Source of the DNA: Eledone cirrhosa | Taxonomy: Eukaryota | DNA length: 64,000 nt | Assembly: GCA_964016885.1 (NCBI GenBank) | Contig: OZ024743.1 | Location: 294,128,001-294,192,000 of the forward strand | Reading direction: 5' to 3' | In this document: positions 1 to 64,000 of the stretch, in pieces | How positions within the stretch are numbered: position 1 is the first letter of the stretch | How the letters are laid out: each line of letters begins with the position of its first letter | Notes under the pieces: generated by a model | The model's database searches: none | The model's input: the letters and a program-made list of their open reading frames with translations, nothing else | What the model was told of the DNA's origin: nothing | Made by a program: the position numbers and the translations under genes

Positions 1-62
1 TCAATAGAGGAAGTTCAAATCCGGGATTTGGAGGTTACATTATATATATATATATATATATA

Positions 63-137
<75 letters not shown>

Positions 138-460
138 ACTACCAACATGACCGCTAATTATATGCAAATTTGTACGTCCATTTCAGAATTCTAATATGAG
201 TGAATGGGTATACAAGCCTATTAAATACGTCTTTTGATGAAGACCCAACTATATCTAAAAATCAATTAAAGTTACTTTTCATTTTTTACAGTTTACCGAG
301 AAATTCCTACTCTTGTCATGTTTAAATGTCTATATACTAAAAAACATGTTTTCTACTCTTCATATATATATATAATCTTATCGCATACTGCGACTGGTGG
401 TGCGGTTATATATATATATAAGTACTAAGAGTGAGAAATGAAATTTCGTTTCATTTTTTT

Positions 461-502
<42 letters not shown>

Positions 503-508
<6 letters not shown>

Positions 509-1345
509 TAAAGTATGTCCATAGAATCATTTGATAAAATATATACACCATTTCCTCTCCCAATTACCATAATTAACCACATAAAAAATCAATTAGACCA
601 GGCTATAAGAATAAGGCTCCTATGAAGAAATATTTGCGGCCGACAGCAATAGAATATTTACCCAACATTTCAACAGCATGTAGAAATCGACTAAATATAC
701 CGTCAACCATACACAATTAGGTATAAAATAAAAGTTAGAAGAAATGCGTACACTCTTACCATGATTATGTCCTTACCGAGGCGTTTCGTTCGTGTTTTGA
801 GATATCCTATTAAGGATAAAATCTCGAGTTTCGAACTCATCAGGAGACAAACTCATAGGACAGGTAATTTTCCAAATCGATCCCCGCCAGAAACAGATTA
901 AAAAATGGCTAAGAATCGTGACGTGGCAGTGGTCAAGTTAGAAAGAATGTGATTGGTTGCTTACGGCGAATGGGCTGGTTGCTAGAAAGCGCAGCCCAAT
1001 ATTGCCCAAATTGCATCTCAACCTAATGGGAGATTATTAAATATAAAGATTTACATATACACAAACTAAACAAAGTCTCAGATATATATGTGGCAACCAT
1101 TCACGATGTGGCTCAATGAAGAATTATTAAATTAAATAATCAGAGCAATATATCATAAAGTATGTCCATAGAATCATTATGCTAATTGGGAGAGGAAATG
1201 GTGTATATATTTTATCAAATGATTCTATGGACATTCTTTATGATATATTGCTCTGATTATTTAATTTATTAATTCTTCATTGAGCCACATCGTGAATGGT
1301 TGCCACTTATATATCTGAGACTTTGTTTAGTTTGTGTATATGTAA
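503..1345 (-). mobile_element. Non-coding HHR-bearing insert (about 647-nt unit) with terminal direct repeat and inverted junction-spanning copy
   Basis: atatcataaagtatgtccatagaatcatt occurs at about 503-531 and 1150-1178. 1183-1345 is the reverse complement of about 1050-1178 joined to 532-565. Flanked by (TA)n and (CT)n. Confidence 0.7.
767..849 (-). ncRNA. Type I hammerhead ribozyme, long stem II, imperfect stem I
   Basis: Minus strand: tgtctc CTGATGA gttcg...(gagat/tatcct hairpin)...cgaac GAAAC gcctcg GTA aggaca. The core-proximal stem I pair is mismatched. Confidence 0.6.
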
Positions 1346-1348
1346 ATC

Positions 1349-1524
<176 letters not shown>

Positions 1525-1590
1525 AGAGAGTGTGTGTGTGTGTTTAACGCACATAGGTATTACTATTGAAAGACAAGTCGAAAGAGAGAG

Positions 1591-1631
<41 letters not shown>

Positions 1632-2191
1632 TGTGACGCAAACAGTTTATTTTTATTCCGGCGTCTTCTTGTTGATTATGACAGTATACGGCCGACATAA
1701 ATTTCTGATTTAGTGGCATCTCTATGGCTTCTATATGGCATTGGAAGATAACACCAGGACAGACGAATGATAAGAGACCACAGTGGGAATCAATTATAAA
1801 GACGAGGCCTCATCACAATCTCCAAAAGCGACATTGACTGTCTTGTCTCATAGAAAATATAATCTTGTAGGTCTCTTTTCCAGAATCTGACCCATTGATT
1901 ATGATATAAGCTTGAAGGAACATAAACAGCCAGTGTGTCATACAAATCTTCCCGCCACCCGCCTCCACATCCGTTCATACATATATGTATGAGAAAAATC
2001 CACAATGGAAAACAACACAGGAGAATTATGAAATGCTGATATATCTTAATTTAATGCTGGATATAGTAGAAAAGAAATCTTACAATTTAGAAGACAGTCC
2101 TTCCTCAAAATATAGAATATGAGAGGAAAGAAAAAGTGTGAAGATACAGGAAAACGAAAAAACACGCATGCAACAATTACTCAGCTATAAA

Positions 2192-2329
<138 letters not shown>

Positions 2330-3224
2330 GTTTGTGTGTGTGTATTTGTGTGTGTGTGTGTGTAAACGACATCCTGGAAGAACTACTTTAGCCAGCTTTG
2401 TGCTGAGAACTTGAGGTGATTCAGAACCAAATTTGGGAAACTATATATATATATATGTATATATATAATTGTTATTGGATGCTTAAAGCGTCCGTATGCG
2501 GTAGGCCGTTTGAGCACTTGATTCTCTCATTCGTTTCTCTGGCGACCAGCTCCAGACACGATCGATGTCATGATCGAACCTGACTCTGAAAATCGCAAGG
2601 TCCTCAGATACGTCTTGATTCTACGAAGCAGATTTTCTGAATTAGGAAAATCTGCCTCGAGCTGGTCGCCAGAGAAACAATTGTAATATGTCCAATAAAT
2701 TCCATTCTTCGCAACACTCATTTGTGTGTGTATATATGTATATGTATATAACTATGAAGATATGTACACACAAACACATTCAGGTGAGAAGGAACTAATC
2801 CACACGCGTTCGTGCGAAAAGGTTGTTAAAGTTTTTCCTTCACTCTGAAGAAAACTATTGGCGTTAATCATGCTACATAATCATTCGACTTTACCCACCA
2901 ACATTAGCAATTTGTTTTGAAGTGAAAGTTAATCACTGTATTTACTGCATAAAAAATTTCTACTTCAATATTAATAGATATATTTTGCTGTGATGTCAGT
3001 AAGGAAATCTACACACACACACAGATATATACGTATATATCAATGATTGTGTGTATGCGTTTATTCTCTTATTGGTTCTAGGCATTTGACTGCAGTAATG
3101 CTAGATCACAGATCATTTCGAACCCTGTGCTTATTTTCGTCAAGTCTGGTACATATTCTATCGATCTCTTTTTGTCGAACCGTTAACACATAAACAAAGC
3201 AGTATAAATAAACTCATACCCAGA

Positions 3225-4575
3225 CAATCACACACACATTGTAATAATGAAATTATTGTGTACAATGCTCTGGTGCATGTATAGTACATAGAATAATGTA
3301 CAAATGTTAGGAAAGTGAACAGTGTATGAGTCATGATATACATGTGAGCGTGTGTATGGAGGTGGGATATCAGGTGTAGTCTTGGCGAATTTCAGGAAGC
3401 ATGGAGGTTTTAAAGGATGCAGTGTCTCGGCAGCTAACAACTGATGCAGGTAGTTTGTTCCATGCTTCAGCAACTCTGAGCGTGAAAAAATGTTTCCGAA
3501 AATCGTGGGAGCTGTGCTGTTTTCTGATTTTGTAGGCATGCCCACGTGTGTTAGACACATGGAATTCAAAAAGGTACACATGATTGTTGTTGGCAAGAGG
3601 ATTAATAATTTTGCGGGTATTTACCAAGTCGGTTGCCTGACGTCGGAACTTCATGTATCCAGGCCCAGGGAAGAAAGGCGTTCAGGGTATGGTAGATGCC
3701 TGATGGAGGGTATTCGCTTGGATGCACGTCTCTGAACAGTTTCCAGGTGGTCAATGTTCTGAGCAAGATAGGGGTACTAGACTCGTGATGCAAATTCCAA
3801 GTGTCGCCGTACCACAGCTATATACAGCTTTAAATAGGTAGCTGGAGAGTGGCTGACAAAGGTCTCCTTGACAATTTTATAGATGTGCTTTGTCCAACTC
3901 AAATCGCTGCTGATAGCAATGCCCAGATCACGTTTACAAGAAGAATTCTTGATATCAGTGTTGTGGAGGGAATAGGTGGACGCTGGGTTTTTCCTCCAAA
4001 AATACATAGTGGTACACTCGTCCAGAGCCAGCTTGAGTTGCCTATCCATGATCCATTGCTGCATGGTGTCCAGGTCTGATTACAGGAAAGATCTATAGTG
4101 TTCAGGATCCGTCCTTTTTATCTCAAGGTACAGCTTGATGTCATCTGCATATTTCAGTACTGTGGCATTCTTTAAGTTGGAATCTATGTCATTAATATAT
4201 GCAACAAACAAAAGGGGACCAAGAACAGATCCCTGTGGTACACCAAATGACATCTCATAGGAAAAGAATGCTGTCCGAGAACCGTGACTACCTATTTTCG
4301 ACTGAGAATGAAGGATTTCAACCAGTTGAAAAGATTATCTTTGACACCCATTCCAGAAAGTTTTGCCATAAGTCTTTTTTGTGGCACAGAATTAAATGTT
4401 TTAGCAAAGTCAAGGTAAACAACATTGACCCATGATCCGCCATCAGTGATCTGGGTGATGTATTCTTCAAGAAACCCGATAAGTTGATCACAGCAGCTGT
4501 AGTTAGGGATAAATCCAATTTGACTTGCATTATTCTTTGTCAACCAAATTTCACTCACTAGGGATTGGTCAACTA
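3225..4575 (-). mobile_element. CR1-clade LINE, 5'-truncated, degenerate reverse transcriptase and 3' end
   Basis: Minus-strand peptides LDFAKTFNSVPQKRL, YADDIKLY, RDLGIAISSDLSW and TRGHAYK...RKHFFTLRVAEAWNKLP. Stops and frameshifts present. Confidence 0.9.
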
Positions 4576-4582
4576 GTCAGGA

Positions 4583-4715
<133 letters not shown>

Positions 4716-4832
4716 AAGTAGAACCTTTTTTTTGCAGTACATACAGTAATTAACTTTCAGTTTTTTTCTCATTTTCCCCGTTCTTTCTCCTCATCACTCA
4801 TTGCTTTCTATTTATCTTCTATTTCTAACTCA

Positions 4833-4868
4833 TCTTCTGATAAGAGACTAGTGTCCGAAACTACAAGA
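4833..4868 (+). ncRNA. Degenerate minimal hammerhead remnant
   Basis: tctt CTGATAA gagac tagt gtcc GAAAC tac aaga. Unpaired G8A and an apparent 2-nt loss in stem III. Confidence 0.35.
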
Positions 4869-5011
4869 CTCTCCTCTCCTCCTGCTATTTCAATCGTTAA
4901 ACTAATATATTTCTTCCTTGTACTGTGCCGTTTGTTTTGTAATTTTTATCAATATTTTTACACACACACACACATATACTCTCATACACACACACGCACT
5001 CACACACACAT

Positions 5012-5042
<31 letters not shown>

Positions 5043-5049
5043 GATAAAT

Positions 5050-5357
5050 CTACCAAAATGTACGGTAGTGTCCAATCCGTATGAAGTGTACCCGGAGTGT
5101 GCTCAAAAGAGCCAACCCTTATCAAAATAATAGATATGAATGTAGATTATGTTCCCAAGAACTTTTTGAAATAATGAAATCTAAGGATATCCTATTAAAT
5201 AAGCGACAAGAATTAATAATATCGTGTAATCACAAACTGAGAAAAACCTTTAAATATTATAAACCTAATTAATATACATTTTAGAAATTAATATAAAAAC
5301 TATTTTTAATTTAGTTAACCAATAATTAATATTCTACTACTGATGAACTTCGTTTAA
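5050..5357 (+). pseudogene. Penelope-type GIY-YIG endonuclease C-terminal remnant
   Basis: ORF 5081-5272 CRLCSQE...LLNKRQELIISCNHK matches the CxLCxxE...LN.R.E...C.H ending of the other PLE copies in this window. Confidence 0.75.
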
Positions 5358-5358
5358 A

Positions 5359-5403
5359 AACGGTGCTGATGATAGCTAACAAGCTTGAAACTAGTACATC
5401 GTT
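5359..5403 (+). ncRNA. Minimal type I hammerhead ribozyme (copy 1)
   Basis: aacggtg CTGATGA t agc taacaa gct t GAA ACTAGT A catcgtt: 7-bp stem I, palindromic stem III, GUA cleavage triplet. Confidence 0.85.
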
Positions 5404-5832
5404 CCTGTGTCAGTGTTGAACAAAAAGGTGACGTGGTTGCCTTAACACCGTGTGGCATAAATTCAGGCTGTTCAGTTTGTTTACAAACGAACAAAGCGAC
5501 GTTATAATAAGCGCCGCTAAACTGATACGTGCATATATGTATGTGTACCTGTATGCATATGTATGTATATATGTATATATATATATATATATGTGCATGC
5601 TACTGTACGTCTGTATACATATATGTATGTACGTATACATGCATACTTACATTTAAGTAAGTGCCATACTAAGAGTGAGAAATGAAATTTCGTTTTCATT
5701 TTGTTTCAATTTATCGTTTTCGGTATGCCTGACCGATTTAACTCACTCAATATGCAAATTAGGCTGCTCAGCCGTTAATTTTCATAAGGAAAGTATATAC
5801 TTTCGAACGTTCAACTATCTGGCAGATGGGTA

Positions 5833-5877
5833 AACGGTGCTGATGATAGCTAACAAGCTTGAAACTAGTACATCGTT
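5833..5877 (+). ncRNA. Minimal type I hammerhead ribozyme (copy 2)
   Basis: Identical to 5359-5403. Confidence 0.85.
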
Positions 5878-6178
5878 CCTGTGTCAGTGTTGAACAAAAA
5901 GGTGACGTGGTTGCCTTAACACCGTATGGCATAAATTCAGGCTGTTCAGTTTGTTTACAAACGAACAAAGCGACGCTATAATAAGCGCCGCTAAACTGAT
6001 ACGTGCATATATGTATGTGTACCTGTATGCATATGTATGTATATATGTATATATATATATATATGTGCATGCTACTGTACGTCTGTATACATATATGTAT
6101 GTACGTATACATGCATACTTACATTTAAGTAAGTGCCATACTAAGAGTGAGAAATGAAATTTCGTTTTCATTTTGTTT

Positions 6179-6221
<43 letters not shown>

Positions 6222-6226
<5 letters not shown>

Positions 6227-8980
6227 ATGATAATAAATTTGAAGACTAAACTCCAAAGAGAGCTCGATAAGGATAAATATATATCAAATATATAAGAACC
6301 GTAGAGCAAATATTTATTAAAATAAAACATTAAAGATTAAGCAAACAATCGCTGGAGAATACTTCCTTGATAGAGGAAAGAAGGAAGAGCTGAAAAGATC
6401 AGTAACCTCCGCAAAATATCTGGCGCCCATAATCACGTCGAATGGGGTACTATTAGATTTTTTAATCCAAATAGAGTCGTCGAAATTAATCACTGACTTA
6501 CGGGCATTGAGGATGACATCAACTTCGAAATCCTTAAACACCGTGAGCGATTTAGCGAAATTGATAGCTCTAAGCAGAAGTGGTAAAGTGACATTTTTGA
6601 TGTCATTAATGACATTTTCTCTATCAAGATAGAATTCCCCAACGTGGGTGGTTGTGTGTACCGTGATGACGGTCTTTTTACCATAACAAAGTACGGCCCA
6701 CGCGCTTGCGACAGGTTCAGATAAAGAACTCACACCCTTCTTTAAAGGCTCAAACCTCTCCATACAGGTTAAGGCCAACCAATCGGTCATTAAATACCTC
6801 AACGTTATCCTCAATTTGTCGAATGGCTTGCACTACCCGTATAGAAAGCCGAATGATACGCTTAATTACATAAGCAAGTATTCTAACCATCCTGCCAGCA
6901 TAACCAAGGACCTGGAAAGAAACGTTTCTTTGAGGCTTTCCCGTCTATCTACAAACGAGCATATTTTCACCGATCATTCCACATATTACAATGAAGCTCT
7001 TGCTCGGAGTGGATTTGTCGATAAGGTAGCATATACCGAGTATGAGCATAGACCTAGGAAAAATAGATTCCGACGCAGTATATGGTATAACCCACCATAT
7101 AATATGGAGGTGGCCACACCATTAGCTAAGATCTTTCTCTCCCTTATTATGAAGCATTTCTTACCAGCGCATAAATATAATAACATTTTAATAGAAATAC
7201 CATTAAAATTTCTTACTTACGACGCCTAACCTTGCACATAACATCAATACTTCAAATTTAGCTAAATTACCTAGTCCTAGAAACACGTGCAACCCCGTAG
7301 CTAGTACTAACTGTAATTGTAGGAATCGGGTTTACTGCCCCCTATCCGGGAAATGCCTCTCTAGTAAAATTGTCTACAAATGTAAGGTTGAGACACCCAC
7401 GTCCCGTAGGGCCTACATAGGGTTAACCGCTAATAGATTCCAGCAGCGTCTTTACATGCATACCCATTCTTTTCTTAACCCTTTAAGAAGGAATATGACA
7501 TCACAGCTTATATATGGAGTCTAAAAGACAACCACACTCAATATAGGTTACACTGGGAGATCCTAGGTAAAGCTAGATGGTATAACGGAAATAAAAGACC
7601 ATGTGACCTCTGCGCCGCTGAATCGATGCAAATACTCTACGCCAACGACCACATCTTAAACAAAAAATCTGAGGCAATTTCGGCTTGTAAACATAAATTG
7701 CACAAAACATTTCTGTATTACAGCCCCACTTTATACCCTAACGGATAGTACGAACTATACGCGGATAATTTACGTCTTGATGTGGTAGCTAAGTATATGT
7801 TATGTTTATACCATTACTTATTTGTATAGGTAAGTATATATTACTTGTATGTTTTGTGAAGGTACGTATATTTGCTTGTATTTGTTATAGGCGTATATAT
7901 TATATTATATATACTGGAACATGCATATAAGATTATGTGTATACGTGAGCTTTGCTTTTGTGTGTGTATGCGGGTTTGCACGTAGGTAGGGTGTGTGTAT
8001 ATGTCTACTTTGTGTTTTGGTTGACGTAGTTTAGCGAACATATGTGTATTTACATGTGGGTGTGTGTGCGCGCGCGTTATATACGTATTTATGTGTGTAT
8101 ATTTATATACGTTTATATAATTATATGTATACGCGCGCACATACACACACACACATGTATATATATATTTTAATATTTTTTTATATATATTTTATATGTG
8201 TATTTGGTGTATACGTTCGTATGTGTGTGGGTACAGGCGTTGCGTGGGTTTTGTATGTGTGCGCGTGGTTTTGTGTACGTGTCTGTATTTTCATGCCCAT
8301 GGCGGGTGTTTTCGCGTATGCATGTGTTTCTACGTATAAGGGTGCTTGCATGTATATATTGAATTATTGTTGATTTCTATGTAATTTATTTACATCATTC
8401 TTAACTCCGAAGCCGAGAATAATTCGGTTTCATAAATAGAATTTTAGTCTACGACTTCAGTTATACCATAAACGTGGTTTTGTCTTTGCGTGTAATTGTT
8501 CTCATTGCTCCACATAATTGTTTCTACTTTTGGCACAAGGCCAGAAATTAACCAGTGTATTACTGGTACTTTATTTTATCGACTCCGTAAGGATGAAAGG
8601 CAAAGTTAACCTCGGCGGTATTTTAACTCAGAATGTAAGACGTTTTATCTTCGTTTTTTCCGTTCATTTCCAGGGAGCGTCTCCACGAAACACCTAATAG
8701 AATATTAGTCTAAGATTTCGTTTATACCATAAACGTGGTTTTGTCTTTGCGTAATTGTTTTCACCGCTCCAAATAATGACGTATTATTTTCGTTTTTTTC
8801 GTTCTTTGCCAGGGAACGTTTCCACGAACCAAAGTATTGTCTTCCTGTCTTCCTTCGGTTGCAACGTTTTTCGAAATATTTACTTCTGCGTTCACAGATT
8901 GATGTTTTTAGTTTCAGAAGATCCCGTTAAGGGTGAATGCAGCGATTCTTTTCTTAAACTTTAATCTGTTATTTTAATAT
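6222..8980 (+). mobile_element. Penelope-like retroelement, 5'-truncated with inverted 5' segment; RT thumb plus GIY-YIG, degenerate
   Basis: Plus strand: [36 protein letters not shown]...CPLSGKC, VYKC...AYIG. Minus 6398-6600: FDVIMGARYFAEVTDL. Flanked by (TA)n. Confidence 0.88.
8514..8638 (-). mobile_element. tRNA-derived SINE fragment (family of 54536-54727)
   Basis: Contains tactggtactttattttatcgac...aaggatgaaaggcaaagttaacctcggcgg, shared with more than 10 copies here. Confidence 0.85.
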
Positions 8981-9377
8981 ATATATATATATATATATAT
9001 CACGATAAATTAAGGGAGCCATAGATTCTCGTTATTTCCTGTAAATTATGCGCTCAAATTATGTCCTATGCACGCTGTCACATCTCTCTGCCGCGTGTTG
9101 CTTGACGGTTGTCTTAGATTTTCTTAGAGTTGTCTGGAATGTATTTGTATTAAACGCGCTGATGACCCATAGGCGATTCCATTTCAGTCAACAATTTCCT
9201 GGCGAAACAGATCTCTTTGGATTTGTACGCGTGTGTCATATCGTTATAACGGTCTGTATATACATTTTAATTTATATTTTTAATTATTGTGTGTCTACTC
9301 TGCCTTCCATAGGTTATAGATTCCATACACTGGTAGTTTTCCCTGTTTTATTGATGGCACACGATCTCTCTCTCTCT

Positions 9378-9415
<38 letters not shown>

Positions 9416-9498
9416 TAGTGTGTTGCCCTTTCAACACATTATATATATATATATAAATATGTATATATATATATATATAGATATAGATATATATATAA

Positions 9499-9582
<84 letters not shown>

Positions 9583-9597
9583 TTATATATATGTATA

Positions 9598-10915
<1,318 letters not shown>

Positions 10916-11102
10916 TATATATATATATATATATATATATACTTATATATACATATATATATATATACATATATATATATGTGTGTGTGTGTGTGTGCGT
11001 CTGCGTGTGTGTGTGTAAAAATATTAATAAAAATAACAAAACAAACGGCACAGTACATGGAAGAAATATATTAGTTTAACGCTTGAAATAGAAAGAGGAG
11101 AG

Positions 11103-11161
<59 letters not shown>

Positions 11162-11307
11162 TAAACTAGAGGTGTGACACACAAGTTGTCATATATTAGT
11201 AAAAGGGAAAAGAAAATGTTGACAAATTTTTCCCAGTGAAAATAGATTAATTAGGAATAAGTATAAAGTGTAATAAGTATTGGTTAGTATTCAGTTTTAG
11301 TTTTAAG

Positions 11308-11345
11308 TTTTTACCGGTTGCGCATTTCTAATGCTTTTCAAAAAT
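11308..11345 (-). ncRNA. Degenerate hammerhead (U3-A8 core)
   Basis: Minus: ttt TTGAAAA gcatt aga aatgc GCA ACCGGT A aaa. A13 is mutated, so probably inactive. Confidence 0.5.
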
Positions 11346-11877
11346 AATTTTGAGATAGAGCGATCGTGATGTTTGATATATATATGTATGTATGTACATT
11401 ATAAAGTGAAATGACAGGAGGCCAAATATGTTGAGTGTCCTTAAATTTCTTTTTTCATTACTGTAAACACTATGCACATTTCAGTGGTCAGGTTGCACAA
11501 GAACCCGGTGACGTTAAGCTAGTGGCAGAGCAAGATAGTCGGATAACATACATGAGCTTGGCTCGTCACGCTTTGGGGTCCAGCTGGATCAGTTAGAGAT
11601 GTTTGCTACTGACAGACTCTCTGGAAGGAGTGTTTCAGAAGGACTATGCCTCCACGCCTCTCTCAGAAATAAGTGGGTGAAGAAGAATATATTGTCAATT
11701 TACTTTTCAATTTACATATATCTACATGCATATATATTTGCGTATAATAGTTATATTAATAACTTTTGGGAACTTTTATATTTGATGTTTTTATTGAATA
11801 AATGTTCTAAGTTTTAAAATACAGAGGATCCAACGTTTTCATACAAAAGCGACTAAAAGCGCATCGTTAAATTGAAA

Positions 11878-11919
<42 letters not shown>

Positions 11920-12463
11920 AAATTAAGATAAATCAAAATGAATTTAATCTAAATCAAAATTATGGGTGTCATGCCAGAAAGACATGCGCCATACCACCCG
12001 CAAAATAAGCTCTAAGATTCGAACGAATAGGTCCAAGCTGGTATGATGTGTGTATTTCTAGTAGATACAGCACGTGTTGCTGGCCAGTCGCTGATTTGGA
12101 CTTGAAGTGTAAACATAGATCGCTGAAACTTATTCCTTGTTGAAAATCAAAGTATCGGCATCCGTGGTTTACCATGCGATTAATTGGTGAAATATATTTC
12201 TTTAACGGAATATATACAGAGAAGATTAATCATATTATAAGGTATCTATTTTTGAAGTTCTGGTTAACTTTATTCAGTTACCTACCTAGCTATGTGTGCT
12301 TACACACTTGTAAAAATTATCTCCTGCGATTATTCATTTTTATTTATATGTTAATCAATTTCTAGTTATTATATATATAGTAATAATAATAAATTTGAAG
12401 ATCCCGTTAATGGTGAACGCATCGATTCTTTGCTTAAACTTTAATCTTTATTTTAATAAATAA

Positions 12464-12503
<40 letters not shown>

Positions 12504-12507
<4 letters not shown>

Positions 12508-12905
12508 TAGAATTGGAGCTCTGAAATAGCAATATATATATGGATGTATATATAATGTATTTTGCAATACACTTTATGCTTAATTAAAAGCATTTTGAAG
12601 ACCGTAGAGTAGTGACAAATTCATTTACTTTAATCTCAGCAAACAGGGGAGATAAGCCGACAAGGCCTTGTTTCGCTTTTGTTGAAGCTTATCAAGGCTA
12701 ACTACCCCTCCTGTCTACTGAGATTACTGATGTTATATTCTTATAGAATTCTAGTAAATAATCAGGAACTGATTATACAGAGCGATTGTTGGTCAGGCAG
12801 AAATTAAAAATTAGAATTGGAGCTCTGAAATAGCAATATATATATGGATGTATATATAATGTATTTTGCAATACACTTTATGCTTAATTAAAAGCATTTT
12901 GAAGA
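12504..12905 (-). mobile_element. Retrozyme-like insert: 1.3 copies of a 304-nt unit with an internal HHR
   Basis: 98-bp identical direct repeats at 12504-12601 and 12808-12905. No ORF. (TA)n on both sides. Confidence 0.75.
12655..12699 (-). ncRNA. Type I hammerhead ribozyme, U3-A8 variant, intact
   Basis: Minus: agcc TTGATAA gctt caacaa aagc GAA ACAAGGCCTTGT C ggct. 12-nt palindromic stem III, GUC triplet. Confidence 0.88.
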
Positions 12906-13143
12906 TATATATATATATATATAAATATATATTTAAACGTTTGAGAAAGACTCTGCCCCCACGACCCTCTCAGAAATAAGTGGGTGAAGAAGAAGAGAAG
13001 AAGATATTGTCAATTTACTTTTCAATTTACATATATCTATATGCATATATATTTGCGTATATATTTGCGTATATTACCATTATGCACACTACATATACTA
13101 GCAGAAAACCGCCTTTCGGCGGTTTTTCTGCTAATGTGTTTAT

Positions 13144-13177
<34 letters not shown>

Positions 13178-13197
13178 ATGTGTGTATATATATACAC

Positions 13198-13282
<85 letters not shown>

Positions 13283-13284
<2 letters not shown>

Positions 13285-15423
13285 GTTACCCTTGATCTCA
13301 ATAATGACCTGTACTACCCATACAGGAAACCCAATGACAACCTGCACTACATCCACCGCCGATCTAACCATCCTAGGAACATCACCAACAACCTGGTCAA
13401 AAACATCTCCCTCCGCATATCCCATTTGTCAGCTAATGAGAAGATATTCGATGAACATGCGCCTTACTACAACCAGGCCCTCAAGCGGAGTGGTTTCCGG
13501 GAGGAAATATCCTACTGTCCAGCTCCCATTAGCGGAACCAGCAGGCGACACCGCCGCTCACGCAATGTAACATGGTTCAATCCTCCCCACAACGCCGAGG
13601 TGACAACTCCCATCGGGAAAATTTTCTTTAGGCTCATTGAAAAACACTTCCCACCACAACACCGCTAGCAAAACATAATTAACAAAAATACCATCAAACT
13701 CTCTTACAGCACTACACCTAACTTCGCACAAAACATTGTCTCCTCCAACAACAAAAAACTCAACCCCGATGGAAGAAACAACCCAAATAGCAGTGGAGAG
13801 CCGATCAGGAGGTGCAATTGTCCTGATAGATCCAGTTGCCCCCTCGACAACAGATGCAGGGACCGTAATGTGATCTACCAGTGCAACGTGAGCACGGACA
13901 CCTCCAACAAAGCTTATATAGGATTAACCGCATGTGACTTCAAGACCGTGCTATACCAACACAGACATACTTTCCGAAACCCGGCCCGGCGTCACGCGAC
14001 TACACTTTCGGGCCACATATGGGACCTCAAGGACAACAACATCAACTATGATCTCACTTGGAAATTACTGTCCAGAGCCAACTCTTACACGGGAGGACGC
14101 CGTCCGTGCAATTTATGCTCGGAGGAAACTTTACAAATGATGTTTTCGACGGACCAACTCCTAAACAAGAAAGATGAACTGGTTACTGCATATAAACACC
14201 GATTACGTAGGACTTACCTCGCCCTCAAACCCCATAATGACCCGGGGGGGGGGGGGAGACTAGGGCTATAACACCCCACTTGCCTATTTTGTAATGGGTA
14301 ACCCCTGCTTGCCAATGGAGACGTAAGATCTTCTTTTACATTCTTTTATCGCTTCCTCTATATTTCCTTCTTCCCCCCATCCCTCACTAGTCTTTCTACC
14401 CCAGTTCCTTTTCTTTGTCGTCGTCTTTTTCTCGCCCACCCGAGGTAGCCCCTCGGTCCCTTGTAGCTTCAACACCCCCACTCCCTTCCCCTATTCCATG
14501 ATAGATTTGGCTGACTCCGCTTTTTATAGCTGAGGTGTTAGACTTCGGATACTTTCCCCCTTCTCCGACCGCTGTCCCTTTTTTCCCGTGCCTTCTATAT
14601 TTCTTAGTGGCATCTTCGCTTTAATTTCTCGTTTATCCAGTATTTCTTTCTTCTTTTTCCCTTTTGTTTGGGAGGGGGGGGGGTTACTGTATTAATTTTC
14701 CGTTCTTTACTTTTACTTCGTACGATCTTTCATGTAGCGGGTATAAGACTTTTCGTTTCGTGGCGGTACCCTTAGAGTTAGCACTAGTATTTTTTTGCGG
14801 GACCCTGAATTATATTCTCGTACTAGTTTACTTTCTTGCATGGGTGGTTGCTGGCCCTGTGATTGGGGTAGAAACCTTTATTATTTCGTGGCAGTCTCTT
14901 TAGTATTTTATTCTTCATTATATATATTTTTAAATTTATTTATCTATTCTTTTATTCACGTATTTGTTTATTTATTTATTTATGTATTTCTTTAGCCTAG
15001 CAATAGCGAGAGACTTAAGTCTTAGTAACCAGACTTTGCTTATTTTTTTATTCTCTCTCAGTACTGTTTATAGTTTTACCCTACATTGTTCTACTTACCG
15101 TTTCGAATTCCTCCCCCTCCCCCTCCCCAGTATCCATTTGACCTCACGCCCAGCTGTAGCCGGCACTACCAACACATAAATGGGTCTACTCCACCCCCTC
15201 TCCCCTTTTCTCCTACCGGCAGGTTTAGCAACCCCTTCCCCACCAATTTGCCATCACCGATTTACTACTAACTTGTGATGTGACCAATCCTCGTGATTGT
15301 CTCTTTGACCATATATGGAATATATTGATAAGCTCGGCTATTTAAATACCATAATAAATTTTCATTCAGTCCAGAATTAGCCGTCGAAACGGCTTGAGCT
15401 CAGCCGTCGGGGTCTTACTTGTT

Positions 15424-15428
<5 letters not shown>
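13283..15428 (+). mobile_element. Penelope-like retroelement, 5'-truncated; thumb plus GIY-YIG nearly intact (one stop at 13666) and long 3' region
   Basis: [18 protein letters not shown]...SNHP, WFNPP, CNC..CPLDNRC, IYQC...AYIG, CNLCSEE, LLNKKDEL. Inserted within (TA)n. Confidence 0.92.
15307..15414 (+). ncRNA. Candidate variant hammerhead at PLE 3' end
   Basis: gacc [a tatat gga atata] TTGATAA gct cggcta...tagccg tc GAA ACGGCT tgagctc AGCCGT C ggggtc. Confidence 0.5.
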
Positions 15429-15475
<47 letters not shown>

Positions 15476-16576
15476 GTGCGTGTGTGTGTGTGTGTGTGTG
15501 TAACTAGTAATACTTCCAAACAAGGATATAAGTTCTTTCGAATAAGATAGTCAACAGATAAAAATAATGGTGCATGAAAAAGTTTATATTAAAACGGCTA
15601 GAGGTAGGTGTGAATGGAATTGTCAATAATTTGGCAGACAAAACCAAATACAATTCCTTTGGAACCCTCTCAACTTAGGAGGATACGTAAAATACTACTA
15701 AAAAATAATAAAGTGACACGCACGGCAGCAGCCGTGGCTCTCGCTTCGTGAATCGACAGGGGTTTGAATTCTAATCACCCTAGAAATTGTGAGCTCTATT
15801 TGTCGTCGCTCTACTTGCCAGTGGATGCACACAACTGACGTTAATTGACGTACCATGTCACCAACAATACCAATTGAGAAAAAATTATGGATCGATTATG
15901 AAATAACCACCCCATCGAATATACTATAAGTCAAGCCATCCTATGTCTTTGCCTCACTATGGGTCATAAAGTGATTTTATTTAATTGCTTAGCAATGCAG
16001 TCGGAAAGTCTGACATTTTAAGAGTTTCGGCGTTTCTTTTTAACGTTTATTTTGTTAGCGGCTTAGCATGATTTCCAAAGTCGCATGTTTTTTTTTCTTG
16101 GTTTTGATAACTGCGTAGTTACGCTGGTTGACTTAATTGGTGTCTAGTAGTTTTGAATCCCCTGGATTTCATATATAGGATTAATGATAAAGGCATTCTT
16201 TTAAGAAACGTTAATTAATGTTTGTTGCAGCCAATTATCAGTTACCATGGATACGTGTGAGAGAAGCAATTGGCATGTTATTCTAGGATCTTCTATTTAA
16301 TGCTTTTAAAACAAGAAATATTAGTAAAAAATAAAATAATTTATTAATCTTTAAGCAAATTGTTATTAGCAAAATACATTTCATTACGACTACAACGACA
16401 AAAAAATAAAACCAAATCAAAACAAACACAAAAAAAACAATAACAAAACAATAATAATAATAAGAGATTATTACATGTAATCTCTTTACAGATTATTTTC
16501 TTTTTAATTTCACCCACTTTACTATGAAGTTTTCATGCAACGGCTGTCCCTACGTAATTTCCCTACAATAATAGAT

Positions 16577-16628
16577 GCTGCTACTGCTACTACTACCACT
16601 GCTGCTCTTACTACTACTACTACTACTG

Positions 16629-16696
<68 letters not shown>
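16577..16696. repeat. (TAC/TGC)n trinucleotide microsatellite
   Basis: Seen directly. Confidence 0.95.
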
Positions 16697-16844
16697 GTTA
16701 TGCTTTGGTTATGCAAAACACATTATTATATATTTCAATGGATACAAATATATTACACATATCTACAATATATTGCGAATATCTATGCAAAACATTGCAA
16801 ATACACACACACACACACAGACACTCATATTTATATATATATAC

Positions 16845-16922
16845 ACAAGGTATCCCAAAAATGTATACATATATTTATTAAAATGCTGTTGAAGAGTGCA
16901 TACATTTTTTCGGACACCCTAT
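16845..16922. mobile_element. Tiny Tc1/mariner-type MITE remnant
   Basis: Imperfect TIRs caaggtatcccaaaaatgtatac / gcatacattttttcggacacccta resembling CAGGGTGTCC termini. Confidence 0.5.
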
Positions 16923-17359
16923 CCTGAGTTAGTTTTCTCGTCGCTTTGGTCCTTGCGTCAGTCTTCAATTTGACAAGCTGTCTAAACGTAATGTTATTAC
17001 TCTAAGGTAAAATACCTTATTGAGTGCTTAGCTGCACATTCCGATTGCATTCGTTAGCATAGCTGCATCTCGATCTTCTATTATGCTGAACTTCCATTTG
17101 TATATATATATATAGAATAAGAAAATTCCTTTATTGATAAGGCTGTGATACATATTTCAATGACGAGAGTGGTCACGCGGTTCTGTGTACGCAGTGCTGT
17201 AATCTCATCAGACAGCTTCTTACATAATAAGATTACGTTCTCGATGCAATCCAAATTAAAACGACAAGAGAACGGACAAAAATGATATACTTGAAGCCCT
17301 CGCCCGTTCCCTTTGTATATATATATACAAAGGGAACGGGCGAGAGCTTCAAGTACATC

Positions 17360-17404
<45 letters not shown>

Positions 17405-17405
<1 letters not shown>

Positions 17406-17580
17406 CAAAGAAAATGTGGTAAGAAACCAGGTGGACCATAACGCACCAGAGTACTCGATACTTAGGGCAGTAGAGTGGGTAATAGGAAAAAAGTCAGGAC
17501 CCTGACGGCTGAGCTTCGAGTTCGGATCTTGCTGTCGATACGGCCGGAGCTCAGCCGTCGGTGTCCTGACATTTTTCATA
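17405..17580. mobile_element. Fold-back solo 3' terminus of the 13283-15428 PLE family
   Basis: The right arm gagctcagccgtcgg..tcctgac..ttcata matches 15396-15428. The left arm is its reverse complement plus about 75 nt of extension. A related copy is at 33920-34069. Confidence 0.65.
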
Positions 17581-17963
17581 TATATATATAGATATATTCA
17601 TACATACACACACACACATATACACACACTTGCGCACACACACTCACACACGCGCGCACCCACACTCATACACGCACGCACGCACACACACACACATATA
17701 TATGTGTGTCTGTATATAAATATATATTGGGGTGCGTGTATGTGTAAATATACATGTTCAAGTAAAAATAAAGTTCGACTAAGTAAGTGCCATTAAACAA
17801 GGTAATTAGTTAACTACTGTTATACAAAAGAATATATTCGGTGCCAGTTATAATGTGTTTATTTCTTCATTTAGTGCAAGTTTACGTTGCCAAGTATTTT
17901 CCTCAAATGCCGGCAGCCTCGTTTTTCTGTTTCTTTTTTATTATCATTAAACTAAGGAGAGAG

Positions 17964-18023
<60 letters not shown>

Positions 18024-18764
18024 TGTTACTGCGATGGTTGCTACTAAAATCTGTAAACATCCAGACATCTCCTAACGCATCTGGCTAAATTTTACTATCT
18101 GGCTAAATTCTTTTTTTATTAAATGATCTGCTGAAATATATTTCGCTGAAGTGCTAATCGTTATTTTTTTTGCCATAAAATAATTAGCTGTTTAAATCTC
18201 TATTCGTATAGCTGTTTGGGTCTAGTATTACGCAAATAAATGTTGAAGAAAATAGAAGTCAAAGAGATAATCATGTGCAGGGGTTTATACGAGTTTCAAT
18301 ACGAATTAACTATATAACTAAAAAGGTAAGAAGCTGATTATCACACCGGACCAAGAACACTTTGCTTCAATTGGTCCTCTCGTTGCTGATACTATCTGTT
18401 GGTCGTAAATCCTAGCAGTAGTGTCACCGTCTTGACAGTGACACGAGGCGGAATTTAAACTCAGAAAGTACAGAGTTGGAACAGACACATAAATATCACA
18501 CCTTAATTTTGCCAGCCAATATCTTCTGAAATGATACTTGAGTTATCGATTCCCGGAAGGATAATATGTAATAATGTAATAATGATCTGGATGTTATTTG
18601 AATGCAGAGGGCAGATACGAGGAACAAATATCTATTTATGTGACAGACACTGACATAATCGTTAGAGAGTCCGACTACATTCCACATTCTGTTTATTGGA
18701 CTAACTGCGCTCTGATCTCAAATCTCACCAAGGTTAGTTTTTCTTTTCATCTCCTCTAAAGTGT

Positions 18765-19015
18765 GTCTCGAGCCCGGAGGCTGATCAGACCGGTGTCCGT
18801 GGAATTAAGCGACCGAGAACACAAGAATCACTCCTGGATAGGACACGAGTTCATCGCAGGGTTATACCTCAAGCTATTGCTGGTACTCATTTTCAGCAGA
18901 ACATAATTGAGCAATGTGAAATGAATTCTTTTACAAAACGCCCAACCCAGTCCAGGAATCGAATCCACATTATGATCATAAGTCGAATACACTTTCCACT
19001 AGGCCACGTGCCTGC
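18765..19015 (-). mobile_element. Second tRNA-derived SINE family
   Basis: Minus head tggcctagtgg (A box)...gattcgattcc (B box) and aaatgagtaccagc body. Relatives at about 23700-23930 and 51525-51620. Confidence 0.65.
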
Positions 19016-20869
19016 ACCTTTAATTTCTTCGTGTTCGATGAAATAAATTACCAGTTTAAGGAAGTTGCTTGTAGAATAAATAAAGAGTCGAGCAGGATGG
19101 CATACTGTGTCACTTTCTGCCCTTTGTTTTCTGATATGACCTGCTACGCCAGTCTTGCCAAGCTATATCCGTCTTAACTTTCTCTCGGACCACATCGGCC
19201 ACGGGGAGAAGAAGAAAGTGCCTGCATGGGTGATGGCTGCTCTCCTACAAAAGAACTTGCCCATACCTGCACATTGGAGATTAGCTTATGAGGTGCAGAT
19301 CCATGGTCTCATGAGACATACGATGTCCCAGGATTTCAGTCAATTAGAATTGTAGTATTATTCTCTGAGAAGATGATCCTGCTACTAATGTTCTACTGTT
19401 GTTAGTCTTACTGATGCTGCTTGGATCGCAGTTGTTGTTATTAGTCTTAGGTCAGCCTTGCTGAAGCTGACCTATGATTAAAATCTTATCAGCCATAATT
19501 AAATCATTTGTTAGACGCAGTGTATCCAAACCTCATTTATCTAATATGCTTTTCAATATTAAAGGAGCAGTTCATTGCTTAAGGGGATTTAGCTATTATT
19601 ACAGACGTATTATGCGGCCACTTAGAATATTTATAAGTTGCTAGTGTCTTACTTGGTTGAGTTATTATTTCTCTTTGGATGATCATAGGATAAATGCTTT
19701 TGATAAATCAAACATAATATCAAAGGTGCATCAATTAGGAGTATACCATCTTTATTTCAGGCATAGTGTAACAAGGACTATCTCATCAAAAGCACATTGC
19801 ATTTTCAAGACGGTAAATTACAACTAAAAGAATTGGTTGCTCTTTCTAGTAAATCAAGAAGCTGCATAGATTTTATTTGCTTTGTTAAACACAAGTTCAG
19901 CCTCAATCAAGAATAACTTTAAGTATTCATTTTTTCTTCAGATATAGTGTATAGAAATCTACTAGTGTGTCGTTCCTGAATTTAAGATGTGAGTATGTGA
20001 TTCAATGTTGCTGTTATAAGCAGATTAATCGACCACCAGTCGCTTACAGTTGTTTAGCATTAAACTAGCACATAGGAACTAAAGTGGTACAGTCGTGGCT
20101 GACTGGTCGTTTTATTCATCTAGAGTTACGTTATTTAATACCCTTATGGACCCTTCTGTTGTTTCCATATTGTTGTGAATTTTGGCTGTTATTTGTGGCA
20201 GATTACTATATTTGGCATGCCCTAACAAGGGTTCTCATGTTTACTCATTCCTTCCCCTTCACATCTTGCTCCATTATTAGCTCGAGTGGTTCATTTATTT
20301 CCCTAAGAAGCTTACAGTATTAGAACTGCGTATTGTGAATAGAACCACAATTTCCTAAATGGGTGCCTTTCTGCAGCATATGACAACAAAGCAATAATGA
20401 CGACATAAATCATATTTATTTCGGCAGCCTTGACTTAGGAATCATATTATCAAATGTTTCCCAACCATAGCCATCACGTATCTTGTTTTCAAAACTAGTG
20501 TGCGTAGGACTAGTTAATTAAATATGTTGTTTTCCTTTTTAATGATGGTACTGTAATTAGAGATTAATTTTATTTCGCTGCTACATACGTTCGATCGAAA
20601 CTAAACAGGAGATCATTTGTATTTAGATCGATGAGCTACTGTTTCGTATAACATCCAACACTGACTATACATAGTAATAACAATAGAAAACACGTATAAC
20701 ATCGAAATATATATTTAAAAAAAACGACGCGGGATATGATAGGAAAACAAAGAGAGACAGCACTGAAAACATTTCTGATGATTAGATTTACGGCAGATGG
20801 TTTACATGTTTTACATTGCAATATTGGACGAAGATTTATCATTTCCTTTCTTATTCTTGACGTGTCTGA

Positions 20870-20967
<98 letters not shown>

Positions 20968-23057
20968 ATTTTTTGTTTTGTGTGTGTTCTGTGTGTGAAT
21001 ACGTCTCAAAAAATCTCATCAGTAGTCTTCAAATATAAAATTCTTTTGTCCATACTTGATCTGTAATATTCTACAATAGATAAATAAATGTATAAAAATG
21101 CAAACAAACAAAGAAGAAAAGGAAGGAAAAGATCAAAATATAAGAACAGGTTTTCGGTTGGTTTTTGCTTCTTTAGAAGCGGTATAATTTGTTTTGTTTT
21201 GAGGTTTTAATACTTTTCATATACATTGTAATACTATACATACATGCATACACACATAAATACACGCACACACAGTCACTTATGTTTCTATAACACATTG
21301 TTTTTTTTCAATGTTGCCGGAGTTTTCGCTGTTGCTGCTGTTGAAGCCGTTGATACAGTTTGTGATGCAGTTCTTTTTGTTTACCTTGTCTAATAAATCT
21401 AAATTGTTGTTATAGTGTACATCAATAAAATATATTAATAAAATACAAGATAAATGTCAACACACACAATAGGATTCGTTACTGTTTTTATTCTACGTTT
21501 GTTCGCCCATTTTTTTAATATCAAAAAATGAAAAGAGAAATTTCCTTCTTATAATGCTCGTATTATTTTTCCTCTTTCAAATCTTGTCTTCGTTTTGTTA
21601 TTTTGATATTCTTATTCGTCTCAATAAACAAATGCCTAAAAGTAAGGAAAAAGTTAAAACGAAAAACTAACAAACAACAGAATGCACTGAAGAAACAAAA
21701 TAAGAAGGAAATCTATATAAGAAAAAAAAAAACATCTGTTGCTTGAAGTAAGGATAGTCACAGAAAACAGGATTGGATGTTTCAAGATAGTTTTCAACCT
21801 AGGTTTTGTTCATTCATGGGAGTCCACCAAAATAGCACTGGGTGTACCGGAGCTAAGTTCAAAATTCAAGTACTGTGTTAAAAACATCATATGCGCACGT
21901 TACTGGGTATTCGTTCACTTCTAAGGATATATTTTTTTCTCTTCCGTTGTTATTCTCAGCGTCTAGTAATCTAAGAGAAAAGCCCATGGGAAACTTTATT
22001 TCAATAAAAACCGTCCTTGGTAGGGAACATTTTAAGAACTATTATTTTATGGTATTCAGCTTCGAATTTCTATATTTTGTGTTCCATATCTCCCATGACC
22101 CTAAGTATGACCCTCAACATTCCAATTGTAAACAATGGAGGAATGTAAGTACTGTTTCCTCTCGCGGCCTCTTCTAATGTTAAGACAATAGTCTCTTCTC
22201 ATCGGAGTTGGCCGAACTCTTGTTACATCTACTCCAGCTCTTCCGACTCATTCGTCTCTCCACTTTTCATCCTCCAGCTTGTATGCAATCTTAACCCTTA
22301 CAACGCAATCACCTACGCCCAGTTCTAACGGCTCTCTCTGAATGACGGCCCCCTGGAACTCTCGCCCCGATCATGTTTTTCCGACAGATGTTGAATCACA
22401 CCAGTTTAAATGGAGCAGCCACTGTATTTATTTTCTTCAATCTCAAAGGACCTATGACAGTCATGAGCACCACCCCTTTTTCTCTAGACCTACCCAATAA
22501 AATCAAAACCTATAATATAGTAGAGTAATTTCATTTAACTATACTCCTTCACATCAAAATAATAACTCTTCCAAAGAAGGAGTCTCTCTTGTAGTCGTTT
22601 GAACAGATAGACGCAACAAGGAAATCTCCCTCAAATCACAACCTATCGCCTTTATATATGGAGAGGAAACATTGGATTATATATATCTGACAGATTTAGT
22701 GAGAGTCAGGATAGGAATATCTTTAATAATTGGTCTGCTCAATAAGGCCTAACCTGAGGCTAAAAAGCAGCTGCCATAACCCCCTTCTGTTATCTTCTAA
22801 TGCGTATATCTTTTTAATGGATGGTGATAGTAGATTCAATCAGTCTTAGTGTCAGTGTATTACTGTTACTTCATTTATTGACATGCTAGACAATACGTCG
22901 TTATTAAAATTTGAAGGAGAAATGTGAGACATTTATCTTGGAGCGTTTCATTCTGAAAACAAGTTCTGTTTTCAGATTGCCATACTTGTGTATATGTTGG
23001 TAAGGTAACGAAAAATTCCAATATGGCACTGGTATCTAATATATCAATAAATCTCAC

Positions 23058-23642
23058 CATGACGTTTACTTCCAGCATGACACTTACCTGCAACATGTGA
23101 CCTCAAGCATACATGTTATTTACCTGCAAAATATAATTGTTTCTATTTTAGGCACAAGGCCGCAATTACCCAGTACATTACTGGTACTTTATTTTATCGA
23201 CCCCGTAAGGATGAAAGGCAAAGTTAACCTCGGCGGGATTTGAACTCAGAATGGCAAGGGCCGTAACTCTATGCGTCAAAGCATGGTGTCCGACTCTCTA
23301 CCGATACTGCCAATCCACCGCCCTGCAACATATAATGCCACCATTTCACCTCCAGCATATCTTATTAATTCAAGCATGCCCTTCAGCCCCAAGATGTCAC
23401 TCCAGCATGTCATTTCCCTTCGACATGTCACCAAGCTGTTACCTATCTCCCATATGTAACTTATCCCCCAACAGGTCACTGAACCTCATCATGAAGTTTA
23501 CCTCCTGCACGTCGTTTTCATCTAGCATGTCTATCACTTCCAGTATATCAATTGCTCTCAACATACTTCCACATGTCATCTACCTCCAGCATATGACTTA
23601 AAGCCAGCATGGCATTTTGCTCCAAATGGTACTTACCTCCAT
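23058..23642. repeat. Degenerate 18-bp minisatellite (consensus about catgtcatttacctccag) interrupted by a SINE
   Basis: Units such as catgacacttacctgcaa, catgtcatctacctccag and catggcattttgctccaa. Confidence 0.7.
23133..23322 (-). mobile_element. Full-length tRNA-derived SINE
   Basis: Reverse complement of the 54536-54727 family, head to tail. Confidence 0.9.
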
Positions 23643-24123
23643 AATATTGACTATTTCATTAATGTTGCAACAATAGAGTTCATTTGTCTGAATATTAGCC
23701 TGATGAGTGTAATATCTGACGCTCGATCTCCAGACAAGGCGTTGTGTTATGACATTGAGCAAAGCACTTAATTTCACATTGCTCCTGTGAATTTAGCTGA
23801 TAATGAGTACCAGCTGGGGGATCCTTAGGGAAGATTGGTGTTACAGACAAGACGGCTTGTACATACAGTCTCTTACTGCCACACGAAACCGGCATAATCT
23901 CTGGCCTTTGTACAACACGTGTTAACATGGAAAATAAACGTTAAACGGAAGATGATGTTACTGAATCTAAATATTCGGGATGGTGTTCTGTTTATTAAGT
24001 AACAGAAGAAATTTCATTCATTTGTCTCATATCTACTTTTTAAGGATTCTACCAAAACTGAAATTAGAGCTATATAGACCGAAACACAATGATTGGGGTA
24101 ATATATTTGCTAGAAAAAGCAAG

Positions 24124-24161
<38 letters not shown>

Positions 24162-24163
24162 TT

Positions 24164-24223
<60 letters not shown>

Positions 24224-25585
24224 TATTCTCACACCTACATGTACGTAGTGAAATATGTATGTATGTATAAATATGCATGTTCATGTGTATGCGTGGGTAT
24301 GAGATTTTGTGTATGCGACTGTACGCATTCTTTCGAATATGAACGTGGGGTGATGTGGGAAAAAAGTTCTTCTAATCGCTATTGTTTCCAATAGTTAACT
24401 TCCATTACACATGACTTGGCAAGCAGCAGGCTGGACTTCCCTCTCGAATGCAAACAATGACAATGACAGGTACCTTCCCTTTTTATCTTTGTCTTTTCTC
24501 ATTCTTCTTCTCTTGCTTTTTCTCTATCTCCGACTTTCCTATTGCTTTACATAATTCTTGTTCTAGTCTTTCACCATTTTCCTCATTTTTTTTCCATGGC
24601 CCCTCACACTCCCATCCTCTGCAACTTTCTTTCCATTCAAAATGTTAATTCAATCAAATTTTCACTGAATGAAATAAGGAAGGAAACGAAATATTACATA
24701 TAAATGTAATAAAAAAAATTACAAAAAAAAAGGATGAGAACAAATTATTGGCGCTCCTTTGAATGGGGTATATAACAAAGACGTTTTGCGATCGATGCCC
24801 ATCACACACACACACACACAAACAGTTTCAAGCAACCTCATACAGATTTACATACATTTCTACATAGAAGCAAGTAATAAAAGAAATATCTTGAAAGAAT
24901 TAAAACAAAACAAAACACCGAGTTCATTGCATGTCTATAAATATAAGCTCACATGCGTATATACATACAGATGTACACTTGCACAAACACAAGAACACAC
25001 GCGCACACACATACAGAATCATACGAAAACAGAGACACACAGGGCTCTATTGTTGTGAGAACAAAAGTAATCCCTTTTTTTCTCTGTCGAGCAGAAAACT
25101 TGTTGATTTTGTTGCTGTTGTGTAGCTCCAGGTCAGACTTTTAGAGTAGACAGTTATGATCAAAGACATTCTAGTTATAACCATGTCGTTTCTTATATAC
25201 ACGAAGCAATAAAGTTCTAATTTATTTTGTATTCAATGTGTTCCTTCGTTTTTTTACTGATATCTATTACAGGTCGACATCACACACACGCACACACAAA
25301 CACACACACACACATTTATATATATATATGTACATATGTATTTTATATGTGTATGTATATATGCGCGTGTATATATATATATATATATATATACACGCAC
25401 ACATATATATATGCATATATACATGTATATATATATATTTTTAATATTCTCCGTGAATGTGTCAAGTTTCAAATAAATGCACGTTTATAAATGTATACAA
25501 ACGAATATCACTGTCATCAACGGAAACTCGAAAGACGCGTAAGAGGGAAATTATTGGTTTTATACACACTGATAATGTCATATGC

Positions 25586-25703
<118 letters not shown>

Positions 25704-26125
25704 AACAATGGTAGTTAGAAAAATACTAGCGGACAAGTAGATGATTAGTTATAGAAACGTTACACATAACACAGTACAATACTAAAATAAACACATAAAC
25801 AGTAGATATCAGATTCCTTATATCTAGTGATTACAACTCGAATCTCAAATTCCTGTGGTAAAGTCTACAAAATCACATTTGCCTCCAAAAGAGATATGTA
25901 GTACATAAGCTAAGAAAACTTCACATGCTTACGATGAAAATGGGAAAGTTTAGACATTAATGTTAGACACAAGATTTTGTTCTTCTAACCAACAACAAAA
26001 GACTCAATCAAAATGAAATATATAAAACCACTGGTAAAAAAATTTGAAACTGCCACATTGTTTAGTTTTTAATATAACACAGACACACACGCGCACCCAT
26101 AAGGCAGGAGTTTCTGTCGTTTCTG

Positions 26126-26604
<479 letters not shown>

Positions 26605-26679
26605 ACGGCTCGGAAAAATCTTTTTCCTATAGCTAATTTACTGTAATGAGACTATTTTGAGTTTCTAACTCAATACATG

Positions 26680-26738
<59 letters not shown>

Positions 26739-27202
26739 AAAATAATTAAGTCAAATATGTAAAATTTGTCTTCGTTTATTGTAAATTATAGATACAGCTA
26801 TATATATTTCATTGGATGTGACCTCTTCCGGCAGTCCGAATTGGTGTGGGAAAGACACATGTTGTTGCAGTGTGTTTTACACCGTCAATACATCGATATG
26901 TCCAGCTCCTGGTTGTTTTGTTATTTCTCTGAGGAACTGGAATCATATAGGTTAGAACAAACGAATTTCGGCGTCATAGGACACGCTCGCATCCCATTGG
27001 TCAACTGTGAGAACATTTCTCAGTCAAAACTCTATAGAAATTTTTCTGAGGCAAGACAATCTGTTGTAGTTGCTTTTGTACAGCTGACCTCCTCCATTGT
27101 GTTGGCAGTGGTAGTGGTGTTAAGGAGTCAGCTGGCAGGTCAGCTTTAGTGTGTTGCTGCTATGTTCAGAAGAATTTGTTTGTGTACATACATATATATA
27201 TA

Positions 27203-27950
27203 CTAACTGGCCGGTCCAGCTGGCGTTCGGCTAGGTATACCGGCATTTTATCTTTACAGGATTTCCCCCTACACTCCAGTGGAAAGAAACCGCACGCCCA
27301 CTCAAGGAGCATTTTAACGTGCTCTGATGTTTGGTTTGAATAGATTTTAGGATTTCCCAGTTCAGCAGCCAGTACGTTAAAGAAAATTGATAGTTACAAC
27401 AATAAAGGCTGAACAGAGAACACATTTTTTAACAAAAATTACAATAATTTGTACATCCACAATGGAAATTCCAAGTAACAGAAAATACATAAATTACATT
27501 GTTAGTGCCTCAGTATACAATATATTTTTGTTCGGCCCTCGGGAGCAAATATGAAGAGATCGTTTGGCGAGCTCACCCTCGAGCATCCTACATACAATTG
27601 ACCATGGGAGAAGCATGGTTTTCCCAGATGAAGGCCAGCGACTTTTAGGGTTTGACCCTGAGCTTTGTTGATGGCAATCGCGAAGCTTAGTCTCTCTGTT
27701 GCTCTAGTAACATTTTTTTCTTTTGGAAAATCTGATCTTGCGGCCAAGCTGGGACATTTTGGGTACCATATCAGCAGTAAGAATGACGGTAAGCCGTGTG
27801 TGCTTTCGTGAAATAAATACGTTTGTTAAAACATCTTTTCTTGTGGAAAATCTGATCTTGCGACCAGGCTAGGATTTTTTGGGTGGCATATCGGCAGTAA
27901 AAATGATGATAGGCAGTCTGTGCTTTCGTGAAATAAATACGTTTGTTTAT
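27203..27950 (-). mobile_element. Helitron 3' fragment (PIF1-type helicase C-terminus)
   Basis: RLSFAIAINKAQGQTLKVAGL...FSHGQLYVGCSRV. GC-rich subterminal segment ending cagTTAGt at about 27203. Internal duplication of about 120 bp at 27709-27946. Confidence 0.88.
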
Positions 27951-27986
27951 ATTTTGTTTTTGTGTATGCAAAAATATCTGTACATG

Positions 27987-28014
<28 letters not shown>

Positions 28015-28023
<9 letters not shown>

Positions 28024-28165
28024 CAGATAAAAGTTTAAGCAAAGAATCGCTGCTTTCACCCTTAACGGGATCTTCTGATACTAAAAAAAATCAATATGTG
28101 AACGCAGAAGTAAATATTTCGAAAAACGTTGCAACCGAAAGAAAAGAGGAAGATGATACTTACGT
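28015..28165 (-). mobile_element. Solo 3' end of the 6222-8980 PLE family
   Basis: Reverse complement of about 8830-8975. A further short piece is at about 12380-12460. Confidence 0.75.
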
Positions 28166-28341
28166 TCGTGAATACGTTAGGAATGTCGTGTAACCGGAGG
28201 TGTCGGCATTTGAAAATTTTAAAGAAGTGAATATTTAAATAATCTCTTTAATCTTTTAACAAAATTCAGTAGACATAAATCTTTCTTACTTGGAAAAAGT
28301 TACATCTATGGTGCAAATTTGATGCCGTTTGGTCCAGCCGC

Positions 28342-28501
<160 letters not shown>

Positions 28502-28506
28502 CTGTG

Positions 28507-28552
<46 letters not shown>

Positions 28553-29077
28553 GCTTTACGATCGATTCGGAAAACAATCACATTCACAACCGAGTTTGTA
28601 ATAGTATAATGAAAATGTAAGCCGATTGCTATCATATTTTGATGAATATACACACACAGAAAGAAACACGTTACTATAAAAGTATATTATTTCAATCCCA
28701 AAAAATAGATAACAAGCAACATTATAACTTTTCGGACGCTTGTTTTTCATCAAAAAGGAAACTACAGCAAATACACAGGGAAGCTTTGAGGATTGTAGAA
28801 ACAGGAAAGACATGAAATATGGAAGGGTAAGAAATGAGTGAGGTCAAATTTCAGGCTTCTTACTCAAAATATGTATGTATTTATGTATTGATATGTGTAT
28901 GCATGCATGTATGTATATATGTATGTGTGTATTTATATGTTTATGTATATGTGTATGCATGTATGTATGTATGTATGTATGTATGTATTTATGTGTGTGC
29001 ATGTATGTATGTATGCATGTATTTATATGTGTATGGATGTATGTATGTATATATATGTCTGTATGTATATTTGTGTT

Positions 29078-29114
<37 letters not shown>

Positions 29115-29277
29115 TAGGTATATTGCTTCAGCTGTATCTTGCAATATGTTAAATTTATTGTAGCCATTAAACCACACATTTGCATACATCTTTTAATTTG
29201 TTATTTCTTTATTATTATTTCCGAGAATTTCCCGCATTAGTAGAGAGTAGGTCAACATGCTTTGAATCATATAGACA

Positions 29278-29617
29278 CGTCACGTTTCGTTCTAAGTTCA
29301 AATCCGGTCAAGGGTAGCTTTGCTTTCATCCTTACAGGGTCAATAAAATAAAGTACTAGTAACGCACTGGAATCGATTTAATCGACTTTCCCCTTTTGCC
29401 TTAATCAGAAACCAATACTATTTCGGTGGAATATCACTATCAGTAGAGTGTCAGAAGGTATGTTTTTTGGCATGTAGGGATGTGTTGAGTCCAAATCCGA
29501 CCGAAAATAGCTTTGCTTTTCATCCTTAAAGTACCAGTAACGCACTGGGATTGATTTAATGGAATTTATCCTTCCCTTGACATTGCTGACCTTGTGTCAA
29601 ATGTAGAAATAATTATT
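29278..29617 (+). mobile_element. Two tandem degenerate SINE copies
   Basis: gttcaaatcc...tttgctttcatccttacaggg...agtac.agtaacgcactgg occurs twice. Confidence 0.75.
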
Positions 29618-30083
29618 TCGAAATAATTAATATACATCATTTGATATCAATATATCTATAACCTGCTGATCTTTGATATTCAGGTGTATTTATCGAAGCC
29701 CACTGTTAGTAATTTCCTATAATCCTGGCAGTAGAAGTCTTGGATGTACTATATTATTTCCGTTATCCCTGTCTTTTTCATTGCCACAGTATTCGATTCC
29801 TATTTAACCATCTTTCCTTTTATTTTTTTAGTTTTGCTTGCATTTTGTTCTCTTCATTATTTATTTATTATGTATATAGTGAATATTTTTCTCTCTCAAC
29901 TGTTTACCGTATTATTCATAAACTGGCGTATTGTATTGTTCGTAGGCTGGGTATTTTGTTTTCAGTTTTTCTTTGTCTATTCTTGGTTTATTCCGTTCTC
30001 GTTATTCTCTTTCTTTTGCTTTGATTCTTTATATATATATGCACACACACACTCACGCACTCACACATACACACAGATATATA

Positions 30084-30168
<85 letters not shown>

Positions 30169-31016
30169 GCACACACACACACACACACACACTCACACAT
30201 ACAACCATATATATATATATATATACGTACGTACATATGTATGTATATGTAAATAAAATTGCCGTTTTTCGACGGCCTTCATTGGATTGTACTAAACACC
30301 TTTCCTTGCGAAAAATCGTACTTCTCAAATTAATGATACACACTTCCCTACATCAATGTACAAGAATATACAGTGGGTGGTTTAGTCAAAGAGAATTGTT
30401 TCGGGTGTTTATTACACACCATCAGCATGGAAAATAATAACTATAATAATCATTAGGGATATCATATATTAGTCCTTAACTTATGCTAATTTGTTTATTT
30501 CGGAGAATATGTGGTATTTATTCTGTATCGCTTCGGTTCGAGGTCAACCAATTTGGTTTGTCTCTGGACATCAACCTAGCCTCATTGACAGTTACAAAAT
30601 CCTTACCAGTCAACTCATACGCTGAGACATAATAGATCAGTCAATTTAACTGTCACTCGCATTTAAATAAATTGAGTATCCATATTTGAACACAGCTTGT
30701 TCGGCCGCAGCTTTTTAGATCAAACGCGTTAAAACTGTTGTCTGAATATAGTGAAATGAGAAATTAAACGCAAGCGACCTAGTGGGAAGAATGTTAACTT
30801 CATGATTATGGATTCGGTAACCAGATCTGGTGGTGTATTGTGTGCATCACCTCATTATATTTAACTCCATTCCAGTCATTTGATAATCAGTAGCAGCAAC
30901 AGCTGGTCTTAACATTGCTATGAAGTGTATTCTCTTCGTACTTCAAATCAAATAAAGCTAGGATAATATACGCATGCAAACTAATACCACAAAAAAAAAA
31001 AGAAATCGATGGCACA

Positions 31017-31236
31017 AATGGTTTCTGATTTAGGGATAAGACCAACAGATTGTAGAGGAGAGGAATGTCCATTAAATCAACCCCATTACGTTACTTATAC
31101 TTTATTTTATCGACTCTGTAAGGATGAATGGCAAAGCTAATCTTGGCGGGATTTTGAACCCAGAATTCAAAGGGCCATAACTCTATGCTGCAAAGCATGT
31201 TGTCTGACGTTGTACCAATACAGTCAACCCACCACC
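31017..31236 (-). mobile_element. tRNA-derived SINE
   Basis: Shared ttattttatcgac...aaggatgaa.ggcaaag...ggcgggatt core. Confidence 0.8.
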
Positions 31237-32042
31237 TTGACAATAGTGATAATAATGATGAAAGATGTAAAATTCATGACTTCGTAACGTGCCGAACTGC
31301 TTGAAATTGTTATTGAAATGATGGCGGAATGTTCACATGCTTCATGATGTCCGTTAACATAACAACTAAACTATTATGGAGTTAGAGTAAGTGGAAGGAT
31401 GTATTGCATGTACTCTCTAACACAGAAAGGTCAAACATTAACTGAATAAGCACCCAATAGAAACACCATCACCAAAACTCTCACCTTTTCCTTCTATTCT
31501 AAGTAGCTAGATATGTGAATGATCACATTGAACATTTTATACTGCATTACTGCAAAATTTTATGTATATAAAGTAGTAGTATTATCAATGTTAAGATGTT
31601 TTTCTTGTTAAAGTACAAAACAATACATACGGACACAATGAATATTTTACAAACAAAATTGTAATCGCTATCTATTTGTGTGTGAGAGTCTCTATCTATC
31701 TATTTCCTTCTCCCCTTCTCTTTCTCACTATATATATATATATGAATGTATGTATGTGTGTAAGTATGTATGCATGAATGTATATGTATATATATGTAAA
31801 AACATATATGTATATATGTCTATATATATATATATAAACTCACAATTGTATGTGTAAGTCTTTATATACGTGTGCGCACAATTCCTGTAGGTTTTCCAAT
31901 ACATACATACAATCACACAAATACTCATGTAGATATATACCTACATACATGCACCCACACACACACACACATATATATATATTTACATAGATACATACAC
32001 TCACACACATATATATATATACATATATAAGTATATATATAA

Positions 32043-32108
<66 letters not shown>

Positions 32109-32494
32109 GCATATATAAACCGACACATGTACAGTTTTCTAATACATATATGGGAATAATTAAATTGAGTCTAATTAACATAAATGAATATGCATGAGCG
32201 TAATGTGTTTCGGCAAAACTCTTTATCAGTTGTTCATATTTATTGTTGTTGTTATTGTAATGTTGTATTACTGTATTGTCGTCTTGTCTTTCGATGTTGT
32301 TGTTGTTTCTATTGCTGTTCTCACTACTAAATTGAATAAATACATAAATATCAGTTAGTCTTATAGATTGTGCATTCTAAACAGCATGTGTTCGTTTGTA
32401 CGTATATCATTGTATGCATAAATATATATACCCGTGATTATCTATCTATCTGTGTGCATATACACACACGCGCACACACACGCGCACACACACA

Positions 32495-32584
<90 letters not shown>

Positions 32585-33024
32585 CGTATATATATATACA
32601 TATATATATACATTTATATATATACATATATATATATATGTATGTGTAAATATATTTTAATAATACATGTATCAACAGAAACCATAATCACTATCACCCG
32701 TATATATATAATTGTAGGCAGACGCATGACTCAAGCTCGTTCTCCTTCTTTCGCTTTCGCTTTCTACCTCTTTCTTCCTCGGTGTGTGTACGTGTGTGTG
32801 TGTTGGGGGGTGGGGGTGGGGGTGTATATCCACAATCAGTGAGGTGTTGATTTTCTGTAAATTATATACATAATGCAGGTTCAATTCTCTTTTGTTCCAT
32901 AATGATTATATTACATGGTGCACAAGGGATTATTGGATAAGATCTGCCGACTTAGAGAAGAAGCGGGTTAGAAATAAATGGGGATTTAGTATCAGGTGAA
33001 GGGAAAATACATGTATATGCATAC

Positions 33025-33104
<80 letters not shown>

Positions 33105-33185
33105 CTGTGTCTGTGTGTGTGAGGTAATTCCGAAGGAAAAGCAAAGGAAAAAAGAGTGCTCTAAAGAGTGCTCTAAGAACAGAGC

Positions 33186-33462
<277 letters not shown>

Positions 33463-33567
33463 TAAGAAGTGACACGCGGGTTGACATATAGGAAAATAAG
33501 AAAAACAGTGCAGAATGCTAATAGGATTTTCTAATTGAATAACAGTAATTTTTTTTTTTAAATTAAT

Positions 33568-33629
33568 TTATCATACCGGTTTCAGCCGATAATTGTTTCG
33601 GGTTCTTCATACTACAGAAAATATGATGA
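33568..33629 (-). ncRNA. Candidate variant or degenerate hammerhead
   Basis: Minus: atca [tatt ttctgt agta] TGAAGA acccga aacaatta tcggct GAA ACCGGT A tgat. Confidence 0.45.
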
Positions 33630-34097
33630 AAAGTACATTATAAAATTAATGTGTATATTAATTTGAAGAGGGTATTAGAGAACATAGTTTACATATATAA
33701 AATAGTTCACATTTTCGTTTATCTCTTTCTCTTTCTTTCTCTCTCCTCGTTGGTGGTTTGCTGGTAGTAGCAGCTAATATGTGTATATATATATATATAT
33801 AAATAATTGATGCTGATGATTACTAAAGAGGAGTAAAACGGAGAATTTTTATCGCCGAGATTTTAAGGTCCTAATGTATATATGTATTCATATATGTATA
33901 TATGAATACATATAACAAAGTAAATCTGGTAAGATACCAGGCGGCCCATAATGCACCAGAGTACTCGATTCTTAGGTAGTAGAGTGGGTAATAGGAAAAG
34001 AGTCAGAATCCCGACGGATGAGCTCCGGTTTTTTGGACCTAGCCATCGGGATCCTGACTCTTTTCCTATGAATATATATATATATATATATATATAT

Positions 34098-34172
<75 letters not shown>

Positions 34173-36654
34173 AATAAAACCCATCCCAAATGACCCAGAA
34201 AAGCAACAAAAACGTAGGGAAAAAAGGGCCTTAGAAAAGTTTAAAATACAAATAGAACTGTTGCGGTTAGGAGCCAACTCCAACGAAGAAAAATTCAAGT
34301 CACTCGACCAACAGATGGAAACAGAAATCTCAAGGCACTCTGAAGGCCTACTCTATCTGAAGGCCTACTCTATGAAAAAAACCTTAAAATTTTGGAAAGA
34401 AAATTGTGAGGATGAAGAACTAACATCCCCCATCGATGGGGAAAAAACGCCACCTTGTTCAACAACTACGAAATGGATTTCAAAAATGAACACCATACAG
34501 GTAACACAATTTAAAAAGAAACTCACACACCACACTCACAACAAATGACAAAAAATGTCAGAGGAATTTAAAGGAGAATAACGACCAATCAATTGTACGG
34601 AATAAAAGCAGCTACAACCCAACAAAGGGTAGGAACAGAGTTCTGGACAAATGTTGTGACCTCATAGCAACTTTCCCATACCATAAACTAACGCAACCTA
34701 AACTCACACCCAACACGAGTCGAAGCGAATGGGAGATTATCTATGAACTAAAAAACAATACTGACATTGTAATTAAGAAAGCGGACAAGGGAAGTACTGT
34801 CGTCATTATGGATGCTGAACAATATAAAAATTCTATGTTCTCTCCCTTACAATACACTAACTACTATGAAAGAGTAAAAAACTACTGATTAAACACATTC
34901 ATTTGCCGATACCAGGAAGACTTAACTAAAAAGGAATGTGATTATTTAACACATTTTGAATACAAAACCACCAACCTTTACGCACTTCCGAAGATCCACA
35001 AGTGTAAATTAATTAACGATGCCTGTAAACAATCCACCTCAACCTGCGTGAACACACAATACCCCACATACCTTAAATTAAGACCAATTGTAGCGGGCCC
35101 ACAATGTGAAACACACAGACTAAGCACCTTTATAGACATACTACTAAAACCAATTCTCAAACACATACCAAGCTTTGTAAGAGACGATATGGACCTCTTA
35201 AACCACCTCCCCAAACATGTCAACAACGACACTATTATTGTGTCTTTCGATGTAGTGAATCCATACACAACGATTCCACACCAATACGGACTGGAAGCAA
35301 TATGATTCTGGCTACAGAAATATCCCAATGAGATACCTGACAGAATAGAAAAAAGCTTCATCACCGAGGGATTAATATTTATTTTACAGAACAACCTTTT
35401 TGATTTCGATGGCAGCAGTTACATGCAAATATCGGGGACTGCGATGGGTACAAAAGTCGCTCCAACTTATGCCAACTTAGTAATGGCATACTTGGAAGTC
35501 CAGATATATGAACACTCCGAATCAAAATATGGATTGAACTTCCACAAATATTTATCAGAGAATTGGAAACCCAACTTGGATGATTGTCTTATTCTTTGGT
35601 CTCACACTCTCGACCAACTAAATGATTTCAAAAAATTAATTAACGGCATGAATAACCACACCCAATTCACAATGTAATACAACCAAGATCAACTCCCATT
35701 TCTGGACATCTTAATCATAAAAAATACACAAATATTGAAACTGACATACTACAAACCAACAGATTCCAAACAATACCTGCTATTCACCTCCAACCATCCA
35801 AAGAACACAAAGACGAACATCCCTTTTAACCTAGCAAGAAGATTTGGTACAATTGTCTCCAATTATGAAACGCGAAATAAAAGACTTCACGACTTAAAGG
35901 AAATTCTGCTCTAAAGACAGTACCCACCATTACTAATAAATAATGTAATAGAAAGGGCTAAAGCGATAGGCATTGATAAATTACGAAAACAGAAACAAAT
36001 TCAAGGTACGTCCAATATTCTATCATATATCTCAACACACAACCCAAGAAATGCGGAAGCTTACAACATTATTCACAAGAACATCCGACTATTGAAACAA
36101 GACCCAAGAATGAAAAAAGCCCTTGAAACACAAAATAATCAAAAGCAAAAGAGAACCGAAATCACTAAAAACATTATTCACCAATGCCAAAAAACTACCA
36201 CAAAGCCACAACCAACAGTCAAAAAATGTGGTCGCTCTAATTGTGGAACCTGCACTCACCTCATTGAAGGCAACATGAACAGTTCAATCAGGACAAAATT
36301 TTGTTGTAAAAAATCACTTCACTTGCTCATCAAAAAATTTAATTTATGCCATTAAATGTAAAGGATGCAATGAAGATTATATAGGACAAACTAAACTCAC
36401 ACTCAGAAACAATGACAATTCATCGCCAACAATTACGAGACCCTACCACAAGACAGATACGACTCAGTGCACATCTAGACATATGAGCAAGTGATAAGAC
36501 ACCCAAATTCCAAGTTTTCCCATTCAATCTTTGCGCTGACAATACAACAGACCAAATACGAATAAATAAGGAAAATATGTTTATTCAAAAATATAGACCA
36601 GCATTAAATATAGTTTAATATACGTTATGTTAACACCATAACATGCTAACCATC

Positions 36655-36690
<36 letters not shown>

Positions 36691-36889
36691 AGCACCCAAA
36701 TAAAAATCATATCTCTACTTTCTTTATTTCAATAGAAAGTCTGAATTGTGACACCTCAGCACATCAGCCATACTCACTGAGCCAGAACAAATCTCCCCAT
36801 CCCTTTTTTCTTGACCATTAAATTGTGTTTGGCACAAAATTCTCTAAATGTCTTAAAAAAAAAATTCCCAAATACTTTTACTGTACTTG

Positions 36890-37195
36890 TTCACGTGACA
36901 GTTATAATTTCATTTAGAACCAATCAAATTACATTTATAAAAAGTTTTTTGAGCCCCTTTCTTAATTAAAAAGAAACTCAAACACAAACTGGCGCGAAAG
37001 TTGATGTGCTTATTCACCTGACTGCATCAACCAACCAAATTTCACTCATATATAAAAAACAATCTGAGCACCCCCCCCCCCCCCTTTTTTTTCAAAGGCA
37101 TATATAAGAACTTTGTAACGCGAACTGGCGCGAAATTTATTATACTTATTCACGTGACAGTCTTCGACCAACCAAATTACTTTTCCATATAAAAC
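36890..37195 (+). promoter_or_regulatory. Repeated promoter-like module in PLE 3' pseudo-LTR
   Basis: GGCGCGAAA at 36991 and 37127, TCACGTGAC at 36891 and 37150, CCAAT/CCAAC boxes and TATAAAA, in 2-3 repeats upstream of the HHR. Confidence 0.45.
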
Positions 37196-37254
37196 AGAAG
37201 TAACATTCGAACATCAACCAGATGCGAGAAAAAACCACAAATCCTCTATCTCAA

Positions 37255-37298
37255 TTCTACTTTTGAAAAGCACAAGCACGGCGAAACCGGTAAAGGAA
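37255..37298 (+). ncRNA. Minimal hammerhead, U3-A8 variant
   Basis: ctt TTGAAAA gc acaagcacg gc GAA ACCGGT A aag, at the 3' end of the Neptune-type element. Confidence 0.7.
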
Positions 37299-38981
37299 CC
37301 AAATAAATATTTTTTAAAAGACTCCGGTTGCATTTTCGATTTTATCTTTTTTCCTTATACTTTCACTCATGTAGGACATCTGTTTTTTTTTCATTTTCTA
37401 ATATTCATATATATATATATATATATACGTGTGTGTATATAGGTTTATATGTATATATATGTATATATATGTATATATATATGTATATGATATGTGTGCG
37501 TGTGTGTGTGTTTGCTTATAAATGTACATTTATATATAAATGTATATTTATATAGAAACAATTCGTTTTTGTATTTATTTTGCAAGATTTCTCATCTGAA
37601 AACGTGTGTTGAAATAGATATTGTTATAATTTGTGAGGGTACTGCTGCCAATAAAAACGCACGTACCTTTTGGGGTTCACTTCAATCTATTATAAACTCT
37701 GTTGCTTAGTTTAATAACCGGATCGTTGTTTGTTTATTGTCTTTCGACACACATTCTGTGACGTCCTCGGAGACTACAGTTGTAGTTATTTTGTTCCTCT
37801 CTTTTGTTTTGTCATACACCATCTTGTTTTTGTGAGCTGTGAGCTGTGTACTTGGGCTGCGCAAGAGTATATCCGTGTGTGTGTGAGTGTTTTTTTTTAT
37901 TTAGGTAATACGTTTATTTACTTGTCACTAGTTTGTTCTTTGTTCAATCTGACCGTGTATGTTTTTTGGGTTTTTTTTTTATTAGCTTGGTTCTTGCGTG
38001 TCTCTGTATGCTTTTATCTTGTCCTTAGTTACTAGTAGTGTTTTTGTTGCAATTCCATTCATGTTTTCTGTTTAGTTTTGGTAGGAGCTAGTTTGTCTAT
38101 CGCTTCTGTAATCTGTCGGGGCATTGCATCTTTTCTGTGTTTGGATATGATTTTTATCTCCATGTTCCCTAGTGTGCCTCCATCTTTCATTCTTGTATGT
38201 TGGTGGGGTACCGATGTTGTCCGTAATTTAGTGGATAGCCCGGAAGCTGAGGACAGAAGTGTAGAGGGAAACTACGTTTTAACTAAATGGGTATTTATTC
38301 TGTCTAAGAGTGGTTGCCTCAAGTTCTTTTAATCTGTTGACTACTTCATGTAAACTATCTACGCGATACTATCTACGTGATACTATCTACGTAAGCTATC
38401 ACGGAATGTGTGGAGTAAAGCCAGAAAGTTTTATAGAAAGGACCATTTATGCTAGAACGATGGGTCTATTTTTCACGTTTGGTTCCCATTGTTTTTATAT
38501 ATGTTTTTATATATGTTTTTATATATGTGTATATATATATATATTTATACATAGTTTGCAAGTCACTACTCTCATTCACGTTTTTATATACTTTTGTGCG
38601 TGCATCCTGTGAATTTATAATTTTCACCGCATCCTTCTCGACAATAAATAGCATCAACATTCGTTTAAAATCCCACCCTACAATCGTACAAATGGAAGAG
38701 CACATTAATAAGCGTATATTTAGGTTATAAAGAATGATTGGATGGGATAGGCACGACTAGAAAATATTGTTTTATTCTATTACTGATTTCAGTGATCAGA
38801 CTGCGGTTATTTGGGTAGTTAATTTGTAATATTGCCGATAGTTTTTTCCAAACCGTAAACTTACAAGACAAGCAAATATTAAGGCAAACTCCTGGCATAG
38901 ACATATATTTCCATTCTCCTGAGGTCATTGATCAGGGAAGAAACAACAACAACAACATATATAAAAATATAAAAATCCCCC

Positions 38982-39097
38982 ATAATTGTTTTTACTTTTG
39001 GTACAAGGCCAGCAATTATCCCAGTGTATTACTGGTACTTTATTTTATCGACCCCGTAAGGATGAAAGGCAAAGGTAACCTCAGTGGGATTTGAACC
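38982..39097 (-). mobile_element. SINE fragment
   Basis: Same family core as 54536-54727. Confidence 0.85.
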
Positions 39098-39375
39098 ATA
39101 AAATTAATAATCCCCAACATCACTCCAATGAATCTAAGAATGTATATAAGAACAGAAGGTCGCTAGAAGTCAACAACAGGCTATCAACATTACGTTGAAG
39201 GAACTGATATTCTCACTATTGCTATGACTAGCAAAAGATTTATATTTTCGTATATTTTTATATATCTAAGTACACAAAAATCACAAACACACTTATATAC
39301 ATGCACTCCTATATATATATATATATATATATAGGAGTGCACATATATAAGTGTGTTTGTGATTTTTGTGTACTT

Positions 39376-39416
<41 letters not shown>

Positions 39417-39490
39417 AGTGCATGTATATAAGTGTGTTTGTGATTTTTGTGTACTTAGATATATAAAAAAATAGGAAAATGTAAATCTTT

Positions 39491-39522
<32 letters not shown>

Positions 39523-39563
39523 CGATATTAAATAAATGGAAACTATATTTATAAAACCATATT

Positions 39564-39629
39564 TATTTCATTATATATATTTCAGGGATATCATATTAAC
39601 AATATGCTATGCCTTCCTCAGACAAAATA
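39564..39629 (-). ncRNA. Type I hammerhead (left-arm mirror copy)
   Basis: Reverse complement of 43409-43474. Confidence 0.8.
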
Positions 39630-40502
39630 CAATATAGACAGTTTTATAGATAAATAGATTTCACATACCGTTCAACATCGACTTGTATTTGAAAAGTTGA
39701 TTTGGCAGTGAAAAAATTGTAAACAGAAAGAAAGAAAGAGAGAAAGAAGGAAAGAAAGAAAAGAAAGAAAGAAAACGAAGAAAAAGAAGAAAAAGAAGAA
39801 AAAGAAGAAATGCATGTAACAAAATAGAGAGATGGAAAGATAGATAAAGAGAAGAACTTCATGTAAAGAAACAGAGAGAGATATATATAGAGAGAGGAAA
39901 TAGATAGAGATAGATATATATAGAGAAAAGTAGGTAGTTGGACATCCGTTGAATAAACGTATCAATGATACATTTATTTATTTATTTATTTATTTAGCTC
40001 TAGTATTAATGTAAGGGAGATATATGTGGTTAGGAGAGAAACCAGCTGTTATATAGAGAGAAAAATGAAAAGTAACCAGACATAGGCGAGGCATAAAAAC
40101 CCTATGTTTTAATGTAGAAGTATTAGTATGTATAAAAACCAGGCACTATAATGTAAATATCAGTATTCCTGAATGAGACACGTATCCATAATGTGTGAAA
40201 AGTAATGATCTTATGTTTAGTTTTAAAAATTCATATGTTTATATGATAACTACAAACATCGATGTGAATTTACGTGATCAACTCTGCAAACCCCAATTTC
40301 ACACGGAGAACATTCTCATTGTGCTATAAAAATTTAAGTATACATATATCTGTATATATATACACATATATATAGAGTCTATATTAATTTTAACAATACT
40401 ATTCTTGTCTTTACTCTACATGATTATCTATCAAGCAGAAAAAGAGAACAGATTTCAATATATTAATAAAAAATATCAGAAACAAAAACAAAAAAATAAA
40501 AA

Positions 40503-40535
<33 letters not shown>

Positions 40536-41533
40536 TAATAAAATAGAAAACTAAAAAATATTACGAAAAAATATTACATATTAAAAATTAAAATATTAGA
40601 AAATACTACAACAATAAAAATAAACCACAAAGATCAACCCTTCAAAATTAATTGACAATATATTGCCAAGTTCATTATAAGCATCAGAGTCGAAAACAGA
40701 TAAAGCTAAAAATTATTTATCAAATCGCGTCTAGCAAAAATCATTTCAAAAAGTTTAGGATGTCCATTTGGTCTACATGTGTTCTTATATTTAATATAGA
40801 AGTTTATCTATTGTAACGTTTATTCGAAATATTTGGAGCATCAACTTTTAGGGTAGTTTAATTTTTCATGAAGAATGTTTAAATAAAAATAAAAAATAAA
40901 AAGAAGAATAAAAAGAAGAAATCGAAAGATTTATCGGCTAGTTTCCCAAATAATTATAAATCAAACTAAATATACTACATTTTAAATTTAAATTTATATT
41001 TAAAAGTTGAATTTAATCTATGTTTGCAGCAACTGAATAAATTTGTCCGTAGATTAAGGGAATCTTTAGATTTTAGTATAAAGAATATCTCCTCTGCGCA
41101 GAGGTCACATGTCTCAGAGGATGAATTAAAAGGAATCCCTCTTGAGACTATATTCCAAGCCGTCGAATATCTAACGTTATCTAGCTTAAGTTGCCAGAGT
41201 ACGCCTGATAGTGCTGTTGAAGATTTTTTGCTTGGATCTGTGAAAGAATTCTTGTGGTTATTATAGCGAAGTTTAAATTCCGTCGATGTGGAACCGACGT
41301 AGTTAAATTAGAGTCAGTTTTAACATTACAATTGTATATTATATTTTTAACTAAGCAGTTGTTATTTAACGGACATTTAGATCTATCTCTACAGTTACAT
41401 TTGTTAACTTGTATATTATTTATGCTATTACCACTAGGTTTTAAGTTCCTATTATTTATTCTATTAATATTTTGTGGTAAATTTTTGGTGGATGAGTAGG
41501 TTAATTTTATAGTATGTCTATTGAAAATTGAGT

Positions 41534-43603
41534 CATACTATAAAATTAAACTACTCATCCACCAAAAATTTACCACAAAATATTAATAGAATAAATAATA
41601 GGAACTTAAAACCTAGTGGTAATAGCATAAATAATATACAAGTTAACAAATGTAACTGTAGAGATAGATCTAAATGTCCGTTAAATAACAACTGCTTAGT
41701 TAAAAATATAATATACAATTGTAATGTTAAAACTGACTCTAATTTAACTACGTCGGTTCCACATCGACGGAATTTAAACTTCGCTATAATAACCACAAGA
41801 ATTCTTTCACAGATCCAAGCAAAAAATCTTCAACAGCACTATCAGGCGTACTCTGGCAACTTAAGCTAGATAACGTTAGATATTCGACGGCTTGGAATAT
41901 AGTCTCAAGAGGGATTCCTTTTAATTCATCCTCTGAGACATGTGACCTCTGCGCAGAGGAGATATTCTTTATACTAAAATCTAAAAATTCCCTTAATCTA
42001 CGGACAAATTTATTCAGTTGCTGCAAACATAGATTAAATTCAACTTTTAAATATAAATTTAAATTTAAAATGTAGTATATTTAGTTTGATTTATAATTAT
42101 TTGGGAAACTAGCCGATAAATCTTTCGATTTCTTCTTTTTATTCTTCTTTTTATTTTTTATTTTTATTTAAACATTCTTCATGAAAAATTAAACTACCCT
42201 AAAAGTTGATGCTCCAAATATTTCGAATAAACGTTACACTAGATAAACTTCTATATTAAATATAAGAACACATGTAGACCAAATGGGCATCCTAAACTTT
42301 TTGAAATGATTTTTGCTAGACGCGATTTGATAAATAATTTTTAGCTTTATCTGTTTTCGACTCTGATGCTTATAATGAACTTGGCAATATATTGTCAATT
42401 AATTTTGAAGGGTTGATCTTTATGGTTTATTTTTATTGTTGTAGTATTTTCTAATATTTTAATTTTTAATATGTAATATTTTTTCGTAATATTTTTTAGT
42501 TTTCTATTTTATTATTATTTATTATTATTATTATTATTATTATTTTTTTATTTTTTTGTTTTTGTTTCTGATATTTTTTATTAATATATTGAAATCTGTT
42601 CTCTATTTCTGCTTGATAGATAATCATGTAGAGTAAAGACAAGAATAGTATTGTTAAAATTAATATAGACTCTATATATATGTGTATATATATACAGATA
42701 TATGTATACTTAAATTTTTATAGCACAATGAGAATGTTCTCCGTGTGAAATTGGGGTTTGCAGAATTGATCACGTAAATTCACATCGATGTTTGTAGTTA
42801 TCATATAAACATATGAATTTTTAAAACTAAACATAAGATCATTACTTTTCACACATTATGGATACGTGTCTTATTCAGGAATACTGATATTTACATTATA
42901 GTGCCTGGTTTTTATACATACTAATACTTCTACATTAAAACATAGGGTTTTTATGCCTCGCCTATGTCTGGTTACTTTTCATTTTTCTCTCTATATAACA
43001 GCTGGTTTCTCTCCTAACCACATATATCTCCCTTACATTAATACTAGAGCTAAATAAATAAATAAATAAATAAATGTATCATTGATACGTTTATTCAACG
43101 GATGTCCAACTACCTACTTTTCTCTATATATATCTATCTCTATCTATTTCCTCTCTCTATATATATCTCTCTCTGTTTCTTTACATGAAGTTCTTCTCTT
43201 TATCTATCTTTCCATCTCTCTATTTTGTTACATGCATTTCTTCTTTTTCTTCTTTTTCTTCGTTTTCTTTCTTTCTTTTCTTTCTTTCCTTCTTTCTCTC
43301 TTTCTTTCTTTCTGTTTACAATTTTTTCACTGCCAAATCAACTTTTCAAATACAAGTCGATGTTGAACGGTATGTCAAATCTATTTATCTATAAAACTGT
43401 CTATATTGTATTTTGTCTGAGGAAGGCATAGCATATTGTTAATATGATATCCCTGAAATATATATAATGAAATAAATATGGTTTTATAAATATAGTTTCC
43501 ATTTATTTAATATCGTAAATATACTCCAAATACTTGTTGAGTGCTTTTATATCAGTTATAAATATTTACTAGTTGTAACCCAACAATTTAAATATAACTT
43601 TCC
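41534..43603 (+). mobile_element. Penelope-like 3' fragment (GIY-YIG plus 3' UTR); mirrored on the minus strand at 39521-41533
   Basis: HTIKLNYS...CNCRDRSKCPLNNNC...IIYNC [frameshift] YVGST...CDLCAEE...CKHR. Confidence 0.9.
43409..43474 (+). ncRNA. Type I hammerhead ribozyme
   Basis: tattttgt CTGAGGA agg c ata g catatt gtt aatatg a tat c cct GAA ATATATAT A atgaaata. Confidence 0.8.
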
Positions 43604-43635
<32 letters not shown>

Positions 43636-43844
43636 TGGGTTTGTTGGTTCACCACTGGATATAACTGGGCATTCTGTGTAATGTTATGGAAAGCACTCAA
43701 CGTAATGCAACCACCCGTCTTCGTTTGTGTAGTTGGTGGTGCGAGTACGGAGTTGATTATTACAAATTAACGGGAGGCATGGTCTTGTCTCTGATTTAAA
43801 CACCAAAGATTTTTATCTAATATATTCCTTCGTTATATTTTGAA

Positions 43845-43902
43845 TTACCTGATGATGTCACCGTATTCATACTGAACACGGTCATTGAAATGATCATAGT
43901 AA
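43845..43902 (+). ncRNA. Type I hammerhead ribozyme in a non-coding island between (TA)n tracts
   Basis: ttac CTGATGA tgtc accgt attca tac tgaac acggt catt GAA ATGATCAT A gtaa. Confidence 0.78.
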
Positions 43903-43996
43903 CATAAACCTTTTAAGGATTTACACCAGAACATGCTCCTGTTATTTTGTAATAATCAACTCCGTACTAGCATATACACATATATATATATATATA

Positions 43997-44104
<108 letters not shown>

Positions 44105-44129
44105 TATATATATATATATATATATATAT

Positions 44130-45350
44130 AACAGTTCATGCGGTCTCTTCCAGGAAATCTTCACACTTTCATGTCTGTCGACACAATCCCGGATTACGAT
44201 GAATTGGTGAACCATCCTCCAGTGTTTTTCAATTCATTGAAGCCCCCGGACTACCTCCCCACATATTAGGACTTAAAGTTGGAACTCCTGTAATGTTGCT
44301 TAGGAATCTAGATCCGCCAAGACTGTGCAATGGGGCACGACATATGGTAAAGAAAATGATGTCATCGAGGCAACGATTTTTCTGAATATGGAAAAGTTGT
44401 TGACGTCTTCATTCCAAGAATCCGTCTAATTCCATCAGGAGCAGAAATTCCCTTTTCATTCAGACATTTGCAATTTCCAATTCGTATCAACTTTGCAATG
44501 TCCATTAACAAATCCTAAGGTCAGAGCCTGTCTGTGGCCGGACTTCTCTGGAAAGAGACATGTTTCTCATACGGACACTTGTACGTTCGTTGTTCTCGAG
44601 TGGGAAGCAGAGGAAACCTTCTCGCATTTGCACGACGCGGAAAAACAAAGAAAATCGTTTAAAATGAGGTGTTATAATCAAAAATACGAGGAGAAACACA
44701 CACATACATATAACGTTAGTAAGTTAAATACACATTATCTTCACACACAGACAATTAAATACACACACACACAAATATAAACATATGTCTGTGTGTGTCT
44801 GTCTTAGTATATATATGCGAGAGTGTAGCTGTGCGTGAATGTATGTCAGTCTTAGTATATGTATGTGAGAGTGTATGTGTGTGTGATAATGAGTGTATGT
44901 GTGTGTGATAATTTTTATTTTCATTTGCATGAAAACAATAGAAAACGACGCGCCTTTGGTTCGTGATTAAATACACTCACACATCTACACACATGTAGCA
45001 ACTGACCAAAAATGAGGCGAAAATTTATGCATGTGTCTGCGTGAATGTATGTCTATGTGTGTCTGTCTTAGTATATGTATGTGACAGTGTATGTATGTGA
45101 GTGTGTAGCAACACTTTATTCATTTGGACAGCAACAAAAAATTACACAATGAATATTGTTTACCCTAAGGTGCTTCAAAATTGACAGATTTTCATTTCTA
45201 AATTCTGTTATCATTACAATTTTAATATTTAAAAAATAAAATATAGATATTGTGAGATAATTATGAGAAAAAAAATCATCTTCATATTTATTGTTTACTC
45301 ATCTGAATAAGAACGGAAGGAACACGGGCAACGGTGGGTAATTCAGCTAG
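44130..45350 (+). mobile_element. Helitron 3' fragment (helicase remnant and CTAG end)
   Basis: [58 protein letters not shown]. Ends cgggcaacggtggg...cagCTAG|t at 45350. Confidence 0.9.
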
Positions 45351-45530
45351 TAAAATGTATATATATATATACACAGAAATATCCACGGTTAGTTGAGGGG
45401 TCTAGTCTGCATGAAGAACTCAATGTAATCCATATGTTGAAGATGTTGTAGGTTAAAATAATCCCGGGAAATAATAAAACATCAAATAGGTCATAGAACT
45501 CAATTTACTATTGATTTTGAATAAAATTTC

Positions 45531-45670
45531 CATTGCTTTTGACTACGACTGATGATATACACGTAGGTAAATATTCCTTATTTGATATTTTGTAACTAAC
45601 CCTACATAGATCGATAACGAAATATGCGTACGATGTATTATTACCACCTAGAAACGATCGTAAAGCAGTG
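45531..45670 (+). ncRNA. Candidate variant hammerhead with inserts
   Basis: cattgctt [ttgactacga] CTGATGA ...about 95 nt... GAA ACGATCGT A aagcagtg. Confidence 0.5.
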
Positions 45671-45766
45671 AAGTATATTTCTAATGACTTGAATTTTTAT
45701 TTCATTGTTTTAACTTATATATATATATATAAGTTAAAACAATGAAATAAACATTCAAGTCATTAG

Positions 45767-45839
<73 letters not shown>

Positions 45840-45842
<3 letters not shown>

Positions 45843-47140
45843 CGTAAAATAAGAAAATCTTTTTAAAAAAATTTTTTGCTTTTAATTTTTTACTTACTTA
45901 CTTAAATTTTCACTCCAACTAATTAGTTTCTGCAATGGGATAAAGACAGTTACGTAATCTAACTGTCGAGAATTCATTGCGTCATCAGGGAGTCTATTCT
46001 CAGCTAAGTCTCCAGGCAATGCGCGGACACTGGCGGCTCATATAAAAATAATAATAATTCGGTAGATGGAACAGCTAGCGAGGACTGAATTCCATGCACT
46101 GAAATCCTTACTGCTTCTAGTCAAATGGCCGATTCTAAAGAATCAATCACGTGACACAGAGGCTAGTCAGAAGGAATGGGATGGTAAGATGACTGACGCC
46201 TACTAACACCCCCAAAAAAATTTTTTTTGAAGTGGTTTTGGCAGGTTTGCTCGACAAATCAGTGATTTGGAGATATACAAAGCATATTGCATTAATTACA
46301 ATGGGTTACATGTTCTCTACCCTACTACAGACAAATGATCTTCGAACACTTTCTAAAATATATGATATATAGGAATTATTATTCTGTAGAATATCCGATA
46401 TTGCATTTTGGATAAACATATTAAAAGGTGATATTAAACATAAATGTTTTAGGGGGTGAATTATTTCCATGGAGTTGTTGGAAATAGCTACAGTGAAAGA
46501 CTTAAATGTACATAACAAAAGATGAGTGAAGTATGAGTACGGAATGTTAATCAATTGAAAGTATATGGTATCACAAAGTTAATTGTAAATTATACTGTGG
46601 GGTGGAAAATGAGAAAAGCGTGATTCGGATTATGTAAAATATTATAGATCCATACTTTTACATAAAATGAGAATAGAAAGATAAAGTTTTGAAAATATCA
46701 AACGTTTTATTGTTATAATTTATAGTGAGATAAGAATGATTATTAGTGGGTCGACGATTAACTGAGAAAAAGAGAATGTGTGGTTGTTCCTCGAAAATAG
46801 TTAAGTATTGATTCATTCAATGAGGTTGCGGTCTGATCTTCTGGTGTTTTATGAGATACTTCTCGAAGTGTCGACATTTAGTAAAAGTATCTTATTTGAC
46901 ATTTAGAATGCGTATTCATTAAATTTTTAAGTATGTCTAACAGCAACGTATATATCATGTGTGCATTGTATTCATCTTTCGAGGATCTTCAAGTCTTTTT
47001 TGAAATCAGTAACATTTTTATACAAAGTCCAAATAGAATAGGCTAGTTACTTGTGATATCTCCTTTCTATAATCTAAAGTATACCTGAAGTATCGTTGTA
47101 TAAATTTACCTTCCACTAAACCTAAATATTTTTTAATGAT
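45840..47140 (-). mobile_element. Old PLE 3' remnant
   Basis: Minus 46950-47140 reads roughly KYLGLVEGKFIQRY...KILER (decayed GIY-YIG second motif). An HHR lies near the 3' end. Confidence 0.55.
45912..45993 (-). ncRNA. Type I hammerhead, probably inactivated (N17=U)
   Basis: Minus: actcc CTGATGA c gcaatg...gacagtta/taactgtc...cattgc a GAA ACTAATTAGT T ggagt. Confidence 0.78.
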
Positions 47141-47636
47141 TGTAAAGTGCTATATCTGTATTATAAAACGCGCGCGCGAACACACACACAAACACACACA
47201 CATGTGGACATAAACATACATATATATATAATATTTAGTGCCATCCGTTTGTTGAAGGTTACCCAAATCTACGTGTACTTCTGAAATGTTTGTAATAATA
47301 AATAAAGAATCTAGAAACATTGTACACATACAGGCTTGCTAAAGAAGATACGAAGACGAATACATATGGAACTTACAAACACGTGTAATATTGTACTTAT
47401 TTAAAAGCTGATGCAGTCTTATTGTTAAACAGTCGAACTCTTTAAATTTATTTTTATACTATACAGCATTACTAAACACTATTATGTTTACTTTGGATAC
47501 ATTTGTACACGGATGTACGTAGATTTAAAATTCTAGATGTCTTACTAGAGCATTCATATTTACTTGTCGCGTTTTAACATTTCTTCAAGGAGGACGGTTA
47601 CGATGCCAGTCGAAGTTATTATAGAAACACAGCGAT

Positions 47637-47682
47637 TATCACTGAAGATGTCACAGATATGTGTGACGAAAGATCTTTGAGA
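47637..47682 (+). ncRNA. Minimal hammerhead, degenerate (N17=U)
   Basis: tca CTGAAGA t gtcaca gatatg tgtgac GAA AGATCT T tga. Confidence 0.68.
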
Positions 47683-48292
47683 AATTATATTTGTATTTAT
47701 ATATTTAACTGTTGGTCAAAAAATGATAAACATTGATTTCCAGTTAAATTATTTATAAAAATGTACAAATATACTGAAGTGAAAACCAAACCAAGCTGAG
47801 TGTGTTTTACTAATTTTGGCAATATTAGAACAACATGACCCTCCCCACATATAACAATATTAATACATATTCCTCTCTTTCTTTTTCTCTTAGCAAGGGG
47901 TGTATATTATACTTTTTTCATTGTAAATGAAACTAAGGCGTGTTAAATAATGGGATCAATTCAACATTAAATTTGTTAATAGACTTTGCTGATGTGTATT
48001 TAACCAAATATATATAGATGATGCTTTGTACATTAAAATACTCACACGCAAATACATCAATACACAGACACAAGGAAACCTTGACATTCTAGCAAAGTCT
48101 TGCACTATCATGTTAATATACATATATACGCACGCGCACAGACACACACACACACACACACACGCACTCACAGACACAGACACAGACACAGACACACACA
48201 CACATACACACACATATATATATATGCATACATACATAATCACACAGACGAAGATGTATGTGTGTATGTATGCATGTATGTATGTATGTGTG

Positions 48293-48328
<36 letters not shown>

Positions 48329-48929
48329 TGTATGTATGTATGTATGTATGTATGTATGCAGGCAAGTACCTATGTATGTATGCATGTACATATGTATAAC
48401 ACAAATGTGAAATCATAAGCAGTTTATGTTGGCAACTTACCAGGTTGGCCATTATGCATCTCATTTTATGCAGTTTTAAATTATTTTACATATTCCTTTT
48501 TTTCCAAATCAATTTCATATTTATATATTTTTGTGGAAAAAGGTAGAGTCGGTGGTGTCTGATTGTATATGTGGGTTTGTGTGTGTATGTGTTTATTACT
48601 CCATGTTTATGTGAATGTGCATCTTTGTATATTCGTACATACCTGTGTATGTACATATCTTTGTCTGTGTGCGTGAGAGTACGTGTGTGTTTCGGCATGT
48701 GTGTATGTGTATATTATTAACAGTTAAAGATATTCAATACTTTATTGATTATGAAATATTACACAACAGTTATTTTCATTTAATAACATCAAATACGCAG
48801 AAGTATAGTTATATGTAAACACAAACGCACACACATACACACCTCTATTCATCTTGCTAGTTGATACCCGTTTATGATGCACAAATATTTGTCGCAGAAC
48901 AAAAATGTGAATGTCAGCATTATTATATA

Positions 48930-50000
48930 ATAATGGTTTCTGATTTAGACACAAGGCCAACAATTTTGGGGAGGGGATAGGTGATTAAATCGACCCTAGT
49001 GTGTTACTGATACTTTATTTTATCGCCTCCGTAAGGATGAAAGGCAAAACTAGCCTCGGTGGGATTCAAAATCAGAACATAAAGGGACGTAACTATATAC
49101 CATAACGCATATTGTCCGACGCTCTATTGATACTATCAATCCACTGCCCGTACTATATAATCATGAAAAAACACAGTCAAAAGTTTATGTGGTAAAGACG
49201 ATTATACCAACACTATGATACATAATTTCATCGAACTCAGAAGGTTGAAATCAAAGTTGTCATTGTGGGAGTTGGACGTATTTTGCAGAGAGGCTGAACA
49301 AATAAATACTGAATCTCATTCGGCCCACTAACAATTTCGCTAAGCCACCTGAGAACACAAAGTGTGTACCGAAATGCCGCAAGTGTTTTTACCTGTAGAT
49401 CTATCTATTCTATAATGTAATGCTCCGTTATTTTTACTAACATGAATACATGGCTAGAAATCTGTTGTGCTTTGTTGATTAAATGACCTCCAGTACTTGA
49501 CTGGAAGATTATTTTAACAACCGTAAAAGGATGAAATACTACGTTGACCTTGACGGGATTTGATGGTTAAAAGCCGGAATATCTGACGATACTACCAATC
49601 CCTCGTTCTACTCAGTGTTCTAATAATGGTTTCTGATTTAGTACAAGGTCATCAATTTTGGGGGAGGAGAAAGTTGATTAAATCGACCCCAGTGCGTGAC
49701 TGGTGCTTTATTTTATCGACCCTGTATGGATGAAAGGAAAAACTAACCTCAGCGTGATTTGAAATCAGAACGTCAAGGCCCGTAACTCAATGTCAACAAG
49801 CATATTGTCCGACGCTCTATCGATAATGACAATCCACCCCCTTACCTAGTATTCTAATGAAAAATAGATTCTGAATTTGATATTAGGCCATACATTTTGG
49901 AGAAGAGAAAAGATCATGAAATCCACTTCAGTACGTCACTTGTATCGTATTTTATCGAAGCCGAAAGAAAGAAAAGCAAACGTTACCGCGACGAAATCTT
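48930..50000 (-). mobile_element. Cluster of SINE copies (clearest 48930-49150 and 49622-49842)
   Basis: Repeated family core at varying divergence. Confidence 0.8.
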
Positions 50001-50204
50001 ATGAAATGTTGTCTTTTATCCTTCCGGGACCAATACGATAACGTACCTGTGAAGTACGGGTGTAATTTCAGCGTCTGGTACTTTATAGATTCTAACACGC
50101 ACAAAGCCAGAACATTCTGATGATGGGTTATCTGATAAAATAAATATTTCTTTTAGATTCCCGTAATCTTTTGAAGTTTTTATTCTTGATGTTGGTAGAA
50201 TTGT

Positions 50205-51100
50205 GATTATCCGCCCCGCGGATAAAGTGGTAAATGTATTGTCGCGGAGAATGGCCAGCAACGCCCCCTGCAACAATCACCTCACCTCATGGGGCTCCTT
50301 CCTCAAGTGGGCTGTTGTCATTCCGATATTACGAAGGAAATCACCAGTGTGGGGACCGAGGACTTCAGAGGTTTTAACGTTGGTCAGTACGAAAAGAAAG
50401 CGGTTGATCAATACGCCGTATTTATTGATCCTCCGGTAATCAGCGTTGAGAGTGGCGGTGCTTTGGCTTGCAGTCGAAGCGACAAGGCTGGAGGCGGATT
50501 ATGAGTTGCAACACGTCGCCTCTCAGATTAGGGATTTACCTCCTACGAAAGAGAAGAGGTTTATTTCGTGGGGGCGCTGGTTTCATTTGTGATGGAATGC
50601 TGGTTGCGACAAAGATCCTTCTGACGACGTCGTTCAGGGCGATGTATCTGAGGAACCAACATGCACTATTGCGGCATGATAACGGGGGCAGACCTAGCTC
50701 GTTTACAACAGCTATAGGACGACATTTGTCGGAGGCCGAAGTGTTCTGTTATTCCAATACAAGTGCACTCATCATCAAGAAGAGTTGATAAGGTGTGCAC
50801 CAAAACGTGCCACACACCGCTTTTTGTTTGCTAAGCGGAACGAATGCATATATACAACGGTGTTGTTCCAAGGAAGACACAATCTGCTCGAAGGCAGACC
50901 TGCATTTGATGTCGTCCCAGTTACATTGGACATCTGTATACTGGGGGACGATGAGGCTCTTGTAGGTCCAGTCGCCCTGAGCAAACTCCAGTTCCTGGGA
51001 CACAACATTTTCTATCGTCATGCAGTCGACTTCGCTGAGGAGAGTGTCGCTGGGGGAGGTTGAGGAGGGATAAACCTGCAGTGCCAGGTCAGAGGTGGAT
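50205..51100 (-). mobile_element. CRE-clade non-LTR retrotransposon 3' fragment (restriction-like endonuclease), degenerate
   Basis: Minus: RYIALNDVVRR...IPSQMKP...GKSLI*EATC...KYGVL..RFSFV..VKTSEVLGP...LLQGALLAILRDN, resembling the RH..LND/EP/WDAT/ETxGxxG/QR.S.AI.RGN pattern of CRE elements. Confidence 0.72.
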
Positions 51101-51649
51101 CAGATTTATTATAGACATCGTCTGAATGTTAATTCAAGCGTCAAATTATATAACAAGGGAGAGCGAGATTTGACTGTTATTCCTAGCAGCCCGTAAGACT
51201 ATTTAAAGCTCCAATGTTTCCTGTGACATAGCTGCTGTTCCTTTTGCTTCTGTCGTGCAGGTTGTTATTGTTGTTGGATAGCTCCACGTCTGTCCTCATC
51301 AAGTAGTCGTAGGACCCGCTAGTAGCAGCCACAGCCCAGGTGAATAAGATGAATTCAAATTGTGGGAGATGCTGTTCTCACAGAAGTATTTTCGGCTAGT
51401 GAGGCTAGTGATGTTGTATGTATTCATGCATATGTGTATTTGATGTTTGGCTGTGCAGAGTGGGATAGATGGTGCTTTTAGTATACTGTTTATTGAGTTT
51501 TGTTGATGCTGCTGTAAAGACATGACCTAGTGGTTAGATTTTTATACTCACGATCATAACGTCGTGGATTTGATTCCACCACCGAAAGGATCCTTGTGTT
51601 CTTGAGCAAAACCATGCTGCTCTTTTTGCCAGGTGTCGTGACGGATACT

Positions 51650-53000
51650 ACTATCAATGGAAATACCAGTAGAAATATTATTTTCGTGGTTCGTGTCTTT
51701 GTTTGTTGGACATGTAGGAAAACTCTCTCGGTGTAGGTTGAAAAGAGTGAGCCATGCAGCAAATCGGGATTTCTAGAAGTCATATTTCTGGATTCTACTT
51801 AAGGCATCGCGGTAATTGTTTTAGGTGGTCTCTTATGTTTTTGTATTATTGGTTATTTGGGAATGGTCTCAAAACTTTTGCTGATGGCGATGATAGTTAA
51901 ACTTTTACACAAGGGAGATTTTCTGTTGTAGAAGACATCATGTATTATTTGTGAAATATGGTGATGGAGTGCAGAGGTGTGAACATGGGGATCAGCAATG
52001 TAAGTTTTAGTATTTCTAGAATGTTGAGAGTGTGTTGAATGGCATTACTTCTCTTCTGTATTTGTTGGGCTTCATTATTGTAATGATTTTGCTCAGATCC
52101 AGTTTTTGGTTATTTGGAAATGCTACGAATAGTTGTAGATTTTTATGGGCACAGTAGATCCTTCATGCACATATTGTTTATATATGATTTTATCAGGTCA
52201 TATGTCGTTTGAGTTTTTATTTTGTCCTATTGTTTTGGGGGCGTCTGATGGAAGGAATAAAGATAATGATCTATTTGGAAGGTGCATATTTTTCATTTAA
52301 TTGTTCCGTTTTTTTACATTAATTTTGGTGGCTGATTTTTGTGAAGTGTCTGACAAAGGAGTTTACTTGGTGGTGTTTTAGCGTGCGTATTATATTGGAG
52401 TTCGTAATTGACATAAGGTTTGGCGTGACGGTTGTTGGTGTTGCTACGTATTACCCAACACATGTTTTACTGTTAGTTTTGTGGTTTATGTTCGATACAA
52501 ATGTTTGCCAAATTCCTCTGTTTATATTTTTTCTTATTTATTTGTTTTCTTATTTCCCCGTTTCGTTGATTTCCTCCACGATTTATTTCGGCTCTGTTGT
52601 GTGTTATTTAGTATTATGTTTGAAGTAGTTAACTTTATGGGTTTGACTATTTCTGGTGTGTAATGAGGATATTGATTATTTTATGTTGCCTTGTACGAAT
52701 TATTTTATGGATGCGTATATATATATTTATTGTGTTGAATGTATGTACTACAGTGTCTAGTTTGCTGATTGTGGTATTGTTAAATTCTAAAAACATTTGG
52801 TTCTCTGAAAAAAGTTTAAAGTTTCTAATAGTGATGTTTTTATCTTCATTGCGTTGATGATTCTTAGAGGTTATGAAGAAATGTTGGTGCTGTGCTAGCT
52901 AGTTAGGCTTGGTGATTTAAGAGTGAGTGCCGATTGTTTAGGATACAGTGTGCTGCTGTATTGATCTATTAAATTATCTGAACTATTTGAAAACTAGAAC
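51650..53000 (-). pseudogene. Possible decayed N-terminal region of a Neptune-type PLE
   Basis: A-rich minus strand with PLCKSLTIIAISK resembling the LLSKGL.F.P motif. Otherwise weak. Confidence 0.3.
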
Positions 53001-53102
53001 TTGCTGGGTGTATTGAATTCCCACAAAACATGCAGTTTGAGAGAGTTAAAATAGTGTTGCTACAGTGTGTAAACTGGAGGGGTGGTTGGTGCGAACGCTA
53101 TT

Positions 53103-53139
<37 letters not shown>

Positions 53140-54422
53140 TTAGATGTGTGCGTGAGCTCGCGTGTGCGTATGCTTTATACCTTTAAGTTTGGTTCGGGAT
53201 TTTATTTTGAAACTCTGCATATTTAATCAGGTACTATATGAGTAAAAAGAAAAACCAAAGACAAAATGATATTGGAATATCTACGTAGATCTACAAAGAC
53301 AACAGACAAGAGAGGAAATGACTGGAACTCTCCTGCACTCTCAAGTACCTCACAACTTAAAATATTTATAGTCTAGTAAATTCGATACTAAATTTAACTT
53401 GTAGCGTAACTAAATTGACTGTATTTTAGTAATGTGTAGAATAATTAATTAGCAGGAGGGTTATGGACTATTTTTAGTGCATTGTGTAATAGTATCTTCC
53501 TTTTATGTAATTCTACAGTTTAATATATAGAGGTAATATGATGTAATGAAATGTCACAGAACTATTCAGTTCCACCGAGCAGAAGTTACTCTAGTTGTGT
53601 TGTTTAATGTAAATTAATATTATATGATATAATATTGTGATATTGTATAGAATAACGAAATGTTGCGTATTATTGTGAAGTAGTATTATGATATTAATGA
53701 TACCAATATTAATATAATCTATATAGATATTTGATTCTACCTCAAAGGTGTATCTAATTTTAATATTCAAATATTGCAAAGTTCAATTATAATATTATCT
53801 CTATAATGATGGCCCAAAGTGTGATATATCGTAGGAATCAAGTAACTATAACTTGGATCTCACGGATATATGAACACTGCTACACTGCTGGTGATAATAA
53901 TGATGTTACTACAGTTGCTATTTCCATTGAGCATGGTGTGACATTATATTTCATTTAATTAAACTTATTGAGCAGTTATCACGGAAATGATGCGTATTAT
54001 TAGTAATTATAATGTAATGTTAGTTCAATTGTTGTTGCTAAAGGTATTGAACCAATATTTCGCTAGTGGTGTATTTGACTCATACATGATAGGATCATTC
54101 GTTGGTTCCGGTGATTTGCATTCAGATGTTCGATCAACCGAGCATCGAGTAATAAGAATTACGTTTAAGTAGTTGAGTATTTCACAGACCGCTAATGAAA
54201 TTGCCAAGCCAGATCAGCGTGACACAATATAATATGGCACAATCCCTTTGACGGTCAAGACATTTGAATTCCGGGTTCAATCCAACCGACTGGCCTTCAA
54301 ACAAATTTCCGTCTACCCAATTTTACTCAACATGTTCTGGTTGAGTCGAGGCTAAGATAATGGGATTTGTCCAAGATGCCACTGAACATTGGCAGGTTAA
54401 GATACATTATTTTATGGTGACC

Positions 54423-54727
54423 AAATCCCGCCGAGGTTGACTTTGCCTTTCATCCTTACGGGGTCGATAAAATAAAGTACCAGTAATGCACTGGGTATTT
54501 GCTGGCCTTGTGCCTAAAGTAGAAACAATTATTTCGGCGGTGGATTGGCAGTATCGGTAGAGAGTAGGACGCCATGCTTTCCAGCATAGTTACGTCCCTT
54601 TACGGTCTGAGTTCAAATCCCGCCGAGGTTCACTTTGCCTTTCATCCTTACGGGATCGATAAAATAAGGTACCAGTAATGTACTGGGTGATTGCTGGCCT
54701 TGTGCCAAAAAAGTAGAAACAATTATT
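54423..54727 (+). mobile_element. tRNA-derived SINE, partial (54423-54533) plus full (54536-54727) in tandem
   Basis: A box tggcagtatcgg, B box gagttcaaatccc, central gcctttcatcctt...gataaaataa.gtaccag (Meta-domain-like), tail gtagaaacaattatt. Confidence 0.9.
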
Positions 54728-54987
54728 TTATGGTGACCTACATAATTAGTACATCTGGGAAAGCGGTATATTGGCAAAGTTGTTAGGGTGGCGGATTAAA
54801 AATAGCTCGGCATATATTCCGATTTACTCTGAGTTCAAATCCTGCCGAGGACAGATCTGACTTTCATAATTTCCAGGTCGATAATTATCCGTTTCGATAA
54901 TTCTTTCTCGCTTTATCATTTAATCTCTCTCTTTCTCCGGAAGAAATCGGATGTGTTCAGACCTGCAGCGGTCGGCCATTGTATAGA

Positions 54988-55505
54988 TGTACGAATGTAT
55001 AAAATATAATGTCAAGACCTATATGCCTTTCTCAAAAATATTATCGCCATAAATAATTGTTTCTATTTTAGGCACAAGGCCAGCAATTACCCAGTACATT
55101 ATTGGTACTTTATTTTATCGACCCCGTAAGGATGAAAGGCAAAGTTAACCTCGGCGGGATTTGAACTCAGATCATAAAGGGACGTAACTCTATGCTTCAA
55201 AGCATGGTGTCACAGAACTATTCAGTTCCACCGAGCAGAAGTTACTCTAGTTGTACGAATGTATAAAATATAATGTCAAGACCTATATGCCTTTCTCAAA
55301 AATATTATCGCCATAAATAATTGTTTCTATTTTAGGCACAAGGCCAGCAATTACCCAGTACATTATTGGTACTTTATTTTATCGACCCCGTAAGGATGAA
55401 AGGCAAAGTTAACCTCGGCGGGATTTGAACTCAGATCATAAAGGGACGTAACTCTATGCTTCAAAGCATGGTGTCCGACTCTCTACCGATACTGCCAATC
55501 CACCA
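54988..55505 (-). repeat. 224-bp tandem duplication including a SINE, with a 40-nt templated junction insert
   Basis: 54988-55211 equals 55252-55475. 55208-55254 equals 53552-53598. Confidence 0.92.
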
Positions 55506-55565
55506 TGGCGATAGTTAGTTGCGAATTTTCTCACTCTCAAAGTGTATACTGATTACACACACACA

Positions 55566-55608
<43 letters not shown>

Positions 55609-55859
55609 GTATAGTAAGTTCTTTTTAAATGACCCACACGGGGAAAAATATATGTTTGTGTGTGTATGTGTGGGAATAGTTGTTGGAAAACAAAAATATT
55701 GTGTTTGTGTGTGTTTGTATATGTGTGTGAGTGTGCACCCGCGTGTGTGTAACAATGGCGGTTTATCACCTTGATAATAACAACTGTAATAAAATTGATT
55801 CCATTGGTAAAATGTAGAAGGGAGTTATGAGTGTGTGCGGGGATGTGGATGCTTAGCAT

Positions 55860-57250
55860 TTGAAGATATTAAATTATTAAAGTATAATAAAGTATATTTA
55901 GCTGTGGTCTATATTTTCGAATAAACAGATTTTCTATATTTATTCATGTTTGGACTGTGGTATTTTCTGGGCAAAGATAAAGCTGGAAGACTTGGAATTC
56001 GGAGACTTCAAAATGTCAATTGATTGATATCTATATTGCGCTGGGTTCTTATAATTATTGGTGATTCTGTTATTGAGGTTGAGTTTAATTTGCCCTATAT
56101 AATCTTCGTTACATCCTTTACATTAAATGGCATAAAGTCAATTTTTTATGAACAGGTGAAATGATATTTTACAATAAAATGTTGGCCTGATTAATTGATA
56201 CGTTGTAACTTCACTGAGGTGAATGCAAGCCGCGCAATTAGAGTGACCATATTTTTCGACAGTTGGTAGCGGGCTTTTAGTGGCTAATTTGGTACTGGTG
56301 AGTAATGTGTTTAGTGATTTAGGTTGTCTTTTGCTTTTGTTATTTTATGTGTTTCAAGTACTTTTTTCTTCTTGGGTCTTGTTTCAATAGTGGGATGTTC
56401 TTGTGGATGTTTCTGTGTTTCTTGGGTTGTGTTTTGAGATATATGATAGAATGTTGGACTTATCTTGAGTTTATTTCGGTTTTCGTAATTCTTGGATGTC
56501 TATTATTTGGCCCTTTCTATTCAATTATCTGTTAATAAAGATGGTTATTATATTTCCTTTAATTCTTCTCGCTAGATTGAATAGAATATTCGTTTTCGTG
56601 TGATTTGGATGGCTGGAGTTGAATAGTAGTTATGGTTTAGAATGTTTTAGTTTGTAGAGGATGTCAGTTTCAATGTTATTATATTTTATATGATTAAATA
56701 TCCAGAAATGGGAGTTGGTCTAGACTGTATTCCATTGTGAATTGAATATAATTAAATTTCTGAATTCATTGAATTAGACGAGTATTTGCGACCATAGAAC
56801 AAGGCAGTATCCAAGTAGCATTACTAACTCTGTAACACATATTTGTGAAAGTCAGGCTGTATTTTAATTTGGATTGTTCATATATCTGGACTACCAAGTA
56901 TGCTATGACTAAATTTGCATAAGCTGGAGCAAATTTTGTACTCATGGCAGTCCCCTATACTTGCTTGTAAATGTTGCCATTGAAATAAAAGGAAAAAGTT
57001 TGTTTTGGAAAAAGAATTTGAGTCTCTCGATTATGAAGTCTTTTTCTATTCTTTCCGGGATCTCTTTGGGGTATTTTTCTTGCAAGAATCCTATTGCTTC
57101 TACCCCGAATGAAAAAAGCAGCAATCAAAACTCATAAAATAACCAAAGCAAAAGACAACCTAAATCACTAAAAAAATTACTCATCAGTGCCAAATTACCC
57201 ACAACAAACCCAACACCAACTGTCAAAAAATGTGGTCACTCTAATTGCGA
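55860..57250 (-). mobile_element. Neptune-type PLE remnant related to 34172-37400, with an inverted 5' piece (about 57125-57250)
   Basis: EAIGFLQEKYPKEIPERIEKDFIIERL, GTAMSTKFAPAYANLV and a GIY-YIG remnant. About 57145-57250 is the reverse complement of about 56232-56345. Confidence 0.85.
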
Positions 57251-57256
57251 TATAAA

Positions 57257-57405
<149 letters not shown>

Positions 57406-57409
57406 GATA

Positions 57410-58300
57410 TAAGATCGAAAGATGGTTAAAAGCGTTCCATGTATTTTATTATGCGCATTTCAAAAACAAATATCATCATGGGATGATATTTGCGTTCTCA
57501 TCAGATAAAATAAGGAGACATGATATGAAGCTTAAAAAACACTTGCGAGCAGTGAAGTGTTAAATCAACATATGAAAAATAAAGTAAGATGGATATATAA
57601 GATTGGGAAAAAAAGGAGGAGGGGGGGGGGAAGAAAAGGTAAGGAAGAGGAATAAAGAAAATAAAGGATGACGGGGGAGGAGTATAACAAGGAAGGATGA
57701 GAGAGGAGGAGAAATGAGTGTGAGAAAGAGAGAGAGATAGCCTTTAATACTGAGAAACACTGTCTCACAGAGAAAATAAAAAAAAAACGTTGTAAGATAA
57801 TACATAATTAAACAAAATATATTTTGAAATTAAAAGTTAATGAGGTTTATGAATGGTGATGTTTATGATTAAAGAAAAAGGAATTAAGAATAGTATTTAT
57901 TTAAGGTTTATATATTGAAGGGTTTAATAATACTTTATGGAAAGTTCTATGGGATGTATGCAAGCAGAGTGAAAATAAATCTGTACGTCTATTTATTATA
58001 GAATTAAAATTAGAGATAATGGTAAATTTCTCGGCTAGGCAGAGATTACATGTTCTGGAAAGGGAAGAATTTCGGTAAGGAGAGGCGCTGCAAACCTTCC
58101 TCCAAGAGATGTTGTAGTTAATATTTTTGTCTTTTAAGGACCATATGAGTTCTGAGAGTGCCTGGTTAGTTCTTTTAAGTTGGTATTTAATACCAACTTA
58201 AAAGAACTAACACGGCACTCTCAGAACTCATATGGTCCTTAAAAGGCAAAAATATTAACTACACCATCTCTTGGAGGAAGGTTTGCATTGCCTCTCCTTA
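57410..58300 (-). mobile_element. Penelope-type 3' fragment with about 110-bp fold-back at its 5' end
   Basis: Minus-strand GIY-YIG tail (ALSELIWSLKDKNINYNISWRKVC...CNLCLAEK). Palindrome 58077-58300 centred near 58189. Confidence 0.8.
57442..57512 (-). ncRNA. Type I hammerhead ribozyme, intact core
   Basis: Minus: tattttat CTGATGA gaac gcaaatatcatc ccat gatgatatttgt tttt GAA ATGCGCAT A ataaaata. 8-bp stem I. Confidence 0.88.
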
Positions 58301-59265
58301 TTATCACTAGCAAAGATAGTAGGAGCGTACACAATGACCAGAATCACAAAGCGGTTTTGACTCAGAGGGACTCTCATGGACATTATCCGATCATTGAATC
58401 CACAAGAAAGATTTTCCAGCTTTGAGACGATTCCATTCCTGACTGCTAATGCGACCCCTGCCTCTCTCCTACAACCCTCTGCTCCACCACTCCAATAGAA
58501 AGTATATCCTCCCTTCTGTTCTGTGAATTGACCCTCACCTGCCAATCTCGTTTCTGAAAGAGCAACGATGTCCATGCTATAGCGATCGAGTTCCCTCGAC
58601 CCCAAAGCAGATCTTCTTTCAGGGCGACTTTTACTGGACTGGGAATCCAGTAAAGTTCTTACATTCCAACATCCAATATTGAGAGGTTTGAACCTTCTTG
58701 CAGTTGTAGGATGACGACCGGGCCCACGCGGTGGTTCCATGGGACACCTGACGGGCCAGAACCCTTCACAATAAGTTCCAGAGCCCTTACTGCCATTGAC
58801 TTCAAGGTTATCATCTGTCATCACAGAATTTGGTGCACTTTTAGGCTACGGCCAGCCACACGAATCTGTAGGAGATCCTTAACAAGCGATGGCTGCGCTT
58901 TGAAGGTTTTTTTAAGTGGGGAAAGGCTTTGCACGCGACGACTCCGACTCTCTGAGCATCGAAAACACTACCCGAAAAGGAGAACTGGTCAACATTATCG
59001 GATGCTTCCAAAGCCGCAGGTTTTTTTCAGAGTTTCCCTCTCCTAGAAAGGTGTTGTGACAACAACGAGGGACCCTTCACTCGCAGGTAAAAAAAAAAGG
59101 AATATTTGGATGGCCGTTGACTCTGAGTTCCCCCGCCCTTTGCCAGGTCATGTATTTCATCCCGCAGGGTGTCCAAATATCACCCTACTCACCAAGTTTA
59201 TTACGACCATGAAACAGGTAGTACAGGGTTACATGTTACCAGTAGCACTCGAGAGCAACCTGACA
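58301..59265 (-). mobile_element. RTE (BovB-like) LINE 5' end: 5' UTR plus AP-endonuclease N-terminus, 3'-truncated
   Basis: ORF 58255-58824 LNIGCWNVRTLLD...RPERRSAL..ELDRY.MDIVALSETRLAGEG...GYTFYWSG...YAPT. Confidence 0.92.
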
Positions 59266-59309
59266 CATATGTATATATACATACATACAAACACACACAT
59301 ACACGTACA

Positions 59310-59359
<50 letters not shown>

Positions 59360-59948
59360 TACATACACACACATACACACACACACACACGAACATATAT
59401 ATATATATATTTGTATGTATGTATATGTATGTACATGGACGTGTATATATGTATGCATTCATATAAACATATATACATATATAATGTGTATGTGTGTCCA
59501 TGTGCATGCGTGTCTGTGCATAAACGTGTGTATGTTTCTATTTGCAAATTTTGTGTGTGTGGTCATATATATATACGTATATGGGCATGAAAACAAGACA
59601 TATTGTTGAATCATTAAATTTCCTGTATTTTTTTCTTTTCGGCTTGCAGGCTACAATTTTGTTTACGGTACCATCGATACGATGTAAATAATGCAGAATA
59701 TTTTCTCTATTTATTCGATGGAAAATAATTTTTTTTAAAAATAAATGAATGTAAATATCTACCGCCGAATGCAACTATTTTTTTCTAGAAAAGTAAAGGT
59801 TTTATTAAAACTACAAAATAGACATATTTTCAACACCTCAAGCAAAAACAGAAAAAAGCTGCATCTTATATATATGCTTCCGTGTTTACATTCTCCCCCC
59901 TCTCTCTCTCACTCTTTCTCACTCTCTATCTATCTATCTATATATATT

Positions 59949-59993
<45 letters not shown>

Positions 59994-60919
59994 GTATATA
60001 TACGAATGTATGCAAATATACACACATATGTGTATTTATAGGCATTTATATACCTGTTCTGGACAAAGCGGGCTTAATGAATGGAACAATTGACAATTGT
60101 CGATTTTAGTTAAGATGAATAGAGCTAATTGGCAAGATGCTATAACTCTACCTTTGTTCTTGCCTCTTCAGTATCACCAATAGCCTCGAGAAAAACGATT
60201 TTAATTGAAGAACAGCGGTTAACCAATGATTTTTAACTATCACTAGTTTCTAAAACAACAACCACCTTGAGAAACTGTGCAAGAAATATATCTCCAGTGC
60301 ACTCCTGAGAACAATATATATGATAAATCATGACGTGTTGGTACCTGTGTAGTTAACTTTATCAGCAGTTTTCTTTTGTTTCATTCTGCTTAGGGGCAAG
60401 AAAATTGGTTAAGATATGAATCTGTCAAATTGAATGCATTATAGCAGCCAAATGTTGCGAATCGTATGGAAATCAATTATCACGATTCTTCCCTCTCAGA
60501 TGAGATGAAGAGTTGGCAGTTCGTATCATTCATGTAACATCAATGGCGAGGAGTAGGCACCAAATTGTTATATTCTACTTCAATAACCGAATTAATTTTA
60601 CAGCAAATATATTTCATTTCTTATATAGATTCAATTCTCTAGGATTGATATGGATTATGAACAATGAGTCGACCGCAGTTTCATACCTGCCTCAAAGATA
60701 TAAGTGAAATAAATTCATGGCAAATATTAGAAACTTAATCAGATCAATTTTAATAAAATTTTCAAAATGTAGCGAACTGTGCTAAAAAGTAGTAGAAATT
60801 TAAAATGATATATGTATGTGCATGTATGTCCATGTCTTTTGGTGTTTTTCTTTAATTCCTCACCAACAGAGAGGGAGAGAGAGAGAGATATAGAGAAAGA
60901 GAAAGAGGGAGAGAGAGAA

Positions 60920-60960
<41 letters not shown>

Positions 60961-60967
60961 AAGGGGA

Positions 60968-61024
<57 letters not shown>

Positions 61025-61479
61025 GGTTTTTAACATAGGAACAAACCTCTTACCTTGGAATTTAGATAAGAACAACTAGATAATTATGTATGTCCGTCTG
61101 TATGCATGTATGAATGTCATTGTATGTGTGGATCATTATGTTTGGAGTTATATACTTATGTTTCTATATTTACATGACTATGTGCTAAATCCCAGGAATG
61201 TTTTACATATTTTTACAGTTCTATGAATGGACTTTTCCTATAATTACTTCATTCGTCTTGGCTAACTTTTTAATTAGCTCAACTACTCAAAATATCCCAA
61301 TAATCACAGTTACAAGTCTAAACGTATATACAGTGTTGAGTATCTGAGGATTTCGCATTAGTTCGGCATAAATGTTTATATTTTCGTTATTCTTTAACAC
61401 TATATTGACACCTGATGGGTATGTATGTATGCATGTATGTGTGCGTATGCATGAATGTATATATATATACATATATTAT

Positions 61480-61945
61480 GTCGGGTCACTCTTAAGTGCT
61501 ACTGGTAACATGTAACCCAATACAACCTGTCGCATGGTCGGGTCGTCGGCGACTAAACCGGCAACCCTACTAAGTTTACTTGGTGAGGAGGGTGATTTTG
61601 GACACCCTACAGGAGAAAAAAAAAACCTGAGAAAGGGCGGAAGAACTCATAAGAGTCAACGGCCATCCGAAAGTGTGTAAGTAAGTATGTATATACAAAT
61701 GTACCGCGCAGTTAAACCACTGGGACTGAAGGATCCCTAGCCATTGTCAGGGCATTCTTCTAGGAGAAGGCAACTCAGGAAACTGGGATAACTCCGATAT
61801 AAAACCTGCGGCTCAGTAGATACGGATGAATGTGATCTTTTCTTGTTTTCGGGTTATAGCTACTGTCGCCCAGAAAATAGGTTTGGCTCAGTGCACAGTC
61901 TTTCCTCACTTTAAAAAATATCTTCATGCCCAAGCATTGCACGAT
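61480..61945 (+). mobile_element. Solo RTE-type 5' UTR homologue
   Basis: Shares gtgctactggtaacatgtaaccc, ggacaccct, gagtcaacggccatcc and ctaggaga with the reverse complement of 58900-59262. Confidence 0.7.
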
Positions 61946-62090
61946 AGAATTAATTAATAATTATTAATAACGGTATATCGTACAATGGGCATAATCAATA
62001 ACGAGGGGGAAGCCATCATATATATATATATATATATAGAAAGGATGAATATAAAATGAAAGTGCTTTTGTTAAAAAAGGAATTTATTAG

Positions 62091-62209
62091 GTATTGACAT
62101 ATGTTTCTGTAACAGACCGAATACCTATGTATCGCTGCTTGCGTAATCATATAATGTTAGCAAGTATTCGATAGCAAATGTATAATCAGTTGTCACTTCT
62201 TCAGAGATT
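62091..62209 (-). ncRNA. Candidate hammerhead with about 90-nt stem II domain
   Basis: Minus: CTGAAGA a gtgaca...tgttac a GAA ACATATGT C. Stem I is poorly paired. Confidence 0.55.
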
Positions 62210-62677
62210 TTGGATAAACTGGATAAAATCAGAAAAATTGAAGTATTTATATTAGTAAAAGAGGAAGGAACAGAGGGGATAGAATATGACAGATGGTAAA
62301 ATAATTTACTGCTAAACAAGTATATAATGGGTTTTTAATGAGAATACCATGAGTAAATCTAAATAAGAATTTTGGGAGTGCCAATTTTAATCTCTACTTG
62401 ACCAACTGGACAGTGGACAGGGCTGGTCATTTGGTGCAGTAGTATTAATTATAAAGTGTCAATTGGGGAAGGGGGAGATTTCGATTGCTACTAAATAACA
62501 TCAATGCTAGTAGCCAGCTGGTATATGCATTAGGGAATTGAATCAAGAAATCAGAAATCTCATTTTATCTATAGCAGTTTGTATTAAAAGGTAAATAATA
62601 GAAGAGTTGATAGAATTAAGACTAATAAAGAATGTTCATATCTATTTTGACAATCAAACGGGGATAGAGACAGGCGT

Positions 62678-64000
62678 TCAATCCTGGTAGTATTTATAAT
62701 ATGAAAATGTAGATTTTAAGCGATGGTTACAGTATAACGATCGCTCTATTCTGTTATTTAATAAAATGTTTTTGGATTTCATAATACAAAATAATTCTAC
62801 ATTACATAATTTACAAAATTCCTGTCCATTGGATATGGGGGGACAGCCGCTATTATATCCCATTTTAGGTGAAATTGTTGGTTATTTTCACGCAGCTGCC
62901 AAGCCTTGTCTGCGAGTGTTGTTACATAACGCTGGTTTTCATGTTTTATCGAATAACGATGTCTATAAAGGCGTGATTTGAAGGAGGTGGCTGTAGATCC
63001 CACATAGTACCACTTCTGTCTATCCGATTCGATAGTACATTTGTATACGATGTTGCGTTCAAGACACTGATTGTTCAACGGACACATTCCTGGTTGGACA
63101 CAGTTGCAATTATAGTTTTGCGTTGTTGTATTGCCATGGATGGGTTGATGAGGTTGCTTATGTAGGACAGGATGTTGTTTGTTGTTTTGTGATGTTATAG
63201 CTAATGTTTTACGTGTATTGTTATGTGTTGGAAGGCGTTTATACAACCGTTTTGCGTTAAGCTTTTTTATATGTTGTTCAATATTAGGGGCGGTTGAATA
63301 TGAAAGTCGAATAGTGTTAGGGTTTAAGATTTTATTATATTTATGTGATGTTGGAAAGTGTTTTCTAACTAATCGAAAGAATTTTGAGGGTATATTGGTT
63401 TTAATAGATTTGTTATAGACCGGGTTGTACCAGATATACTCCCTACATCGCCTTCTGTTTGGTGGTGTGCGACTATTATTGTGTCTATTGCGGTAGTGTA
63501 TGTATGGTGGTGATTCTGTGCTATTTCTACTCCTATGTGATTTATTTTGGGTGTTTTGGTGATCTTTGACTATATACTCTATATTATCTAGGTGACCGGC
63601 TTTCCTAAGTGTATCATCATAATACTCGGCATGTTCTTTGAAGGTTTGTTGGTTGGACGATAGGCGGGAGATTCTAAGAGAAACGTTTCTAGGGATGGAT
63701 TTAATTATAGAGAGTGGATGGTTAGAACTCGTATCTACATATTTAAGGTTCTCATTTAGTTTATGGAACGGTTTAATCGTATCTGTATTGAGATTGAAAG
63801 TAACATCAAGGAAATTGACCTCTTTGAGGTTATATTCAAATGTAATATTTAATCCTAGTTCCTTAAAAAGTTTTCTGATATTTTTACGCATCCTTTCTAA
63901 ATTCTGGTTATTCATATGCTTAACTAATAGGAGCGCATCGTCACGGTAAATTCCACCGTGGAGATCCTTGAATTTTCCTTGTAATCTGTGGGTGATATAA
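62678..64000 (-). CDS. PLE RT C-terminus/thumb plus GIY-YIG endonuclease (partial; frameshift near 62850)
   Basis: VNFLDVTFNL, SNHP, WYNP, CNC...CPLNNQC, IVYKC...YYVGST. CKLCNVE...LLNNR is in a shifted frame. Confidence 0.8.

Follow-up and report, generated by a model that had tools for sequence, protein, structure and literature searches.

Introduction

Metazoan non-LTR retrozymes are non-coding tandem repeats of low GC content with a unit of 150-450 bp, one type I hammerhead per unit and a self-paired predicted circle, and they co-exist with Penelope-like elements that have been proposed as their motor (PMC7229834; bioRxiv 10.64898/2026.07.22.740005). Their circles are known from northern blots and have been demonstrated in coral, mussel and axolotl (PMC7229834). 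Primed reverse transcription of the circle has been proposed; fixed starts, opposed arms or (TA)n targeting are not part of the main published descriptions, and the main text of PMC7229834 makes no mention of the terms inverted, microsatellite, octopus or cephalopod. Li et al. call a retrozyme "active" if it has two consecutive complete hammerheads, and of 9 retrozyme dimers from Xenopus 8 were uncleaved (bioRxiv 10.64898/2026.07.22.740005).

Insertions of Penelope-like elements consist of partial tandems with an inverted arm and often carry a tail at one end only; the Hydra and Naiad clades target (TA)n, and how the insertions come to be tandem, inverted and one-tailed is posed there as an open question (PMC8557442). 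In AT-rich DNA a Penelope-like protein makes a nick in each strand and starts reverse transcription at two internal sites downstream of the hammerhead, the intervening sequence being the genomic tail; for one purified Penelope protein (Anolis) uncut RNA was the main template in vitro and the hammerhead was dispensable (PMC11167929). Hammerhead cores of the U3-A8 type are a natural variant reported from Penelope-like elements (PMC4209133). Finally, the non-autonomous Chlamys elements, e.g. MRC1, are non-coding Penelope-type derivatives that occur in multicopy head-to-tail form, have a 3' end similar to that of their autonomous partner and are mostly without canonical hammerheads (PMC8557442).

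The family described here, from Eledone cirrhosa, has features of each of these systems. Like the metazoan retrozymes it has a low-GC, non-coding tandem unit (about 317 nt) with one type I hammerhead, a self-paired predicted circle and co-existing Penelope-like elements, and judged by its sequence it likely belongs to them. Unlike the retrozymes compared, its core is of the U3-A8 type, and its circle is predicted from sequence whereas theirs were seen on blots. Partial tandems, an inverted truncated arm, a one-end tail set by two start sites of reverse transcription downstream of the hammerhead and AT-rich or (TA)n targets are shared with the Hydra-clade elements (PMC8557442) and with the Anolis Poseidon element PAc (PMC11167929). 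In contrast to these, the family has no reverse transcriptase (RT) or endonuclease ORF, its tail is 26-33 instead of about 70-80 nt long, and its unit cannot be aligned with the terminal regions of five Hydra families, similar hammerhead cores excepted. It is non-coding, multicopy and head-to-tail as the Chlamys elements are, and no match of their kind to a partner was found for the 317-nt unit. In the literature we found no description of the 317-nt family or of fixed, paired starts in retrozymes; repeat databases (Repbase, Dfam) and supplements may list it.

Results

The insertion in the window

The window, i.e. the whole stretch of 64,000 nt that was analysed, contains a terminal direct repeat of 98 nt (12504-12601 and 12808-12905, period 304), which the earlier note had pointed out and which is exact over its full length (Table 1). 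The flanks had been described as pure (TA)n. This holds on the left, where (AT)18 adjoins the copy; on the right the (TA)9 tract is pure for 18 nt only and imperfect beyond.

Table 1. Coordinates of the retrozyme insertion, its parts and its target tracts in the window.
Feature	Position	Strand	Remark
Single-arm retrozyme insertion, 1.31 turns	12504..12905	-	starts at unit position 1, ends at position 98
First turn, 304 nt	12504..12807	-	317-nt family unit minus 13 nt
Partial second turn ("98-bp direct repeat")	12808..12905	-	right end is a random truncation
Fixed start site A	12504..12508	+	unit positions 313-5; start of the window copy
Fixed start site B	12528..12541	+	unit positions 25-31; internal (AT)5 tract
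Penelope-type tail between sites A and B	12504-12531		
Type I hammerhead	12638..12709	-	U3-A8 core; palindromic loop on a 3-bp stem III
Long helix extending stem I	12630..12730	-	would hold the 5' end of a cut-to-cut monomer paired with its 3' end
Pair switching between U-A and C-G among subfamilies	12632/12725		in the long helix
Junction of private 13-nt deletion	12604..12605		unit positions 102-114
Left (AT)18 target tract	12468..12503		at 3' end of Hydra-clade Penelope fragment
Right (TA)9 tract	12906..12923		

The RNA sense of the copy is the minus strand, so that the plus strand would correspond to the cDNA. The earlier reading of a 304-nt circle had to be given up, as the unit of the family is 317 nt: the shorter period is due to a deletion of 13 nt, private to the window copy in that its junction is found at no other place in the genome. 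A 304-nt subfamily was rejected on the same count. By prediction, the deletion would take out one strand of a helix beside site B, a helix that is common to a related 310-nt family. At least two consecutive complete hammerheads are present in the family, whereas the window copy has one only. Since it has a single hammerhead and lacks 13 nt, this copy is a product that could not alone release a cut-to-cut monomer; it is an ordinary, damaged product of its family.

Several other repeats lie near the insertion. Positions 12397-12503 are 95% identical to a Hydra-family locus (L178), and the retrozyme lies within the TA flank of this Hydra piece, which makes the site a nested insertion hotspot. The piece itself (12372-12467, about 100 bp) derives from another Hydra family and is two-armed by eye; Pfam gave no family for the fragment neighbouring the retrozyme. 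A further high-copy repeat beginning at a (TA)n tract occupies 11918-12370. On the other side, 13285-15427 (plus strand) holds a 5'-truncated Hydra-clade Penelope-like element. It comprises RT thumb and GIY-YIG, contains an in-frame stop (13666-13668), ends in (TA)n and has its own hammerhead near 15330-15410 (U3-A8-type core, GUC). Its family is very abundant and has 66,648 candidates in the genome, with open frames of 788-819 aa in some copies.

A dispersed non-coding family

A search of the genome with the repeat gave 1358 candidates, of which 38 were scored, with 89 matches. A 27-mer of the core has 1084 exact matches in the genome and its reversed control none, which is not chance; two further exact probes of the family gave 1516 and 2545 matches, again with no match of the reversed controls. 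The genome holds over two thousand copies of the unit. All three probes have about 310-350 more matches on the minus than on the plus strand, an excess that may reflect one very long array. With 1084 core matches, and with 52 loci on contig C1 alone, the family is, as had been proposed, a dispersed non-coding hammerhead retroelement found in (TA)n, and its spread across the genome sets it apart from a unique local duplication.

Also in line with the earlier note, the element has no ORF to speak of: the longest ATG frame is 28 aa, and stop-to-stop frames within the repeat are at most 57 aa (in a 5-turn array). An ORF with RT plus GIY-YIG is absent from the 317-nt element, which is therefore not an autonomous Penelope-like element. 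Non-LTR retrozymes have no LTR, PBS or PPT and occur as dispersed copies. The copies of the 317-nt family are dispersed too, and what repeats at their ends is an incomplete turn, differing in length from copy to copy, and not an LTR. Arms reach 6.55 turns (L095, single-arm), and 31 of 96 arms cross the predicted cut at least twice.

More diverged relatives are present at L089 4058-4742 and L185 8-1037 (86-89% identity with the 317-nt unit; 94% with the 310-nt unit), which gives the clan further subfamilies; the one at L089 has an altered hammerhead core. By eye, a possible intron (GUAAGU ... UUUCAG) can be seen in the unit, its donor being absent from the 310-nt family.

The hammerhead and its fold

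The minus-strand hammerhead is located where the earlier note had placed it. It consists of the core UUGAUAA (12695-12689, U3-A8), a 4-bp stem II (GCUU/AAGC) with the loop CAACAA, GAAA at 12674-12671, stem III CAAGGCCUUG at 12670-12661 and a GUC ending at 12659, all on the minus strand, with the predicted cut between 12659 and 12658. All core positions of the hammerhead are present, with U3-A8, and there is one type I hammerhead per unit. The Rfam model HH9 matches 12638-12709 weakly, with 23.9 bits and E 0.002, which falls short of the gathering score (52), and at gathering scores the whole window has no Rfam match. The 91-nt hammerhead region is more stable than expected (z -4.06, none of 200 shuffles as stable); its minimum-energy fold pairs the core and is not the active fold. 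The predicted circular folds have z values of -5.0 and -4.3.

The long helix contains a pair that is U-A in 41 loci, C-G in 32 and something else in 3 (76 loci), and in stem III of one subfamily an A-U pair has changed to U-A. These compensatory changes, each of them a single event, suggest that the ribozyme fold has been maintained. Conservation of the core within the C1 sample is a circular argument, the sample having been picked by exact core match.

Two fixed starts and opposed arms

Insertion ends were mapped on contig C1, where all 99 exact core matches fall in 52 loci. L071 (a duplicate of L070) and one arm running off its locus were left out, which gives 95 arms in 51 loci, a sample biased towards arms that contain the core. 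Of these arms, 83 start at one of two sites, A or B, which together make up 17 of the 317 unit positions (5.1 arms expected by chance). Site A accounts for 41 arms, 37 of them adjoining TA-like DNA, and site B for 42, 32 of them adjoining such DNA; the remaining 12 start elsewhere. The two sites are about 26-33 nt apart. The far ends, on the other hand, are uniformly distributed (chi-square p 0.66), with 4 of 95 near the cut against 3.3 expected. It follows that the left end of the window copy is a fixed start and its right end a random stop. The genome-wide mapping of copy ends had been proposed with the idea that shared fixed ends speak against the earlier reading; one end proved fixed and the other random, which refutes entry at an arbitrary point but not a circle.

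Two opposed arms are found in 37 of the 51 loci, a single arm in 12, and 2 loci are complex. Where two arms are adjacent (36 loci), the combination is A+B in 29, never A+A or B+B, and includes one non-standard end in 7. Among 26 further loci, picked by score with a query that starts at A, there are 9 of type A+B, 2 of type A+A and 6 with a non-standard end; the two A+A loci count against our main reading. The arms overlap by 0-6 nt at most of their joins, and in 37 of 51 loci start sites close both outer sides, with nothing but unit sequence between them. The footprint as a whole is thus made of 3' ends fixed at two sites (the tail), a random 5' truncation and an inverted arm. In one locus (L030 1395-1476) a retrozyme arm borders with its far end on a same-sense terminal-repeat fragment of Hydra family H5, which is either a template switch or a nested insertion.

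The homologous 310-nt family

A homologue with a 310-nt unit (L067 207-2463; L146-L155) has the canonical core CUGAUGA. Its loci are about 99.9% identical to each other, its core has 4257 exact matches, and it is younger than the 317-nt family. All 11 two-armed loci are A+B, and arms reach 14.4 turns. Among 13 loci, 4 variants occur in all turns, 12 in one turn and none in a subset of turns; small as these numbers are, the pattern is what one would expect as the trace of a single monomer read round repeatedly, though a homogeneous source array could also account for it. An older locus of the 310 type (L185) has 5 variants in only some of its units. As a lead to the partner element, core and stem II of the 310-nt homologue nearly match those of Hydra family H5, and the 317-nt family has its U3-A8 core with GUC in common with Hydra family H1.

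Penelope-like elements and the search for a partner

Coding elements in this genome bear, by translation, the marks of the Hydra clade (RWR for RWK, DKT, CxCX5C); they too have opposed arms, and two fixed sites mark their ends in (TA)n. The footprint of the 317-nt family matches both the Penelope tail and this local Hydra-clade behaviour, and on these grounds mobilisation by a Penelope-like protein is very likely.

Which element might supply the protein is a separate matter. Comparison of the unit with copies of five Hydra families gave no convincing alignment, only weak AT-rich matches, and none of these families is an autonomous partner with the sequence of the unit. The start sites of the five Hydra families are about 70-80 nt apart, as against 26-33 in the retrozyme, and this spacing, together with the lack of a partner sharing the unit sequence, counts against our main reading. 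By eye, the start sites of the five families (L141, L156, L158, L180, L186) are followed by a hairpin closed by RCUC/GAGY, upstream of the ORFs, and a looser GCU...AGC can be seen after site B of the retrozymes. Hydra matches are found in 3 of 22 flanks of free far ends, at a distance of at least 108 bases.

Which template was copied

Across the genome 1516 units read through the cut base. Another 31 do not continue across it, and among the 30 of these that were inspected only 4 stop at the cut. Stops at the cut thus amount to about 4 in 1547, which is near the background rate per base. The earlier note had held that copying runs past its own start and past the predicted cut, and the crossing units bear this out in a manner that fits a circle. 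A cut linear monomer copied once was rejected, as there is no accumulation of stops at the cut. In five loci (L202, L204, L205, L206, L208) small deletions have their start precisely at the predicted cut, with a loss of 3-9 nt from stem III; they could be scars of ligation or jumping, or ordinary hairpin deletions.

Sequence differences in 77 loci amount to 2.1% within a locus, 2.5% between its two arms and 4.4% between loci. Common variants were concordant in 315 cases; another 61 cases were discordant, 25 of which lie at the edge of site B and are probably alignment artefacts. Private variants fixed in all units of a locus number 8, of which 6 span both arms, whereas 205 occur in only some units; the latter would be expected from mutation after insertion, yet they blur the test of the template. 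Taken together, the variants shared across turns and arms favour a monomeric circle, and we consider circular RNA to be the likely template. The 317-nt go-back joint also occurs in 4 of 5 sequencing runs of unrecorded kind (contigs), which says nothing on expression or circles since genomic tandems give the same joint; a joint of the empty site was not seen in those five runs.

Discussion

We think that the insertion in the window is probably a single-arm, deleted member of the 317-nt family, made by a Penelope-like RT/endonuclease that circled a predicted circular RNA from two fixed starts beside (TA)n. Firstly, tandem arrays would be transcribed, cut at each hammerhead and ligated into a 317-nt circle. 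Secondly, as the junctions suggest, a Penelope-like protein would nick both strands of a (TA)n tract. One target strand would then prime at A, about 166 nt 3' of the cut, and the other at B, about 140 nt 3' of it; the junctions display this pattern directly, and the enzymology is presumed. The internal (AU)5 of site B could pair with a TA primer. Copying would pass the cut site, go on for a number of turns that varies, stop at random and end with the joining of the arms, all of which can be read from the insertions. The window copy would have retained the A arm only, the 1.31 turns that are seen.

The strongest alternative assumes the same Penelope-type element and the same fixed starts, with an uncut linear multimer from a homogeneous array as template and a hammerhead that is slow or vestigial. 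It accommodates the read-through of the cut site equally well, and has parallels in the Anolis element, whose main template in vitro is uncut RNA (PMC11167929), and in the majority of the Xenopus dimers assayed, which were uncleaved (bioRxiv 10.64898/2026.07.22.740005); the excess of 310-350 minus-strand matches may be one large source array. However, some private variants are fixed in each turn of both arms, and in the young 310-nt family no variant is confined to a subset of turns, which requires a bottleneck of one monomer. The arms of up to 14.4 turns across a canonical core, as well as the compensatory changes that suggest a maintained ribozyme fold, also speak against it. On balance we regard this alternative as unlikely, if deserving of attention.

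A cut linear monomer could also give tandem turns without a covalent circle if the enzyme jumped from end to end, either onto another monomer or back onto the one just copied. Template jumping by retrotransposon enzymes is known, and 5 of the 30 exceptions inspected are small deletions starting at the cut, a number that has no control position for comparison. The scarcity of stops at the cut and the 1516 intact joints are difficult to reconcile with such jumping, which moreover would mix subfamily variants within a locus, and such mixing is rare; we find this explanation improbable.

More improbable still is an in-place expansion, through DNA recombination, of a satellite, of a locally duplicated stretch or of the terminus of a coding Penelope element. 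Some single-arm arrays, e.g. the one of 6.55 turns, may have been lengthened locally. Against it stand the dispersal over 52 loci on a single contig, the closure of 37 of 51 loci by start sites on both sides, and the fact that none of the 22 free far ends continues into a common coding sequence, by which the family is also distinguished from the 3' UTR of a coding element, as the earlier note had maintained. Arbitrary entry into a 304-nt circle, the earlier reading, explains the random far ends and the passage beyond the start, but the two fixed start sites and a 304-nt form found once in the genome refute it in both point of entry and size.

Returning to the circle copied from two fixed starts, a broader proposal can be made more tentatively: the retrozyme clan may record a full Penelope insertion on a circular template, in which one complex would use both TA strands and sites A and B of the same circle. 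If so, two opposed multi-turn cDNAs would explain both the one-end tail of Penelope insertions and their tandem-plus-inverted structure, and ribozyme-made RNA circles would be genuine templates of retrotransposition in animals, where the re-entry of retrozymes into the genome has so far been proposed, not demonstrated. The 317-nt family makes definite predictions, namely two start sites, one for each target strand, a ligated cut that is read through, and one monomer per insertion. With predictions of this exactness, the re-entry of retrozymes and the structure of Penelope insertions would both be reduced to a small in vitro assay.
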